Positions 1 through 64,000 of a stretch of 64,000 nt of DNA are shown here, piece after piece (the first letter of the stretch is position 1; every line of letters starts with the position of its first letter). The notes below the pieces were generated by a model. The model had not been told where the DNA came from. It did no database searches and saw only the letters and a list, made by a program, of their open reading frames with translations. Made by a program: the position numbers and the translations under genes. The stretch comes from Candidatus Saccharimonadales bacterium. GTDB taxonomy: Bacteria; Patescibacteriota; Saccharimonadia; Saccharimonadales; JBBQAJ01. The stretch spans positions 3,174 to 67,173 of the forward strand of contig JBBRAK010000004.1 of NCBI GenBank assembly GCA_038206875.1. The letters run 5' to 3'.

Positions 1-1
1 T

Positions 2-1414
2 TGGAGTGGTTACAACTTTGAAGACGCAATTATCATAAGTCGAAAACTAGTTGAAGATGATACCCTGACGTCTATTCATATTGTCGATTACATGGTTGAA
101 GTTCGTGAAACAAAGCTTGGTCCAGAAATTGTAACGCGTGATATACCAAACGTTTCAGAAGAAGCCTTGAGACATCTAGATGATGATGGAATAGTCCGGA
201 TTGGTGCTGAAGTACACCCTGGCGACATATTGGTTGGAAAGATTACACCTAAAGGTGAACAAGAATTATCAAGCGAAGAGCGCTTACTGCGGGCAATTTT
301 TGGTGAAAAGGCTAAGGAAGTTCGCGACACCTCACAACGCATGAGCAACGGAAAACATGGCAAAGTAGTGGGTGTAAAGGTATTCTCTCGTGCCAATGGA
401 CATGAGCTAAAAGCCGGTGTCTTGATGCAGATTCAGGTTTTTGTAGCACAAATGCGCAAAATTAGTGTTGGAGATAAATTAGGTGGTAGACACGGTAACA
501 AAGGCGTAATTGCCCGGATTTTACCTGCAGAAGATATGCCCTTTATGGCAGATGGAACGCCTGTTGACATCATCCTAAACCCTCTGGGTGTACCGAGTCG
601 TATGAACATAGGTCAACTGTTTGAAACACACCTAGGTTGGGCAGCAAGAACCCTGGGACTAACAATTGCCAGTCCGGCATTTGACGGGGTTAGTCCGAGC
701 AAAATTAGAGAGCTTCTAAAAGAAGCTGGTTTTCCAGAAGACGGCAAACAACAGCTTTTTGATGGTCGCACTGGTGAGTCTTTCAAAGAACTAACTACTG
801 TTGGTTCTATGTATATGATCAAACTAAATCACATGATTGCAGACAAAATCCATGCCCGTTCAACCGGTCCATACACAATGGTTACTCAACAGCCACTTGG
901 TGGAAAAGCCCAAAATGGTGGCCAGAGATTTGGGGAAATGGAAGTATGGGCACTAGAAGCGTACGGTGCCTCAAATACACTTCAGGAAATGCTCACAATT
1001 AAATCAGACGATGTTTATGGCCGATCAAAAGCATATGAAGCGATAATTAAAGGTACGGAAATTGTAGGTCCAAAAGTTCCTGAAAGTTTCAACGTGTTAG
1101 TTAAAGAACTCCAGGGGTTGGGTCTAAAGATTGATTTAGTTGCCCAAAGCAAACTAATAGATGCAGAAGAAGTTTTGGCAAAAAACATCAAAGAAGAAGC
1201 AAAGCATTTGCCTGAGGTTGAAGTACCCGCACCATCTGCATCGGATATCGATGTAACCGAAGACGCAAATGAAATGAATGAATTTGTAGTAATGGAGCTT
1301 GACGATGATACTCCAGCAACAACGCTGATTGCGGATGACACAACACTTGCAGATGATGACAACACTACAGCGGCAGTCATCGCCGACGAAGACGATAAAG
1401 AGAAGGAGGCGTAA
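2..1414 (+). CDS. rpoB: DNA-directed RNA polymerase beta subunit, C-terminal part (5' end upstream of window)
   Basis: Frame open from window edge ([13 protein letters not shown]...). Beta motifs [54 protein letters not shown]. Directly precedes rpoC. Last ~89 aa are an acidic low-complexity tail. Confidence 0.97.
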
Positions 1415-1415
1415 T

Positions 1416-4400
1416 ATGAAGCGTTATTCATACGGAACAGATATAGCAGACTTTGACGCAGTACGTCTCGCCGTAGCCAGTCCAGAAGATATTATGGAAT
1501 GGAGCTACGGAGAAGTAACTAAACCTGAAACTATCAACTATCGAACTCAAAAACCCGAAAGAGATGGGCTGTTTTGCGAACGTATTTTTGGGCCAGTCAA
1601 AGACATAAATCCACATGACGCCAAATACAAAGGTGTTCGTTCAAGGGAAGCAGCAGTAGATAAAAACGGCGAAATTGTAACTAAATCAATTGTTCGACGA
1701 GAGCGCATGGCACATATCAATTTAGCAAGTCCAGTGGCTCACATTTGGTTTTTACGTGGTACACCGAGCGCAATCGGTTTACTCCTCGGCATGACTGTCA
1801 AAAATCTCGAGCGCGTTGCTTACTTTGCAAGCTATATCATCAAAAAAGTTGACGTAGAAAAACGTGACCAAATGCTAGCAGATAAAGAAGCAGAGTTTTC
1901 TGCTGCTAAAGAAGCCATAAAAGCACGTTACGAAAAAGAGGCTTCTGCTGAAGATGCAAATCTTAAAGCGCTTGCAGAAATGCAGACAAAGGAACTTGAA
2001 GACGCTCAGATAGAATTCGACGAATTTAAAACGCAAATAACTTCTCTAGCAAAATTAAATTTGATAAACGAAACCGATTACAGAATGTTGCCAGATGGAC
2101 TATCCGACCTGATAGAGGTTGGTATGGGTGGTTCAACTCTAAAAGATTTGTTAGTTGATGTAAATCTTGAAAATCTAATTACCGAGTTGTCCGCAGAGGC
2201 AGAAGAAGCAAAAGGACAACGCAAAAAGAAATTGATGAAACGATTACGTTTGCTCGAAAGCATGCATCGGGCCGGGATTAAACCTTCCAGTATGTGTGTT
2301 TCGGTACTCCCTGTTATCCCACCAGACCTGCGACCAATGGTACAGCTAACTGGAGGAAGATTTGCGACCTCTGACCTAAATGACCTGTATCGGCGAGTAA
2401 TAAACCGCAACAATCGACTTAAAAAATTGATTGATTTGAACGCGCCAGAAGTAATTCGCCGTAACGAACAGCGAATGTTGCAAGAAGCAGTTGATGCATT
2501 GATTGACAATAACAACGCACGAAGTGGTCGTGCTGTAGCTGCCACTGGCCAACGAAGACGACTAAAAAGTCTTTCGGACATGCTTAAAGGCAAACAAGGT
2601 CGATTCCGACAGAACCTACTAGGCAAACGAGTAGATTATTCTGGTCGTTCAGTCATTGTTGCTGGGCCGGAGCTCAAAATGTACCAATGTGGTCTACCTA
2701 AAATGATGGCTCTTGAGTTGTTCAAGCCATTTGTAATTGGTTGGCTCATCAGGAACGAATTTGCGCATAATATACGTTCTGCCACACGAATGATTGAAAC
2801 TGGCGAAACAGCAGTATGGGATGCCTTGGACGAAGTGATAAAGGGCAAATATGTACTTTTGAATCGTGCACCATCTCTTCACAGGCTTTCCATCCAGGCA
2901 TTTCAACCGGTGCTTATTGAAGGACGAGCAATCCAGCTACATCCATTGGTATGTAAAGGATTTAACGCTGACTTTGACGGAGATCAAATGGCTGTTCACT
3001 TGCCTTTGTCAGACGCTGCGCAAAATGAAGCAAGAGATATTATGGCAAGCAATAAAAACCTGTTAAAACCAGCAGATGGTTCACCAATTTTGCATATTGA
3101 ACAAGACATTGTGCTTGGTTGTTACTATTTGACCTATGACCGCGAATCAGCAAACAAAAAACAGAAAATATATTCATTTACTGGGCTTGAAGAAGCAGTT
3201 ATGGCGAAAGATGCTGGTGTAATTGACATACAGTCGCGTGTACGCGTACCTTTCCGGGGTGAAATTCGTCAATCCACTTTTGGACGATTACTATTCAATG
3301 AAATTTTCCCGGAAGATTTTGCTTTCCAGGACGAACCTATGACTAAGAAGAAGCTTACTAGTGTCATGGCACAAATCTACCAGCAATATGGTCAGGATGT
3401 CACAGCCGAAATTGCCGATGACCTAAAAGATATCGGATTTGACTGGGCAACACGCTCTGGGCTTTCGATGGGAATGGGTGACTTTACGCCAATCAAAGGC
3501 ATGGATGAGCTCATGGATGGCGGTGAGGAACGTGCAATTGCTATAAGCCAACAGTATGAGCAAGGATTTATAACCGAAGACGAAAGATATCGTCTGACAG
3601 TTGAAACATGGACAAAGATTGAGAACAAAGTACAAGATATGTTGGCTAAACAGATGGAAGGTTTTGAATCTTCAATGGCTATTGCTATAACTTCTGGAGC
3701 ACGCGGAAACATATCTCAGATGAAAATGTCCGTCGGAATGTTGGGCGTACTGTCTGATGCTACTGGACGTGCTATCGAACTTCCAATCAAGTCAGGTTAT
3801 GTCAAAGGACTTACCCCACTAGAATATTTCACAGGTACACGTGGTACCAGAAAAGCCTTGATTGACATTGCGCTTAAGACAGCTGACGCTGGGTATCTAA
3901 CTCGACGACTAGTCGATGTTGGTCAGGACGTGTTTACTATAAACGACGATGATACGGATCCTGGGTTCGCAATGAACAGAGCCGACGCTGAAGAAGTCGG
4001 AGTCAGCTATGCATCTAGACTAGAAGGACGTTTTGTTGCCGAAGATGTCAAGTCTGATGGTAAGAAGCTCATAAAAGCCGGAGAACAAATTAGCAAAGAG
4101 GTTGCCTCACTTCTGGAAGCTGACACATCGCTGGATGGCATAAAAATAATGAGTGCACTATCCTGTACTTCAGTGCGCGGAGTCCCTCAAAAGTCTTACG
4201 GAGTAGACCCAGCAACTGGTAATCTAGTGGCATCTCATCATCCAATTGGTGTTATAGCTGCTCAGAGTATTGGTGAACCAGGAACACAGCTGAGCTTGGA
4301 CTCCAAACACCGCTCTGGTGCAGTTTTGGCAGATGAAGCTGCTCAAGGTTTGTCGCGTGTTGAAGAACTATTTGAAGTTCGTTCTCCCAAAGGCCAAGCA

Positions 4401-5243
4401 TTTTTGACAGAAATTTCTGGCAAAGTAAACGCATTTGAAGAAGGTGATCAATATATTGTTCAAGTGACTGCCAAAGAAGCTTCAGACGTTGAATTAACTA
4501 TCGGTACACGTGCCGTCCAGATTGCAGATGGTTCAGAGGTTGCGATTGGTGATGTACTTGCTGCAAACAAAGACAATTCTAAGCCACTTATAAGTCCAAT
4601 AGCTGGCAAGGCGGAGATAACTGACAAGAAAATAATTGTAGTTCCAAGTGCAAAAAGTTCCGTTCGCTATGAAATCCCAGGATACAAACAATTGTTTGTC
4701 AAGGACGGCGACGAAGTAGTTGCTGGCCAGAGATTGACAAGTGGTTCTATCAATCTGCATGACCTTATGAGTTTGCAGGGTGTTGAAGCAACCCAGCGGT
4801 ACATAATGAACGAAATCCTGCGAATTTTTGCAGGTCAGGGCCAAAACATCGCCGACAAGCACCTTGAAATCATAGTTAGGCAGATGTTTAGCCGTGTTCA
4901 GATTGAAGAAGCTGGTGATAGCGAATTCGTAACAGGAGATATAGTTAGTAAACTTGCTGTTGTAGAAGCTAATGAAAAACTGGTAGCCGACAAAAAACAG
5001 CCAGCAAAAGTTACGCAACTGCTACTTGGAATCACCAAGGCAAGTTTAAGCACGGACTCCTTCCTAAGCGCCGCTTCGTTCCAGGACACTACCCGAGTTC
5101 TTATAGCGGCGGCAACTAGCGGAAAAATTGACAAACTATATGGTCTTAAAGAAAACGTGATTTTAGGTCGCCGTATTCCTGTCGGTACTGGATATCATCC
5201 GACGCATGATTTAGATCAAATAATCCCGGTTGAGGGTGCATAG
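1416..5243 (+). CDS. rpoC: DNA-directed RNA polymerase beta' subunit
   Basis: ORF 1329-5243. Start placed at ATG 1416 (MKRYSYGT...), 6 nt after GGAGG (1405-1409) and just after the rpoB stop. Motifs NADFDGDQMAVH, NRAPSLHRLSIQAF, SGARGN. Confidence 0.97.
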   Translation: MKRYSYGTDIADFDAVRLAVASPEDIMEWSYGEVTKPETINYRTQKPERDGLFCERIFGPVKDINPHDAKYKGVRSREAAVDKNGEIVTKSIVRRERMAHINLASPVAHIWFLRGTPSAIGLLLGMTVKNLERVAYFASYIIKKVDVEKRDQMLADKEAEFSAAKEAIKARYEKEASAEDANLKALAEMQTKELEDAQIEFDEFKTQITSLAKLNLINETDYRMLPDGLSDLIEVGMGGSTLKDLLVDVNLENLITELSAEAEEAKGQRKKKLMKRLRLLESMHRAGIKPSSMCVSVLPVIPPDLRPMVQLTGGRFATSDLNDLYRRVINRNNRLKKLIDLNAPEVIRRNEQRMLQEAVDALIDNNNARSGRAVAATGQRRRLKSLSDMLKGKQGRFRQNLLGKRVDYSGRSVIVAGPELKMYQCGLPKMMALELFKPFVIGWLIRNEFAHNIRSATRMIETGETAVWDALDEVIKGKYVLLNRAPSLHRLSIQAFQPVLIEGRAIQLHPLVCKGFNADFDGDQMAVHLPLSDAAQNEARDIMASNKNLLKPADGSPILHIEQDIVLGCYYLTYDRESANKKQKIYSFTGLEEAVMAKDAGVIDIQSRVRVPFRGEIRQSTFGRLLFNEIFPEDFAFQDEPMTKKKLTSVMAQIYQQYGQDVTAEIADDLKDIGFDWATRSGLSMGMGDFTPIKGMDELMDGGEERAIAISQQYEQGFITEDERYRLTVETWTKIENKVQDMLAKQMEGFESSMAIAITSGARGNISQMKMSVGMLGVLSDATGRAIELPIKSGYVKGLTPLEYFTGTRGTRKALIDIALKTADAGYLTRRLVDVGQDVFTINDDDTDPGFAMNRADAEEVGVSYASRLEGRFVAEDVKSDGKKLIKAGEQISKEVASLLEADTSLDGIKIMSALSCTSVRGVPQKSYGVDPATGNLVASHHPIGVIAAQSIGEPGTQLSLDSKHRSGAVLADEAAQGLSRVEELFEVRSPKGQAFLTEISGKVNAFEEGDQYIVQVTAKEASDVELTIGTRAVQIADGSEVAIGDVLAANKDNSKPLISPIAGKAEITDKKIIVVPSAKSSVRYEIPGYKQLFVKDGDEVVAGQRLTSGSINLHDLMSLQGVEATQRYIMNEILRIFAGQGQNIADKHLEIIVRQMFSRVQIEEAGDSEFVTGDIVSKLAVVEANEKLVADKKQPAKVTQLLLGITKASLSTDSFLSAASFQDTTRVLIAAATSGKIDKLYGLKENVILGRRIPVGTGYHPTHDLDQIIPVEGA

Positions 5244-5245
5244 AG

Positions 5246-5274
5246 TTGAAAAAATCTATCCCATCTGTTAAAGT
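5246..5274 (+). promoter_or_regulatory. candidate sigma70-type promoter of the str operon
   Basis: TTGAAA (5246-5251), 17-nt spacer, TAAAGT (5269-5274). The ~75-nt leader contains a GTGATC/GATCAC stem before RBS AAGGAG. Confidence 0.4.
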
Positions 5275-5349
5275 ACTCAAGTCATTAAGTGATCCGAGCC
5301 TTACGACGGCATGCGTTTGTAGCAGAAGATCACACTTGCAAGGAGAATC

Positions 5350-5763
5350 ATGCCAACAATAAATCAATTAGTGCGCAAGCCTCGCGCAATCAAACCCAAA
5401 AAATCTGGCGCACCACACCTTCAGCGTGTAACTAACAACCTAAAAACACGTAATTACGACAAACCCGCGCCATTTAAACGCGGTGTTTGCATAAAAGTTA
5501 CTACAAAAACACCCAAGAAACCTAACTCAGCACTGCGTAAAGTTGCACGTGTGCGACTGACAAATGGATATGAAGTTTGGGCATATATTGGTGGTGAAGG
5601 TCACAATTTACAAGAACACGCCGTTGTAACAATCAGAGGTGGACGCGTAAAAGACCTTCCCGGTGTTCGTTACCACATAGTTCGAGGTAGTTTGGACTTG
5701 CAGGGTGTTACTGACCGCAAAAATGGACGCAGTAAATACGGCACCAAGAAAGCAGGTAAATAA
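5350..5763 (+). CDS. rpsL: 30S ribosomal protein S12
   Basis: [12 protein letters not shown]..., [25 protein letters not shown] upstream. Confidence 0.98.
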
Positions 5764-5990
5764 TGTCAGGTTCAGGACCAGAATGTTTAGGAGCAAAATG
5801 TCAAGTATTTCTTGAGTGCGTGCAGGCTGAAAACGATATCATTGACACCGGTGCACTTCGGTCGGAACCGGAAATGGCTGATTATAGTGCACAAACCGAA
5901 GTTGCTCGTAAATGCTCTGAGATGGGTGGATGCACATTAAGAAGTGAACTTGTTGTGGAATTAGAATCGGAGCAACAACATGCCTCGTAA
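5763..5990 (+). CDS. hypothetical 75-aa acidic Cys-rich protein filling the rpsL-rpsG spacer
   Basis: ATG overlaps the rpsL stop (TAATG, 5761-5765). Its stop lies 11 nt inside rpsG. The ORF spans the whole gap. Cys at 8, 13, 19, 51, 57. No recognisable family. Confidence 0.5.
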   Translation: MSGSGPECLGAKCQVFLECVQAENDIIDTGALRSEPEMADYSAQTEVARKCSEMGGCTLRSELVVELESEQQHAS

Positions 5991-6459
5991 AGTTACCAAA
6001 TCACTTATAAGAGATATTAAACCAGACAGATTATATAACAGCGTCATGGTTCAACGTATGATTAATCGCGTCATGCGCCACGGTAAAAAACAAATGGCAG
6101 AGCGGATTGTATATGGCGGTTTGCAAAAAGCGGCCGACAAACTAGAGGTTCAAAATCCTTTAGAAGTGTTTGAGCAAGCTATGAAAAATGCTCGTCCCCA
6201 CATGGAAACTCGTTCACGACGTGTTGGCGGTGCAAACTACCAAATTCCTTTTGAAGTGTCAGGACAACGTCAAAATCATTTGACCATGATGTGGTTCGTA
6301 GCGGCAGCACGTGCTCGCAAAGGTATGAGTATGGAAGACCGTTTGGCTTTTGAGTTTGTAGACGCATATAACAACACTGGCACCGCAGTGAAGAAAAAAG
6401 AAGATACCCATAAAATGGCTGATGCCAACCGCGCATTTGCCCACTTCGCGAGGTTCTAG
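5980..6459 (+). CDS. rpsG: 30S ribosomal protein S7
   Basis: MPRKVTKSLIRDIKPD..., RRVGGANYQIPFEV. Canonical position after rpsL. Confidence 0.98.
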   Translation: MPRKVTKSLIRDIKPDRLYNSVMVQRMINRVMRHGKKQMAERIVYGGLQKAADKLEVQNPLEVFEQAMKNARPHMETRSRRVGGANYQIPFEVSGQRQNHLTMMWFVAAARARKGMSMEDRLAFEFVDAYNNTGTAVKKKEDTHKMADANRAFAHFARF

Positions 6460-6819
6460 ATGGTTGCTTCAATAGAAATAAACTCTGGATCTGGCCAGCC
6501 GTGGTCATTAACTCCCCCAGGCATGTTGTCGGAGAGAGAGCATGAAGAAGCCAGACAGATTGAAGCTATTATTGCGCATTTTGGCTCCGAACTTCCTGGT
6601 TATGTTGCAGTTGAAGAATTAGTATATCGGGACATACTAAAAGATAGCGACCTTACTGACAATGTGAAGGAGAGGACTGCAATAGAGAGGGCTTTAGAAT
6701 TTGCACCTAAATTCTATGCTATGGACATAGAGGGGGACACTCAATATATGTTGGAAGGTCAGGTTAGAAGTCTTATATTTGCGGGAGTAACAATAGAATC
6801 ATTAATAGAGGCAAACTAA
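6460..6819 (+). CDS. hypothetical 119-aa acidic protein between rpsG and fusA
   Basis: ATG abuts the rpsG TAG (6457-6462). Ends 10 nt before fusA. The ORF fills the whole gap. No TM segment, no known motif. Confidence 0.6.
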   Translation: MVASIEINSGSGQPWSLTPPGMLSEREHEEARQIEAIIAHFGSELPGYVAVEELVYRDILKDSDLTDNVKERTAIERALEFAPKFYAMDIEGDTQYMLEGQVRSLIFAGVTIESLIEAN

Positions 6820-6829
6820 AAGGAAAATA

Positions 6830-8917
6830 ATGGTAGCAAAAAAATATCCACTAGATAAAATTCGCAATTTGGGCATCATAGCTCATATTGACGCTGGCAA
6901 AACTACTACGACGGAAGGGATTCTATATAGGACGGGGTTAAACCATAAGATTGGTGCAGTACACGAAGGCGAAACTACCACTGACTGGATGGCTCAAGAA
7001 CGCGAAAGAGGCATAACTATCGTTGCTGCTTCTGTAACGTGTTTTTGGAAGGAGCATCAGATAAACATTATTGATACTCCTGGGCATATTGATTTTACGG
7101 TTGAAGTAGAACGCTCTTTGCGTGTTCTAGACGGTGCTTGTGTGGTTTTTGATGGCAAAATGGGTGTGGAATCTCAAAGTGAGACAGTATGGCGACAAGC
7201 AGACAAATACAAAGTACCTCGGATATGCTTTATCAACAAAATTAATCAAACTGGGGGTGATTTTTACAAATCGCTAGACACTATTCATGCCAGGTTGAGT
7301 AAACGAGCGTTCCCTGTACATCTCCCGATTGGCTTTGAGCAGGCTATAAACGGCATTGTTGACCTGGTAGCAATGAAAGCCTACACCTACAAAGATTTCA
7401 CAGACAAAGCGCTTGTAGAAGGCGAAATACCAGAAGACATGATGGACCAGGTCAAAAAATATCGTTCTTTACTGATTGAAAACGCTGTTGCAGAAGACGA
7501 ACAGATGCTAGAAAAATACTTTGATGTTGGTGAAGAAGGTCTAACTGAAGATGATATCAAACAAGCTATACGAACCGCTGTGCTTTCAGGAAAATTCTTT
7601 GCGGTTACCGGCGGTGATGGCCGAGGAGTTATTGTTGAGAAAGTTCTGGATTTGGTAAACGATTACCTGCCAAGTCCAGAAGACCGAGGAAGTACCTGGG
7701 GAACTCATCCAAAATCAGGTGACGAAATTGAGCGTAAGCCCGTAGAATCCGAACCATTTTCGGCTTTAGCGTTCAAAATCACAACCGACCCATTTGTCGG
7801 TAAACTGGCATATTTCCGTGTGTACTCTGGCAAACTTGTAGCTGGTTCCTATGTTCTGAACAGCTCTACCGGTGAAAAAGAACGCATTGGTAGGATTGTC
7901 AGACTTCAAGCAGACAAGCGCACAGATGTCACGGAAGTTGGAGCTGGAGACATAGCAGCAATTGTTGGTCTAAAAGGTACTACTACTGGCAACACTCTAT
8001 GCGACACCAATAATCCTATCGTGCTGGAAAGTATAACTTTCCCAGAACCTCCCGTGTCTATAGCAATTGAACCAAAAACCAAGGCTGATCAAGAAAAAAT
8101 GTCAATCGCCATGCAACGTCTGGCTGAAGAAGACCCAACTTTCCGAATTCGAGTTGATGATGAAACGGCTCAGACAATCATTTCAGGGATGGGAGAACTT
8201 CATCTAGAAATTATTGTTGACCGTATGAAGCGTGAATTTGGCGTTGAAGCAAACATTGGCGCACCACAAGTGGCCTACCGTGAAACAATTCGAAAAGATG
8301 GCGTTGAAGCTCAAGGTAAATTTATCCGTCAATCGGGTGGTCGGGGACAGTACGGTGACGTGTGGCTTAGGTTGAGCCAAAACGAACCTGGTAAAGGTTT
8401 TGAGTTTATCAATTCCATCAAGGGTGGAGTTGTTCCGAGTGAATATATTAAACCTGTTCAACAAGGTGTTGAAGAAGCATTGAATAATGGTGTTGTTGCT
8501 GGTTACCCGGTAGTAGATGTGAAGGCAGAGTTATATGATGGTTCATATCATGACGTAGACTCAAGCGAAATGGCCTTCAAAATTGCCGGCTCTATGGCAA
8601 TTCAGGCAGGTGTCAAGCTAGCAAATCCTGTAGTTCTTGAGCCAATTATGAAAGTAGTTGTAGTTACTCCAGAAGAATTCATGGGTGAAGTCATCGGAGA
8701 CCTCAACTCTAAAAGAGGTCGGATAGAAAGCATGGAGGATTTGAGCGCAGGAATCAAAGAAATTACCGCTTTTGTGCCACTAGGAGAAATGTTTGGCTAC
8801 ACCACAAACCTGCGTAGTAGTACTCAGGGACGTGCTAGTTCAAGCATGGAGCTTGACCACTATCAAGACGTGCCCCATAACGTGGCAGAAGCCATAATTG
8901 CCAAAAACGCCAAATAA
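6830..8917 (+). CDS. fusA: translation elongation factor G
   Basis: NLGIIAHIDAGKTTTTE, DTPGHIDFTVEVERSLRVLDG, 695 aa. AGGA RBS. Confidence 0.98.
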   Translation: MVAKKYPLDKIRNLGIIAHIDAGKTTTTEGILYRTGLNHKIGAVHEGETTTDWMAQERERGITIVAASVTCFWKEHQINIIDTPGHIDFTVEVERSLRVLDGACVVFDGKMGVESQSETVWRQADKYKVPRICFINKINQTGGDFYKSLDTIHARLSKRAFPVHLPIGFEQAINGIVDLVAMKAYTYKDFTDKALVEGEIPEDMMDQVKKYRSLLIENAVAEDEQMLEKYFDVGEEGLTEDDIKQAIRTAVLSGKFFAVTGGDGRGVIVEKVLDLVNDYLPSPEDRGSTWGTHPKSGDEIERKPVESEPFSALAFKITTDPFVGKLAYFRVYSGKLVAGSYVLNSSTGEKERIGRIVRLQADKRTDVTEVGAGDIAAIVGLKGTTTGNTLCDTNNPIVLESITFPEPPVSIAIEPKTKADQEKMSIAMQRLAEEDPTFRIRVDDETAQTIISGMGELHLEIIVDRMKREFGVEANIGAPQVAYRETIRKDGVEAQGKFIRQSGGRGQYGDVWLRLSQNEPGKGFEFINSIKGGVVPSEYIKPVQQGVEEALNNGVVAGYPVVDVKAELYDGSYHDVDSSEMAFKIAGSMAIQAGVKLANPVVLEPIMKVVVVTPEEFMGEVIGDLNSKRGRIESMEDLSAGIKEITAFVPLGEMFGYTTNLRSSTQGRASSSMELDHYQDVPHNVAEAIIAKNAK

Positions 8918-8931
8918 GCAAATTAAAGATA

Positions 8932-9576
8932 ATGAAGTTTACAGGATTAAATCAAAGCATTCTGGAGGCTGGACATGATCTTGCCAACTGGCATAGGACT
9001 TATGACAGCGAACACAGTAGCTCGCCTCGTATAGTCAGAGATGCACGCTTTCTGATGAGAATTGCAGGCGCTATCATGACAGGGGTTATTACGCCGGAAG
9101 TTAGTGAAGTTGAGGCGGAAAGGTGGAGAAGAAACGTAACAGAGTCCGGCTATGCCGCAGCTCTTGTAGACTTGATGGATGTGGGCCAGTACTTGCCTGC
9201 TAGGGTAAGTACTGCTGAAGATGTAATGAAGCGGGGTGTAGTTGATCCGGGTATGCGCTTTGCACGTTTTATGGTGAATCGTAAAATCTCAGGTCAAGAA
9301 CGCCACCTTTCTAGGCGGGCGGCTCCGGTTATGACCCTAAGTGATAACGATTTGATAGTTCTTGCATATCCGACGGGTAACGGTCAGAAAAAGCCTTTAT
9401 CTGTTGCTACTACTGTGGAGCTAGAAGGATCTTTAAGTATCGGATTATCGTCCGATGCGATATATCCAGCTGCCGCTCAAGGTATTCTAGACATAGTTAA
9501 TGGTAATGAACTGCCTCCACTAAACCAAGATGAGAACTTGAAGGCTTTGCAAGCCCTTCCAAGGAATACCTTTTAG
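8932..9576 (+). CDS. hypothetical 214-aa protein between fusA and tuf
   Basis: Starts 14 nt after the fusA stop, same strand. Long clean ORF, Cys-free, no TM segment, no recognisable motif. Weak or no SD. Confidence 0.65.
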   Translation: MKFTGLNQSILEAGHDLANWHRTYDSEHSSSPRIVRDARFLMRIAGAIMTGVITPEVSEVEAERWRRNVTESGYAAALVDLMDVGQYLPARVSTAEDVMKRGVVDPGMRFARFMVNRKISGQERHLSRRAAPVMTLSDNDLIVLAYPTGNGQKKPLSVATTVELEGSLSIGLSSDAIYPAAAQGILDIVNGNELPPLNQDENLKALQALPRNTF

Positions 9577-9694
9577 CAAGCTTGACTCTTTACAAACATC
9601 TTAAAATCAGATAATATTATTCGGTAACTCGCGTGGGTTTCTTTAGCTCATGCGAAAAACAACTAATTATATCAGCAATTGTAAGGAGAAAAAG

Positions 9695-10876
9695 ATGGCA
9701 AATTTTGACCGGAGCAAGCCACATGTAAACGTAGGTACAATGGGACACGTTGACCACGGTAAAACTACCCTAACCGCAGCTATTACTGCCGTATTGGCAA
9801 AAAAGCTTCCTAGCGAAGTAAACAAGCCAGTCAAATATGATGAAATTGACAACGCACCAGAAGAAAAAGCTCGTGGTATAACTATTGCGACTTCTCACCA
9901 AGAATACGAATCCGAAAAGCGACACTATGCGCATGTAGACATGCCAGGTCACGCGGACTATGTAAAAAACATGATTACTGGTGCTGCACAAATTGACGGT
10001 GCAATTTTGGTTGTTGGTGCAAACGATGGTCCCTTGCCTCAAACTCGTGAGCACGTACTTCTAGCCAAGCAGGTTGGTGTACCAAAAATCTTGGTATTTA
10101 TGAACAAAATGGATCTTGCAGATCCAGAGCTGATTGAACTCGTCGAACTGGACATACGTGAACTTTTGGCAAAGAACGGCTATGACGAAAATGCTCCCAT
10201 CATAAAGGGTTCTGCAACTAAAGCCCTAGCCGGTGACGCAGCTAGTGAAGACGCAATTATGGAATTGGTAAAAGCTATGGACGACTTTATCGAAGAGCCC
10301 AAGCGAGAATTAGACAAGCCATTCCTGATGCCTATTGAAGACGTATTTTCCATCAAGGGACGTGGCACGGTTGCCACTGGACGTGTTGAAACTGGAATTG
10401 TAAAAGTAAACGAAGAAGTAGAAATTGTTGGAATCCGCCCTACCAAAAAAGTAGTTGTAACGGGTGTAGAAATGTTCAAAAAGAACTTAGACCAAGGACA
10501 AGCTGGTGACAACGTTGGAATTCTGCTTCGAGGAATCGAGCGAGACGACATCGAGCGTGGTCAAGTACTTTGCAAGCCAGGTTCTATCACTCCACACACA
10601 GAATTTGACGCAGAAGTCTACATTCTGACAAAAGAAGAAGGTGGAAGACACACGCCATTTTTCAAGGGCTACAAACCTCAGTTCTATTTCCGAACTACGG
10701 ATGTAACGGGTGAAGTTGAACTACCCGCTGACAAAGAAATGGTTATGCCGGGTGATACAATTACTTTTAAAGTTAAATTGCTCGCTCCAATTGCCATGGA
10801 ACAAGGTCTACGTTTTGCTATCCGTGAAGGTGGCCGAACGGTTGGTGCTGGTGTAGTAACCAAAATCAACAAGTAG
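9695..10876 (+). CDS. tuf: translation elongation factor Tu
   Basis: ORF 9650-10876. Start moved to ATG 9695 ([25 protein letters not shown]) behind AAGGAG (9683-9688). [12 protein letters not shown]. Confidence 0.98.
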
Positions 10877-10900
10877 TTAAGAGCTACCGAGAAGCCAAAT

Positions 10901-10933
10901 AAGAGCGGTCAAAACAACCGCTCTTTTCTTTTA
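10901..10933 (+). terminator. rho-independent terminator after tuf
   Basis: AGAGCGG (10902-10908) pairs with CCGCTCT (10918-10924), followed by TTTCTTTT. Confidence 0.8.
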
Positions 10934-10944
10934 TAGCGCGATAT

Positions 10945-11044
10945 TGTAAAATAGTAAACGTAAATTAATGGTGATGACTAAAAGTCATCTCGATATCTCT
11001 AAATAGAGTCGGGAAGATGTTACATCACGTAGGAGATAAACCAC
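10945..11044 (+). promoter_or_regulatory. S10 operon promoter and leader
   Basis: TG + TAAAAT (10945-10952). Leader hairpin GATGACT/AGTCATC (10973-10989). GGAG RBS at 11031-11034. Confidence 0.45.
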
Positions 11045-11533
11045 ATGGTTGAGTCAAAAGATAATAAAGGCGGAAAAGCCAAAAAACCCGTGTCTAAGAA
11101 AGTAGTAGACAAAAAGTCAGTTGCCAAACCAACTGCAAAACCAGAGATTGAAAATGAAGTTGCAACTGAACCAGCGGTTGAGACTAAGCCAACGGTTGTG
11201 AGCGCAAAGGCAAAATCCGAGGCTCCTGTCAAACAGCGAATTCGCATTCGCTTGAAAGCGTATGACCACAAAGTTATAGACCAGTCTACCAAACAAATTG
11301 TAGATGTTGCTTTGCGTACAGGCGCCACAATCGCCGGACCAATTCCTCTTCCAACCAAGAAGACCACATATACTGTGGTTAAAAGCCCGCATGTATTTAA
11401 AAAAGGCCGTGAACAGTTTGAAATGCGTGTTCACAAACGCCTCATAGACGTTTTTGAACCAACCCCAAAGACAATTGATTCCCTAATGAACCTATCACTA
11501 CCTGCAGGCTGCGATGCAGAGATTAAAATGTAA
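11045..11533 (+). CDS. rpsJ: 30S ribosomal protein S10 with ~60-aa Lys-rich N-terminal extension
   Basis: Core [18 protein letters not shown]...GPIPLPT starts at residue 64. ATG 11045 has a GGAG RBS. An in-frame GTG at 11198 is an alternative short start without RBS. Confidence 0.9.
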
Positions 11534-11560
11534 CAATTCGAGCAGCTGTGACCTGTCCGT

Positions 11561-11577
11561 CCTGTCGGGCAGACAGG
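11561..11577 (+). other. GC-rich hairpin just after rpsJ (no U-tract)
   Basis: CCTGTC GGGCA GACAGG inside a locally GC-rich stretch (11551-11586). Confidence 0.4.
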
Positions 11578-11612
11578 CGGGCGCCGAAATCAAGATGTAG
11601 GAATAACCATCT

Positions 11613-11798
11613 ATGGACGATAAATTACATCAAAAAGACCCGATTTCTCCGGAAAAGGATATATATAGTGATGCAGAGCAAGTTTATGCTGGAGCTAGCG
11701 ATAACGAGAGATGGAGGTTAATAGATACAGTTGTAGGATTAGGAGCCTTGGCTTACAGCGGTCTTTTGGACAAGCTGGACACTTTACGTAAGAAATAG
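11613..11798 (+). CDS. possible 61-aa ORF in the rpsJ-rplC spacer
   Basis: ATG with a weak AGGA 9 nt upstream. C-terminal hydrophobic stretch LIDTVVGLGALAYSGLL. Could be spurious. Confidence 0.3.
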   Translation: MDDKLHQKDPISPEKDIYSDAEQVYAGASDNERWRLIDTVVGLGALAYSGLLDKLDTLRKK

Positions 11799-11960
11799 AC
11801 ACTGTCAAAGTAAACGCTTGCTGTTATTTTAGATGACGAAAACAACGAAGTATTCTTGACAAAATTGGACGTAAAGCGGACATCTTCGATACATTTTATC
11901 AACGTGTAGTAGTTTACGAATATGATGATACACGCTAACGTCAGTGGAATATACAACACC

Positions 11961-11988
11961 TTGACAGAGGTGCCCGTAGCGTGGTAAT
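11961..11988 (+). promoter_or_regulatory. candidate internal promoter for rplC and downstream genes
   Basis: TTGACA (11961-11966), 16-nt spacer, GGTAAT (11983-11988). Confidence 0.4.
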
Positions 11989-12013
11989 CTGTTATGGTAT
12001 TTAAATCAATTAC

Positions 12014-12071
12014 TTGGTCTATTGGCAAGGTTTACCACCAATATCAGGGGTGAAAACCAGCAGTGACCAAG
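12014..12071 (+). promoter_or_regulatory. structured 5' leader upstream of rplC
   Basis: Closing stem CTTGGTC (12014-12020) / GACCAAG (12065-12071) encloses an inner hairpin ATTGG (12021-12025) / CCAAT (12038-12042). Lies 48 nt before the rplC GTG. Confidence 0.4.
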
Positions 12072-12118
12072 CATTTTAATTTCTACATTCAAATTGTGTA
12101 GTTTATCGAAGGAAGTCA

Positions 12119-12733
12119 GTGAAAGCATTCATTACCAGAAAAGTCGGTATGACTAGCACCATTTCAGAAAATGGTGTTATGCAGGCTGTAACTTTGCTTT
12201 CAGCTTCACCCAATACAATTACGCAGATTAAGAACGACGAAACAGACGGATATATGGCAATTCAGATGGGCATGGAAAAGGCCAAAAAAATGGGAAAATC
12301 ACTCGCAGGACATTTCAAACTTTCCAAAACACAGCCCAAGGTCACTCGTGAGTTCCGAATTACAGAATCCCAAGAAGACCTAAACGTCGGCTCGCAACTA
12401 GCAGCCGACGTTTTTAGTGTAGGGGATATTGTGCACGCAACCGGCACTAGCAAAGGAAAAGGTTGGGCGGGCACAATCAAGCGACACAACTTTAATACGG
12501 GTCGTAAAACACACGGTGGTGGTTCATATAGACGACCTGGTTCCATTGGTCCCATGTACCCCCAGAAAATTTTTAAAGGCAAAAAAATGGCCGGCCAAAT
12601 GGGAGACGAACAAGTAACGGTTCGCAATCTAAAAGTCGCAATAGTAGACACGGAACTGGGCGTGATTGGAGTCACGGGTGCTGTGCCCGGACCGCGAAAA
12701 GGTATTGTTTTGATTCGAGGAGCTACAAAATGA
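12119..12733 (+). CDS. rplC: 50S ribosomal protein L3
   Basis: GTG start behind GAAGGAAG. ITRKVGMTS..., GTSKGKGWAGTIKRHNF. Confidence 0.97.
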   Translation: MKAFITRKVGMTSTISENGVMQAVTLLSASPNTITQIKNDETDGYMAIQMGMEKAKKMGKSLAGHFKLSKTQPKVTREFRITESQEDLNVGSQLAADVFSVGDIVHATGTSKGKGWAGTIKRHNFNTGRKTHGGGSYRRPGSIGPMYPQKIFKGKKMAGQMGDEQVTVRNLKVAIVDTELGVIGVTGAVPGPRKGIVLIRGATK

Positions 12734-13398
12734 CAGCTACTTACACCAAAACAGGAACCAAAGCTGTGACTCCCGCTAAACTAGATAAATCAATTTTTGG
12801 GGTAGTGCCTAAAAGTCACGAGCTCTTAAAAGCAGCCTATGTTGCCTACCTTGCGAACGGGCGTACTAGCGCAGGAAATACAAAAACTAGAGGTTTAGTT
12901 AGAGGTGGTGGTAAAAAGCCCTGGAAACAAAAAGGCACAGGACGGGCTCGTTTTGGATCTTCTAGAAACCCAATTTGGCGTGGTGGTGGAATTGTGTTTG
13001 GTCCATCTGGGGCAGAAAATTATTCCCACAAAATGCACACATCAGCAAAACGGCTGGCACTCCGTCAGGCACTTAGCGTTGCTTCCGCTGAGCACAAACT
13101 AATTGTTATCGAATCTCTCACGATTAAAGATAACAAAACATCTGAAGCGACCAAGCTACTTGGTAAAATTGGTGCTGTAAAGAACATTCTAATTGTCGTT
13201 TCTGACAAAACGCCCGAGATTGTTCGCGCAACAAACAACATAGCGTCTGTCAAACTAGTTCAAGCACGTTACCTGAATGTTTTCAGCATTATGAACTCGG
13301 ACAGTATTGTAGTCACGAGTGATGCATTAAAAGACATAATTGAATGGCTGGCTGATAGTCCAAAAAAACAAGCAGATTCTGTCAAGGAGACTAAATAA
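12730..13398 (+). CDS. rplD: 50S ribosomal protein L4
   Basis: ATGA overlap with rplC. GGGKKPWKQKGTGRARFGS. Confidence 0.97.
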   Translation: MTATYTKTGTKAVTPAKLDKSIFGVVPKSHELLKAAYVAYLANGRTSAGNTKTRGLVRGGGKKPWKQKGTGRARFGSSRNPIWRGGGIVFGPSGAENYSHKMHTSAKRLALRQALSVASAEHKLIVIESLTIKDNKTSEATKLLGKIGAVKNILIVVSDKTPEIVRATNNIASVKLVQARYLNVFSIMNSDSIVVTSDALKDIIEWLADSPKKQADSVKETK

Positions 13399-13760
13399 TG
13401 GACAAAGCCATGACTCTCAAACCACGCGTCAGCGAAAAATCATACGCACTTAGTCAGTTGCGAAATGTATATGTTTTTCAGGTACCATCCGATGCAAATA
13501 AACTGACAGTCAAAAAAGCTGTTTCTGCGCAATTTGACGTTACCGTTACAGATGTAAAAATTGCAAACATCAAAGGCAAAACCAAACGAACCGTGCGCAA
13601 AGGTGGCAGGCAAAGTTTTGGTAAACGAGCGGATATTAAGAAAGCCTACATAACACTGAAGACTGGTGAAAGTATTGCTGTTTTTGCATCAGAAGACGAT
13701 AAAAAAACAACTGATAAATCTACAGAAAAGTCTAAAAAAGCAACCCGGAGTAACAAATGA
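13398..13760 (+). CDS. rplW: 50S ribosomal protein L23 (Lys-rich C-terminal tail)
   Basis: TAATG overlap. Position between L4 and L2. KPRVSEKSYAL... Confidence 0.95.
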   Translation: MDKAMTLKPRVSEKSYALSQLRNVYVFQVPSDANKLTVKKAVSAQFDVTVTDVKIANIKGKTKRTVRKGGRQSFGKRADIKKAYITLKTGESIAVFASEDDKKTTDKSTEKSKKATRSNK

Positions 13761-14593
13761 GTATAAAGCTATACAACCCAACGACTCCCGGTCGCCGTGG
13801 CATGACAAGCCAGGATATGGACGCCATAACTACCAAAAAACCACTGAAGTCGTTGACAGTCATCAAGAAAAAGCACTCTGGTCGCAACAACATGGGACGC
13901 ATAACCACGCGTCATCGTGGTGGTGGTACACGCAAATTTTATAGAATCATGAACTACAAACTCGCGTCCGGTACTGAAGCAGTAATCGAACACATTGAAT
14001 ACGACCCAAACAGAAGCGCCAGAATTGCTCGTATAAAAGACAGCGAAAACAAGCATCACTACATTTTAGCTGCACAAGGTATGAATGTTGGCGACAAAAT
14101 TCACAGTGGTGAAGAAGTCCCTATAGAAACTGGTAACAGGCTACCGTTAAAAAGTATTCCTGTCGGAAGTCAGATTCATGCTGTTGAAATGACTCCAGGA
14201 CGAGGGGCTCAGTTAGTGCGATCTGCTGGTGCAAGTGCACAATTAGTTGCACGAGAAGACGTATATGCACAAGTGAAGTTGCCGAGTGGAGAAGTCCGGC
14301 TAGTTCATGTTGAATGCACGGCTAGCGTAGGTGTAATTGGTAACGAACAGCATCAAAACATAAAATGGGGCAAAGCTGGGCGTATGCGACACAAAGGATT
14401 CCGTCCCACAGTTCGAGGCGTTGTTATGAACGCTACTGATCACCCACACGGTGGAGGTGATGGTGGAAGACACGGAATTGGTAGAGATCCTCGTACTCCA
14501 TGGGGCCAAAAAACCCTGGGTTACAAAACCCGTAGTCGTAAGGCTGACAATAAATTTATACTAAAATCCCGACACGTAGGAAAGAGGAAATAG
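13757..14593 (+). CDS. rplB: 50S ribosomal protein L2
   Basis: GRNNMGRITTRHRGGGTRKFYR, TDHPHGGGDG. Confidence 0.98.
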   Translation: MSIKLYNPTTPGRRGMTSQDMDAITTKKPLKSLTVIKKKHSGRNNMGRITTRHRGGGTRKFYRIMNYKLASGTEAVIEHIEYDPNRSARIARIKDSENKHHYILAAQGMNVGDKIHSGEEVPIETGNRLPLKSIPVGSQIHAVEMTPGRGAQLVRSAGASAQLVAREDVYAQVKLPSGEVRLVHVECTASVGVIGNEQHQNIKWGKAGRMRHKGFRPTVRGVVMNATDHPHGGGDGGRHGIGRDPRTPWGQKTLGYKTRSRKADNKFILKSRHVGKRK

Positions 14594-14596
14594 CGT

Positions 14597-14872
14597 ATGT
14601 CTAGATCACTGAAAAAAGGACCATTTATAGACCCAAAGCTTGCAAAGAAAGTTGCCGCTCTGGGTAACGAAGACCGCACTATAATCAAGACATGGGCTCG
14701 AGCTAGTACAATTTCGCCAGAATTCGTTGGTAAAACGATTGCCGTTCACAATGGTAAAGTTCACGTACCAGTGTTCGTTACTGAAAACATGGTTGGTCAT
14801 AAACTTGGTGAGTTTAGTCCAACCCGTAAATTCCGTTCTCACGGTGGCAAGCTAGCAAAAGGTGGCAAATAA
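14597..14872 (+). CDS. rpsS: 30S ribosomal protein S19
   Basis: [26 protein letters not shown]. Confidence 0.98.
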
Positions 14873-15252
14873 TGAGTGTTAAAGCATCTGCCATGGGCGT
14901 TCGTATGAGTCCACGTAAAGTCGCTGTAGTTGCTGACCTTGTTCGTGGTCGCTCAGTTGCAGACGCAATTACTATTTTGACAAACACACCAAGAAGAAGC
15001 GCAACAGCAGTGCGAAAAGTAATAGAATCAGCTCGTGCAAACGCTGACTACAACCACAACTACAAACCGGAGTCTCTACAGATTACCGAAATCCGCGTCA
15101 GTTCTGGTCCAAGTATAAAAAGATTCCGTCCAGCATCACATGGTCGCGCACTTCCTTTCCAGCGACGAAGTAGCCATATTTATGTCGAAGTTGATGGCGA
15201 CATACGCGTGGTCAAAAAACCAAACGCAAAACCTGATAAGGAGACTAAATAA
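14872..15252 (+). CDS. rplV: 50S ribosomal protein L22
   Basis: TAATG overlap. VRMSPRKVAVVADLVRG. Confidence 0.96.
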   Translation: MSVKASAMGVRMSPRKVAVVADLVRGRSVADAITILTNTPRRSATAVRKVIESARANADYNHNYKPESLQITEIRVSSGPSIKRFRPASHGRALPFQRRSSHIYVEVDGDIRVVKKPNAKPDKETK

Positions 15253-15884
15253 TGGGTCAAAAAGTTAACCCTATCAGCATGAGACTGCAAGTGAACAAGG
15301 ACTGGCGTAGCAAATGGTTCGCTAACAAGCGTGACTATCGCAGGTTTTTGACACAAGACTTAGCGGTTCGTCGACTAATTCAGGACAAAGTAGGAAGTCG
15401 AGGTGGCGTTAACAAGGTTGACATTGAGCGGTCGCCCAATCTTTGCTCAGTTACTATTAGTACAGCCAAAGCCGGTGTTGTAATAGGTCGTGGTGGAGCT
15501 GGAGCGCAGGAACTAAAAGCCGCCATAGAAAAAATTTATGCTACTCCCACTAGAGTAAACATTGAAGAAATCAAAAAACCAGAACTATATGCTAAATTAG
15601 TTGCTGAAAATATCGCACACCAATTAGAAAGAAGAATTGCTTTCAGGCGTGCAGTCAAGTCGTCTGCAGCAGCAACGATGCGCGCAGGCGCTAAAGGAAT
15701 TCGTATTGAAGTATCTGGGCGCTTAGGAGGCGCTGACATGTCAAGAAAAGAAAAAACCGTCGAAGGAAGCGTGCCCTTGCACACCCTTCGCGCTGACATT
15801 GATTTTCATAAAACTGCTGCACAATACCCCGGTTCAGGACTTATTGGTATTAAAGTATGGATATATAAAGGCGAGGTATCGTAG
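15252..15884 (+). CDS. rpsC: 30S ribosomal protein S3
   Basis: [14 protein letters not shown]-domain pattern VIGRGGAG. Confidence 0.98.
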
Positions 15885-15885
15885 C

Positions 15886-16299
15886 ATGTTGATGCCCAAG
15901 AGACAAAAACATCGAAAGGTGTTCAAAGGCAAAATCCGAGGTGTAGCAACTGTCGGTAATGAAATTGCCTTTGGTCAATATGCTTTGCAAGCACTTGGTC
16001 ATGACAGAGTAACATCTAGACAAATTGAATCTGCACGTCAGGCAATGACACGATATATAAAACGCGGAGGCAAAATCTGGATTAGAATATTTCCACATAC
16101 CCCTGTTTCACGTAAACCCCTGGATGTAAAAATGGGAAGCGGTAAAGGTAATCCGGAGTTTTTTGTAGCAAAGGTACGTCCAGGAACTATTCTATTTGAA
16201 ATGCAGGGTGTTACTGATGAAGTCGCGCGTGAAGCTATGAGACTTGCTGCACACAAATTGTCTGTGAAAACCAAATTTTTGGTTAAGGAGGATGCATAA
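15886..16299 (+). CDS. rplP: 50S ribosomal protein L16
   Basis: ORF 15799-16299. Start moved to ATG 15886 ([15 protein letters not shown]), 1 nt after the rpsC stop. Confidence 0.97.
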
Positions 16300-16499
16300 T
16301 GAAAATCGTTGAAATCCGCAAGATCAAAACTGGTGAACTAGCTTCTGAAAGTACAAAGTTGCGAGAAGAAATCGCTGAAATCCGTAGACGAGTGCATATG
16401 GGTGAAACCACGAATGTTAGGCAACTTCGCACCAAACGCAAGGATTTAGCACGTATGCTAACAGTTTTGTCGGAACAATTACTAAAGGAGGCTGCATAA
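16299..16499 (+). CDS. rpmC: 50S ribosomal protein L29
   Basis: TAATG overlap. 66 aa. Position between L16 and S17. Confidence 0.93.
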   Translation: MKIVEIRKIKTGELASESTKLREEIAEIRRRVHMGETTNVRQLRTKRKDLARMLTVLSEQLLKEAA

Positions 16500-16861
16500 T
16501 GGCTAAAACACTTCAAGGTGTAGTAACGTCTGACGTTGCAGACAAAACGATAGTCGTTACTGTACGGACTCGTAAAACACACCCAATATATAAGAAACAA
16601 TTTACTGTGAGCAAAAAATTTCTGGCTCATGATGAAGAGAACGAAGCAAAAACCGGTGACAAAGTAATAATAAGTGAGACAAGGCCTATTTCCGCTCGGA
16701 AACGATTCAAACTAGATTCAGTGGTGGTTAAAGCTACCATCAAACACGTAGAACCTGAACCAGACAAAGTAGAAGTAGAAATACCCGAAAAAATTGTGAA
16801 AGTCGACGCCAAACCTAAAGTTAAAAATACAGATAAACCACCTAAAGAGGATAAATCATGA
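16499..16861 (+). CDS. rpsQ: 30S ribosomal protein S17 (C-terminal Lys/Glu/Pro tail)
   Basis: [19 protein letters not shown], then a ~35-aa extra tail. Confidence 0.96.
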
Positions 16862-17226
16862 TTCAACAAGAATCTAGACTAATTGTATGTGATAACAGCG
16901 GAGCTAAAGAAATTTTATGCATACGTGTTTTGGGTGGAACACGACGCCGATACGCTCGTGTTGGTGACACAATCGTTGCCACGGTCAAACAAGCCAACCC
17001 TACTGGACAGGTCAAAAAGAAATCGGTAGTAAGGGCGGTTGTTGTGCGAACTAGAGACGCAATCCAACGCAAAGACGGTTCTTCAATAAGATTCGATGAC
17101 AACGCCGCGGTAATAATTGGTGATGACAAACTGCCAAAAGCAACACGTATCTTTGGACCTGTACCTAGAGAACTTAGAGAACAAGGCTATTCCAAAATCA
17201 TCAGCCTTGCACCGGAGGTACTATAG
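16858..17226 (+). CDS. rplN: 50S ribosomal protein L14
   Basis: [18 protein letters not shown]. Confidence 0.98.
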
Positions 17227-17552
17227 TGAGTGTTTACAAAATTAAACTCAAAAAAGACGATACAGTAGTGGTGCTGACAGGTAAGTACAAAGGCAAAACT
17301 GGCAAAATAGTTGCTACTCACCCGTCACTAAACAAAGTCACAGTTGAAGGAATAAACATAGTCAAAAAACATCAAAAGCCAAACCGCGAACATCCTCAAG
17401 GAGGAATCATTGATATCACAAAGCCAATATGGGTTAGTAAAGTAGCTGCTTATGAGCCAACAAGCAAAAAAGCTTCAAAAATCGGTTATAAATTAGACAA
17501 AGACGGTAAAAAATCACGAATATATAAATCCAACGGAAAGGAGATGAAATAA
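17226..17552 (+). CDS. rplX: 50S ribosomal protein L24
   Basis: GTG start overlapping the L14 stop. KOW pattern DDTVVVLTGKYKGKTGKI. Confidence 0.96.
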   Translation: MSVYKIKLKKDDTVVVLTGKYKGKTGKIVATHPSLNKVTVEGINIVKKHQKPNREHPQGGIIDITKPIWVSKVAAYEPTSKKASKIGYKLDKDGKKSRIYKSNGKEMK

Positions 17553-18178
17553 TGACTACCGCAGAAAAAACTAAACCTATCAATTCAGTGCCTGTTTCAT
17601 CTGCCCGTTTGAAAGCTCAATATATGAGCACGATAACTAAAGAACTTGTAACCGAATTAGGACTTTCAAATATTAACCAAGTCCCAAGGTTAGAAAAAAT
17701 TGTAATAAATGTTGGCCTAGGGAAAGCCAAAGATGACAAGAAAGTTATAGCCGCGGCGCATAACACGCTTACGAAAATAACTGGTCAAAAGCCAATCGAA
17801 ACAACAGCAAAACTATCAATTGCTGGATTTAAGCTCCGTGAAGGCAATAAGATTGGTCTTAAAGTTACGCTTCGGGACGAGCGAATGTATGAATTCATGG
17901 ACAGGCTTATCAATATTGTCATACCGCGGTTGCGCGATTTTCACGGTGTTAAACTAAGAGCATTTGATAAATCAGGAAACTTTAGTATTGGTATCAACGA
18001 CCAGTCTGTTTTTCCCGAGCTGTCATTTGAAGAAACAACAACCGTACATGGACTACAAGCTGTCTTTGTGATTCGTTGTGAAGAATGGGAACATGCAAAA
18101 CTATTGTTAGAAAAATTTGGAATGCCTTTTGAAAAACCACAGGGCAAATCTGCTGAGACAATTAAGGAGACAAAGTAA
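17552..18178 (+). CDS. rplE: 50S ribosomal protein L5
   Basis: [26 protein letters not shown]. Confidence 0.97.
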
Positions 18179-18447
18179 TGGCTAAAAAATCTATAATTGC
18201 GAGAGACCTAAAACGCAAAAAAATGATTATTCAGTACGCAACAAAACGAGCAGAGTTAAAAGAGCTTGGAGATCGTGAAGGTTTACACCTGTTACCTAGA
18301 AACTCTTCTAGAACTCGTTTTAAAAATAGATGTAGTGAGACTGGACGCCCAAGGGCATATATGCGTCAATTTGGACTGAGTCGTATGTCTTTTCGAGAAC
18401 ATGCCTCCAAAGGTGAAATTCCAGGCGTAACTAAGGCGAGCTGGTAG
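18178..18447 (+). CDS. rpsN: 30S ribosomal protein S14, long Cys-free type
   Basis: [15 protein letters not shown]...[11 protein letters not shown]. 89 aa, no CxxC pairs. Confidence 0.96.
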
Positions 18448-18461
18448 GAAAGGATAATTAT

Positions 18462-18863
18462 ATGTCAACAGTATCAACAGACCCAATAGCAGACATGCTT
18501 TCAAGAATTCGTAACGCAATTGCAGTTAATAAAACAGAGATTCACTTGCCTCATTCAAACGCAAAAGAAGCAGTCGCAAGGCTAATTCAATCATCCAAAT
18601 ATATCGACAATGTAAAAGTTGTAGATGCAAGTATCGGTAAAACCTTAACTTTGAGCCTGCATTCCGAAGGAACTAATTCCCGAATTACAGAAATAGACCG
18701 TTTGAGTAAGCCAGGTAGAAGAATGTACACTTCAGCCGACAAAATGCCAAACGTCAAACAGGGGCGTGGAATTGTTATTGTCAGTACTTCAAAAGGTATG
18801 ATGACCGGAAGCGAAGCCAAAAAACAACGCGTTGGCGGCGAATTAATTTGTAAGATTTATTAA
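18462..18863 (+). CDS. rpsH: 30S ribosomal protein S8
   Basis: DPIADMLSRIRNA. Confidence 0.97.
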   Translation: MSTVSTDPIADMLSRIRNAIAVNKTEIHLPHSNAKEAVARLIQSSKYIDNVKVVDASIGKTLTLSLHSEGTNSRITEIDRLSKPGRRMYTSADKMPNVKQGRGIVIVSTSKGMMTGSEAKKQRVGGELICKIY

Positions 18864-18878
18864 GGAAATAAGGATAAT

Positions 18879-19418
18879 ATGAGTCGTATAGGAAAACAAC
18901 CAATAGACATTCCGTCTGGTGTGACAATCACTGTAGAAAATGACTTGATTACCGTAAATGGTGGTAAAGGTTCTTTGACTCAATTTACTATGCCTGGAAT
19001 AACTGTTAAGCAAGAAGAAAACCAGGTGGTTGTAACTAGAGTTGACGATGAGGCACCGAACAGATCTAAACACGGACTTATGCGTACCCTGATTAGCAAT
19101 ATGATTTTGGGTGTATCGGCTGGTTTTACCAAACAACTAGAACTAAATGGAGTTGGTTACCGTGTAGCGTTGGCTGGCAATGGATTGAAGCTAAATCTAG
19201 GCTTTTCACATGACGTAAATTACGAACTTCCCGTAGGTGTTACAGCTGCTGTAGATCAAAACATAATTACTATAAGTGGGATCAACAAACAGCAGGTCGG
19301 TCAGGCTGCTGCTGAAATTAGAGCTCTAAAGAAACCAGAACCCTACAAAGGTAAAGGTATTAAATATGTTGGTGAGCGTATTATTCGTAAAAGTGGTAAA
19401 TCTGGTAAGGATAAATAA
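18879..19418 (+). CDS. rplF: 50S ribosomal protein L6
   Basis: [15 protein letters not shown]. Confidence 0.97.
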
Positions 19419-19774
19419 TGGACAGACTTAAAAAGAACGTACAAAATCTAGCAAGGCGCAAACATCGTGTCCGAGCGAAGGTTATTGGTACCTCAGCTCG
19501 ACCTCGTTTGACTGTGTTTATCAGCAATGCGAACATATCAGCTCAAATTATTGATGATAGCTCTCATAAAACATTAGCGTACAGTACTACTGTTGGAAGT
19601 AAATCTGCAAAAGGAACGATGACCGAAAAAGCGTCGTCAGTCGGAACCGAAATTGCTAGCAAAGCAAAGACTGCAAAGATAAAGCAGGTGGTTTTTGATA
19701 GAAACGGGCGCCTGTATCATGGACGAATTAAAGCTCTTGCAGAAGCCGCAAGAGCAGGAGGATTGGAGTTTTAA
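19418..19774 (+). CDS. rplR: 50S ribosomal protein L18
   Basis: [21 protein letters not shown]. Confidence 0.97.
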
Positions 19775-20356
19775 ATGGCAGAATTTGGTCAAGACCGAAG
19801 CAATAGACCCAATCGTGATAATCGTCGCGACGGGGTTCAAGAAGAAAAACAATTTGATGAAAGAGTTGTGCATATTGATCGTGTTGCGCGAGTGGTAAAA
19901 GGCGGTCGTCGTTTTAGATTTAGAGCACTTGTTGTTGTTGGTGATCATAAAGGTAAAATTGGAATTGGAATCGCCAAAGGGGCCGACGTAACAACCGCAA
20001 TAACAAAAGCTGTCGAAGTTGCAAAAAAGCATTTTGTCCATATTCATATCGTAAACGGAACCGTTCCACATGAATCAGAAGTAAAAGTTGGTGGAGCAAG
20101 GATTCTTATAAAACCCGCAGTACTAGGTACTGGATTGATTGCTGGAGGTGTAGTTAGAACTGTACTCGAAGTTGCAGGAATTAGTAATGTTTTGTCAAAA
20201 TCACTAGGTTCTTCAAACAAAATAAACACTGCATATGCAACACTTGCTGCACTTCAAGCTATCGAGCATCCTGACAAATGGATTACTATCCAAAATAAGC
20301 CCAAAAAAGGAGTACCACCATCTCCTAAGACTACCGACGAAAAGGTAAAAGTATGA
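19775..20356 (+). CDS. rpsE: 30S ribosomal protein S5
   Basis: VVHIDRVARVVKGGRRFRFRALVVVGD. Confidence 0.97.
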   Translation: MAEFGQDRSNRPNRDNRRDGVQEEKQFDERVVHIDRVARVVKGGRRFRFRALVVVGDHKGKIGIGIAKGADVTTAITKAVEVAKKHFVHIHIVNGTVPHESEVKVGGARILIKPAVLGTGLIAGGVVRTVLEVAGISNVLSKSLGSSNKINTAYATLAALQAIEHPDKWITIQNKPKKGVPPSPKTTDEKVKV

Positions 20357-20823
20357 AATTTCACGAATTAAAAGTCAAACCAAACAAGACAGCGCGAAGA
20401 GCCGGTCGAGGGATTGCTGCTGGACGCGGTAAAACTGCTGGTAGAGGTACCAAAGGACAAAAATCTCGCACCGGAAGCGGTAGACGACCCGGATTTGAAG
20501 GTGGCCAAAACCCACTGATGCAGAGATTGCCAAAACTGCGTGGGTTTAGAAGTATTCGGGAGCCAAAAGAGAATGTTTATACTGGTCAATTAAACAGTTT
20601 GGGCGCTAAAATAGATAATTTTTCGTTGTACGACGCTGGTGTAGTAAGTAGTCCATATGTGTCAGTAAAAGTTATTTTCAACGGCGAACTCACAAAAAAA
20701 GTTACGGTAAATCTGCAATCCGCAAGCGTAAACGCCGTAGAAGCAATACAAAAGCACGGCGGTACTTTCGTACAAACACCCCGCGTAGCGCGTCAAAAAC
20801 AAGAAAAGCCTGAAACAAAATAA
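20353..20823 (+). CDS. rplO: 50S ribosomal protein L15 (follows S5 directly; no L30 gene)
   Basis: ATGA overlap with rpsE. GRGIAAGRGKTAGRGTKGQKSR. Confidence 0.97.
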   Translation: MKFHELKVKPNKTARRAGRGIAAGRGKTAGRGTKGQKSRTGSGRRPGFEGGQNPLMQRLPKLRGFRSIREPKENVYTGQLNSLGAKIDNFSLYDAGVVSSPYVSVKVIFNGELTKKVTVNLQSASVNAVEAIQKHGGTFVQTPRVARQKQEKPETK

Positions 20824-20900
20824 CTATTGCAAAACAGTTTGCTTGGCTTTGTAAATACTATATACTTTCATGAGATATTAAGAGACAAAGAGGGTAATTC

Positions 20901-22400
20901 GTGAGTTGGAAAATCATATGGACATCACTGAAAAGTAGCGACATGCGCAACCGCATTCTCGCTGTTTTGGGAATGTTACTGATTTTTCGAATTCTTGCCC
21001 ACATACCTATTCCACTGAGTAATCCAGAAACACTCAAACAAGTTTTACAGAACCTGTTTACATCCAACAACACGCCGTCGTTACTTAGTTTTATAGATAT
21101 TTTATCCGGCGGTGCGCTAGCAAACTTTTCTATCATGCTTGTTGGGCTGGGACCGTACATTAATGCCTCGATTATTATGCAATTACTTACTAAAGCAATT
21201 CCACATCTCGAAAACATGAACAAAGAGGGTGAATACGGACGAAAGAAAATCAACCAATACACTCGTTTGCTAACTCTGCCACTAGCGATTATTCAATCTG
21301 TTGGTGCAATATATCTTGTGAGACAATCAGCACAACAAGTAGGTGGGATTGGCGATATTACTGCAAATACATCTCTAATCCAATGGGTATTAATGATTAG
21401 TGCGCTTACCGGTGGTGCCATGATGTTGATGTGGCTAGGTGAATTAATTACTGAGAAAAGCGTGGGTAATGGAATATCACTTATCATAACTGTAGGTATT
21501 GTGAGTAAACTACCAAGCACAATTTCACAAATAATATCATCGATTGTTGCTAAAGGAAGCCATTTCGTAGTATTTGGCAAAACACTACCCATAAACAAAG
21601 AATCACTAATTTTTGGGCTATTGATGCTAAGCATTGTTGTCGCTGTCACGGTCTTTATCGTCAAACTCAACGAAGCCGCCAGGAATTTGACTATCAACTA
21701 TGCAAAAAGAGTACAAGGAAACCGTGCCTATGGTGGTGTTACTACAATACTGCCAGTCAAGCTGATAACAGCTGGAGTAATTCCGATTATTTTTGCAGTC
21801 GCTTTTTTGAGTGTCCCGAGTTTTGCGGGTCAGTTAATGACTTCCTCAAGTAGCGCACACTTACATGAGATTGGGTCCAAACTTGTGTTATGGTTTCAGA
21901 CACCAACAGCACAGTCGCTTAGAAGTGGAGGCTTGATACCCTATATATATCCACTAGTGTACTTTTTGCTTGTATTTGTCTTTACCTATTTCTACACTAG
22001 CATCACTTTTAACGCTAAGGAAATTTCTGAGAATCTACAAAAACAAGGTGGATTTATAGCAGACATTCGCTCCGGTTCAAAAACCGAAAAATATTTGAGC
22101 CAAGTCGTTAACAGACTAACTTTGTTCGGTGCATTGAGTTTGGGATTTCTGGCATTACTTCCAATCGCGGGGCAGAGGTTTTTGCAAACAAACATTGCTA
22201 TTGGTGGTACGAGTATTTTGATTTTGGTTTCCGTAGCACTCGAAACACTTCGAGCAATAGAATCAAGAGCTCTCATGGTAACGTACGACCAGTATGAACA
22301 GCCTGATTTCTTTTACGATTCAGCCCAACCGGCTCAGGCGGCAACTGGCGGTAGAATATTGAGATATCTGCCTAGGCGTAGGCGAAAAAAACAACAATAA
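20901..22400 (+). CDS. secY: preprotein translocase subunit SecY
   Basis: GTG start behind AGAGGG. Polytopic (about 10 hydrophobic segments). Position after rplO. Basic C-terminal tail. Confidence 0.95.
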   Translation: MSWKIIWTSLKSSDMRNRILAVLGMLLIFRILAHIPIPLSNPETLKQVLQNLFTSNNTPSLLSFIDILSGGALANFSIMLVGLGPYINASIIMQLLTKAIPHLENMNKEGEYGRKKINQYTRLLTLPLAIIQSVGAIYLVRQSAQQVGGIGDITANTSLIQWVLMISALTGGAMMLMWLGELITEKSVGNGISLIITVGIVSKLPSTISQIISSIVAKGSHFVVFGKTLPINKESLIFGLLMLSIVVAVTVFIVKLNEAARNLTINYAKRVQGNRAYGGVTTILPVKLITAGVIPIIFAVAFLSVPSFAGQLMTSSSSAHLHEIGSKLVLWFQTPTAQSLRSGGLIPYIYPLVYFLLVFVFTYFYTSITFNAKEISENLQKQGGFIADIRSGSKTEKYLSQVVNRLTLFGALSLGFLALLPIAGQRFLQTNIAIGGTSILILVSVALETLRAIESRALMVTYDQYEQPDFFYDSAQPAQAATGGRILRYLPRRRRKKQQ

Positions 22401-22419
22401 TTCATATCTGAAAAACTTC

Positions 22420-22449
22420 TTTACAAACTATTGACATATCTGGTATACT
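22420..22449 (+). promoter_or_regulatory. candidate infA promoter (extended -10)
   Basis: TTTACA (22420-22425), spacer containing ACTATTGACA, TGG + TATACT (22441-22449). Confidence 0.5.
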
Positions 22450-22466
22450 GAACCCTTGTTATATCT

Positions 22467-22685
22467 ATGGCGAATAAAGAGGTTATCGAACTAGCAGGAA
22501 CAATAGTAGAGGCCTTACCAGGTACTCAGTTCCGAGTAGAGCTCGAAAACGGCCATAAGATTATAGCTCACGTCGCCGGTAAGATGCGGAAACATTATAT
22601 TCGCCTTGTACCCGGAGACGGCGTTACGGTCGAGTTGACCCCTTATGATCTTACTAAGGGAAGAATCACCTATCGCAAATCATAA
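22467..22685 (+). CDS. infA: translation initiation factor IF-1
   Basis: [37 protein letters not shown]. Confidence 0.97.
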
Positions 22686-22733
22686 TATTTAAGCAGTGTG
22701 TCATTCACGAGCAGATAGAGGAGAATGATCCGC

Positions 22734-22850
22734 ATGAAAGTGCGTGCAAGTGTCAAAAAAATCAGTCCCGATGATAAAATTGTACGTCGTAAAGGGCGTG
22801 TTTACGTCATAAACAAGCTAAAGCCAAAGCATAAACAGAGGCAGGGTTAG
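22734..22850 (+). CDS. rpmJ: 50S ribosomal protein L36 (Cys-free variant)
   Basis: Not in the ORF track (38 aa): [38 protein letters not shown]. Canonical Zn ligands C11/C14/C27 are S/D/N here. Confidence 0.93.
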
Positions 22851-22853
22851 TAC

Positions 22854-23240
22854 ATGGCAAGAATTTCTGGAGTTACAATCCCCGACGGCAAGCAAGTGCA
22901 TGTTGCTCTGACTTATGTGTATGGCATTGGCCCAAAAACCTCGGGTGATGTATTGAAGGAAGCTAGTGTGGACGCTACGACAAGAGTAAAAAATCTAACG
23001 GATGATGAAATTAGCCGTATACAAGAGGCAATAAACAAAAAACTGATCGTAGAAGGTGAACTTCAAAGAATAGTCGCCACCAACATAAAGCGTCTAAAAG
23101 ACATCAATAGCTACCGAGGTCTACGTCATAAAATTGGGCTTCCTTCCAAAGGTCAAAGAACTCGCACTAATGCTCGAACTCGACGTGGTAAAAAGACGTC
23201 AGTGGGCGGATCTCAACCTAAATCAGCATCAAAGACGTAA
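22854..23240 (+). CDS. rpsM: 30S ribosomal protein S13
   Basis: MARISGVTIP...YRGLRHKIGLP. Confidence 0.97.
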   Translation: MARISGVTIPDGKQVHVALTYVYGIGPKTSGDVLKEASVDATTRVKNLTDDEISRIQEAINKKLIVEGELQRIVATNIKRLKDINSYRGLRHKIGLPSKGQRTRTNARTRRGKKTSVGGSQPKSASKT

Positions 23241-23252
23241 GCAAGAGGATAT

Positions 23253-23744
23253 ATGGCACAAGATAAACCCAAACAAGATTTAGAAGAGACACCAGTAGTA
23301 GAAAACGCTGTTGTTGCAGAAAATGCTGAAACCAATGATGTTGATGCTACAATCAACAAACCAAAACCTTCAAAGAAAAAAAAGACTAAGAGATCGGTTC
23401 CATCGGGCCAGTTACATATCCTTTCAACATTTAATAATACAATCGTAACTTTCACTGACAACTCTGGTGGAGTTTTGTCTGCATCTAGCGCTGGTGCGTG
23501 TGGTTTTAGGGGTTCCAAAAAAGGTACTGCATATGCAGCACAAATTGCGTCTGAGAAAGCTGGCCAGATAGCTAAACAAAGTTTTGGTTTGAACAAAGTC
23601 GACGTTTTTATAAAAGGCATTGGTATGGGACGTGAAGCCGCAGTTAGGAGTTTGCAAGGAATGGATATTTCAGTTGATAGTATACGAGATGTGACTACAA
23701 TTGCGCATGGTGGTGTACGTCCACGAAAGGCTAGAAGGGTTTAA
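23253..23744 (+). CDS. rpsK: 30S ribosomal protein S11 (~35-aa N-terminal extension)
   Basis: HILSTFNNTIVTFTD. AGAGGA RBS. Confidence 0.96.
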   Translation: MAQDKPKQDLEETPVVENAVVAENAETNDVDATINKPKPSKKKKTKRSVPSGQLHILSTFNNTIVTFTDNSGGVLSASSAGACGFRGSKKGTAYAAQIASEKAGQIAKQSFGLNKVDVFIKGIGMGREAAVRSLQGMDISVDSIRDVTTIAHGGVRPRKARRV

Positions 23745-23748
23745 TACA

Positions 23749-24369
23749 ATGGCACGAGACACAGGTTCAATCGTAAAAATGAGTCGTCGTGAAGGCTACG
23801 CACTTCACCCAAAGGCACACAAAGCTTTGGTAAAACGTACAGCCACACCAGGACAGCAAAACACAGGGCGAGGATACAGAGCTAAAACTAGCCAGTATTC
23901 CCTGCAACTTCGTGAAAAACAAAAAGTCAAGCGTCTTTATGGTCTTTTGGAAAAGCAATTTAGCAATCTTATGAAGGAGGCTTCGAGACGCCAAGGCCAA
24001 ACGGGTGAAATGTTGCTACAGTTACTCGAACAAAGAGCTGACAATGCAGTCTACAGAGCCGGGTTTGCATCCTCGCGACGTGCTGCAAGACAACTAGTTA
24101 CCCATGGTCACTTTATACTTAACGGTCATCGATTTGATATTCCTTCATTAAGGCTCAAGTCAGGCGATGAATTAGTGGTACGAGACCACAGTAAAAAAAC
24201 CGAGTACTTCAAGCGAATAGAAGATGTAAGCCCAGCTCCAGCCGAATTACCTGGATGGTTAAAAGCTGACCGGAAAAAACTGTCGATAAAAGTTACCGGA
24301 TTACCGCTTCGTACTGAAGCCGAACCAGATATTAATGAACAACTAATCGTAGAGTATTACTCTCGCTAA
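23749..24369 (+). CDS. rpsD: 30S ribosomal protein S4
   Basis: ORF 23701-24369. Start moved to ATG 23749 (MARDTGSIVKMSRREG), after the rpsK stop. Confidence 0.96.
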   Translation: MARDTGSIVKMSRREGYALHPKAHKALVKRTATPGQQNTGRGYRAKTSQYSLQLREKQKVKRLYGLLEKQFSNLMKEASRRQGQTGEMLLQLLEQRADNAVYRAGFASSRRAARQLVTHGHFILNGHRFDIPSLRLKSGDELVVRDHSKKTEYFKRIEDVSPAPAELPGWLKADRKKLSIKVTGLPLRTEAEPDINEQLIVEYYSR

Positions 24370-24387
24370 GCCAAGGAGGCCAAATAT

Positions 24388-25329
24388 ATGTCAAAAATAA
24401 TTCATACACCAGGAGTAGTACGGGTAGACGATCACAGTCCAACCAGTGCGACATTTACTATCGAGCCGCTTCACACCGGTTACGGAATGACACTGGGAAA
24501 TTCCCTGCGAAGAGTTTTACTTTCTTCAATCGCTGGTGCTTCTGTTACCTCGTTTAAGATTGAAGGAGTGACGCACGAATTTACCACCGTTAAAGGTGTA
24601 AAAGAAGATGCCGTAGACATCATGATGAACCTAAAATCAATCAGATTTAGAGTTTTTGGTGATGACGTACAAAACGTTCGGATTGTTCATTCAGGAAAAG
24701 GAGTTGTCACAGCTGGCGACATTCAAACAAACGCAGAGGTAGAAATTGTAAACCCAAAGCAAATTATTGCTACAATCGACGAAGAAAAAACAAAATTTGT
24801 TGTGGATTTGGTTGTCGAAACTGGACGAGGATATCGGACCATAGAAACCGGCACAATTAAAAAACCTAGCGACCATGTGGCGTTAGATGCGATATTCACG
24901 CCGGTACACCGCGTACGATATAAGGTGGAAAATACTCGTGTTGGGCAAATGACCGACCTGGACAAACTGCTTCTAACGGTAGATACCGACGGTTCGATAA
25001 CTCCTAGAGATGCATTTGAAGAAGCCGCTGCAATTCTGGTAAACCAATACACTGCGCTAGCAGGACAGACTCGAATTGAAGCATCTGCTCCTCTGTCATT
25101 AGCAGGAGAATCTTCTGATGCAACTGACTCAGATGAGTCAGCAGAACTCATGACGCCAATTGAAGATTTAAATCTATCTGCAAGAACTACCAATGCATTG
25201 ATAAATAATGACATTCACACCCTAAAAGATTTGTTTGCACTTAGCGACAGCGAACTTCGAGAACTTAAAGGCTTTGGTAGCAAAGCCCTCGACGAAGTAA
25301 AAGAAAAAATGGCGGAGATGGAACTTTAA
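24388..25329 (+). CDS. rpoA: RNA polymerase alpha subunit
   Basis: N-terminal domain FTIEPLHTGYGMTLGNSLRRVLLSS. C-terminal domain LNLSARTTNALINNDIHTLKDL. Confidence 0.97.
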   Translation: MSKIIHTPGVVRVDDHSPTSATFTIEPLHTGYGMTLGNSLRRVLLSSIAGASVTSFKIEGVTHEFTTVKGVKEDAVDIMMNLKSIRFRVFGDDVQNVRIVHSGKGVVTAGDIQTNAEVEIVNPKQIIATIDEEKTKFVVDLVVETGRGYRTIETGTIKKPSDHVALDAIFTPVHRVRYKVENTRVGQMTDLDKLLLTVDTDGSITPRDAFEEAAAILVNQYTALAGQTRIEASAPLSLAGESSDATDSDESAELMTPIEDLNLSARTTNALINNDIHTLKDLFALSDSELRELKGFGSKALDEVKEKMAEMEL

Positions 25330-25330
25330 G

Positions 25331-25801
25331 ATGCATCGCCACGGGTACAAAGGTCGTAAATTTAACCGTGAACGTGACCAGCGCGAAGCTTTGTTGCAGA
25401 GTTTGGCGGAGAGTTTGATTATTCATGAATCTATTGAAACTACCCTGTCAAAAGCCAAAGAAATCGTGCCGATGGTTGAAAAACTTATAACAAAATCAAA
25501 AATCGGCGACTTACATAACCGTCGTCAAATCATTTCAGAGTTGCAGACTATTGGCACAGCTCACAAGTTGATTGACGAAATCGCGCCCAAGCTCAAGGGT
25601 CGAAATAGTGGACATTTAAGAATTGAGAGAACTCGATTGCGTCGTGGAGATAATGCACAACTAGCTAGAGTAAGTTTTGTGGATGATTTGAAAGATGCGC
25701 CCGTTGCAAAGGCTGTATCAACAACCACCAGCAAGCAAGCGTCCTCTACTCCCAAAAAAGTGACACCTAGAAAATCTGAAACCAAGAAAGTGACTAAATA
25801 A
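25331..25801 (+). CDS. rplQ: 50S ribosomal protein L17 (C-terminal tail)
   Basis: MHRHGYKGRKFNRERDQREALL. Confidence 0.96.
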   Translation: MHRHGYKGRKFNRERDQREALLQSLAESLIIHESIETTLSKAKEIVPMVEKLITKSKIGDLHNRRQIISELQTIGTAHKLIDEIAPKLKGRNSGHLRIERTRLRRGDNAQLARVSFVDDLKDAPVAKAVSTTTSKQASSTPKKVTPRKSETKKVTK

Positions 25802-26241
25802 TGAAAACCTACAGTGCAAAACCTACAGATGTAACTCGCGCATGGCATGTCGTTGATGCCTCTGAAGTTCCACTCGGACGAATGGCAACAGTTATAGCGA
25901 CTCTTTTGACTGGCAAAGGTAAACCACAGTTCACACATCACATAGATTGTGGTGATTTTGTAGTCGTTATAAACGCCGAGAAAATCGTTGTTACTGGTAA
26001 TAAATTAGTAGACAAGAAATACTATCGCTATAGCGGGTATCCTAGCGGGCTAACTACAACTGCACTGAAAGATTTAATTGCTAAGGACCCGTCGCAGCCA
26101 ATTTACAAAGCTGTTAGGGGCATGTTACCGATAAATAAACTGCGAGCCGATCGACTTAAAAGGCTTAAAATTTATGCAGGGCCTGAACATGAACATGAAG
26201 CACAGAAACCCAAAAAACTTACATTGAAAGCAGGTAAATGA
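25801..26241 (+). CDS. rplM: 50S ribosomal protein L13
   Basis: WHVVDASEVPLGRMATVIATLLTGKGKPQFTHH. Confidence 0.97.
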   Translation: MKTYSAKPTDVTRAWHVVDASEVPLGRMATVIATLLTGKGKPQFTHHIDCGDFVVVINAEKIVVTGNKLVDKKYYRYSGYPSGLTTTALKDLIAKDPSQPIYKAVRGMLPINKLRADRLKRLKIYAGPEHEHEAQKPKKLTLKAGK

Positions 26242-26645
26242 TGGCAGATAAAGCAAAACATTATTTTTACGCACTGGGGCGACGTAAAAGCTCCACATCT
26301 AGAGTCAGACTTATGAATGGCAAGGGTTCAGTTGTTATTAACGGCAAGCCAGCAAACGAATATTTAGCGGATAGTAAATCCCTACTTCATGAACTTGAAC
26401 GTCCGTTCATAGCACTCGAGATTCAGAATAAATACGATGTCAGCGCTGTAGTCTCAGGAGGAGGACACAGTAGCCAGGTAGACGCAATTCGCTTAGGAAT
26501 ATCCAAAGCTCTGGCAGTAATGAATGAAGATTTACGAAGTACTCTAAAAAGAGCTGACATGCTAGGTCGTGACCCTAGAGAAAAAGAACGAAAGAAGTTC
26601 GGTCTCAAGGGCGCCAGAAAACAGCGCCAATTCACCAAACGGTAG
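26238..26645 (+). CDS. rpsI: 30S ribosomal protein S9
   Basis: YFYALGRRKSSTSRVRL...RKQRQFTKR. Confidence 0.97.
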   Translation: MMADKAKHYFYALGRRKSSTSRVRLMNGKGSVVINGKPANEYLADSKSLLHELERPFIALEIQNKYDVSAVVSGGGHSSQVDAIRLGISKALAVMNEDLRSTLKRADMLGRDPREKERKKFGLKGARKQRQFTKR

Positions 26646-26671
26646 ACAACTATTGACAGACATGGTATAAT
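26643..26671 (+). promoter_or_regulatory. promoter of the aromatic-operon leader
   Basis: TAGACA (26643-26648), 17-nt spacer, TGG + TATAAT (26663-26671). An ATG lies 7 nt after the -10 box. Confidence 0.6.
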
Positions 26672-26678
26672 GTATCTT

Positions 26679-26744
26679 ATGTTAAGAGTAAGTTTTTGGA
26701 ACTACGCATACTTTATCAACCCCCGAGTGGCGACGAGTTCATAG
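26679..26744 (+). CDS. candidate leaderless leader peptide MLRVSFWNYAYFINPRVATSS (aromatic codon run)
   Basis: 21 codons. Codons 6-12 read F W N Y A Y F. No SD; the ATG sits at the predicted transcription start. Followed by a terminator, then the aroG-pheA-tyrA-like genes. Confidence 0.55.
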   Translation: MLRVSFWNYAYFINPRVATSS

Positions 26745-26767
26745 CGATTGCAAAATCACCCAAGAAC

Positions 26768-26791
26768 AAAACCGCCAAGAGGCGGTTTTTT
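26768..26791 (+). terminator. intrinsic terminator (attenuator) upstream of the DAHP synthase gene
   Basis: AAAACCGCC AAGA GGCGGTTTTTT. Lies 27 nt before the aroG-like start. Confidence 0.8.
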
Positions 26792-26817
26792 AATTAAAGG
26801 GAACAAGGATAAGAATA

Positions 26818-28089
26818 ATGTCATTTGAAACTAGCGAGTTACAGGCACCAGTGCTGGACGAAGCAATGCGAATTAAAGACGTACTGTTAACCGCTCGTGA
26901 AGACATCGAGACCGCGCACACGAGAATTGAAGACAGTATTCTGCAAGGTGCGCGAGTGCGCTTAGGATACTCAGAGTTTGAACCCGGCGATATGTCAGAG
27001 TTGGTAGATGCAAGAGTAACAAAGCAACCCATGGTTACACCGAGAATGGTCACTGGCGTACTCCCATTGTCCAATCGGAGCGCATTAACCACTCTCGAGG
27101 CCCGCAAAACATTAGCTGACATACATGCTCACCGCAATTTCAAGCTCGCTGTAGGCATAGGTGAATGTTCTGTTCGTGATCCAGAAGCAACGCTCGAATA
27201 TACTAGAAACGTAGTTCGATGGCAACCAATGTTTCCAAACCTTCTACTTATGCAACGTGCATTTTTAGAAAAACCAAGAACACCCAAAAAAATTGGAGGC
27301 GAGATGCCTTGGAAAGGCTTCATTTATGACCCACTCTTAGATGGCTCAAACGACATCAATTTAGGTGTAATAGCGTCCAGACTATTGTTATGTCGAATTA
27401 CTGACATGGGCGTACCAACACTGAAAGAACAGCTAAATGCTCTGACGCCACAGTTTCTTAATGGTTTAGTAACTCAGGATAATATAGGTGCACGCTCAGT
27501 TGAAGACCAAAAGGGTATGGAATATGCTTCTGGGACATCGGCGGTTGTTGGAGAAAAAAATAATCTCGAAGGAGATATAGAAGTTGCGATGCAGGCTGCT
27601 GCCTCCGCGCATGGCGAACATGCATTCTTGGGAATAGATGATTATGGAAATATATGTCTAGTGCGAACTACAGGCAACGATACAGCGCATGTAATATTAC
27701 GTGGTGGAAAAAACGGTCCCAATTATGAAGCTGAACACGTCGAAGAAGCGCGTCAATTGGCAGAAAAATACGGCCTTGAATTTTCTCTAGATATTGATGC
27801 AAATCATGGAAATAGTGGTAAAAAAGCCAAGAACCAACTAATAGTGGTTAGGAATGTCGCATCACAAATTGAAGCAGGAGAACCAGCAATCACTGGTGTG
27901 CAGATGGAAACAAATTTAGTAGAAGGCAAACAACCATTTGAGGTTGGCATGGATTTAAGTCTTCTCGTGTACGGGCAAAGCATTACTGATGAATGCATGG
28001 GAATTCCCGATACATTAGAAAGTCTCAGCATTCTAGATGAAGCTGCTGCAAAACGACGCGAGCGTGCAAACGTGATTGGGATCACGTAA
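26818..28089 (+). CDS. aroG: 3-deoxy-7-phosphoheptulonate (DAHP) synthase, class I-alpha like, with ~60-aa N-terminal extension
   Basis: Matches E. coli AroG-type blocks: VGIGECSVRDPEATLEY, FLEKPRT...WKGFIYDP, ILRGGKNGPNYEAEHV, DANHGNSGK, YGQSITDECMG. Confidence 0.85.
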   Translation: MSFETSELQAPVLDEAMRIKDVLLTAREDIETAHTRIEDSILQGARVRLGYSEFEPGDMSELVDARVTKQPMVTPRMVTGVLPLSNRSALTTLEARKTLADIHAHRNFKLAVGIGECSVRDPEATLEYTRNVVRWQPMFPNLLLMQRAFLEKPRTPKKIGGEMPWKGFIYDPLLDGSNDINLGVIASRLLLCRITDMGVPTLKEQLNALTPQFLNGLVTQDNIGARSVEDQKGMEYASGTSAVVGEKNNLEGDIEVAMQAAASAHGEHAFLGIDDYGNICLVRTTGNDTAHVILRGGKNGPNYEAEHVEEARQLAEKYGLEFSLDIDANHGNSGKKAKNQLIVVRNVASQIEAGEPAITGVQMETNLVEGKQPFEVGMDLSLLVYGQSITDECMGIPDTLESLSILDEAAAKRRERANVIGIT

Positions 28090-29282
28090 TGACAGAGTTA
28101 GCTGTTGGAATTCAAGGTGGGGCGGGTAGTTTCCATCACGAAACTGGGCTCGAATATTTTGGAGCTGGGAACGTTGATAGGTTTGTATCATTCCCAGACC
28201 ATGATGCAATGCTTAGTAACTTATTTGACAGATACTCTGACTTGCACGTTGCAATTATTGCGGTTGATAATAATACTTCAGGTAGAGTCCTAAGCGCAGT
28301 TGAAGCACTTAGCAAACAAACGGACGTTCGGGTCGTGGGCAGTATTACTCGGAGAATTAATCAGTATTTGTGGGTTTATCCAGGTCACGATCCAGATGAT
28401 GTTGAAGCTGTCATTTCTCAACAACCTGCATTGGATCAGTGTGAACAAAATATTGCTGCCGCTGGGTATACGCCAGAGGATTACTTTGATACAGCTGAAG
28501 CAGCGCGTCGAATAAGTACTTCAAAGGGGAAATACAAGAACTACAAGTCCACTGGTGCAATTGCATCACAAACGGCCGGTGAACTATATGGGCTGACTAT
28601 GGTTCGTAAGTTTAACGACAATGAAAACAATGCTACAAAATTTTGGGTTATATCTGATAGCGAGACTAACACTGAAGGGACACATTCCGCACTCACATTT
28701 GAAGTACCAGACATTAAGGGTGGGCTCTTAAGAGCGGTAGAGAGAATATGGCAGGAATGCGGTTTTAATTTGACTGACATTGATAGCCATCTTGCATCTG
28801 CACTTGACGGTGACCGAGGCTTTTTCGCAGAAATTACTCAAGATGATCCTAGCGTGATGCGCGAGTTGCTTATAAAATATCTTGTAGCTGATGGATATAA
28901 GCCTCACGTTCTGGGCAACTACACACCAAAGGGTGAAGATCTTGAGGTTATTGATGAAAACCATCAGATACCTCCAGCTCTTAGGCATGACAAATGGGCT
29001 GGAAGAAAGGGGCTGATATATCCAGAAGGGTCAACAAGATTGTATGTTGAAACAAATCATAAATCTGGTGCACTCTATAGTGTTCTGGGCTGCCTCGCGT
29101 CATGCAACTTAGTTGATCTAGGACGTCCTGTTAATCCGAAAGACAACAGATTTAACAGAGGTTTCTATATAGTACTCGACCCAACCACGCCGAGTATTAT
29201 TGAAAAATTAGCAACAGCAACAATTAAAGCACAGGGCTTTCATGTTGAAATTGTTGAAGATGGAGAGAAAGTAGTAGCATGA
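28089..29282 (+). CDS. pheA: prephenate dehydratase with two ACT-like domains
   Basis: PDT blocks VGIQGGAGSFHHE, SQQPALDQCEQ, GAIASQTAGELYGL, NATKFWVIS. ACT1 HSALTFEVPDIKGGLL...NLTDIDSH. ACT2 TRLYVETNHKSGALYSVLG...LGRPVNP...RGFYIVLD. Confidence 0.8.
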   Translation: MTELAVGIQGGAGSFHHETGLEYFGAGNVDRFVSFPDHDAMLSNLFDRYSDLHVAIIAVDNNTSGRVLSAVEALSKQTDVRVVGSITRRINQYLWVYPGHDPDDVEAVISQQPALDQCEQNIAAAGYTPEDYFDTAEAARRISTSKGKYKNYKSTGAIASQTAGELYGLTMVRKFNDNENNATKFWVISDSETNTEGTHSALTFEVPDIKGGLLRAVERIWQECGFNLTDIDSHLASALDGDRGFFAEITQDDPSVMRELLIKYLVADGYKPHVLGNYTPKGEDLEVIDENHQIPPALRHDKWAGRKGLIYPEGSTRLYVETNHKSGALYSVLGCLASCNLVDLGRPVNPKDNRFNRGFYIVLDPTTPSIIEKLATATIKAQGFHVEIVEDGEKVVA

Positions 29283-30052
29283 GTAGCACTGAGGTTATCG
29301 GTATCGTTGGAGTGTATGGTGATTTGGGACGTCAGATGGTTGTGCAGGTAGGGAATGCTTCTCAAAATGTGATAGGATACGATATCCCTAGTGCCGTGCC
29401 AGTGTCAGCACGATTTGGAATAGACTCAAAACTTTCAGCATCTGCGCTGACTACACAGCCAGAATTGGTAGATAATTTAGGGGATTTAATCCATGAGTCT
29501 AGCATAGTTCATTGGTGCGCCCCGATTGGTGCACTAAAATCTCTAGGAGAAGTATGTGAAGATACTATGGTTGTATTACATGATGGTGTGATGCATACTA
29601 GCACTTCAGCAGAGAAAAGATTGCTACAACGGCCAAATTTCGCTGGCCGAATTGCAATAGTGCACTGTTTGATGAATCCCGAGAAGACGGTTATTATTGA
29701 CTCTGATGCACCGGCTATGGAAGAAGCTTTTGAGCACTTCCTTGGTATTGGGCTTAGGCCCGACCTAATGACTGTCGAGGAACATGATTATATGATGGCC
29801 GTAATGCAGGGTCTGTTTGCGGTGGCTATTCAAGGAACAAGCGGTGGACGCTTGGATGAATACCAACTGGCTGGTCGGATGACTCCTTCAGGGTTGCATT
29901 TTAAAGAAGCAAGAGATTCCAGAGATTCTAAATGGACACATCAAACCAAAGAATCTATATTTAGAAACCCCGAACTGAAAAAGCTAGTACGCGTACTTCT
30001 CGATTTGCTTGAAAATCCAAACCAGCCAAGACACGATGAGCTTGACATATAA
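29279..30052 (+). CDS. tyrA: prephenate/arogenate dehydrogenase-like
   Basis: IGIVGVYGDLGRQM (compare TyrA IVGGGGQMGR), IVHCLMNP (compare LHPMFGP), TVEEHDYMMAVMQGL (compare AVEHDQNMAFIQAL). Confidence 0.6.
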   Translation: MSSTEVIGIVGVYGDLGRQMVVQVGNASQNVIGYDIPSAVPVSARFGIDSKLSASALTTQPELVDNLGDLIHESSIVHWCAPIGALKSLGEVCEDTMVVLHDGVMHTSTSAEKRLLQRPNFAGRIAIVHCLMNPEKTVIIDSDAPAMEEAFEHFLGIGLRPDLMTVEEHDYMMAVMQGLFAVAIQGTSGGRLDEYQLAGRMTPSGLHFKEARDSRDSKWTHQTKESIFRNPELKKLVRVLLDLLENPNQPRHDELDI

Positions 30053-30071
30053 ATTGGTAGTGTGATAGTAT
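30042..30071 (+). promoter_or_regulatory. promoter of the trp-operon leader
   Basis: TTGACA (30042-30047), 18-nt spacer with TG (30063-30064), TAGTAT (30066-30071). An ATG lies 7 nt after the -10 box. Confidence 0.6.
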
Positions 30072-30078
30072 TGCTCTT

Positions 30079-30168
30079 ATGTCTAATTTACAAGATGATC
30101 AAATAATACCTAACCTTGGTCAGCAAGGTGCATGGCGAAACTCTCAGGATACATGGGAGTCTATTTAG
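30079..30168 (+). CDS. candidate leaderless leader peptide MSNLQDDQIIPNLGQQGAWRNSQDTWESI (two Trp codons)
   Basis: 29 codons. TGG at 30133-30135 and 30154-30156. Its 3' end (30155-30164) is complementary to the terminator 5' arm (30196-30204). Confidence 0.5.
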   Translation: MSNLQDDQIIPNLGQQGAWRNSQDTWESI

Positions 30169-30197
30169 TTTTGTAAATTTTTAGTAATGCAATTTAT

Positions 30198-30219
30198 AGC
30201 TCCCGAAAGGGAGTTTTTT
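30198..30219 (+). terminator. intrinsic terminator (attenuator) upstream of hyp-trpB-trpA-trpS
   Basis: AGCTCCC GAAA GGGAGTT followed by TTTT. Lies 18 nt before the next ATG, which has an AAGGAG RBS. Confidence 0.8.
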
Positions 30220-30236
30220 AATTTAAGGAGAAAATA

Positions 30237-30710
30237 ATGAGTGAATTTGAACAACAACGAAGCTATGTTAGGTCGTTTGGTCCTTACATAGGAGACGAGA
30301 TTGAGTTTTACCAATCCGATGAAGTTACTAATCAAACAGGTCAGGGACCTAAGGAGTATGTTGCGACATTTTTAGAGCGAAATATGTATTACGGTATTAT
30401 GAATACTTCAGTGAGCGAATATGCTCAAAATCTCTATGCTTTTCCAGCCCCTCCAGATGAGATGAGTCTGCGTGATTACCACCTTCTGGTTCGAAATTTA
30501 GCGATTGGACTATCCTACGAAGATGAACGTTACGCAGAGCTAGAAGCCTTCGTTTTGGGGATAAGAAACGGAACTCTCGAAGAAGATAGAAAAGCAGGCA
30601 AGGCTTACACAGATTTTAACCCGAGTCAAGGCGACTACAATTTTTTTGAACGGGCTAGAACGGCGATTGAAGGCGCGGGCGGATACTGCTCGGATGGAGG
30701 AATGATATGA
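30237..30710 (+). CDS. hypothetical 157-aa Trp-free, Tyr-rich protein; first cistron of the trp operon
   Basis: AAGGAG RBS. ATGA overlap with trpB. No W and 14 Y residues. No recognisable motif. Confidence 0.7.
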   Translation: MSEFEQQRSYVRSFGPYIGDEIEFYQSDEVTNQTGQGPKEYVATFLERNMYYGIMNTSVSEYAQNLYAFPAPPDEMSLRDYHLLVRNLAIGLSYEDERYAELEAFVLGIRNGTLEEDRKAGKAYTDFNPSQGDYNFFERARTAIEGAGGYCSDGGMI

Positions 30711-31921
30711 CGAATAATGCAGGATACTTTGGACAATATGGTGGTAGATATGTTCCAGAAATGCTTCAACCAACTTTGAAAGAGTTGGCTGAAGTCTATG
30801 ACAAGTTAAAGATTGATTCGAAATTTCAACTGGAACTTCAAGAGCTTCAAACACAATATAACTCTAGACCTACACCCTTAGTGTTTGCAAAAAACCTAAC
30901 AGAAAAGGTGGGGGGTGCCAAGATATATCTAAAAAATGAAGGTATGAATCACACAGGAGCACACAAGATAAATCATTGTCTTGGTCAAGCACTAGTTGCC
31001 CGTAAACTTAAAAAGACCCGTCTTATAGCCGAAACAGGCGCCGGCCAACATGGCCTGGCCACAGCGACCATTGCCGCAAGAATGGGCTTCAAATGTACAG
31101 TCTACATGGGAGAGCTAGACATCGACAGACAAAGGCCAAATGTGTTGCTTATGGAACTGCTAGGCGCAGAAGTGATTCCGGTGAAATTTGGTTCACGAAC
31201 ATTGAAGGACGCAGTCAACGCAGCCATGAAAGACTTACTACAAAATTCCGAAACGACACATTATGTAATAGGGTCTTGTCTGGGGCCAGACCCTTATCCG
31301 AGAATGAACCGAGATTTCCAATCAATTATTGGTAAAGAAATTCATAGCCAGCTCAACAAACTTCCAGACTATATAGTGGCGTGCGTAGGAGGTGGTAGTA
31401 ATGCGTTGGGTGCATTCACGGAGTTTATTGACAAGCAATCGGTGAAACTTATCGCAGTAGAAGCTGGTGGCAAGGGTAAACGCATTGGAGAACATGCGGT
31501 GAGGTTTCCATCAGCAAAGGTAGGCATTATTGAAGGATATAAATCATTTTTTCTTCAGGACAACGATGGCAACACCGCAAAAACTCATAGTGTTGCAGCC
31601 GGACTAGATTATATTGGCATTGGTCCAGAGTTAGCCAATCTACACGACAATGGCAGGGTAAAATTTACAAGTATGACGGATATAGATGCTCTACAGGCTG
31701 TACAATTACTCGCAAAAACGGAAGGAATTATACCTGCACTGGAGTCCGCACATGCGGTTGCTTACGGAGCAAAAATTGCCAAAAAATTGCCAAAAAGCAA
31801 ATTAATTGTTGTCAATGTCTCAGGAAGGGGTGACAAAGATATGTTTACACTTGCTAGGCATTTTGATAATACAAAGTTTCAAAAGTTTTTGGCAGAGGAG
31901 TTAACCCGCTATGAAACATAA
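30707..31921 (+). CDS. trpB: tryptophan synthase beta chain
   Basis: GQYGGRYVPEML, NHTGAHKINH, ETGAGQHG, GGGSNA. Confidence 0.96.
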   Translation: MTNNAGYFGQYGGRYVPEMLQPTLKELAEVYDKLKIDSKFQLELQELQTQYNSRPTPLVFAKNLTEKVGGAKIYLKNEGMNHTGAHKINHCLGQALVARKLKKTRLIAETGAGQHGLATATIAARMGFKCTVYMGELDIDRQRPNVLLMELLGAEVIPVKFGSRTLKDAVNAAMKDLLQNSETTHYVIGSCLGPDPYPRMNRDFQSIIGKEIHSQLNKLPDYIVACVGGGSNALGAFTEFIDKQSVKLIAVEAGGKGKRIGEHAVRFPSAKVGIIEGYKSFFLQDNDGNTAKTHSVAAGLDYIGIGPELANLHDNGRVKFTSMTDIDALQAVQLLAKTEGIIPALESAHAVAYGAKIAKKLPKSKLIVVNVSGRGDKDMFTLARHFDNTKFQKFLAEELTRYET

Positions 31922-32705
31922 ATTGATGACGCATGTGGTTGCTGGATACCCGACCACGGATTTATGCATTGAACTGCTGTTGGGGATGCAAGAGGCAGGA
32001 GTCTGTGCTATTGAAGTTCAAATACCGTTTTCTGATCCAAGCGCGGATGGAGCTTTAATAATGCACGCAAATGACGTCGCCATTCAAAACAGAATGACAA
32101 TAAACCAGTGCTTTAAAATGATTCAAAATGCACGCAAAAAGGGCCTGAACATACCCATATATATAATGTGCTATGCAAATAAACTATACAATTATGGGTT
32201 TGAAGTTTTTTGTAAAAACTCGGTCAAATGTGGCGTTTTCGGTTTTATAGTTCCTGATTTACCACATGATACTAACGAATACTCTGAGTTAAGACAATTC
32301 GCAAACACCAATGGAATTGAGATTGTGCCAGTTCTATCACCTGGCATTCAGTCAGATCGCGTAAAAATGTATCAGTTACATAAAACAAAGCTAGTCTACA
32401 TCACAAGTATGAAAGGTATAACTGGCAATAAGTTGATTATACGTAGTGATTTAATACATCTAATTCGTACAATTCGGAAGCAGTCTGATTGTGAAATTGC
32501 CTTAGGATTCGGAATACGAACCATAGTGCACGTCGATATGGCTTTAGAAATCGCAGATATTGCCGTTGTGGGTAGCGAGGTGATTAGGCATATTGACAGA
32601 AACAATGTGTCTGGTGCGATAAAATTTGTTTCACAACTTGTAGCTGGACAGAAATATTCCTCAATATCAGGAAATTCTACTATACTAGGAGATAACGATG
32701 AGTAA
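31911..32705 (+). CDS. trpA: tryptophan synthase alpha chain
   Basis: IEVQIPFSDPSADG, GFIVPDLP, YITSMKGITG, LGFGI. Confidence 0.9.
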   Translation: MKHKLMTHVVAGYPTTDLCIELLLGMQEAGVCAIEVQIPFSDPSADGALIMHANDVAIQNRMTINQCFKMIQNARKKGLNIPIYIMCYANKLYNYGFEVFCKNSVKCGVFGFIVPDLPHDTNEYSELRQFANTNGIEIVPVLSPGIQSDRVKMYQLHKTKLVYITSMKGITGNKLIIRSDLIHLIRTIRKQSDCEIALGFGIRTIVHVDMALEIADIAVVGSEVIRHIDRNNVSGAIKFVSQLVAGQKYSSISGNSTILGDNDE

Positions 32706-33714
32706 ACAAGTGATATTGACCGGACTTCGAGCCAATAACGACCTGCATATAGGAAACTATTTGGGGGCTCTTTTACCAATTGTTGATATGGCAAAAAGAC
32801 AAGCTAGTGAATATCATGTTAACTTAATGATGGCCGATTTGCACAGTTTCTCTACACCGATTGACCATAGCAAACTCCAGGACCAAATCCAAGCAAATCT
32901 AAACGTGTACGTTGCCGCTGGACTGCCACTGGACAATGAAAACATACGTATTTTTCGTGAAAGCTACGTGCCCGCACACTCCGAGCTAATGCACATTTTA
33001 GATGCATTCACTGGAGTAGGTGAAATGGCAAGAATGACGCAGTACAAAGATAAGTCTAAAAAGATTGGTTCTGATAGGGTTAGTGTCGCACTATTTAACT
33101 ACCCAACCCTAATGTCTGCTGATATCTTGCTATATGGAGCTAGCTATGTGCCTGTTGGGGACGATCAATCACAGCATTTGGAGTTTACTCGAGACATTGC
33201 CAGCCGGATGAACAAAAAATTTGGCGAACTCTTTACAGTTCCAAAACCAGTCAATGAGCAACACAAATTCTTCGGAAACGATCAGGGTTTGCGCATAAAA
33301 GATTTGCTTGACCCTACAAAAAAAATGAGTAAATCGGATGAAACAGGAAAAGGAGTTATATTTTTGAACGAAAATCCCGAATCTGCCAAGAAAAAGATTT
33401 TGGGAGCAACAACTGATTCATTTGGTGATGTACAATACGATTTTATCAAACGGCCCGGGGTTAGTAATTTATTGGATATATTGAGACTACTTGGTGGCAA
33501 TCCCGAGGAGTTCATAGGGCAAAAGCAGTACGGACCACTTAAAACTGCAGTCGCAGAAAAAGTCTCAACTTTTCTATCTGATTTTCAGTCTAAATTGTCT
33601 GAAGTAGAAGACAAGACAGTATTAGAGAAACTTGAATCTAGCGAAAAAACCTTGAACTTACAGGCTAATGCTACTCTGCTCAATGTTCAACATGCCGTTG
33701 GCCTCCGAAAATGA
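32698..33714 (+). CDS. trpS: tryptophanyl-tRNA synthetase
   Basis: LTGLRANNDLHIGNYLGA, KKMSKSD. 338 aa. Overlaps trpA by 8 nt. Confidence 0.92.
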   Translation: MSKQVILTGLRANNDLHIGNYLGALLPIVDMAKRQASEYHVNLMMADLHSFSTPIDHSKLQDQIQANLNVYVAAGLPLDNENIRIFRESYVPAHSELMHILDAFTGVGEMARMTQYKDKSKKIGSDRVSVALFNYPTLMSADILLYGASYVPVGDDQSQHLEFTRDIASRMNKKFGELFTVPKPVNEQHKFFGNDQGLRIKDLLDPTKKMSKSDETGKGVIFLNENPESAKKKILGATTDSFGDVQYDFIKRPGVSNLLDILRLLGGNPEEFIGQKQYGPLKTAVAEKVSTFLSDFQSKLSEVEDKTVLEKLESSEKTLNLQANATLLNVQHAVGLRK

Positions 33715-34562
33715 TAACTTCTCCCAAAGTACCCAAACAGCGCCTAGACCACTACTTAGCAGAAAAATACACAGATATCAGTAGAGCTTTTTTGCAAAAA
33801 CTATGTACAAATGACCAAGTATTAGTAAATGGGCGTCCAGAACGTTCTGGTTATAAACTAAAGCCAACAGACAAAGTAGAAGTCATATATGACATGGCAG
33901 GTATAGAAAAAATTGAAGACATTGATTTGCCAATTTTGTATCAGGATGAGAACGTAATTGTGGTAAACAAGCCTGCTGGAGTAATAAGTCATAGCAGGGG
34001 CAAATTCTGGAATGAACCATCGGTTGCCTCGTTTATCAGACAACTGACTAATCAACCCGGGGGCAGAGCAGGGATTGTACATAGATTAGATAGGGCCACT
34101 TCTGGAGTTATGATATGCGCAAAAACACAGTTAGCTATGATAGCCCTTCAAAAGGAATTTGCCGATAGAAAAGTTAAAAAGATGTATGTTGCGGTAGTTT
34201 CTGGCCATCTGGACCCCAGACAAGCGGTAATTGATATGCCAATTGAGCGAAATCCTAAAGCGCCGTCAACATTTAGAGTTGGCTCAAATGGGAAGACAGC
34301 ACAAACGCAATACAAGGTTACTGAGTCATCAGACAAATATGATTTGGTTCAACTTGAGCCTAAAACTGGTAGGACTCATCAACTGAGAGTCCACATGCAA
34401 CAGCAAAAACATCCAATAGTTGGTGATACTTTGTATGGCGGAGAAACCCATGACAGACTTATGCTACACGCGCTACAAATAAAAATTAAGCTACCGAATG
34501 GTAAAGCAACATTGTTTTCTGCACCCATACCAAATGATTTTGGCGAAATGATGAGTAAATAA
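33711..34562 (+). CDS. rluD: RluA-family pseudouridine synthase with S4 domain (RluD-like)
   Basis: HRLDRATSGVMICAKT. N-terminal S4-like RLDHYLAEKY...VLVNGR. Confidence 0.85.
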   Translation: MITSPKVPKQRLDHYLAEKYTDISRAFLQKLCTNDQVLVNGRPERSGYKLKPTDKVEVIYDMAGIEKIEDIDLPILYQDENVIVVNKPAGVISHSRGKFWNEPSVASFIRQLTNQPGGRAGIVHRLDRATSGVMICAKTQLAMIALQKEFADRKVKKMYVAVVSGHLDPRQAVIDMPIERNPKAPSTFRVGSNGKTAQTQYKVTESSDKYDLVQLEPKTGRTHQLRVHMQQQKHPIVGDTLYGGETHDRLMLHALQIKIKLPNGKATLFSAPIPNDFGEMMSK

Positions 34563-34564
34563 TC

Positions 34565-35425
34565 ATGCAGGAACTACTTCTACACCCAACCACGAGACAT
34601 CAGTTAGTTGCACTCCAGCAATCGCTACCGCATGCTGTTTTGATACATGGCAACTCAGGAACAGGCAAAAAAACTATAACGGATGCATTTGTAACCAGTG
34701 TTGTGGGCAATTTAGACAAAAACAATCCAAATATACTACGAATACTTCCAGAAGATGGAAGCATTGGTATTGAACAAGTACGTAGCATTCGCGAATATCT
34801 AAAACGAAAAACACTTGGTAAAAAAGCTGTACGTAGAATTATTCTCATCGTGGACGCACATCTTTTGACAGTAGAGGCCCAAAATGCATTACTCAAAATG
34901 CTGGAAGAACCCCCCGCCGACACTATTGTGGTACTGACCGCAGATGATGCAAGCAAACTTAGGCATACTATACGCTCTAGATCTCAACAGTTGATTGTTT
35001 TGCCAGTCGATCTTGACACTGCAGAACAGTACTTTAGTTTGCAGGGCTTTAAACAGCAGGACATAGTTTCTGCCTATTACATGAGTGACGGGCGAGCAGG
35101 ACTATTGAACGCGATTTTGAATGATTTTTCAGAGCACGAACTGGTTCAAGCAATAGCATATGCAAAAAAACTACTTAAACAATCATCGTTTGAAAGATTG
35201 ACGCAAATTGACGCTATAGTAAAAGACAAGGAAGGCTTAACAGCAAAATTGCTTGGACTAGAACGAGTTGTGGCAAGTGGACTACGACAAGCAGCGGCAA
35301 AAAATGAATATGCGGTAGCTCGAAAATTCTACAAAATTAGCAAGCTTATTGAAAATTCTAAATATGCGTTGGGTGCAAATGGGAATCCAAAATTAATTAT
35401 TTCAGAATTATTCATAAATTTATAG
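34565..35425 (+). CDS. holB: DNA polymerase III delta' subunit
   Basis: HAVLIHGNSGTGKKT, LLKMLEEPP, TIRSR. Confidence 0.85.
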   Translation: MQELLLHPTTRHQLVALQQSLPHAVLIHGNSGTGKKTITDAFVTSVVGNLDKNNPNILRILPEDGSIGIEQVRSIREYLKRKTLGKKAVRRIILIVDAHLLTVEAQNALLKMLEEPPADTIVVLTADDASKLRHTIRSRSQQLIVLPVDLDTAEQYFSLQGFKQQDIVSAYYMSDGRAGLLNAILNDFSEHELVQAIAYAKKLLKQSSFERLTQIDAIVKDKEGLTAKLLGLERVVASGLRQAAAKNEYAVARKFYKISKLIENSKYALGANGNPKLIISELFINL

Positions 35426-35470
35426 AGAAATAGATTTATGCACTAATGCCTGTATAATGAAAAGTATATT

Positions 35471-36124
35471 ATGTATGAATTAGCCCTTCTGGTGGGATTT
35501 GGAATATTAGCATTGCGTGGCATAAGTCTTCGTGATGAGGAGCTTTCCCCTCTCCCGCGTAAAATTAGCGATAAACTTGGCAGGTTGTGGGACATTGCTC
35601 ACCAAGGAATGCGTGAAAATCGATTTCTAAGAGCCGAAAAGGCTTTGTTGTCCATACTCAAGATTGATGAAAAAAATGCCGCTGCCTATAACAGGCTGGG
35701 CATACTATACGCCAAGCAAAAAGAGTACAAAGATGCTATTGACTGTTTTGAAATTGCCTCTTCAATAGAGCCCACTGCCTCGTCACTACATAACCTAGGG
35801 CTTATATATTATGAAACAGAAGATTATCCAAAGGCATCTGCGGCATTTGAACAGGCAATTAACTTAGAAAGCGATTTAGCAGCTCGTCATATTGCTTACG
35901 CAAAAGTTCAGGAGAAACTTGGAAACAGTAAACTGATGTTGCAAGAGCTAGAAATTGCCGTTGAGTTAGAGCCTAACAAAGAGAGCTACGTACTGCTAAT
36001 GAACAGTTACAGAAGTAATGGACAGGCAGAAGACGCTGATTTGATAGAAAGCAAGCTTCAAAAACTTATAACGCCTTCTGGGTCGCCCAAGCGCATTGTT
36101 CGACCAAAAAGAGTCGTTATATAA
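35471..36124 (+). CDS. TPR-repeat protein with N-terminal hydrophobic segment
   Basis: Repeated AxxYxxLGxxYxxxxxYxxAIxxFExA units. TG + TATAAT at 35451-35458 upstream. Confidence 0.8.
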   Translation: MYELALLVGFGILALRGISLRDEELSPLPRKISDKLGRLWDIAHQGMRENRFLRAEKALLSILKIDEKNAAAYNRLGILYAKQKEYKDAIDCFEIASSIEPTASSLHNLGLIYYETEDYPKASAAFEQAINLESDLAARHIAYAKVQEKLGNSKLMLQELEIAVELEPNKESYVLLMNSYRSNGQAEDADLIESKLQKLITPSGSPKRIVRPKRVVI

Positions 36125-36142
36125 CGTAACCCGGTTTTTTAT

Positions 36143-37021
36143 ATGGAAAAAGCAATTGTTAGCGGAGAGGTTGTAGATAAAAACCTTGTGGTCATACCAA
36201 TAGATAATAAAGGGTACTTTTTTGATTTTTGCGTGTATTCGACCATGAAAGTATTGCAAGGCAAGCTTTTTTTCCCGGATTTCCACGCAGAGCGGATTAT
36301 TGAGTCAGCCAACTTGCTAGGTATTAAACACAATTTAAATGTGTCGGATGTTTCTAAATGGCTAGCTAAGCTGGTAAAAGTAAACAAATATGAGAATTCT
36401 TTAATTCGAATGGTACTGGTCGGCGATCCTGATGATGTTGAATACGGTAGTTTATATATTTTTGCGGTAGGCTCACTCACTTTTTATCCTAACAAATTCT
36501 ATACCGGAGGCGTCAAAGTTATCACATATCCAGGTGAACGGCTTGTGCCAAAAGCAAAATCAAAAGACTTACTTTTGTCAGCTCTAGCGTACAGAGAAGC
36601 AAAAAAACACGGTGCATTAGACGCACTACTTGTTGACAATAACGGAAATATCCGAGAAGGAACTAGAACAAACTTTTTTGCAATAAGAGGCAACCAGCTG
36701 ATAACTCCACCTGCTGAGCAGGTTTTGGGTGGGATAGTTCAAAAATTAGTAATAAAACTATCGAAACCTGACTTTGAAATTGTACGTGAAGATATCCCAC
36801 TTCTCAAAATTGAAGAATACGATGAGTTCTTTATGACCAATACGAGCATGAACGTCATGCCTATCAATCAAATAGACGACCATAAGTTTGTTTCAAATTT
36901 TCCAAAAACCAAACAAATCCAAAAACTACTAAAACACTACTACAAAACCAATAATTTGATGCATAGTTATCTACCAACTACGAACGATATTCCGCACCCA
37001 ATAATACCACTATCTAATTAG
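36143..37021 (+). CDS. class IV aminotransferase (BCAT / D-aminotransferase / ADC-lyase family)
   Basis: EGTRTNFFAIRGNQLITPP, VLGGIVQ, fold-type IV pattern. Subfamily not resolvable by eye. Confidence 0.75.
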   Translation: MEKAIVSGEVVDKNLVVIPIDNKGYFFDFCVYSTMKVLQGKLFFPDFHAERIIESANLLGIKHNLNVSDVSKWLAKLVKVNKYENSLIRMVLVGDPDDVEYGSLYIFAVGSLTFYPNKFYTGGVKVITYPGERLVPKAKSKDLLLSALAYREAKKHGALDALLVDNNGNIREGTRTNFFAIRGNQLITPPAEQVLGGIVQKLVIKLSKPDFEIVREDIPLLKIEEYDEFFMTNTSMNVMPINQIDDHKFVSNFPKTKQIQKLLKHYYKTNNLMHSYLPTTNDIPHPIIPLSN

Positions 37022-37682
37022 TGGTCGCTTCGCGGCTTCTTACAAACAGCTCTGCGGTTGAAAAAATAAAGTCCTGGCCGATATGTTGTAGGTCAAAATT
37101 TCGAGCATCCTTTTCATCACGATCATAATGAGTATAATGCCAATTGCGGACTCTATGTGGTACTAAACCAGCGGCAATTGAAGCCGGGACTGCAAAAAAT
37201 AAAAACCTAGCCTTTTGGGTTAATGAGGCATCATCTTGTATGGCAACTCTACCAATTTTTAGAATTAAGTCGCTCATGCGTTGCCTTCTTCGACCCTCAC
37301 CAACCTCTGGACGATCTAAAAAATGTGAAGTTTCGTGGCGTAGAATACTGCTTAGTTCGGGGAAAAACTCCGGATGAATGACTATAACTGAACGACCCAA
37401 CAGATGCATGTCAGGATCTAATTCTTTGCTCCTAAAATTAGTTGTGTAATATCCTTTTATTTCAATGCCCTCAGGGTCAGACAAATCGGGCTGAGGGGCG
37501 AAAACAACGCATAAATCAGTTATTTGCTCATCTGTCGCGCCCTGGGTTCGTAAAAAATCGGAATAGCCTTCAATATCTATACCTATATCCACCAAATTAC
37601 CTACCGGGGTTTCTAAACCATATGTGCTTATGCTAGTTAAAACTGTAGGAGCTGTTTCTGGCCAACCTACTTGAGTCGTCAT
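37014..37682 (-). CDS. hypothetical protein with HExxH motif (putative metallopeptidase)
   Basis: LRHETSHFL. C-terminal hydrophobic stretch FLFFAVPASIAAGLV. Converges on and overlaps the aminotransferase gene by 8 nt. Confidence 0.7.
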   Translation of the reverse strand: MTTQVGWPETAPTVLTSISTYGLETPVGNLVDIGIDIEGYSDFLRTQGATDEQITDLCVVFAPQPDLSDPEGIEIKGYYTTNFRSKELDPDMHLLGRSVIVIHPEFFPELSSILRHETSHFLDRPEVGEGRRRQRMSDLILKIGRVAIQDDASLTQKARFLFFAVPASIAAGLVPHRVRNWHYTHYDRDEKDARNFDLQHIGQDFIFSTAELFVRSREATTN

Positions 37683-37718
37683 AAAACATATTATAACATT
37701 ATGCGATACCTAAGTAAA

Positions 37719-37891
37719 TGGTGCAGGGTGTAAGATATCACCACCTTCGTGGCTCTTTCGCTGTGCCGTGCTCGAAGTAAACTTCTGCGCGTGTGCTCGC
37801 TCCACCGAACCTTAAATTGCTGTGCAATCATGCCCTAGCAGCCCACAGCCTAAACCAATTAAAAAATCCAGCTTTGGCTGGATCTATTAAT
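37719..37891 (-). repeat. insert downstream of tRNA-Tyr ending in an 18-nt copy (17/18) of the tRNA 3' end
   Basis: TGGTGCAGGGTGTAAGAT (37719-37736) versus the tRNA copy at 37892-37909. The interior shares blocks (GCTCG..TAAAC, TTCTGCGC, CCGAACCTT) with the insert at 37999-38148. Confidence 0.75.
37861..37883 (-). terminator. intrinsic terminator after tRNA-Tyr
   Basis: On the minus strand: ATCCAGC CAAA GCTGGAT followed by TTTTT. Confidence 0.75.
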
Positions 37892-37977
37892 TGGTGCAGG
37901 GTGTAGGATTCGAACCTACGAAGGCATAAGCCGACAGATTTACAGTCTGTTGTGTTTGACCGCTTCACTAACCCTGC
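37892..37977 (-). tRNA. tRNA-Tyr (GTA), long variable arm, CCA encoded
   Basis: Manual fold: acceptor GCAGGGT/ACCCTGC, anticodon loop CTGTAAA, T-arm GTAGG TTCGAAT CCTAC. 86 nt. Confidence 0.93.
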
Positions 37978-37978
37978 G

Positions 37979-38148
37979 TATGGAGCCACCTGTCGGATAT
38001 CGCACGGCTACGCCGTACTCCTTCCTGCGATGCTCGTAAACAAGAAATATATTTCATGTTTTCTGCGCTTCTCGTCCGCCGAACCTTCGGTTCTCATCAG
38101 ATCATTCGCATAATTATTGTAACAAGTATTTACTTCTTACAATAATTA
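37979..38148 (-). repeat. insert downstream of tRNA-Thr(TGT) ending in an exact 18-20-nt copy of the tRNA 3' end
   Basis: TATGGAGCCACCTGTCGGAT (37979-37998) is identical to 38147-38166. The identity breaks inside GATATC, at the same T-loop position as the Tyr-linked insert. Confidence 0.75.
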
Positions 38149-38149
38149 T
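38110..38149 (-). other. long AT-rich hairpin immediately after tRNA-Thr(TGT)
   Basis: ATAATTATTGTAA (38110-38122) / TTACAATAATTAT (38137-38149), a perfect 13-bp inverted repeat. Confidence 0.6.
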
Positions 38150-38225
38150 GGAGCCACCTGTCGGATTCGAACCGACGACCTACTGTTTACAAAACAGTCG
38201 CTCTAACCAACTGAGCTAAGGTGGC
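38149..38225 (-). tRNA. tRNA-Thr (TGT), CCA encoded
   Basis: Manual fold: acceptor GCCACCT/AGGTGGC, anticodon loop TTTGTAA, T-arm GTCGG TTCGAAT CCGAC. 77 nt. Confidence 0.93.
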
Positions 38226-38243
38226 ATGTAACAGTTCTAAAGT

Positions 38244-38270
38244 GTAGCAAATACTCAGTATTTTTGCTAC
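38244..38270. promoter_or_regulatory. palindrome between the divergent tRNA genes
   Basis: GTAGCAAATACT C AGTATTTTTGCTAC (8-12 bp arms) in the 64-nt divergent promoter region. Confidence 0.3.
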
Positions 38271-38289
38271 TATGCCTTGGTTAAATTTT

Positions 38290-38364
38290 GCCGTCGTAGC
38301 TCAGTGGTAGAGCATCGCCATGGTAAGGCGGGGGTCAGGAGTTCAAGTCTCCTCGACGGCTCCA
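38290..38364 (+). tRNA. tRNA-Thr (GGT), CCA encoded
   Basis: Manual fold: acceptor GCCGTCG/CGACGGC, anticodon loop ATGGTAA, T-arm AGGAG TTCAAGT CTCCT. 75 nt. Confidence 0.93.
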
Positions 38365-38367
38365 GTA

Positions 38368-38396
38368 TTGCATAGTACATCCTAATCTGTTAAAAT
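38368..38396 (+). promoter_or_regulatory. rpmG promoter
   Basis: TTGCAT (38368-38373), 17-nt spacer, TAAAAT (38391-38396). ATG lies 10 nt downstream. Confidence 0.55.
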
Positions 38397-38406
38397 CTAA
38401 TCCCAT

Positions 38407-38610
38407 ATGGCTAAAAAAGGCGGAAAAAGAAAGATAATTGGCTTGGTGTCGGAAGAGTCTGGGCACAGGCACTATTACACTCGTAAAAACACTATGAACA
38501 CACCCGACAAACTTGAACTCAAGAAATACGACCCAGTACTACGGAAACACGTTTTGTACGTAGAAACCAAAAAGTCTCTAGGTCGTAACGAAGTAAAGAA
38601 AAAGAAGTAA
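38407..38610 (+). CDS. rpmG: 50S ribosomal protein L33 (Cys-free type, Lys-rich C-terminal tail)
   Basis: [34 protein letters not shown]. Confidence 0.93.
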
Positions 38611-38709
38611 TATAGCAAACTTGGGTAAGTATTTTGTTTTTTAGCAGACGATCAAGCTAATGACAAAACATCGTAAATCGGCTATGATAACTCCGTACGA
38701 TGACACTAT

Positions 38710-38786
38710 AGGGGCGTAGCTCAGCTGGTTAGAGCGTTGGTCTCCAAAACCAAAGGCCGCGGGTTCGAATCCCTCCGCCCCTGCCA
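38710..38786 (+). tRNA. tRNA-Trp (CCA), CCA end encoded
   Basis: Manual fold: acceptor AGGGGCG/CGCCCCT, anticodon loop CTCCAAA, T-loop TTCGAAT (one C-U mismatch in the T stem). Confidence 0.88.
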
Positions 38787-38790
38787 TGCT

Positions 38791-38817
38791 TTGCAACAGA
38801 GACATAAAAGTTATAAT
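38791..38817 (+). promoter_or_regulatory. candidate promoter of the kinase/DUF45 genes
   Basis: TTGCAA (38791-38796), 15-nt spacer, TATAAT (38812-38817). ATG lies 10 nt downstream. Confidence 0.45.
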
Positions 38818-38827
38818 ATATTAGTCT

Positions 38828-39490
38828 ATGCAGAAACTATTGCTATCGCAACCAACCATTTTTATACTATATGGGTTTCCAGGTTCAGGTAAAACTTTTT
38901 TTGCAAGGCAGTTATGTGAAGAGTTGCAAGCAGCGCACTTACAAGGCGATAGGGTTCGATTTGAGCTCTTCGACCAGCCACGCTACGACAGACGTGAAAA
39001 TGAGATTGTTAGACATTTGATGGACTACATGACAGAAGAATTTATACAAGCGGGAGTTAGCGTAGTATATGATGCCAACGCCATCAGAGCTAGTCAGCGT
39101 AAATCCATGCGTGAACTTGCGCTAAAAAACAAAGCAAAATCTGTACTTGTTTGGTTCCAGACAGACCTGGAAAGTGCCTATGAACGCGTTTCTGGTCGGG
39201 ATCGTCGCAAAGCGGATGACAAATACACCGCAGAGCTAAACCGGACACAATTTGACTCTATCACACAGGGGATGCAAAACCCCACCAGAACTGAAAGCTA
39301 CATAGTTATTAGTGGTAAACGAACTTTTCAGACTCAGAGAAGTGCGATTATCAAAAAACTTTATGATATGGGACTTTTACAGTCAGAACAAACAACAGCT
39401 GGTTTGGCAAAACCAAACTTGGTTAATCTAGTCCCAAACATGAGTGGTGGTAGAGTAGACCCATCCAGGCGTAACATTACAATTAGATAA
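38828..39490 (+). CDS. P-loop kinase (AAA_33 / zeta-toxin-like fold)
   Basis: Walker A YGFPGSGKTFFA, then VVYDAN. Substrate unknown. Confidence 0.7.
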   Translation: MQKLLLSQPTIFILYGFPGSGKTFFARQLCEELQAAHLQGDRVRFELFDQPRYDRRENEIVRHLMDYMTEEFIQAGVSVVYDANAIRASQRKSMRELALKNKAKSVLVWFQTDLESAYERVSGRDRRKADDKYTAELNRTQFDSITQGMQNPTRTESYIVISGKRTFQTQRSAIIKKLYDMGLLQSEQTTAGLAKPNLVNLVPNMSGGRVDPSRRNITIR

Positions 39491-39492
39491 TT

Positions 39493-40206
39493 TTGGCACA
39501 AAAACTCATAAACCTATCAGGAGTTGGAGCAGTTAAGCTCCAAAAACGAAAAAGAGCAAAAAGAATACGGCTTTCTGTTGGTCATGACGGAGTTATACGG
39601 GTATCACTGCCTGTATGGACACCCTACAAAGCTGGTGAAATGTTTGCACTAAGTAAGAAAGACTGGATTTTGAGCCAGCTTATAGATAAACGAAATCAAG
39701 ATATTTTACATAACCATAGAATTGGCAAAAACCATCGCGTAAAGTTTGTGATTGTCGACTCAGGTAAAGTCTCGTGTCGAATAACCGACACAGAAGTCAT
39801 AGTTCGAGTGTCAAGAACTAAAAGCACATCTGATGAAGATGTCCAGAAAAAACTTCACGCAGGTGCTATCAGAGCTTTAAAACAAGAAGCAAAGAACTTA
39901 CTACCGCAAAAACTAGACATGTTAGCTCAAAAATATGACTTTAGGTACAAAAACGTAAACATTAAACAGCTCAAAACTAGGTGGGGGAGCTGTAGTTCGA
40001 ATAGTGAGATAGTGCTAAATTGCTTTTTGATGCAACTACCCTGGGAACTAATTGATTATGTGCTCTTGCACGAGTTAGTTCACACGCAAGTAATGGCGCA
40101 TGGAGGCAAGTTTTGGAGCGAACTTTCAAAGTATGTTTCAGACTTGCAAAACAAAAAGAAGTTGATAAAAAAATACCACCCCACACTACTGCCTGAGATA
40201 AATTGA
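39493..40206 (+). CDS. DUF45/YgjP-like metal-dependent hydrolase
   Basis: TTG start. RWGSCSS...IDYVLLHELVHTQVMAHGGKFW (HExxH plus a downstream H). Confidence 0.75.
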   Translation: MAQKLINLSGVGAVKLQKRKRAKRIRLSVGHDGVIRVSLPVWTPYKAGEMFALSKKDWILSQLIDKRNQDILHNHRIGKNHRVKFVIVDSGKVSCRITDTEVIVRVSRTKSTSDEDVQKKLHAGAIRALKQEAKNLLPQKLDMLAQKYDFRYKNVNIKQLKTRWGSCSSNSEIVLNCFLMQLPWELIDYVLLHELVHTQVMAHGGKFWSELSKYVSDLQNKKKLIKKYHPTLLPEIN

Positions 40207-40225
40207 CAACAAACTAGGGCCTCTT

Positions 40226-40234
40226 TGTTACAAT
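40226..40234 (+). promoter_or_regulatory. extended -10 promoter of the histidine kinase gene
   Basis: TGtTACAAT, then 6 nt, then ATG 40241. Confidence 0.45.
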
Positions 40235-40240
40235 ATGCTT

Positions 40241-41371
40241 ATGCCTAACGACTTCGACAATTTAGTACAGGAAACGTTATCTGGTGACCAACAACCAGAC
40301 GTAGAACTAGAACGAGAAAGATTGACGAGCCTGATTAACAGCATGGGGGATGGGGTTTTAGCAGTAGATGAAAACTTCAATATCGTAGTAACGAACGGTG
40401 CCGCCCTCAACATACTGGACGTCAATACAACTTTATCGGGTCAAAAGCTATACACTGTTCTAAAGCTACTGGATAAAACAAACGAAGAACTTGATTTACA
40501 AAAGCTTATTTCTTCCAAAAATACGTCTCAAGCCTCACGAGAATGGCGTATAAAATACTCTGATGGCAGTTTAGTCAATCTATATGTCAGTATAGCGCCT
40601 GTGCGGTTAGGATATGGAAAACGTGGCATGAAAGGCTATGTTATTTTGCTTCGTGATATAACACGTGAAAAATCGTTAGAAGAAGAAAGGGACGAATTTA
40701 TAAGCGTAGTGAGTCACGAACTTCGTACGCCAATTACTATAGCAGAAGGGAATATAAGTAACGCAGAGTACATTCTAGAAAAATCTGGACTAAACAATCA
40801 AGGGATTCATGATGCCCTTGCACAAGCTCATTCACAAGTGGAATTTTTAGCTGGACTAATAAACGACCTGGCTACCCTATCACGAGCAGAAAGAGGTGAA
40901 CTACACGTGGAAAGTGAGTCCATAAATGCTCACTCACTAGTCGAAGAGCTAGTATCTGACTACAATCCTCAAGCTGTCGCAAAAGGGCTAAAACTAACAA
41001 GTGAGCTTGACCCTACCCTTGAATTACTAGATTCTTCAAAGCTATATGTGCGTGAAATTTTGCAAAATTTTATCACTAACTCTATAAAATATACTGAAAA
41101 AGGTGGTGTCACTATTGGTGCCTCCTCAAAAGAAAACGGCATTGAATTTACCGTATCAGACACCGGTATCGGAATAAGCAAAAACGATCAGGCAAAAGTT
41201 TTTGACAAATTTTTTCGTTCTGAAGATTTTCGAACTCGCGAAAGCAACGGCACCGGGCTTGGTCTATACGTTACTATGAAGCTAGCGAACTTGATACATG
41301 CCAAAATTAGCCTCGTAAGTGAGCTTAACAAGGGAACAGTTTTCATAATTTTTATACCAAACATGAAGTAG
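40241..41371 (+). CDS. cytoplasmic sensor histidine kinase (PAS-HisKA-HATPase); no adjacent response regulator
   Basis: H-box SHELRTPIT, N-box NFITNSIKYT, DTGIGI, GTGLGL. The ORF track starts at 40235; ATG 40241 is preferred (leaderless spacing). Confidence 0.88.
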   Translation: MPNDFDNLVQETLSGDQQPDVELERERLTSLINSMGDGVLAVDENFNIVVTNGAALNILDVNTTLSGQKLYTVLKLLDKTNEELDLQKLISSKNTSQASREWRIKYSDGSLVNLYVSIAPVRLGYGKRGMKGYVILLRDITREKSLEEERDEFISVVSHELRTPITIAEGNISNAEYILEKSGLNNQGIHDALAQAHSQVEFLAGLINDLATLSRAERGELHVESESINAHSLVEELVSDYNPQAVAKGLKLTSELDPTLELLDSSKLYVREILQNFITNSIKYTEKGGVTIGASSKENGIEFTVSDTGIGISKNDQAKVFDKFFRSEDFRTRESNGTGLGLYVTMKLANLIHAKISLVSELNKGTVFIIFIPNMK

Positions 41372-41398
41372 TTTCTAAATTTGACGTTTGACTATTTT

Positions 41399-42874
41399 TT
41401 ATACTTTTGGCAATCGTGGAATTACATGCATAACAGGGATACAGATATTCCTATCTTTCCATTCAATTGTTAAAAATTCGTATTGAACCATTGATATATA
41501 ACCAATCACCATCTCGCTGATTGCGGCTACAGGGAAGCTAACAACAGCAAAAAGACTGTTTTCAGGGTCGGTGATGCTTACAATTGTAACGTGCGAAATC
41601 ACAAGCAGAACACATGTTATACCAACTAACAGTGCATTGATAGAATTCTCCCAAACACTTGCTACAAGAAAAGCAAACGGTAATACAAGAAATAGTAAAT
41701 TGATAGCCGTTAGCAAAAGTGCCCACTCCGGGCGCCTACGAATCTGTGGATACCTATTTCGTATTGCAGTATGAAGCTGTTCACTAAAATTCTTGTTTGT
41801 TTTTACTTCAAGCTCGTTGCTACTTCTAACAAAACTATACTTATCTTCCTTAGCTAGTTCTCTAGCAAAAAAGCCTTCTGGGATGATTGCATGGCTTACA
41901 GAACCAAATCCACCAAGCTTTCTCAAAGATTCTCTTTCAATCATCCAGCAGGTGTTAAGTACCGGCGGTCTATTGAATAATCTTCTTGGCAAAGCAAGCT
42001 CCCACCAGTAGCGCATTGGCTGTATAAAGGCATCCATAGCGGTGCTTGCACTACGGACAGGCAAAACACTTAGCATTGATTTGTTCCTATTCTTCAGTAA
42101 GTTCACCATACTCCTGATTGCCTGACTGCCTATCCTTGTATCAACGCCACAGAAAAGCACAAAGTCGCCACTGGATTCGACTAAAAGCTGTTCATACGCC
42201 TGGTTTTTTGCTAACCATCTTTCGGCAGGTGGCTGCCCCTTCACGAACCTAACCCCTTTTTGAGCATAGCTTTTGATGATTTCAGCAGTTTTCCCCTGTG
42301 AACAGTCATCCAAAACAATGACTTCAAGTTTAGGGTAGTCGTTTGCTAGTACTGCGTTCAAACACTCCTGAAGTGAGACTGTTTCGTTCCGGGCTGGAAT
42401 TGCAACCGTAACTGTGGGTAGCTCATTATCAACCAAATATTTTTCTGGCATATGAAATCTTAGCTTCATAACATTCTTTTGAACCACTATTAGTATGCTG
42501 CCGGCTATGATTAATTGTAAATAAACGACTAAATCAACGATGTTTGACCTTTCCATAAAATACCCTAAACTCAATACCGAAATTACCACAGGATATATCA
42601 AAAATAGATGTAGGCTGGTCTGAGCAGTGGCTCGTCTCAGGTAAGCTTGGTGCATTCGATTTTTTAGAATTCTCATCATATTCAGAATTCTAAAAACCGC
42701 AATCAACCCAATTGGCAATCCAATGATTAGATTAACCTTCATTAGGAGCCAAACATTTGTAGAAATTATTAACAACGCAATAATTACAGACAGAGTTCTC
42801 TTGATTCTCCATAAAAATGTGACGCTAAACAGCAGTCCCTCAAATGCGAGCGTCAAAAACCACAATTCATACAT
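41399..42874 (-). CDS. membrane-embedded family 2 glycosyltransferase
   Basis: VTVAIPARNE...LEVIVLDDCSQGKT, flanked by multiple N- and C-terminal TM segments. Confidence 0.8.
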   Translation of the reverse strand: MYELWFLTLAFEGLLFSVTFLWRIKRTLSVIIALLIISTNVWLLMKVNLIIGLPIGLIAVFRILNMMRILKNRMHQAYLRRATAQTSLHLFLIYPVVISVLSLGYFMERSNIVDLVVYLQLIIAGSILIVVQKNVMKLRFHMPEKYLVDNELPTVTVAIPARNETVSLQECLNAVLANDYPKLEVIVLDDCSQGKTAEIIKSYAQKGVRFVKGQPPAERWLAKNQAYEQLLVESSGDFVLFCGVDTRIGSQAIRSMVNLLKNRNKSMLSVLPVRSASTAMDAFIQPMRYWWELALPRRLFNRPPVLNTCWMIERESLRKLGGFGSVSHAIIPEGFFARELAKEDKYSFVRSSNELEVKTNKNFSEQLHTAIRNRYPQIRRRPEWALLLTAINLLFLVLPFAFLVASVWENSINALLVGITCVLLVISHVTIVSITDPENSLFAVVSFPVAAISEMVIGYISMVQYEFLTIEWKDRNICIPVMHVIPRLPKV

Positions 42875-42984
42875 ATTGTTATCATACTACGTAGTAGTTA
42901 TGATGTTATAAAGTACTTTTTAAATTGGAACTATATATAGTTACAGACTTTAAATATATCGTAAAGGTATTGCAAATTGGCATC

Positions 42985-42992
42985 TGTATGAT
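42985..42992 (+). promoter_or_regulatory. candidate promoter of the secE-nusG operon
   Basis: TG + TATGAT (42985-42992). Confidence 0.4.
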
Positions 42993-43007
42993 ATATTGAC
43001 ATCAGCG

Positions 43008-43034
43008 GAACCTATACATAGGTTCTTTTTATTT
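43008..43034 (+). terminator. terminator-like hairpin in the very short secE leader
   Basis: GAACCTA TACA TAGGTTC followed by TTTTTATTT. A GGAG RBS and ATG 43043 follow immediately. Confidence 0.55.
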
Positions 43035-43042
43035 GGAGACAT

Positions 43043-43456
43043 ATGGCAGAACGTAAAAAACCCAGCATCAAGCGACAGTTGAAAAAATCTTCGACTGTTA
43101 GAGAGCGAGCCGAAAAATTTGGCGGGGTTGTAAAGAACCGTCGCATAAAACAGGCTCACAGCTCAATCTTGCGTGTGATAAAGCCAATTAGACAGGTTTC
43201 TAAATCAGGCCGTAGAGAATATTATCTGCCTCTGCCTGATAACAAAATTGGTCGATTCCTAAACAAACGACGCAGGATTATACCAAGCTATTTCCGCAAT
43301 GCATGGGCAGAATTGCGTCAAGTTAAATGGCCGAACAACAGGGAAACAATCAAATTAACGTTCGCAGTGTTTGTTTTTGCAATATTTTTTATGTTATTTA
43401 TTTCAGCAGCTGATTTTGGGTTAGATAAAGTGTTTAAAAAACTTATTTTGAAGTAG
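43043..43456 (+). CDS. secE: preprotein translocase subunit SecE (basic N-terminal extension)
   Basis: C-terminal AWAELRQVKWPNNRETIKLTFAVFVFAIFFMLFI. Position before nusG. Confidence 0.88.
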   Translation: MAERKKPSIKRQLKKSSTVRERAEKFGGVVKNRRIKQAHSSILRVIKPIRQVSKSGRREYYLPLPDNKIGRFLNKRRRIIPSYFRNAWAELRQVKWPNNRETIKLTFAVFVFAIFFMLFISAADFGLDKVFKKLILK

Positions 43457-43466
43457 GAGAAATTTG

Positions 43467-44009
43467 ATGGTAAAAAGATACGATGCAACAAAACAATGGT
43501 ATGCAATTCATACATATAGTGGATATGAGGAGAAAGTAGCCGAAAGTATACGTCAGAGAACAGAGAGCCTGGATATGAAAGACAAAATCATCCAAGTTCT
43601 TGTGCCAAAAGAAAAAATGATTGAAGTAAAAAATGGCAAAAGAAAAGTAGTTGAAAAGCGAATTTTCCAGGGCTATGTATTGGTTCAGATAAAGATGACT
43701 GAAGATGCTTGGTACATTGTTCGTAACACCCCCTCAGTTACGGGTTTTGTGGGTAGCGGAACAGACCCAACGCCAATAAGCGATGATGAGATAGACAAAA
43801 TCATGAAGCGTATGGGTCGTGACGAGCCAAAACACAAGATAGATTACAAGATTGGTGAAGTTGTAAACATCGTAGATGGACCATTCAAAGGCTTTGACGG
43901 CAGTATAAATGAAGTTGACCAAACCAAAGGCAAACTAAAAGTCCTTGTAAACATGTTTGGACGAGAAACTCCCGTAGAACTCGACAGTCTACAAGTCAAA
44001 CGCGTATAG
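43467..44009 (+). CDS. nusG: transcription termination/antitermination factor NusG
   Basis: WYAIHTYSGYEEKV; KOW pattern GEVVNIVDGPFKGFDG. ATG 43467 lies 7 nt after GGAG (the ORF track TTG 43464 is an alternative). Confidence 0.95.
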   Translation: MVKRYDATKQWYAIHTYSGYEEKVAESIRQRTESLDMKDKIIQVLVPKEKMIEVKNGKRKVVEKRIFQGYVLVQIKMTEDAWYIVRNTPSVTGFVGSGTDPTPISDDEIDKIMKRMGRDEPKHKIDYKIGEVVNIVDGPFKGFDGSINEVDQTKGKLKVLVNMFGRETPVELDSLQVKRV

Positions 44010-44011
44010 TC

Positions 44012-44254
44012 ATGTCAGAGCTAGAGCCAAATCAGCAACTGGAGTTGCCAAAGATCATATCCATTGGCGCTAAGGTTGGTGGAGTTGCACTTATATCTGA
44101 GGCAGTACTGGTAATGGGGATTGAAATAGTACAGGATTCACTCAATACTACCCAGGCTCTGAAGTCTGGGTTAGGGGCTCTACTAGGAGCAGGCGCTCTG
44201 TTTGCATCCCGGCTCATTGACAAAGCATATGGATGGACTAGACAACAGGGGTAA
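44012..44254 (+). CDS. hypothetical 80-aa small membrane protein between nusG and rplK
   Basis: Starts 2 nt after the nusG stop. Two Gly/Ala-rich hydrophobic segments (IISIGAKVGGVALISEAVLVMGI; GLGALLGAGALFASRLI). Confidence 0.55.
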   Translation: MSELEPNQQLELPKIISIGAKVGGVALISEAVLVMGIEIVQDSLNTTQALKSGLGALLGAGALFASRLIDKAYGWTRQQG

Positions 44255-44305
44255 TTTGTAGTACAATCTACAAGTTACGCACTTGGTTACATGCTTTAGT
44301 AACCA
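44239..44305 (+). promoter_or_regulatory. rplK promoter and leader hairpin
   Basis: TAGACA (44239-44244), 17-nt spacer, TACAAT (44262-44267). Leader stem TGGTTAC (44284-44290) / GTAACCA (44299-44305). AAGGAG RBS. Confidence 0.5.
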
Positions 44306-44327
44306 TTAATGCAAGGAGAATACTACT

Positions 44328-44753
44328 ATGGCCAAAAAGGTCACGGCAAATTTGAAAATGAAAATCAAAGGTGGGCAAGCAAGCGCAGCTCCTCCCGTAG
44401 GTAGTACGCTTGGTCAATATGGCGTAAATATGATGGACTTCATAGGCCCATTCAATGACGCTACAAAAGACCAAATGGGCCAGGATTTAACTGTACATAT
44501 TGCTATTTATGAAGACAGAAGCATGAGCTTTCGAACCGTAGGCATACCCACAGACGATCTCATACGAAAAGCCCTAGGTATACAAAAAGGCTCTGGCAAA
44601 CCTAACACTGAAAAAATTTCTAAAAAACTATCTGAATCACAGCTCACCGAAATTGCTGAGACAAAAGCAGGCGACATGAACACAGATGATATTCCAGCAG
44701 TCAAAAAAATAGTTGCGGGAACCGCCCGAAGCATGGGAGTGGAAATAGAATAG
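44328..44753 (+). CDS. rplK: 50S ribosomal protein L11
   Basis: KIKGGQASAAPPVGSTLGQYGVNMMDF. Confidence 0.97.
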   Translation: MAKKVTANLKMKIKGGQASAAPPVGSTLGQYGVNMMDFIGPFNDATKDQMGQDLTVHIAIYEDRSMSFRTVGIPTDDLIRKALGIQKGSGKPNTEKISKKLSESQLTEIAETKAGDMNTDDIPAVKKIVAGTARSMGVEIE

Positions 44754-44807
44754 AAATAACCATAATTGTGGGAGGACATAGACCGTTTGCACCACGAAGG
44801 AGAAAAT

Positions 44808-45818
44808 ATGTCAGTTAAGTCAAAACCTGAAAGTAAATCAAAAACCACAAAGGATGTTAAAACAAAGCAAGCTAAAGAAGTTACTAAGCCAAAGGTTGAT
44901 GCAACTGTAGACACGAAAACACCGGAAGACTCCAAGTCAAAGGAAGCAAAATCTGAAGTTGTCAGTGAATCAAAATCGACTGCTAAGTCTGGCAAACGAA
45001 GCGACAAAGGCATAAAAGAAGCTGAAGATAAACAATCCAGGCTTGAACAGCAAGCGAAGGTACACACGGACCTAGACAGCAAAGCAAAACCCACCAAACC
45101 TAAACATGTTCAAAACATTCGCACCAAGCTAGAACGAAGCTCAAAAGGCTACAGGAAAGCCTCGGAACTTCTTGAAACTGGAAAAGTTTATTCCGTAAAA
45201 GAGGCTATGGAAGTGATAGTAAAAACCAGCCCAGTCAAATTTGACGCAACAGTCGAACTTCACGTACGACTAGGGATTGACCCTAAGCAAGCAGATCAAA
45301 ATATACGAGACATCGTAACTTTGCCAGCCGGAACTGGCAAAACATTGCGTGTTGCAGTATTTGCCGAAACCGAACTGGCAGCCGCAGCAAAAAAAGCAGG
45401 AGCAGACATATCATCTGGTGACGAATTTTTACAACAGTTAGAAAAAGGTACAATTGATTTTGACATCTTAATTGTTACGCCATCACAGATGCCAAAGCTT
45501 GGCAAATTTGCAAGATTGTTAGGTCCCAAAGGACTTATGCCAAACCCAAAAAGCGGTACTGTTACACAAGACGTCGTAAAAGCAGTTACTGAAGCAAAAG
45601 CCGGTCGGCTAGAATACCGCGTTGATAGTACTGGGATTATCCATGTGGGGATAGGGAAAGTAAGTTTTGGTCCCGAAAAATTGCTACAAAATGCTCAAGC
45701 ATTATTCACTAGTGTCAAAAACAACAAACCGTCCACGCTAAAGGCTGTATACGTAAAATCAATCTTTGCGACTACAAGCATGGGTCCGAGTATTTCAATA
45801 GAATTATCGTCTGTATAG
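44808..45818 (+). CDS. rplA: 50S ribosomal protein L1 with ~110-aa Lys/Ser/Glu-rich N-terminal extension
   Basis: ORF 44766-45818. Start moved to ATG 44808 behind GAAGGAG. L1 core from about KGYRKASELLE... (FDATVELHVRLGIDPKQADQNIR, LGPKGLMPNPKSGTV). Confidence 0.93.
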   Translation: MSVKSKPESKSKTTKDVKTKQAKEVTKPKVDATVDTKTPEDSKSKEAKSEVVSESKSTAKSGKRSDKGIKEAEDKQSRLEQQAKVHTDLDSKAKPTKPKHVQNIRTKLERSSKGYRKASELLETGKVYSVKEAMEVIVKTSPVKFDATVELHVRLGIDPKQADQNIRDIVTLPAGTGKTLRVAVFAETELAAAAKKAGADISSGDEFLQQLEKGTIDFDILIVTPSQMPKLGKFARLLGPKGLMPNPKSGTVTQDVVKAVTEAKAGRLEYRVDSTGIIHVGIGKVSFGPEKLLQNAQALFTSVKNNKPSTLKAVYVKSIFATTSMGPSISIELSSV

Positions 45819-45824
45819 ACTAAC

Positions 45825-45854
45825 TAGACTTAGGTACCTCTCACAAAGTAAAAT
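45825..45854 (+). promoter_or_regulatory. promoter of the Nudix gene (leaderless spacing)
   Basis: TAGACT (45825-45830), 18-nt spacer, TAAAAT (45849-45854), 6 nt, ATG 45861. Confidence 0.5.
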
Positions 45855-45860
45855 ATATTC

Positions 45861-46352
45861 ATGCCACACGTTCATGAACTATACGATTTCACCTCAAGTG
45901 GCTATATTGTATTTAAAAATAAAGTATTGCTTGTCCACCACAAGAAACTAAAGGTATGGATAGCGCCAGGTGGACACATAGAGTTAGATGAAGACCCTCT
46001 GCAGACACTTTGGCGAGAAATATTTGAAGAAACAGGCCTAAAAAAGCAAACTCTGAAGCTTGTTAATACTGGCCAGAAAGTACAGGGACTTGAAAATACT
46101 AAATCTTTCCAGTCACTCCCATCGCCGTTTGCTATGTTTGTTGTTGATTATGATGAAAGTTCTGCTCATAAACACATTGATCTTTGCTATTTGATGTCGT
46201 CAAACACTTCAGTGGTGACTCTCGAAGAGCGATCCTCGCATGACATAGATTGGTTTAGTGAAAAGCAACTTGCTCAGTTGCATAATAAAGGACTGCTGTT
46301 TCGAAATTCGTTAACATATTGTAGGTTCGCACTAAATTTTGTCAAAAAATAA
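45861..46352 (+). CDS. NUDIX hydrolase
   Basis: Nudix box GGHIELDEDPLQTLWREIFEETGL. Confidence 0.88.
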   Translation: MPHVHELYDFTSSGYIVFKNKVLLVHHKKLKVWIAPGGHIELDEDPLQTLWREIFEETGLKKQTLKLVNTGQKVQGLENTKSFQSLPSPFAMFVVDYDESSAHKHIDLCYLMSSNTSVVTLEERSSHDIDWFSEKQLAQLHNKGLLFRNSLTYCRFALNFVKK

Positions 46353-46375
46353 AGTTTTAGCTATGGCTTAACTCT

Positions 46376-46383
46376 TGTACAAT
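46376..46383 (+). promoter_or_regulatory. candidate -10 (TGTACAAT) for the kinase gene
   Basis: TG + TACAAT, 6 nt, ATG 46390. Confidence 0.4.
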
Positions 46384-46389
46384 ATGCTC

Positions 46390-47145
46390 ATGATTATTTT
46401 GGGCATGACAGGTCCTATTGGACATGGTAAAACCACTTTTGCGGACGCATTATCGACACTGGAACCTAACACAGTGCATTTTGAATCTTCGTTGGTTATT
46501 GCCGAAGTCGCCAATTCCTTGCAAGCAGCTTTGACAGACATTCCAGACCCATACAATGTGGAGAGACTAAACAATTGGTTGCGTGCCTTACCAGCAATAT
46601 TACTTGAAAGTGCACATGTCCATTGTACGTTTGAACAAATCAAATTACACCAATACTCCATGGAAGAACACCCAATTGAGTATCAAAAATTGATTTTACA
46701 CGTAGAAAACCTGCAACGTAAACCAGAACTTATGAATCAACAAATCACTAAAGAAAACAAAGAAAGTTTTAGACCATTTCTGCAATGGCTAGGAGGTTAT
46801 CTAGTTCAGCGCATAGATAGTGGGATTTGGTACAACGAAATCGTCAGACGTATTCGACAAGCGGCGGGTGCAGGTGCAAATCTTTGTATAGTCGGAGGCT
46901 TGAGATACCCAACCGACGCTGCAGTTTTACGGGGAGCTGGTGCAATAGTTATAAAAGTGTACCGCCCCGGCCATCTTCAGAGTGATTTGTTGGACCCGAC
47001 TGAACGTGAACGACAAAATATCCAGGTAGATTGCACAATAAAATCAAATGGAACAGTAGCAGACGTAAAAGTTTTTGCTAAGCAATTTTACGAAGATTTG
47101 AATAATAACAAGCTTCAGACAACATATAATACTGTTGTAGTTTAG
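46390..47145 (+). CDS. P-loop nucleotide kinase, dNMP-kinase-like
   Basis: ILGMTGPIGHGKTTFA. Later LQWLGGYLVQRIDSGIWYNE and IVGGLRYPTDAAVLR resemble deoxynucleotide monophosphate kinases. The ORF track starts at TTG 46375. Confidence 0.6.
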   Translation: MIILGMTGPIGHGKTTFADALSTLEPNTVHFESSLVIAEVANSLQAALTDIPDPYNVERLNNWLRALPAILLESAHVHCTFEQIKLHQYSMEEHPIEYQKLILHVENLQRKPELMNQQITKENKESFRPFLQWLGGYLVQRIDSGIWYNEIVRRIRQAAGAGANLCIVGGLRYPTDAAVLRGAGAIVIKVYRPGHLQSDLLDPTERERQNIQVDCTIKSNGTVADVKVFAKQFYEDLNNNKLQTTYNTVVV

Positions 47146-47215
47146 TGACGTTCTAAAATACGGGACTAACTGTAGTAATATTTCCACATAACCTTGTGTT
47201 GCCACCAAAATATTT

Positions 47216-47223
47216 TGTACAAT
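47216..47223 (+). promoter_or_regulatory. candidate -10 (TGTACAAT) for dcd
   Basis: TG + TACAAT. GGGAG RBS at 47234-47238 before ATG 47246. Confidence 0.4.
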
Positions 47224-47245
47224 ATATGTAGATTGGGAGTCAAAT

Positions 47246-47947
47246 ATGGCAGTTTACAGCAATATACAGATTAAAAGAGCAATCAAAGACGGTCACATTG
47301 TGTTTCACCCGTACAATGAGTCTCACATTGCCGGAAGTAGCGTAGATGTAACTTTAGGGGAGTGGTTTTTCCGCACGGAAAGGCCCAGCGAAGGTGGATT
47401 CTATAACCCTTTTTCCAAACAAGCTGTCAAGCAATATTTTGGGGAAGTATTACATGCCGAGATTCACAAAGATTGGGCAGAAAAAAACGGTCGTAGAATG
47501 TTTGATAACATCCCACCAGAACAACCAATAATTGTCCTGAGACCAAAAGAACGAATCTTGGGCCATACCAATGAATTCATAGGTATAAAAGCCCCTGGCA
47601 CAAGTACCATGCAAGCACGTAGCACATGGGGCAGAAACGGTGTTGCGGTTTGTTTAGACGCCGGGTGGGGTGACCCAGGGTACATTAACCGCTGGACAAT
47701 GGAAATATACAATATGAACGAGCACGAAAGTGTTGTACTTCCGGTAGGTGAACGGATAGCACAAATGGTGTTTTATGAAACTGGCCCTGTTGACAGCGAA
47801 TACAAGAAGCTCAGTGGAAAGTACCAGTCAGATAAAAGTGAAAATTTAGAATCAATAATTGCCGACTGGACTCCCGAACAGATGCTTCCAAGAGCATATA
47901 ACGACGAAAGAAAACTTCCGGAGCCAATTAAAGGTTTAAAAGTATGA
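47246..47947 (+). CDS. dcd: dCTP deaminase / dUTPase-superfamily protein
   Basis: MAVYSNIQIKRAIKDGHIV, SSVDVTLG, LDAGWGDPGYINRWTMEIYN, GERIAQMVF. Confidence 0.8.
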   Translation: MAVYSNIQIKRAIKDGHIVFHPYNESHIAGSSVDVTLGEWFFRTERPSEGGFYNPFSKQAVKQYFGEVLHAEIHKDWAEKNGRRMFDNIPPEQPIIVLRPKERILGHTNEFIGIKAPGTSTMQARSTWGRNGVAVCLDAGWGDPGYINRWTMEIYNMNEHESVVLPVGERIAQMVFYETGPVDSEYKKLSGKYQSDKSENLESIIADWTPEQMLPRAYNDERKLPEPIKGLKV

Positions 47948-50295
47948 TGTCCAGCAACGGCGAAATTAGCCGTGGAACATTTGTCGTACTTGAAGGGACT
48001 GACGGAACCGGCAAATCCACCCAGTACGAAATCTTAAAAAATAAACTACGGACAGAGGGACACGATGTTGTCGAAATGCAGTTTCCTCGATACGACGACC
48101 CATCCTCTTTTTTTGTCAGAGAATATCTGCGAGGCAAATATGGTTCCGCCGATGAAGTCGGTCCTTATACAGCCTCGCTATTTTATGCCCTGGACAGATA
48201 TCAGGCGTCGGTTGACATTGAACAAGCTTTATCTGCCGGCAAAATAGTTCTTTGTGATCGTTTTACTGGAAGCAACATGGCTCATCAAGGAACTAAGTTT
48301 ATACACGCCGAAGAACGACGTGGGTTTTTTATATGGTTGGACAATTTAGAATTTGAAATGCTGAAAATACCCAGACCAGACATAAGTCTAGTTTTGACAG
48401 CCCCGTACGAAGTAATCGCTCAGAGACTGAATTCTAGAGTTAACTCGAGTAGTCACGCAAACGGCAAAGACATTCATGAGACCAACCCAGAACACATTAA
48501 GAAATCGTTGGAAATATACAAAGACCTATGCAATCTGTTTCCCAAAGATTTTAAAGAAGTAACCGGTGTCCGTGGAGACGAAGTTCAAACAGTAGAAATA
48601 ATCAGCAAATACATATATGAGACTCTACAGCCCCTACTACCTATTAGAAGCATAAAACCACCCGCCAAAACCAGCGAAGCGAAGGTTGAAAAACAACCTT
48701 CAACAGTTACAAAAAACCCATATATTGAGAAAACTTCTGATGGATTTGAAATTTCACCGGCTGGTCAAACGTTTTTAGATTTGAGTGTTACCAACTCACA
48801 CGACAACGTCTACGCTTTTACAGATAAACTCAGTCCAACTACCATTGCGGCCGCCATGGCGAGATTGTCTAGACGAGCAGACGATATGCGAATAACGATT
48901 TTGGATGAATTCGCAGCTGCAATGGGAAAGGATGCCAAGCTTTTACAAAGAGTTATTTCCGCCTACGGTGATGATTCCGTACAACAACTCATCGGCCAAC
49001 ACGTTGTCGTTGAAAACGCCAGCAACTTACTAACAAAAAAACTAGAATGGGGTCGTTTGGCATCATATCTGGAACAGTCTACCCGATATATATATTTTGA
49101 TAAGAAAGATACTGCTGGCAAATACCGCTATTTCACACCGGAACATTTCGACGCTAAAACCAAAAAACTCTATAACGCAAGTTTAGACGAAATTTTCGAT
49201 TTATACTCAGAAATGGTCCATAAGCTCACCACTCATGTCAGGGAGAAGTCCGATGTACCCAAAGACCAACAAGATATTGCTTGGCAAGGTGCTACTAGGG
49301 CACAAGCATGTGATGCTATTAGAGCCGTTTTACCAGTTGCTACTAAATCTACCGTCGGAATTTATGCTTCGGGTCAGGCACTCGAAAGTCTTATCATGCA
49401 CCTTATGTCAGACGATTTACCAGAAGCAGTTACAGTTGGTAAACAACTTCTCGTCGAGAGTCGGAAAGTAATACCAACTTTTCTAGAGAGAGCCGACAAA
49501 CCAGACAGAGGTGGTGCAACAATTGCCTACAATGCAAATACGCGTAAAGATGTAAGAGAATTGACCAGCAAGTACCTACCAGACAGTCACTCTTCGCAAA
49601 CTGAGTCGGTTCAACTAGTTTCTTCGTGGCCAAAAAATGAACTTGATCTTGTACCAGATATGCTTTACGAACACAGTAGTCTTTCTGTTAAGGAATTGCG
49701 TTCGCAAGTAAACAAATGGTCAATAGCCAAAAAAGAGAAAGTGTTTAATGCGTATATGGGTGAGCGACTAAACAGACGACACAGACCGGGAAGAGCTATC
49801 GAGAAGGCACATTATAGCTGGGATATAGTTTGTGATTATGGCATATTCAGAGATTTGCAACGCCATCGTATGGTAGACGATATGAACTGGCAGGTTTTGA
49901 CGCCAAGATACGGCTACGAGATTCCCGAGCTTGTAGAAGAGTCCCTGCTAACCGACACATTTGAGAAGTGTTTTGACCTCAGCCTAGAGCTATACAGTAA
50001 GTTACAAGAGGCCGGATATGAGCTGGAAGCCCAATATGCTACTCTCCTAGGTCATAAAATGCGCTGGAAGGTGACATACAATGCTCGTGAGGCATTTCAC
50101 TTCCATGAGCTTCGTACAAGCCCACAAGGTCACCCAGGCTACCGCAAGCTAGTACTAAAGATGCACGAAAAGCTCGCAGAGGTACACCCCATGATGGCTG
50201 AAGCTATGAAATTTGTTAATCAAGATGAAGATCCAGCACTTACCCGACTTGCAGCAGAGCGTGCCACTCAGTTTAAGCTCGCAAACCTCAGCTAG
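47944..50295 (+). CDS. tmk-thyX: fusion of thymidylate kinase (N-terminal) with a tandem ThyX-like domain protein (C-terminal)
   Basis: N-terminal FVVLEGTDGTGKSTQ...LCDRFTGSNMAHQG. C-terminal two Thy1-like halves: degenerate (YGDDSVQQL...LEQSTRYIYF) and canonical-like (FRDLQRHRMVDD...TPRYGY; NAREAFHFHELRTSPQGHPGYR). ATGA overlap with dcd. Confidence 0.75.
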   Translation: MMSSNGEISRGTFVVLEGTDGTGKSTQYEILKNKLRTEGHDVVEMQFPRYDDPSSFFVREYLRGKYGSADEVGPYTASLFYALDRYQASVDIEQALSAGKIVLCDRFTGSNMAHQGTKFIHAEERRGFFIWLDNLEFEMLKIPRPDISLVLTAPYEVIAQRLNSRVNSSSHANGKDIHETNPEHIKKSLEIYKDLCNLFPKDFKEVTGVRGDEVQTVEIISKYIYETLQPLLPIRSIKPPAKTSEAKVEKQPSTVTKNPYIEKTSDGFEISPAGQTFLDLSVTNSHDNVYAFTDKLSPTTIAAAMARLSRRADDMRITILDEFAAAMGKDAKLLQRVISAYGDDSVQQLIGQHVVVENASNLLTKKLEWGRLASYLEQSTRYIYFDKKDTAGKYRYFTPEHFDAKTKKLYNASLDEIFDLYSEMVHKLTTHVREKSDVPKDQQDIAWQGATRAQACDAIRAVLPVATKSTVGIYASGQALESLIMHLMSDDLPEAVTVGKQLLVESRKVIPTFLERADKPDRGGATIAYNANTRKDVRELTSKYLPDSHSSQTESVQLVSSWPKNELDLVPDMLYEHSSLSVKELRSQVNKWSIAKKEKVFNAYMGERLNRRHRPGRAIEKAHYSWDIVCDYGIFRDLQRHRMVDDMNWQVLTPRYGYEIPELVEESLLTDTFEKCFDLSLELYSKLQEAGYELEAQYATLLGHKMRWKVTYNAREAFHFHELRTSPQGHPGYRKLVLKMHEKLAEVHPMMAEAMKFVNQDEDPALTRLAAERATQFKLANLS

Positions 50296-50788
50296 GGTTT
50301 AATACTGATATAACCGAAACCAAGTCCAACATTGATAATCTAGCGGCTTCGGTAGCGGGATATTCAACTCGAGGCGTTGCTTCAGATACTGCGTTATATC
50401 TTCCTAAAACTACGTCCGGTATGCGCCCAGGGTCCGCGACCCAAATATGTTCAACATCCAGTTCGTCACGTAACAAATGGGCAATCTTTTTCATTTCATC
50501 ATAGACAGCGCCAATAATGGGGACCACAGTGCCGTTTTTTTCAGTTCCAAACTGCCTCTCTGAAAATACCGTTGCATGATTTTGCATTGCAGAGTCTAGC
50601 TCTCGCTCGTACTCATCTAACTCATGATAATAATGAGGGTCGGATAGAACCTCAGCAAGATCCAATCTAAAAGGATATACTTCATCTGGTGAATTTTCTG
50701 TAAATGTATTTTCATTAAAAATACCTACACGATATTCTACAGTTCGTATAGCTTCTAACGGCGAATGTTTCAAAAATGGTACTACCAT
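50288..50788 (-). CDS. hypothetical 166-aa acidic protein
   Basis: Clean ORF with a near-consensus leaderless promoter upstream. Converges on and overlaps tmk-thyX by 8 nt. No motif recognised. Confidence 0.7.
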   Translation of the reverse strand: MVVPFLKHSPLEAIRTVEYRVGIFNENTFTENSPDEVYPFRLDLAEVLSDPHYYHELDEYERELDSAMQNHATVFSERQFGTEKNGTVVPIIGAVYDEMKKIAHLLRDELDVEHIWVADPGRIPDVVLGRYNAVSEATPRVEYPATEAARLSMLDLVSVISVLNPS

Positions 50789-50796
50789 AGTCGTAA

Positions 50797-50825
50797 ATAT
50801 TAAACTATTATGCTAATTTTGTCAA
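50797..50825 (-). promoter_or_regulatory. near-consensus promoter of the 166-aa gene (leaderless)
   Basis: Minus strand: TTGACA (50825-50820), 17-nt spacer, TAATAT (50802-50797), 8 nt, ATG (50788). Confidence 0.65.
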
Positions 50826-50867
50826 TGCTTAGATATCAACTTATCGTTTGCGCTTGTAAGAATGCCT

Positions 50868-51000
50868 TTGATAGGATAATCTACATCTATAATGAATTTC
50901 AGTCAGAAGCAAACAGCAAACCTACCTCTCAGCCCTACAAGGCTGTGCTTCAGTATGATTGAAGCCTATCCTGCCTAAACAGGAATAGCACAGTCAAACC
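50868..51000 (+). promoter_or_regulatory. structured leader upstream of the 79-aa gene
   Basis: TATAAT (50888-50893) or GATAAT (50875-50880). Stems CAGCC/GGCTG (50930-50945) and CTATCCTG/CAGGAATAG. GAAGCCT (50961-50967) is complementary to the terminator 5' arm AGGCTTC (51005-51011). Confidence 0.45.
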
Positions 51001-51025
51001 AATCAGGCTTCACAGCCTGATTTTT
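51001..51025 (+). terminator. intrinsic terminator in the leader of the 79-aa gene
   Basis: AATCAGGCT TCAC AGCCTGATT followed by TTT. Lies 27 nt before ATG 51053. Confidence 0.75.
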
Positions 51026-51052
51026 AATTTAAGTATTTTAAAGGACAATAAG

Positions 51053-51292
51053 ATGAAAAGTATAATGTTTGGTGCGGAAAGCTTTAACTGGAATTCTGAA
51101 GGATTACCCTTCTGTACTCAAGAAGTACAAGAGGCAACACAAGCGACTAAAGAAGAAATGGATAGAAGTAAAGCAGGAGATGTTGGAGGAATGGCAATTG
51201 GCAAAGTAAATGAGTCTGGAGGCTTTGACATACCAGAAACACTAAAACCATCGGATGATTTTAGGGAGTATTGGGCAAATATGATTGCTTGA
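51053..51292 (+). CDS. hypothetical 79-aa protein
   Basis: AAAGGA RBS region. No motif recognised. Confidence 0.6.
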   Translation: MKSIMFGAESFNWNSEGLPFCTQEVQEATQATKEEMDRSKAGDVGGMAIGKVNESGGFDIPETLKPSDDFREYWANMIA

Positions 51293-51317
51293 CATATAAA
51301 CGGAAACGGGGAATAAT
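51289..51317 (+). promoter_or_regulatory. promoter of the second leader
   Basis: TTGACA (51289-51294), 17-nt spacer, AATAAT (51312-51317), 7 nt, ATG 51325. Confidence 0.55.
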
Positions 51318-51324
51318 GACAGAC

Positions 51325-51378
51325 ATGGCTAAATCAATTCGAATAAATAAGATTGTCGCACCCCGCTTACGGGACTGA
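51325..51378 (+). CDS. candidate leaderless uORF MAKSIRINKIVAPRLRD
   Basis: 17 codons. The TGA stop (51376-51378) overlaps GAAGCC (51377-51382), which is complementary to the terminator 5' arm GGCTTC (51404-51409). Confidence 0.35.
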   Translation: MAKSIRINKIVAPRLRD

Positions 51379-51400
51379 AGCCATTTACTTGAATAACACA

Positions 51401-51426
51401 ATAGGCTTCACCCGAAGCCTATTTTT
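51401..51426 (+). terminator. intrinsic terminator in the leader of the 73-aa gene
   Basis: ATAGGCTTC ACCC GAAGCCTAT followed by TTTT. Shares AGGCTTCAC...TTTTTAATT with the terminator at 51001-51025. Confidence 0.75.
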
Positions 51427-51442
51427 AATTGAAAGGAGAGAT

Positions 51443-51664
51443 ATGCCTGAACATGCAATATTTGAATCAGACAGACCACTGTCAGACGGACTGGCGATAA
51501 TTCCCCAGGCAGGCGAAGTATCAACGCTGGAGCGAGATCCCGAGACGGATAGAGCTGAGCGCTATAAACGCTTCCTTGATGCACGTCCACCAACTAGTCC
51601 AGCTACTCATAGACTTCTGGGCAGAACCACAAGCATGGTTAGTGTTGAGCCTGCGGAAAAATAA
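51443..51664 (+). CDS. hypothetical 73-aa protein
   Basis: ORF track 51353-51664 runs through the terminator. Start moved to ATG 51443 behind AAAGGAGAG. Confidence 0.6.
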   Translation: MPEHAIFESDRPLSDGLAIIPQAGEVSTLERDPETDRAERYKRFLDARPPTSPATHRLLGRTTSMVSVEPAEK

Positions 51665-51683
51665 AACGCACCAATATTAGCGG

Positions 51684-51835
51684 TTGACCACGTAGTGTTT
51701 CTCTGTTAAGCTCTACTCACGTTACCAAAGACAGCGACGACTGTAAAAGGTTTGATAATGTCGCCTAGGTGCAAGCTAACTTTTTGTTTGTAAGCATGTT
51801 TTTATGGCCCTTTGGTAACACCAAAGGGCCTTTTT
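51684..51835 (+). promoter_or_regulatory. rplJ (L10) leader with antiterminator/terminator
   Basis: TTGACC (51684-51689), 17-nt spacer, TAAGCT (51707-51712). GTTACCAAAG (51721-51730) is perfectly complementary to CTTTGGTAAC (51810-51819) in the terminator GGCCCTTTGG TAACA CCAAAGGGCC TTTTT (51806-51835). Confidence 0.65.
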
Positions 51836-51895
51836 GGTAGTTTTTGGAGTTGACAGGTCGAAAACTTCATACTAAATAATCTAAAGGAGAAGCCC

Positions 51896-52420
51896 ATGGC
51901 TTTGACCAAAGACAAGAAAAATACATTAGTTACGGACATATCCGCCCAACTAGCTAGCTCTAAACTAACCGTCGTGGCTGCCTATAAAGGTACACCTGTA
52001 AAAGCTATGCAAGAGCTGAGACGCCAAGCAAGGGACAACGGAACCAAAATACAAGTTGTCAAAAACCGTCTGGTTATCAAAGCACTTCAAAACAACGAAG
52101 CAACTAAATCTATCGACACTAGCACCCTTACGGGTATGCTTTTGTACGCGTTTAACAACGATGACGAAATTGCACCTGCTCAAGTACTGGCACAGTTTGC
52201 TAAGTCGCAACCGACTATTCAGTTTGTTGGAGCAATTAACTCTGACGGCAGTCAGATGAGCGCCGAAGAAGTAAAAGCTTACGCTTTGTTACCGAGCAAA
52301 AATCAGCTTATAGCTGGAATAATCAGTACACTCAACTCACCAGTTATGGGAGTTATGAGCGGTCTAAAGGGCAACCTGCATGGGTTGCTTGACGCAGTAG
52401 CTGCAAAATCAGTAGCATAA
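51896..52420 (+). CDS. rplJ: 50S ribosomal protein L10
   Basis: AAGGAG RBS. LTVVAAYKGTPVKAMQELRRQAR. Precedes rplL. Confidence 0.95.
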   Translation: MALTKDKKNTLVTDISAQLASSKLTVVAAYKGTPVKAMQELRRQARDNGTKIQVVKNRLVIKALQNNEATKSIDTSTLTGMLLYAFNNDDEIAPAQVLAQFAKSQPTIQFVGAINSDGSQMSAEEVKAYALLPSKNQLIAGIISTLNSPVMGVMSGLKGNLHGLLDAVAAKSVA

Positions 52421-52441
52421 TTAATTGAAAGGAAATAAGAA

Positions 52442-52825
52442 ATGGCAACAGATCTAAAGAAATTCGCAGAACAATTAGTAAATCTAAGCGTTTTAGAAGT
52501 AAATGAACTAGGAACAATCCTAAAAGAAGAATACAACATCGAACCAGCTGCCGCAGTTGCAGTAGCAGGTCCAGCTGGCGGTGGCGCAGACGCCACTCCA
52601 GCAGAAGACGAAAAGTCTGAGTACGATGTAGTGCTTAAAGACGCTGGTGCTCAAAAAGTAGCAGTTATCAAAGCCGTAAAAGACATCACAGGCCTAGGAC
52701 TTGGCGAAGCCAAAGCAATTGTTGACGGTGTGCCAAAGAATGTTTTGGACAAAGCTAAAAAAGAAGATGCAGAAGCCGCCAAGAAAACGCTTGAAGAAGC
52801 CGGCGCAACTGTAGAACTAGCATAA
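52442..52825 (+). CDS. rplL: 50S ribosomal protein L7/L12
   Basis: Ala/Pro hinge, then [25 protein letters not shown]...[10 protein letters not shown]. Confidence 0.97.
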
Positions 52826-52846
52826 TTACTCTGTAGTTTTACATAT

Positions 52847-52872
52847 AAAAACCCGTACTACTGCGGGTTTTT
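52847..52872 (+). terminator. rho-independent terminator after rplL
   Basis: AAAAACCCGTA CTAC TGCGGGTTTTT. Confidence 0.8.
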
Positions 52873-53025
52873 ATATGTCCTAAACCTAGAGCGCTGATTA
52901 TGTTTGTTCTCCATGAACTACAAAAGATTGCAACCTCTAAACATATCAAAATGTAGAATAGAACTTCGATACATACGCCAAGAAAAATAACGTCGATTCA
53001 AAATACCGCGACGAGCTTATGGTTA

Positions 53026-53054
53026 TTGTCAAAATGTTACTCCACCTGTATTCT
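53026..53054 (+). promoter_or_regulatory. promoter of the 236-aa gene (leaderless)
   Basis: TTGTCA (53026-53031), 17-nt spacer, TATTCT (53049-53054), 6 nt, ATG 53061. Confidence 0.55.
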
Positions 53055-53060
53055 GAAGTT

Positions 53061-53771
53061 ATGAAACTACACCAAAAGGGGATTGCTAATTCAGGACTTT
53101 TCCTAGCTCTGCTCGTGATTTTAGTTGCCGGATTTTCGGGATGGCGAGTATATGAAGCAAGCGTAAAACCAAAACTAGCTAAAGTAAACCAGAGCCCTGA
53201 ATCCGAAATTGAGCAAGCACACACAACCTCTGTACCTAATGGTTTTTCTGAATATCAGAACACGGAACTTAGTTTTAGATTTGTCTACCCAAAAACATGG
53301 GGTGATGTTGTTAGCCACACTCAAACTCCAGTCGCAGGCAAAGACGTGTATCTGACGTTTAGTAACAATGAAAAAGGATCAATAGAAGCAGCATCTCACG
53401 ATTATAAGGGCAATCCCGCCGGATACCCATGCTCTAGCCCTGTCAATTCGCCTTCCGCCACTAAGCCTGATATTACTAAATCTGACCAGAACGTTTCTTT
53501 CTCAAACACTGTCATTAAACCTATAGAATCCGCTACAGATTATCTGATAAACAAAAAATTTATCAATGATGGCTGCCAAGGAAGCTACAACTATCTTAGT
53601 GGCGTGCATGTCATTGACAGTAAAACATATGCTGTGTACGTAATATATAACGTGAATCTAGAACATCTTGTATCCAATTCCGAATATGCTGCCGATGAAT
53701 TTCAATTCATATCCAAACAAGAAGAAGCCGATTTCACGACATTGGTCAAATCAATTGCACCAATACAGTAA
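53061..53771 (+). CDS. hypothetical membrane-anchored/secreted protein
   Basis: ORF track 53019. ATG 53061 preferred (MKLHQKGIANSGLFLALLVILVAGFSGW signal-anchor). Confidence 0.7.
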   Translation: MKLHQKGIANSGLFLALLVILVAGFSGWRVYEASVKPKLAKVNQSPESEIEQAHTTSVPNGFSEYQNTELSFRFVYPKTWGDVVSHTQTPVAGKDVYLTFSNNEKGSIEAASHDYKGNPAGYPCSSPVNSPSATKPDITKSDQNVSFSNTVIKPIESATDYLINKKFINDGCQGSYNYLSGVHVIDSKTYAVYVIYNVNLEHLVSNSEYAADEFQFISKQEEADFTTLVKSIAPIQ

Positions 53772-53884
53772 TCATTTATCCACAGTTTATCTGCCGATTT
53801 TTGACTTGACTTGACATACGTGGTAACGTATTGCAAGGAGTGTAGTAAATAAACACTTAAAACATATGATGTGAGACGAAACAA

Positions 53885-54394
53885 ATGGCAGATGTACCAG
53901 AAAAACAAATCAAACGGCTAAAATCTTTGATCCAAGAAGCAGAAACTAGCATGGCCGCGGCCAAAGAACTACTGATGAGTTTGGTTGGGGAAGACCCTGT
54001 GATTGCAGATGCTATTACGGACGAACCACTAGGCAAAATAATAGAGGGAGTTTTTGATGGTCAAACTATGGTGGGTAGTGATGGCAAAAGTTACCCCGTT
54101 CCTGCTAACTATGCGAGTAAATCCAAACTTGTCCAGGGCGACATACTCAAGCTTACAATTGCTGACGACGGTTCGTTCCTATATAAGCAAATCGGACCCG
54201 TGCCACGCAAACAAGTTGTAGGCATGCTAAAGCTTGAAAACGGCCACTATTTTGTAGATGTTGGCACCAAACAATACCGCGTGCTACTAGCCAGTGTGAC
54301 TTATTTCAAAGCAAAACCCGGTGACCAAGTGAGTGTAAACGTACCAGAAGACGACACCCATGCCGAATGGGCCGCCCTGGAAGCCGCGCTATAA
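53885..54394 (+). CDS. hypothetical 169-aa protein
   Basis: Clean ORF. N-terminal coiled-coil-like helix, then a beta-rich part. No motif recognised. Confidence 0.7.
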   Translation: MADVPEKQIKRLKSLIQEAETSMAAAKELLMSLVGEDPVIADAITDEPLGKIIEGVFDGQTMVGSDGKSYPVPANYASKSKLVQGDILKLTIADDGSFLYKQIGPVPRKQVVGMLKLENGHYFVDVGTKQYRVLLASVTYFKAKPGDQVSVNVPEDDTHAEWAALEAAL

Positions 54395-54433
54395 GCACTT
54401 GATATATTGTATTAATTATTGTACTGTCTGTTA

Positions 54434-55036
54434 ATGGTAGAAATATATGGAGAACAAGTTGTTAATGTACCAAACACAATAACAACTGTTCGAATTATTG
54501 GTTCTGCGTACGAGTCATTTCAATACGCAACAACAGGGGACTTGCAACACTACATAGCTGCAGGCGCATGGTATGGGGCAGATGTACTTGATGGTTTTGC
54601 TGCTCGAAAGCTTGGTCAAGAAACTGATTTTGGCGCACAGTTGGACCCAGTTGGCGATAAGATTTCTGTAGTTGGACTGACAGTATCTGCATTGATGCAA
54701 AAAAATGTTGATGTACCCGTCGCAACTGCGGTTGGCATTATAAATACACTCAACGCGGTTACAACGATGGCTGCAAAGAATAAAGGCCTAACTTTAGAAG
54801 TTGGCAAGGTCAACAAACGTGCGCAATTTCTTATGAACAGCGGAGCAGGCCTTAACGTAATAGGAAACCACTTTCGCAAACATGGCAAAACAAGATTAAA
54901 AAAGTCAGGTGGACAAGTTCTAAGAATAGCTGGTGCAGGTCTAGCTATAGGAACAGCATTTACGCTAGGGGCAACCTCGTCAGCCGAATTAATCCGTCAA
55001 AAGCGTAAAAGCTCAGCAACAATCACAACGGATTAG
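54434..55036 (+). CDS. CDP-alcohol phosphatidyltransferase family protein
   Basis: DGFAARKLGQETDFGAQLDPVGDK matches DGx2ARx8Gx3Dx3D. The ORF track TTG 54419 is an alternative start. Confidence 0.82.
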   Translation: MVEIYGEQVVNVPNTITTVRIIGSAYESFQYATTGDLQHYIAAGAWYGADVLDGFAARKLGQETDFGAQLDPVGDKISVVGLTVSALMQKNVDVPVATAVGIINTLNAVTTMAAKNKGLTLEVGKVNKRAQFLMNSGAGLNVIGNHFRKHGKTRLKKSGGQVLRIAGAGLAIGTAFTLGATSSAELIRQKRKSSATITTD

Positions 55037-55051
55037 CACAATGTAATTCGG

Positions 55052-55057
55052 TATAAT
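55052..55057 (+). promoter_or_regulatory. candidate -10 box for dnaX
   Basis: TATAAT, 8 nt, ATG 55066. No SD. Confidence 0.4.
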
Positions 55058-55065
55058 GTAGATAC

Positions 55066-56517
55066 ATGGGGAAGGCGCTATACCGGAAACACCGGCCTAA
55101 AAAGTTATCGGAGGTTGTCGGTCAGGAACACATAACCGATACTCTTGGACGTGCGCTAAAAAACCAAACCGTTAGCCATGCGTATTTACTAACCGGACCT
55201 CGAGGAACAGGAAAAACGTCTGTTGCTCGAATTTTGGCGTACGAAGTAAACAGTTTGCCTTATGATGAAGAAGGCACACACATGGACATTATTGAAATAG
55301 ATGCCGCCAGCAACCGCCGAATTGACGAAATCCGAGAACTCAAAGAACGTGTCAACATTGCACCAACAAGTGCAAAATACAAAGTCTACATCATTGACGA
55401 AGTTCATATGCTTACTAAGGAGGCCTTTAACGCACTTCTAAAAACTTTAGAAGAACCACCAGAACACGCTATTTTTATATTGGCTACTACTGAATCCCAT
55501 AAGGTACCTGAAACTATAGTCAGCCGCACACAACGATTTACTTTCAAACCCGTAGAAACTAACAAAGTCGTAAATCATCTTAAATCAATTGCCAAAGCCG
55601 AAAAAATTGTGATAGAAGATGGCGCCCTAGAACTAGTTGCAAAGTTTGGCGAAGGAAGTTTTAGGGACAGTATCAGTTTGCTTGATCAGGTCAGATACAC
55701 TAGCAACAAAATAACCTTGCAAGATATCCAAAATGCAGTGGGTCAGGCACCAGAAGATATCCTAAACAATGTATTGAGGAACGTAGAAAGTCACAATCTC
55801 CAACAAATTGCAAAAAGCCTAACTGAATTACGCACCCAGGGAATACAGTCTACTCAGATTGCCAAACAACTATCAGCAAAAATTCGACAGAGATTAATTT
55901 CTGACAGCTCTGTTATCGTCACCCTAAGTGAGGTTGAATTACTTTCTGATTTGCTTAACATTTCCGCAACTACGGAGCCAGATATAGCCTTAGAAGTTGC
56001 ATTGTTTAAAACTGCTTTGGACAAAAATATTGACCCAATTTTACAAACTATGTCAAAGACACAATCAAAAGCAGATATTTCTACTAAACCAAAAAAAGGA
56101 CTTAGTTCTGAGAAAAAAGCAGAAAAAGAAAGTATAGTTCACGACTTAGCTGTATCTAAACACAAAGAACTGTCCGAATTAGACGAAACCTCGTGGCAAG
56201 AAGTATTGTCCGCTATCAAATCCAAATACAATACGCTTTACGGCATAGCACGAATGGCCACTCCAAGGTTTGAAAAAGACAAGCTCACACTTGTTTTGAA
56301 TTTCGCATTTCATTTAAAACGCCTAGAAGATCCAAAAAATAAAGGTTACATACAGGAGTTGATTGCTCAAACAACTGGCCAAAATGTTTCCATTGAATTT
56401 CTATTGGACAAGCATGTTATAAAACAAAATTCACAACAACTAGAAGAAGAAGCTTCAAAAGAACTAAACCTAGAAACCATAAGCAATATCTTTGGTAGCG
56501 CAGAAATAGTAGAGTAA
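55066..56517 (+). CDS. dnaX: DNA polymerase III gamma/tau subunit
   Basis: HAYLLTGPRGTGKTS, IIDEVHMLT, LLKTLEEPP, SRTQRF. Confidence 0.95.
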   Translation: MGKALYRKHRPKKLSEVVGQEHITDTLGRALKNQTVSHAYLLTGPRGTGKTSVARILAYEVNSLPYDEEGTHMDIIEIDAASNRRIDEIRELKERVNIAPTSAKYKVYIIDEVHMLTKEAFNALLKTLEEPPEHAIFILATTESHKVPETIVSRTQRFTFKPVETNKVVNHLKSIAKAEKIVIEDGALELVAKFGEGSFRDSISLLDQVRYTSNKITLQDIQNAVGQAPEDILNNVLRNVESHNLQQIAKSLTELRTQGIQSTQIAKQLSAKIRQRLISDSSVIVTLSEVELLSDLLNISATTEPDIALEVALFKTALDKNIDPILQTMSKTQSKADISTKPKKGLSSEKKAEKESIVHDLAVSKHKELSELDETSWQEVLSAIKSKYNTLYGIARMATPRFEKDKLTLVLNFAFHLKRLEDPKNKGYIQELIAQTTGQNVSIEFLLDKHVIKQNSQQLEEEASKELNLETISNIFGSAEIVE

Positions 56518-56521
56518 GTAA

Positions 56522-57880
56522 ATGGATAATAAAGCTCCTCTTGTGCCACCGCAGAATACTGATGCTGAAGCTTCACTTCTAGGGGCAATTTTGATTGACA
56601 CAGATGCTTTGGTTAAGATTGCTGACAAAATTGATTCATACGACTTTTACGATGAAAAACATCGGTATATCTATGAAGCAATCACTCAGCTATACGACAA
56701 ACACAGCGCTATAGACGTCTTAACACTTTCTGATCAAATGAAAACAAATACTACACTGGAAGCAATTGGTGGCTCGTCTTATCTTGCAGAATTAACAAAC
56801 TTTGTGCCAACTGCAGCTCATGTCGAGCAATATGCCGAAATTGTAGCTCAAAAAGCCTTGCGTCGACGACTTATCAAAGCCGCCCAGGACATCACAACCA
56901 TGGGGTTTAACGAAACCAACAAATTACAGGAACTCATAGAAGATGCTGAAACACGTTTGTTTGAAGTTAGCCAAAAGTATATCAAACAAGATGTCACAAG
57001 CCTAGAAACCATATTAAATGAGAGTTTTGAGAGGCTGGACGAACTACACAAAGACAAAGGCAAAATTCGTGGCGTCCCAACGGGCTTCAAAGACATGGAC
57101 AACATACTTGCCGGGCTTCAAAAGTCTGATTTGTTTGTTCTCGCGGCACGGCCATCCATGGGAAAAACCGCACTTTCACTTAACATAGCACACAATGTTG
57201 CACTCCAGTCTGCTCTCCCAGTGTTAGTTTTTAGTTTGGAAATGAGCAAGGAGCAACTAGTAGACAGACTGCTAGCAATGGAATCGGGTGTAGATGCTTG
57301 GGCTCTCAGGACGGGGAACTTGACTGACTCTGATTTCGAGAAAATCGGTCAAGCCATGGGGGCATTGTCGGAGACACCTATATTTATCGACGATAGCCCT
57401 AGCATTACGGTTAGCGAGCTACGTACCAAAGCCCGCCGTGAAGCGCACACTCATGAGCTGGGACTAATTATTGTTGATTATTTGCAGCTTATGAGTGGCG
57501 GGGGCAAGTTTGGCGGTGAAGGCAATCGTGTTCAAGAAATCAGTGAAATATCTCGTGGACTGAAGGGCGTAGCTCGTGAGCTAAACGTTCCTGTGATGGC
57601 GCTTAGTCAACTGAGCCGTTCTGTTGAATCTCGAAGTCCACAAATTCCTCAGTTAGCAGACTTACGCGAATCTGGTTCCATCGAACAAGATGCCGATGTC
57701 GTAGCATTTATTTACAGAGAGGATTACTATAACCCCGAAACTGATCGTCGAAACATAACAGACATATTTATCAAAAAGCATCGAAATGGTCCAACTGGTT
57801 CATTTGAGCTATATTTTGACAAAGAAAAACAGCGTTTTAGAACTCTCGACACCAAACACACACAACCATTTGAGAATTAG
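56522..57880 (+). CDS. dnaB: replicative DNA helicase DnaB
   Basis: PPQNTDAEASLLGAIL, ARPSMGKTA, IIVDYLQLM, LSQLSR. Confidence 0.96.
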   Translation: MDNKAPLVPPQNTDAEASLLGAILIDTDALVKIADKIDSYDFYDEKHRYIYEAITQLYDKHSAIDVLTLSDQMKTNTTLEAIGGSSYLAELTNFVPTAAHVEQYAEIVAQKALRRRLIKAAQDITTMGFNETNKLQELIEDAETRLFEVSQKYIKQDVTSLETILNESFERLDELHKDKGKIRGVPTGFKDMDNILAGLQKSDLFVLAARPSMGKTALSLNIAHNVALQSALPVLVFSLEMSKEQLVDRLLAMESGVDAWALRTGNLTDSDFEKIGQAMGALSETPIFIDDSPSITVSELRTKARREAHTHELGLIIVDYLQLMSGGGKFGGEGNRVQEISEISRGLKGVARELNVPVMALSQLSRSVESRSPQIPQLADLRESGSIEQDADVVAFIYREDYYNPETDRRNITDIFIKKHRNGPTGSFELYFDKEKQRFRTLDTKHTQPFEN

Positions 57881-57921
57881 CTAAACAAAGCCACTATAGG
57901 GCTATCTTGAATCCTAAATCC

Positions 57922-57929
57922 TGTATAAT
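57922..57929 (+). promoter_or_regulatory. candidate -10 (TGTATAAT) for the membrane protein gene
   Basis: TG + TATAAT, 12 nt, ATG 57942. Confidence 0.4.
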
Positions 57930-57941
57930 GTTGTTCAAGAG

Positions 57942-59141
57942 ATGAAAAATTCTAACAGTAAGTTTAGAGAGTGGGTCTTCACAATGTGGCGTCCAATATT
58001 GATATTTATTGGAGTTACCCTAATTGTAAGCATGCTGTTTGGGTTCAAGCTCGGCAACCTGACAACGTCTGCCAGCGAACCAGAAACATCCTATATAAAC
58101 TCTGTCAGCTCAGGTAGCGAACTTTTAAAACATCCGGTATATTTTATACATAAATTACCCGTATATGTTCTTTTTAAACTTAACGTTCACAGTTTAGTGG
58201 CATATAGAGCAGTCAGTGCTTTTTTTGCCGGCATAGCTGTTGTTAGTTGTTTCTTTATACTCCGAGAATGGTACACGAACAGAATTGCACTCCTGGGTAC
58301 CGGATTGTTTCTATGCTCTGCATGGATACTTCACACTGGTCGACTAGCTACACCGGAGGCGTCATATCTACTACTGATGCCACTTGTCTGGGCAGTTGTT
58401 TGGTTGTATTTCACTACTTTTCGGAAAACCGCGTTATTTGTACTGAGTTTACTGTGCACGGTTAGTACTTACATACCTGGGTTTGCTTGGTTATTGTTAT
58501 TTATTATCATTTGGCAGCACAAACGCATATGGGAAGAAATCAAATACGTCCCTTGGTGGTTTATTGGCTTTTGCATTCTTGTTATCGTGGGTGGCTTAAT
58601 CCCTCTGATATGGGCAGGCGTAAACACCCCTAATGTCTTTCTCTTGGCTTCCGGCCTACCAGACCATCTTCCCTCGATTAGATCAGTATTTGATAACCTT
58701 ATTCATATTCCAGAAAATCTTTTTTTACGCGGTCCTAATGACCCTGTAAGGTGGCTAGGACGTCTACCACTGCTTGACGTATTCAGCACAGCAATGTTTG
58801 TACTTGGGATATACAGTGTCCGGTATGGCTTAAAACAACAAAAGATCCGAATCCTAACCGGTAGTTCTGTATTTTTTGTGGTGCTTATCGCAACTGGGGG
58901 AGCATTGTCCATTACAGTGCTAATGCCTGCAATATATATATTAATCGCTGGTGGAATCGCATTTTTGTTACAACAGTGGTTCGCCGTTTTCCCGCGAAAT
59001 CCATTAGCTCATACTTTAGCAACTTCGTTGATTTCCATAAGTGTTTTACTGGTTTGCTTTTATCACTTAAATCACTACTTCGTCGCATGGCCTAAAACTC
59101 CGGCAACTAAGTCATCTTTTAGACATTCTCTGGTAAAATAG
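57942..59141 (+). CDS. polytopic membrane protein (possibly GT-C/ArnT-like glycosyltransferase)
   Basis: About 10 hydrophobic segments. The family assignment is only a guess from topology. Confidence 0.7.
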   Translation: MKNSNSKFREWVFTMWRPILIFIGVTLIVSMLFGFKLGNLTTSASEPETSYINSVSSGSELLKHPVYFIHKLPVYVLFKLNVHSLVAYRAVSAFFAGIAVVSCFFILREWYTNRIALLGTGLFLCSAWILHTGRLATPEASYLLLMPLVWAVVWLYFTTFRKTALFVLSLLCTVSTYIPGFAWLLLFIIIWQHKRIWEEIKYVPWWFIGFCILVIVGGLIPLIWAGVNTPNVFLLASGLPDHLPSIRSVFDNLIHIPENLFLRGPNDPVRWLGRLPLLDVFSTAMFVLGIYSVRYGLKQQKIRILTGSSVFFVVLIATGGALSITVLMPAIYILIAGGIAFLLQQWFAVFPRNPLAHTLATSLISISVLLVCFYHLNHYFVAWPKTPATKSSFRHSLVK

Positions 59142-59178
59142 TACATAGGACTTTCGCACATTTACGTAGATAACAGGG

Positions 59179-59271
59179 CATAGATAGTTTAAGCGAAAAC
59201 TGTCTAACTTATGGAGGGGTAGCTGTAGCTACATTGAGATGAGATAGACAGTTTGTAGCCAGCTATCTGTG
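59179..59271 (+). other. 93-nt nested hairpin in the intergenic region before ybaB
   Basis: Three coaxial stems: CATAGATAG/CTATCTGTG (59179-59187 / 59263-59271), CTGTCTA/TAGACAG (59200-59206 / 59245-59251), GTAGC/GCTAC (59219-59232). Confidence 0.45.
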
Positions 59272-59283
59272 GTCTGGTGCTAC

Positions 59284-59289
59284 GATAAT
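59284..59289 (+). promoter_or_regulatory. candidate -10 box for ybaB (leaderless spacing)
   Basis: GATAAT, 6 nt, ATG 59296. Confidence 0.35.
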
Positions 59290-59295
59290 GTGTGA

Positions 59296-59622
59296 ATGTC
59301 CTATTTAGAAGTAAACGAAAGGATAAATGTGAGTAAATTCGACCAAGCAAAAATGCTTTTAAAAGTAAAAAAGTTGCAAAAAGAACTGCAAAAAATGACT
59401 ATTATAGTCGAAAAGGGCGATGGAGCAGTGAGTATTGAAATCACCGGCGAGCAAAAGATCAAAAAAGTTCACATTGACCCAGAGTACGTAGACCTTGACG
59501 ACATTAATCAATTAGAACGATGGATAGAAGATGCCGTAAAAGAAGCGATCCAGGAAAGTCAAAAAATTGCAGCCGAGAAAATGCAGCCAATGATGGGCGC
59601 ACTTGGCGAGCTTGGTCTGTAG
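59296..59622 (+). CDS. ybaB: YbaB/EbfC family nucleoid-associated protein
   Basis: KKLQKELQK...IEITGEQKIKKVHIDPE. Position before recR. An in-frame GTG at 59329 is an alternative start. Confidence 0.88.
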   Translation: MSYLEVNERINVSKFDQAKMLLKVKKLQKELQKMTIIVEKGDGAVSIEITGEQKIKKVHIDPEYVDLDDINQLERWIEDAVKEAIQESQKIAAEKMQPMMGALGELGL

Positions 59623-59628
59623 TAACAC

Positions 59629-60234
59629 ATGGGCGTACTTCCTCCGGCACTAGAATCAGTGATTGAAGCACTTGGCGCACTTCCTGGTGTAGGTTCTCGT
59701 ACAGCTGAACGTTACGCATACTATTTGCTAAAATCAGACCCTCAGGGAGCTCAAAAGATTTCACTAACTCTAGGCAAACTGCGTTCGGGAATAGGTTATT
59801 GTAAAAAAACCTTCGCGCTCGTTCCCAGTGGCCAAGAATTTTCGCAGTTATACACAGACCCAAAACGCGACAAAACACTAGTCGCCGTAGTTGCAGAGCC
59901 ATTTGATATTTTAGCGTTGGAGAAAACCGGTCACTTTCATGGAACTTATCATGTATTAGGTGGCCTAGTATCTCCAATCGATGGCGTTACACCTGAACAG
60001 TTGCATATTGCTGAGCTTTTAAAACGGATAGATGAAGATAAGGTTGTTGAAATCATATTAGGCACGAACGCCAGCGTAGAAGGTGAATCGACTGCAATGT
60101 ACATACAGCAACAACTGGGTAAACGAAACGTAAAGATTACTCGCTTAGCACGGGGACTTCCTGTTGGCGTAGATTTAGAATACGCTGACCAAATCACGCT
60201 TGGTAGAGCCCTTGAAGGTAGAACAATTTTATGA
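59629..60234 (+). CDS. recR: recombination protein RecR (zinc-finger cysteines mostly lost)
   Basis: LPGVGSRTAERYAYYLL. Toprim pattern VAVVAEPFDILALEKTGHFHGTYHVLGG. Only 1 of the usual 4 Cys is present (IGYCKKT...SQLY). Confidence 0.92.
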   Translation: MGVLPPALESVIEALGALPGVGSRTAERYAYYLLKSDPQGAQKISLTLGKLRSGIGYCKKTFALVPSGQEFSQLYTDPKRDKTLVAVVAEPFDILALEKTGHFHGTYHVLGGLVSPIDGVTPEQLHIAELLKRIDEDKVVEIILGTNASVEGESTAMYIQQQLGKRNVKITRLARGLPVGVDLEYADQITLGRALEGRTIL

Positions 60235-61265
60235 GCAAACACCAAAAAATTTCTGATATCATTGATTCTGCAAAAAAAATACTCATTCTGCAGGCCGACA
60301 ACCCAGATGCCGACAGTTTGGGTAGTGCACTGGCACTCGAGGCAATTCTTGAAAATCGTGGAAAAGAAGTGTATTTGTATTGTGCGGTTGATATGCCCGA
60401 TTACCTGAAATATCTTGAAGGTTGGAGCCGAGTAAACAACGTGTTACCTTCGCAGTTTGACTTGAGCGTTATCGTGGACGCTTCAACTTTAGATTTGTTC
60501 GAACGATTGAACAGCTTAAACAAAGTACCGTGGCTCGCAACAAAGCCATCAATTGTGCTTGACCACCACAGAGAAACTTCAAATAATATTCAATTTGCTT
60601 CGGAGATATTAAATGACCATGATGCTTCATCAACCTGTGAAGTCATATTTAATATTGCTAAGAGTTTAGAATGGGAGCTACCCAAAGATTCACTTCCGTA
60701 TATATTGACCGGAATTTTAGGTGATACTCAGGGTTTATCAAATCAGTTAACCCGCGCAGATACTTACCGTATTGTTGGTGATTTAGTAGAGCTTGGCGTA
60801 GACAGACCAGCCCTCGAAGAGCTTCGGCGTGCATCTAGCAAAATGCCAGAATCTATTTACAAATATAAAGCCCGGCTGATAAACAGGACCGAGTTGCTTG
60901 CAGACAGTCGGGTTGCGCTTGTAAGTATACCTCAAGACGAAATTAACACCTTCAGCCCTCTTTACAACCCTGGACCATTGATTCAAACCGACATGCTACA
61001 AATTGAAGGAGTGTTAGTAGGTATTGTTTGCAAAATCTATGACAATGGTAGGGTAACTGGAATGATTCGTTGCAATCCTGCTGGTGGCATTGGGGGCGAG
61101 CTGGCAGCGAGTCTGGGTGGTGGCGGACATGCGTTCGCAGCTGGATTCAAAGTACAAGATGGGCGGTCATACGCAGAAATCAAAACGCAGTGTATTTCCA
61201 AAGCAACGGAATTGTTAGACAATCTAAACATGGACGAAACAGATGAAGCTATACAACACGCTTAA
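60231..61265 (+). CDS. nrnA: DHH/DHHA1 phosphoesterase (NrnA-like)
   Basis: DADSLGSALAL, VLDHHRE, GGGGHAFAAGF. Confidence 0.85.
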   Translation: MSKHQKISDIIDSAKKILILQADNPDADSLGSALALEAILENRGKEVYLYCAVDMPDYLKYLEGWSRVNNVLPSQFDLSVIVDASTLDLFERLNSLNKVPWLATKPSIVLDHHRETSNNIQFASEILNDHDASSTCEVIFNIAKSLEWELPKDSLPYILTGILGDTQGLSNQLTRADTYRIVGDLVELGVDRPALEELRRASSKMPESIYKYKARLINRTELLADSRVALVSIPQDEINTFSPLYNPGPLIQTDMLQIEGVLVGIVCKIYDNGRVTGMIRCNPAGGIGGELAASLGGGGHAFAAGFKVQDGRSYAEIKTQCISKATELLDNLNMDETDEAIQHA

Positions 61266-62673
61266 ACGTAAAGTAGAAATATTTAAGCCGTCAAATGATG
61301 ATTCGGTTAGCTTGTACACTTGTGGACCAACCGTTTATGATTATTACCATGTTGGAAACTTACGTAATGCAGTTTTCAATGATACCTTGCGAAGAACTCT
61401 TGAAGCATCTGGATACGATACTCAACACGTTATGAATATAACCGATGTGGGTCATCTAGTTTCGGACTCTGACGAGGGCGACGACAAACTTGAAAAAGGA
61501 GCGACAAGAGAAGGTAAAACAGTCTGGGTGGTAGCAAAGCATTATACAGATGCCTTCAAAAACGACATGGTCAAAATGAACGTATTGTCGCCAAACGGCT
61601 ACAATGACATGAAAAATGGCGACAATTATGCCCGAGCCACCGATTTTATTGACGAACAAATCAACATGATTGAACGGCTTATAAAAAACGGATTCGCCTA
61701 TCAAACCAAACAGGCAATATATTTTGACGTCACAAAACTACCTAGCTACGGCGTTCTATCCGGGCAAAAGCTTTCTGATAAAGAAACTGGGGCTCGTGTT
61801 GATGTTGTAACCGATATCCAAAAACGTAACTCACACGACTTCGCAGTATGGTTTTTTGCAGTCGGCCACTTTGCTAAACATACCATGCAATGGGACAGCC
61901 CATGGGGTAGGGGTTTCCCAGGATGGCACCTTGAATGTTCTGCTATCATTCACTCAACCTTAGGTGACCCAATAGACATTCACACTGGTGGCATTGACCA
62001 TATTGGAACCCACCATCCAAACGAAATGGCACAGACTGAAGCTGCATTCGGCCACCAACTTGCCCGATACTGGATTCACAACGAATTTATCTTGGTAGAC
62101 GGCACCAAAATGTCTAAATCAAAAGGAAACAGCTACACACTCAAAGACGTCACTGACCACGATTTTGATCCGTTATCATTACGTTTACTATATCTTCAGG
62201 CACATTATCGCACTGAGCTGAACTTCAGCTGGGATAACCTAGAAGCAGCCCAGAACCGATTACATAATCTACATGCGCTAGCCGATCTTCGTTGGCAAAG
62301 CCAAAGCAATGGTGTTCATTTCAACTTTGAAAGTACTGTAAATCATATTCTAGAACGCCTACAAAACGACCTAGACACTCCCGGGGCTCTGGCACAGCTG
62401 AGCATTATAGACACAACGTTAGCAGGACGTGTCATTAGAACATCAGATCGCTCGAGTTTCGAAAAACTCTTACAATTCCTTGACGCTACGCTCGGACTTG
62501 ATTTATCAACGCGCGCCGATACTAATGAAGAACAAAAAAAACAGCTACTAGCACGACAAAAAGCTCGCGATGAAAATGATTGGACAAAATCTGACGAACT
62601 TCGCGATGACCTTCAGAAACAGGGCATATCCGTGCGTGACACCGAAGCTGGCCAAATCTGGTCACGTATATAA
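61243..62673 (+). CDS. cysS: cysteinyl-tRNA synthetase
   Basis: MKLYNTLKRKVEIFKP, CGPTVYDYYHVGNLR, KMSKSKGN. Overlaps nrnA by 23 nt. Confidence 0.95.
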   Translation: MKLYNTLKRKVEIFKPSNDDSVSLYTCGPTVYDYYHVGNLRNAVFNDTLRRTLEASGYDTQHVMNITDVGHLVSDSDEGDDKLEKGATREGKTVWVVAKHYTDAFKNDMVKMNVLSPNGYNDMKNGDNYARATDFIDEQINMIERLIKNGFAYQTKQAIYFDVTKLPSYGVLSGQKLSDKETGARVDVVTDIQKRNSHDFAVWFFAVGHFAKHTMQWDSPWGRGFPGWHLECSAIIHSTLGDPIDIHTGGIDHIGTHHPNEMAQTEAAFGHQLARYWIHNEFILVDGTKMSKSKGNSYTLKDVTDHDFDPLSLRLLYLQAHYRTELNFSWDNLEAAQNRLHNLHALADLRWQSQSNGVHFNFESTVNHILERLQNDLDTPGALAQLSIIDTTLAGRVIRTSDRSSFEKLLQFLDATLGLDLSTRADTNEEQKKQLLARQKARDENDWTKSDELRDDLQKQGISVRDTEAGQIWSRI

Positions 62674-62688
62674 TCACATTTCACTCAT

Positions 62689-62713
62689 CTGTAAAAGGTC
62701 GGACCTTTTACAG
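62689..62713. terminator. perfect 10-bp hairpin between convergent cysS and the transporter gene (no U-tract)
   Basis: CTGTAAAAGG TCGGA CCTTTTACAG. Confidence 0.5.
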
Positions 62714-62773
62714 AGAGGAATTATGTGATGTTTGAAATTAACTGATTACTTGGTTATTAAAATTAGCTTGGAT

Positions 62774-63871
62774 TTAGTCTTGTTCTGGAGAACTCAGAAA
62801 CTTGCGAGTAGACAAGTAGTCAAGGACCAATATTCTGATACATCCGGCCACCGGGATGGCAAGTAGTCCTCCAAATAGACCGCCAAAGTTTACGCCAATT
62901 ATTACAGAGCTGAAAACAAGCAGTGGTGACATGTTGGTTGAGTTGGATTGAATTTTTGGTTGTAAAACGTAATTCTCAATCTGCTGGTAAGTTATGTAGT
63001 ATATTAGAACTCCCAAAGCAGCAATTGGAGAGTTGAAAAGAGCAACTGTACTGACTATAATCGCTCCAATAGAGTGTCCAACAAGTGGAATCAGACCTGC
63101 GATAAAAACAATCACCATTAATGCAACTGGATAGCTAACCTTAAAAACTATTAGAGGTATGAGTATCATGACCGCGGCGAGCGCCGCCAGAGTTACCTGC
63201 CCGTTTACAAACCCAGTGATAACTTTGTACATATCTTCGGAAATTTTTTCATAATGTGGAAGTTTTTTGTCGGGAATCAGTCTTCGGGCAAAGAGCATCC
63301 ACCTTGGACCTTCAATTAGCATCATAAAAGTAAGTACAATTAACGTAAGAGTAGAGAAAATGCTACTAGTAATTCGGGTGAAAGTTGACACCGCCGTGCC
63401 ACTAACATTTCCTAGCCTGTCAGAGAGTTCCGTCGATAATTTATCAGTCTGGTCTTGCAAGTTGTATTTACGCACAAACTTACCTAGCCCCGAGTCTTCG
63501 CTTCTTACGTCCTCAATTAAACTGGGCGCTGCTTGAATAAACGTATTAGTTTGCTTCACTAATGGCGGGACAATACTGGCTAGAAATCCTATTAAGAACG
63601 CAATTATTATAAAAAACGACAAACCCGTGGCTAAAGTTCTGTTGCCTCGACGTTTCCCTGGAATTCTTTGTGCCAACCAATGAACAGGTACGTTTAGAGC
63701 AATTGATAAGAAGAATGCCGTAAATATCAATATAAGAGCATGCGATGCTTTTCGAGCTGCCGAAAGAACCAACATCGATGATATAGTCAAAAGCAATACC
63801 TTGACAACAGTTGCATTGGCAATTGTTATTTCTATTTCACCCATGTTTTTTTTACGTCCAAAGTTTAACAT
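62774..63871 (-). CDS. AI-2E family (PerM/YhhT-like) transporter
   Basis: About 8 TM segments with the typical long central loop. 365 aa. Confidence 0.8.
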   Translation of the reverse strand: MLNFGRKKNMGEIEITIANATVVKVLLLTISSMLVLSAARKASHALILIFTAFFLSIALNVPVHWLAQRIPGKRRGNRTLATGLSFFIIIAFLIGFLASIVPPLVKQTNTFIQAAPSLIEDVRSEDSGLGKFVRKYNLQDQTDKLSTELSDRLGNVSGTAVSTFTRITSSIFSTLTLIVLTFMMLIEGPRWMLFARRLIPDKKLPHYEKISEDMYKVITGFVNGQVTLAALAAVMILIPLIVFKVSYPVALMVIVFIAGLIPLVGHSIGAIIVSTVALFNSPIAALGVLIYYITYQQIENYVLQPKIQSNSTNMSPLLVFSSVIIGVNFGGLFGGLLAIPVAGCIRILVLDYLSTRKFLSSPEQD

Positions 63872-63877
63872 AGATTA

Positions 63878-63905
63878 ATTATCTCATTTCTTGTCTTCTA
63901 TGCAA
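63878..63905 (-). promoter_or_regulatory. promoter of the transporter gene (leaderless)
   Basis: Minus strand: TTGCAT (63905-63900), 16-nt spacer, GATAAT (63883-63878), 6 nt, ATG (63871). Confidence 0.55.
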
Positions 63906-64000
63906 CTGCGCTTGTGAATATAGCTCTATTATTTGGTCACCTACAATGTTTACATCATAGGTCTGCACCATTTCGCGTTGTTTTATATGTAATGAATTTC
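63879..64000 (-). CDS. possible 3' end of a minus-strand gene running off the window
   Basis: One minus frame is open for 39 sense codons from the window edge (...QTYDVNIVGDQIIELYSQAQLHRRQEMR*). The stop overlaps the -10 box of the next gene. Confidence 0.3.
   Translation of the reverse strand, partial: NSLHIKQREMVQTYDVNIVGDQIIELYSQAQLHRRQEMR

Follow-up and report, generated by a model that had tools for sequence, protein, structure and literature searches.

In a genome of the Saccharibacteria (TM7), two intrinsic terminators stand one after the other before two small ORFs, just ahead of the L10 ribosomal operon: what decides whether RNA polymerase passes them? The window, by which we mean the whole stretch of DNA analysed, is 64,000 nt from Candidatus Saccharimonadales bacterium (assembly GCA_038206875.1, contig JBBRAK010000004.1, positions 3,174-67,173 of the forward strand), and the tandem leaders with their two small ORFs occupy positions 50868-51664 of it. 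Leader-peptide attenuation is textbook biology, and the answer to which the evidence points, with a probability that we put at about 0.8, is that the locus consists of two tandem ribosome-mediated transcription attenuators, each predicted to have its own promoter and a leaderless mRNA starting at the uORF for the leader peptide. The first would read leucine codons and the second isoleucine (Ile/Val) codons, the cargo apparently being two small proteins and not biosynthetic enzymes. Both leaders belong to new families of a known mechanism with unusual cargo.

A scan of the whole window at Rfam gathering thresholds returned four tRNAs and the L10 leader and nothing at either of the two leaders, while cmscan of 50750-51900 at E ≤ 10 gave the L10 leader and chance hits only, with no amino-acid leader family, riboswitch or T-box (the families considered were Leu_leader, Thr, His, Trp, Phe, leu/phe leader and T-box). 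No description of attenuators in Patescibacteria/CPR was found in the literature. The one recognized neighbor is given here for context only:

51707-51844, plus strand: ribosomal protein L10 leader (RF00557), 54.3 bits against a gathering threshold of 44.

It precedes rplJ (51896) and rplL (52442) and, though it too is a leader with a terminator, it is a protein-binding autoregulatory one, separate from both attenuators. No biosynthetic gene was found after either leader or anywhere in the 64-kb window. An earlier sequence-only reading of the locus held that each small gene has its own terminator and that the two terminators share sequence, and so it proved: the hairpins at 51001-51022 and 51400-51423 are each followed by a T-run, and their common platform, AGGCTTCA...TTTTWAWT, has exactly two occurrences in 64 kb, where shuffles give an expectation of 0.00. 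These are the only attenuator-type terminators across the window. The heptamer TGAAGCC taken alone is not enriched there (11 copies, 7.7 expected).

How would a ribosome come to be present on the first leader at all? The elements of leader 1, in order, are:

50855-50884, plus strand: promoter of leader 1 as read from the sequence, with −35 TTGTAA (50855-50860), a spacer of 17-18 nt and −10 TAATCT (50878-50883).
50892-50978, plus strand: uORF for leader peptide 1, 28 codons, MNFSQKQTANLPLSPTRLCFSMIEAYPA, with homologous uORFs in relatives.
50941-50949, plus strand: 5' strand of a long-range helix, GGCTGTGCT, inside the uORF (codons R-L-C-F), with its partner at 50987-50995.
50947-50952, plus strand: region 1, GCTTCA (codons C-F-S), which pairs with region 2 to give the anti-antiterminator hairpin.
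50960-50967, plus strand: region 2, the antiterminator strand TGAAGCCT (uORF codons I-E-A), which pairs with 51005-51012.
50970-50983, plus strand: variable hairpin CCTG..CAGG, holding the uORF stop TAA (50976-50978).
50987-50995, plus strand: 3' strand of the long-range helix, AGCACAGTC, from the alignment and the RNAalifold consensus.
51001-51029, plus strand: intrinsic terminator 1, AATCAGGCT-TCAC-AGCCTGATT followed by TTTTTAATT, the hairpin spanning 51001-51022 before the T-run.

The promoter ends 8-9 nt before the ATG, so that transcription from the presumed start site would yield a leaderless uORF. The same arrangement, in which cTTGTCAa or TTGACA is followed after 16-18 nt by the −10 box and 5-10 nt later by ATG, recurs in 82 of the 129 elements of leader 1, where the gap is most often 7-8 nt. 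The sequence-only reading had seen only ambiguous uORFs in this leader, which has to be revised: the uORF is kept in more than 140 Saccharibacteria loci with the consensus ..KQLLL[SG]LxGLCFxMVEA, homologs being found at about 30 of 80 genome loci and at nearly all of the 120 metagenome loci listed (leader 1 occurs at 120 metagenome loci or more). DNA conservation without protein matches had first pointed to a riboswitch or small RNA gene in IGR1, an idea dropped once an in-frame uORF was seen to be conserved there, together with its spacing from the promoter.

The window's copy of the codon run is a degraded one. It reads L-P-L-S-P-T-R-L, with three Leu codons (CTA at 50922-50924, CTC at 50928-50930 and CTG at 50943-50945), against the family consensus LLL[SG]LxGL and the four to six Leu codons of relatives, two Leu-to-Pro changes making the difference. 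In the relatives the third codon positions of the run vary (CTC, CTA, CTT), which shows selection at the protein or codon level. That the CUCCUCCUC run might act as an anti-Shine-Dalgarno sequence was rejected because these third positions vary and because AUU runs replace it in Ile-type copies. The family-wide run is LLL[SG]LxGL in leader 1 and IIIxII in leader 2, and in both cases the window's copy is weaker.

The RNA downstream of the run can fold in mutually exclusive ways. Both leaders were earlier said to carry, upstream, a copy of the terminator 3' arm that could serve as an antiterminator, and the complementary strands are there in both: TGAAGCC at 50960-50966 is complementary to GGCTTCA at 51006-51012 in the 5' arm of terminator 1, as is TGAAGCC at 51376-51382 to GGCTTCA at 51404-51410 in that of terminator 2. 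In leader 1 the full antiterminator duplex, TGAAGCCT:AGGCTTCA, is of 8 bp and −12.7 kcal/mol, against −11.4 kcal/mol for terminator 1, whose 5' arm and loop (51005-51012) constitute region 3. Across relatives pairing in the antiterminator stands at 97%, three pairs show compensatory double changes (in L011, L039/L040 and L015/L029), and none of 500 shuffles reached the observed value. The RNAalifold consensus comprises the long helix together with the region 1:2 hairpin (GCTTCA:TGAAGC; −7.3 kcal/mol as a duplex), consensus positions 42-49 pairing with 66-73. The long-range helix, of 10 pairs, is 97% paired in 30 sequences and its sole variation, G-C to G-U, falls on the non-coding 3' side; at the position of the variable hairpin all aligned relatives have a hairpin too, of differing sequence and length. 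It had been pointed out that GGCTGTG (50941-50947) could pair with the terminator, and its complementarity to CACAGCC in the loop and 3' arm is real but confined to the window, the conserved partner of this segment being AGCACAGTC.

Taken together these pairings suggest the following scheme. With Leu-tRNA charged, a ribosome would reach the end of the uORF and cover TGAAGCC in region 2, whereupon terminator 1 could form and transcription would stop before the gene for the 79-aa protein. Were the ribosome instead to stall at Leu codons just upstream of or within GGCTGTGCTTCA, it would mask region 1 and the 5' strand of the long helix, leaving TGAAGCCT free to pair with AGGCTTCA in the terminator 5' arm; no terminator would then form and RNA polymerase would enter the 79-aa gene. 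If the uORF were not translated at all, the long helix and the region 1:2 hairpin would sequester region 2 and termination would be expected. In a masking simulation of the nascent RNA the antiterminator is the minimum-free-energy fold with the ribosome edge between 50948 and 50960, and among the window's Leu codons CTG at 50943 alone is so positioned that a ribosome stalled there would give this fold.

In relatives the nine residues before GLCF follow the identity of the gene downstream:

LeuA-like gene downstream (n = 12): mean Leu 4.25, Ile 0.25, Val 0.08.
PALP or threonine-dehydratase-like gene downstream (n = 5): mean Leu 0.2, Ile 4.4, Val 0.
Acetolactate-synthase-like gene (TPP enzyme) downstream (n = 3): mean Leu 1.7, Ile 2.3, Val 2.0.

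The genes that follow the leaders in relatives include those for amino-acid enzymes (LeuA-like, IlvA, acetolactate-synthase-like and RidA), where the window has small proteins without known domains, and small ORFs are the most frequent cargo across relatives. The sequence-only reading had likened the locus to translation-sensing attenuators, as for antibiotic-inducible resistance genes or amino-acid operons. The amino-acid half of this comparison is borne out by the covariation and by the match of codon run to gene; the antibiotic half found no support.

Leader 2 is of another kind, with these elements:

51289-51317, plus strand: promoter of leader 2, TTGACA-17-AATAAT, with 11 of 12 matches and 7 nt before the ATG at 51325.
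51325-51378, plus strand: uORF for leader peptide 2, predicted to be leaderless, 17 codons, MAKSIRINKIVAPRLRD, whose stop TGA (51376-51378) overlaps the antiterminator strand.
51362-51382, plus strand: switch strands, with region 1 CCCG (51362-51365) and region 2 made up of CGGG (51370-51373) and TGAAGCC (51376-51382).
51400-51430, plus strand: intrinsic terminator 2, AATAGGCTTC-ACCC-GAAGCCTATT followed by TTTTTAATT, the hairpin spanning 51400-51423 before the T-run, on a platform of the leader-1 type.

Promoter, spacing, start, length and overlapping stop are as first described. The −35 box and the stop codon of the 79-aa gene share bases (GCT TGA CA), an overlap seen again in L003, L006, L013 and L045, among others. 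The Ile codons (51337-51339, 51343-51345 and 51352-51354) are non-consecutive and are followed by a Val codon at 51355-51357. In the relatives' DNA examined the family has 43 copies with Ile/Val-rich leaderless uORFs, MAQNAIIMKIIAPHTRV and MSLTSIIIKIIETRHQRD being examples, and the leader stands directly before IlvA in L022 and before a small ORF, RidA and IlvA in L060. Region 2 pairs with GGCTTCACCCG at 51404-51414 (region 3). The antiterminator, at −12.4 to −15.2 kcal/mol, compares with a terminator of −12.9 kcal/mol, so that in both leaders antiterminators match or exceed terminators when the alternative folds are compared; with ribosome masking to 51367 the antiterminator is the minimum-free-energy structure (−15.2 against −13.5 kcal/mol for the terminator fold). 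The anti-antiterminator is weak, being either a 4-bp CCCG:CGGG hairpin, which belongs to the minimum-free-energy fold, or a pairing of the 5' end that is peculiar to the window.

Among 19 leader-2 copies analysed, pairing between the uORF 3' end and the terminator 5' arm is kept in all, even as the paired sequences differ between loci. Its median energy is −14.6 kcal/mol where the terminators have −13.9, and its mean z-score relative to shuffles is −2.9. The uORFs and the complementary segments are conserved in relatives. Terminator 2 shares 86-96% identity with the terminators of leader 1 in L021, L035, L048 and L059, while other copies of leader 2 have terminator stems of the CCCCGC/GCGGGG type. 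Since the window's leader 2 thus carries a leader-1-type terminator, what had been called paralogous leaders are paralogous in their terminators only, the leaders themselves coming from two families, Leu-type and Ile-type. Leader 2 may follow the scheme set out for leader 1, with Ile/Val codons at 51337-51357 and with CCCG, CGGG..TGAAGCC and GGCTTCACCCG as its three regions; it would then control the 73-aa ORF and possibly add read-through into the L10 operon.

What is it that would be switched on? Both ORFs of the original description are present with an AAGGA-type ribosome-binding site, AAGGA(G):

51053-51292, plus strand: cargo 1, the 79-aa protein, preceded by AAGGA (51041-51045) as ribosome-binding site and ending in the C-terminal module NESGGFDIPETLKPSDDFREYWANMIA.
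51443-51664, plus strand: cargo 2, the 73-aa ORF, preceded by AAGGAG (51433-51438) as ribosome-binding site.

The description of both products as orphans stands for the 73-aa ORF, for which neither Pfam nor tblastn against 200 loci detected homologs and which its ribosome-binding site and position suggest to be coding. It does not stand for the 79-aa protein, which shares a conserved C-terminal module, albeit one of an unannotated family. The module, [VI]PYxG[TS]E[GS]xxD[IL]P..P..[FY][WR]AN[LM]PA, is common to 28 small ORFs after leader 1, with synonymous variation within the motif. On this basis the 79-aa protein appears to belong to an unnamed family, [VI]PYxGTEG..DIP..F[WR]AN[LM]PA, defined here by a C-terminal module of about 30 residues, a place immediately behind a Leu-type leader 1 and low Leu, to which its match is partial since the PY residues are absent; its C-terminal peptide is DDFREYWANMIA.

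Searches further afield add little. Pfam gave no match for the 79-aa and 73-aa proteins and one weak, below-threshold match for a 166-aa ORF; with tblastn against the 200 loci the 79-aa protein had only sub-significant positional matches and the 166-aa ORF had none. A profile of the module searched against 5.8 billion proteins had five matches, the query included, all of them unnamed or hypothetical Saccharibacteria proteins, and exhaustive HMMER against 1.84 billion representatives recovered nothing but the input sequences and two proteins of tandem repeats (P0006 and P0007), judged to be chance matches. AlphaFold2 gave the 79-aa protein a mean pLDDT of 50.6 and so no usable fold.

In composition the small cargo ORFs are poor in the amino acid sensed. 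The 79-aa protein has 2 Leu in 79 residues (2.5%); small cargo of Leu-type leaders has 4.2% Leu against a background of 9.8% (p = 4e-24), and small cargo of Ile-type leaders has 1.2% Ile against 5.7% (p = 2.5e-9), though the latter is Leu-depleted as well (4.9%), so that part of the effect may reflect the composition of disordered proteins. For leader-2 cargo the Ile depletion is mild (4.4% against 5.7%).

Might all this be no more than a fossil? On that account the attenuators are relics of lost branched-chain amino-acid operons, with the leaders and one or both ORFs decaying and a negligible output. The two Leu-to-Pro changes are what one would look for in decay, as are the chimeric leader 2, found only in the window, a 73-aa ORF without homologs, the want of biosynthetic genes in the window, and the absence of one or both leaders from the close relatives L002 and L003. 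Yet in the window every promoter, uORF, antiterminator, terminator and ribosome-binding site is intact, the 79-aa protein retains the C-terminal module of its family with synonymous variation across relatives, and small ORFs depleted in the sensed amino acid are the commonest cargo, a pattern not expected of dead sequence. We consider decay unlikely.

Decidedly more improbable is that the genes stand alone, the uORF being a functional hydrophobic micropeptide or part of a small RNA of about 130 nt, the hairpin being no more than its terminator and the downstream ORFs being expressed independently. The peptide ..LLLSLxGLCFxMVEA is strongly conserved, and in Sinorhizobium both leader peptides and attenuator RNAs that have been terminated can work in trans (PMC7298713, PMC7968998). 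Conservation of GLCF..VEA is explained, however, by the nucleotide pairings, with the loop codons between varying freely; the hydrophobic run changes from Leu to Ile or back with the downstream enzyme; and the gap from terminator to next ATG is of about 25 nt only, no promoter fitting into either of the two gaps, whose 20-30 nt carry a ribosome-binding site only. A role in trans could add to attenuation and would not replace it.

We give very little credence to nascent-peptide arrest in response to an antibiotic or other small molecule, in the manner of erm, cat and tnaC, with which the leaders share a short uORF followed by structure: the cargo of relatives is LeuA, IlvA, acetolactate synthase and RidA and no resistance genes, Pfam finds no resistance or methyltransferase domain in either small protein, where the peptide varies it does so as a codon run that corresponds to the cargo and where it is conserved RNA pairing accounts for it, and control lies in an intrinsic terminator and not in the hiding of a ribosome-binding site. 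A riboswitch in leader 1, whose three-helix junction with its near-invariant core, kept across relatives, would bind a ligand such as leucine, is scarcely credible either, as that core sits in a uORF predicted to be translated and leaderless, specificity shifts with the codon run and not with the junction, and no Rfam riboswitch or T-box matches at E up to 10.

Leader-peptide attenuation being the preferred reading, how do these leaders compare with those long studied? They share with the Proteobacterial attenuators (trpL, leuL, ilvL/ivbL, thrL, hisL and pheL) a short uORF in which codons for the sensed amino acid form a run, mutually exclusive 1:2 (weak in the window's leader 2), 2:3 (antiterminator) and 3:4 (intrinsic terminator) pairings, a stop codon so sited that a terminating ribosome covers region 2, and, in Saccharibacteria relatives, leuA, ilvA or acetolactate synthase as cargo. 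There is no similarity of sequence or to the Rfam models, however, and while the Proteobacterial uORFs start from a Shine-Dalgarno sequence those of Saccharibacteria are leaderless. Leader 1 has in addition the long-range helix that closes a three-helix anti-antiterminator, one constant RNA platform bears Leu, Ile or mixed runs, and the usual cargo is a small protein without known function.

Cultured Saccharibacteria usually have Actinobacteria as hosts, and there (Corynebacterium, Mycobacterium and Streptomyces ilvB, leuA and trp) leader peptides and terminators likewise precede branched-chain amino-acid genes. Such leader peptides, and many leaderless transcripts, are described for Gram-positive Actinobacteria in PMC1262725, PMC3890552, PMC11857589 and PMC10272879. 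The sequences and structures differ, with no Rfam match, and the Actinobacterial leaders control full biosynthetic operons; in Actinobacteria leuA mostly has the LEU pseudoknot element before it (PMC1262725) and not the Saccharibacteria platform. T-box leaders resemble the present ones in that a conserved RNA platform is re-targeted by few specifier or regulatory codons and read out as terminator versus antiterminator, but they bind uncharged tRNA directly and are untranslated, whereas the codons here are predicted to be read by ribosomes, and no T-box match was obtained.

Strain TM7x is reported to be without most de novo biosynthetic pathways (PMC12815258). Tentatively, and as a possibility on which we would not wager evenly, host-dependent Saccharibacteria may have retained classical attenuators for Leu and Ile and put them to new use as supply sensors, their main output being not biosynthesis but starvation-induced small effectors, probably disordered and nearly without the limiting amino acid, with ..F[WR]AN[LM]PA as a conserved C-terminal docking motif for a partner in the cell or in the relationship with the host. 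The two families are large and recognizable from sequence, with the numbers of copies given above, and they provide a ready annotation rule for hundreds of Saccharibacteria intergenic regions. Reduced genomes are thereby predicted to monitor the charging of tRNA-Leu and tRNA-Ile, and small unannotated proteins become candidate starvation-response genes. A constant platform with exchangeable codon runs is a natural system for the study of change in attenuator specificity, and for cultured strains a question is opened: how does the epibiont respond when its host's supply of leucine stops?

The two leaders stand in tandem upstream of the L10 operon in a genome of the Saccharibacteria (TM7, Patescibacteria). 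The closest counterpart of its L10 in 80 related genome loci, every one a Saccharibacteria MAG, is at most 83% identical.

Features of the locus
47246-47947, +, dCTP deaminase
47944-50295, +, Tmk-ThyX fusion
50288-50788, -, 166-aa orphan ORF
50789-51052, intergenic region 1
50855-60 (TTGTAA) and 50878-83 (TAATCT), leader-1 promoter
51053-51292, +, 79-aa ORF
51293-51442, intergenic region 2
51443-51664, +, 73-aa ORF
51707-51844, +, L10 leader (RF00557)
from 51896 and from 52442, +, rplJ and rplL

Tmk-ThyX (783 aa) joins thymidylate kinase to ThyX, the thymidylate synthase complementing protein, and tblastn finds it at 57-79% identity and nearly full length in several related Saccharibacteria loci. 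Its gene end is overlapped by 8 nt by the 3' end of the 166-aa ORF, which is divergent from leader 1, has neither homologues nor Pfam domains, and is probably leaderless since its own promoter (50825-50797, TTGACA-17-TAATAT) ends only 8 nt before the ATG; unrelated minus-strand ORFs occupy this position in other relatives too. Elsewhere in the window are an ordinary four-tRNA cluster at 37892-38786 (Tyr-GTA and Thr-TGT in minus orientation, Thr-GGT and Trp-CCA in plus) and, at about 12380-12415 (+), a hairpin that looks like a strong terminator (-16.2 kcal/mol) and has no uORF upstream. A 100-aa ORF equipped with a ribosome-binding site comes within 60 nt of this hairpin, which is probably an ordinary inter-gene terminator.

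Comparison with relatives argues that the leaders are real and are attenuators, as the sequence-only reading had it: the codon run follows the cargo, and the antiterminators are conserved with compensatory changes. The coordinates of that reading are all correct. A consensus scan recovered both of its terminator hairpins, at 51001-51022 and 51400-51423; the platform that they have in common, AGGCTTCA..TTTTWAWT, is present at two places in the 64 kb, where 0.00 would be expected, and TGAAGCC precedes each terminator (50960-66; 51376-82), complementary to GGCTTCA in each 5' arm.

Leader 1 had been credited with ambiguous uORFs only, a view that the aligned sequences overturn: a conserved in-frame uORF, MNFSQKQTANLPLSPTRLCFSMIEAYPA, extends over 50892-50978, with the consensus ..KQLLL[SG]LxGLCF[SN]MVEA in relatives. 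With the intergenic regions as query, blastn matched about 35 of the 80 loci over roughly 50892-51033, at 70-80% DNA identity; tblastn with the three small or orphan proteins that flank these regions gave no matches. A metagenome scan for GGCTGTGCTTCA-N6-TTGAAGCC added at least 120 further loci, and nearly all of the 120 listed have the uORF. Its promoter layout (cTTGTCAa/TTGACA, 16-18 nt, -10 box) is present in 82 of 129 distinct copies, the gap from the -10 box to the in-frame ATG being 5-10 nt (mode 7-8), so short that the uORF appears to be leaderless.

What would leader 1 sense? Its downstream gene is a small ORF in most relatives and an enzyme in others: LeuA-like proteins of two subtypes (one carrying HMGL and LeuA_dimer domains), threonine-dehydratase-like PALP enzymes, or a TPP enzyme with the three acetolactate synthase domains. 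The nine residues before GLCF, here termed the run, follow the type of cargo.

Mean residues per run, by enzyme cargo of leader 1
LeuA-like (n=12): Leu 4.25, Ile 0.25, Val 0.08
PALP enzyme (n=5): Leu 0.2, Ile 4.4, Val 0
TPP enzyme (n=3): Leu 1.7, Ile 2.3, Val 2.0

The split of 12 Leu-type against 5 Ile-type copies gives a Fisher probability of about 2e-4, which takes copies as independent and, given their shared ancestry, makes the split look more significant than it is. Such matching of run to cargo is the hallmark of leader-peptide attenuation and speaks against the rival readings of an arrest peptide, a gene for a micropeptide or a riboswitch. No gene for a branched-chain amino-acid enzyme lies within the 64-kb window. 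In a survey of runs from 132 loci (L003-L200 among the fetched Saccharibacteria loci, and window 50916-50942), CTC (49%, background about 16%), CTA (23%, about 16%) and CTT (17%, 18%) make up 90% of Leu codons, TTA, TTG and CTG being avoided, and ATT makes up 88% of Ile codons (background 42%). This narrow set may mean that a single tRNA isoacceptor is sensed, or that G is avoided in the run.

Covariation in relatives, which the earlier reading proposed to examine, bears out the antiterminator of leader 1. In an alignment of 30 copies TGAAGCCT:AGGCTTCA (50960-67 with 51005-12) keeps its pairing in 97% of cells, and three pairs have compensatory changes on both sides (L011; L039/L040; L015/L029). 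Of 500 shuffles, none gave values as high, and pairing fell to 28-48% when the partner was slid along. A second, long helix, GGGCTGTGCT:AGCACAGCCC (50941-49 with 50987-95), is also 97% paired; it varies solely from G-C to G-U and on the non-coding strand, which fits a helix whose opposite strand is coding. RNAalifold stacks it on a GCTTCA/TGAAGC hairpin of region 1 with region 2, the anti-antiterminator, whose loop codons vary freely (S/N/T/I, then M/T/I). Nucleotide pairing accounts for the near-invariant G-L-C-F..V-E-A part of the peptide, since its codons lie in conserved helices and those of the loop are free. The window does contain the proposed pairing between GGCTGTG and the loop and 3' arm of the terminator, but it was not seen in the relatives inspected.

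Fold energies (kcal/mol)
Leader 1: terminator -11.4; antiterminator duplex -12.7; long helix -15.4; region 1:2 hairpin -7.3
Leader 2: terminator -12.9; antiterminator duplex -12.4
Leader 2, antiterminator as minimum-free-energy fold, ribosome stalled at Ile 51352, mask to 51367: -15.2

The antiterminators are thus comparable in energy to the terminators. If nascent leader-1 RNA is masked from its 5' end to a point within 50948-50960, the antiterminator becomes the minimum-free-energy fold; such a mask would roughly represent a ribosome whose A site is close to CTG 50943. A mask that stops at 50930-50946 still leaves the region 1:2 hairpin favoured, by about 1.6 kcal/mol, and with the ribosome at the stop codon the terminator alone forms. 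These outcomes make the geometry compatible with the classical attenuation model; we infer the exact stalling position, as we do transcription starts, read-through and small-protein function.

In many loci a TTGACA promoter follows the leader-1 cargo, often across its stop codon (GCT TGA CA; window 51287-51294, L003, L006, L013, L045, L026, L065, L059), be that cargo a small ORF or a LeuA-like gene, and serves a leaderless Ile/Val-rich uORF such as MAQNAIIMKIIAPHTRV, MSLTSIIIKIIETRHQRD or MPQNQIIIVSIIAPDMRV. As had been described, the window copy has TTGACA-17-AATAAT ending 7 nt before an ATG at 51325 and a 17-codon uORF, MAKSIRINKIVAPRLRD, which matches this pattern and whose TGA stop overlaps the antiterminator strand. 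The genome loci contain 19 uORFs of this kind, and all the DNA fetched contains 43. Leader 2 directly precedes IlvA (PALP and Thr_dehydrat_C domains) in L022, and a small ORF, RidA (confirmed by Pfam) and IlvA in L060. In 19 of 19 copies analysed the uORF 3' end can pair with the terminator 5' arm (median -14.6 kcal/mol, against -13.9 for terminators; mean z -2.9 against shuffles), the paired sequences differing between loci. Leader 2 is a family distinct from leader 1. Its terminator is of CCCCGC/GCGGGG type in relatives; in the window it is AATAGGCTTC-ACCC-GAAGCCTATT, 86-96% identical to the leader-1 terminators of L021, L035, L048 and L059, and the uORF-end strand has changed in step (CGGG..TGAAGCC, pairing with GGCTTCACCCG). 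The window copy is a chimera, so that of the two paralogous leaders once supposed the terminators are paralogous but the leaders are not.

Nor do both small proteins seem to be orphans, as had been thought. The 79-aa protein ends in NESGGFDIPETLKPSDDFREYWANMIA, an instance of a C-terminal module, [VI]PYxG[TS]E[GS]xxD[IL]P..P..[FY][WR]AN[LM]PA, common to 28 small ORFs after leader 1 whose N-terminal parts are hypervariable; synonymous codon variation within it indicates selection as protein. The 19 module ORFs classed by leader have runs averaging 4.4 Leu and 0.1 Ile. Database searches with this family matched unnamed Saccharibacteria proteins only; the 79-aa protein has no Pfam domain, and the structure prediction earlier proposed yielded an AlphaFold model of low confidence (mean pLDDT 50.6). 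The 73-aa ORF, still with no detectable relatives, is putatively coding, going by its strong ribosome-binding site and position alone. A subset of small ORFs after leader 2 (L013 2522-2794, L015 2414-2785, L029 2479-2766, L053 2347-2592, L147, L163) has the common ending [IL]xLG[QEGS][EDN]*, which suggests that Ile-type leaders control a second family of small proteins; the 73-aa ORF has ..HRLLGRT.. 13 residues before its end, no clear match. RidA-like proteins (125-128 aa), identified by eye, are direct cargo in L110, L142 and L179 (leader 2) and L169 (leader 1). A serine-hydrolase-like protein of 180-187 aa, with weak Pfam matches to Ser_hydrolase and Abhydrolase_6, recurs behind Leu-type leader 1 (L084, L112, L123, L130).

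Small cargo ORFs contain little of the amino acid that their leader would sense.

Composition of small cargo
Leu-type leaders: Leu 4.2%, Ile 6.0%, Val 8.7%
Ile-type leaders (leader-1 platform): Leu 4.9%, Ile 1.2%, Val 9.8%
Background: Leu 9.8%, Ile 5.7%, Val 6.8%

Leu is depleted behind Leu-type leaders (p = 4e-24; in the 79-aa protein 2 residues are Leu), and Ile behind Ile-type leaders (p = 2.5e-9 against background, 1.7e-7 against Leu-type cargo). The Ile contrast between the groups is specific; low Leu, being common to both, may partly reflect composition. Behind leader 2 Ile depletion is mild (4.4%).

On this reading both leaders work as the trp, leu and ilv attenuators do. Among described systems the nearest are Actinobacteria leader peptides before ilvB, leuA and trp (PMC1262725, PMC3890552, PMC11857589, PMC10272879). 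Tested for membership in any Rfam leader family, the leaders matched none, even at E up to 10, and literature searches on Saccharibacteria, Patescibacteria or CPR yielded nothing relevant on attenuation, leader peptides or uORFs. A cultured member of the Saccharibacteria lineage is reported to be without most de novo biosynthetic pathways (PMC12815258). The leaders would represent two new families of a known mechanism, their output unusual and unexplained. Set against known systems, what is new is the phylum, uORFs that are leaderless, an anti-antiterminator of three helices, a single RNA platform with exchangeable Leu, Ile or mixed runs and, above all, a usual cargo of small uncharacterised proteins.
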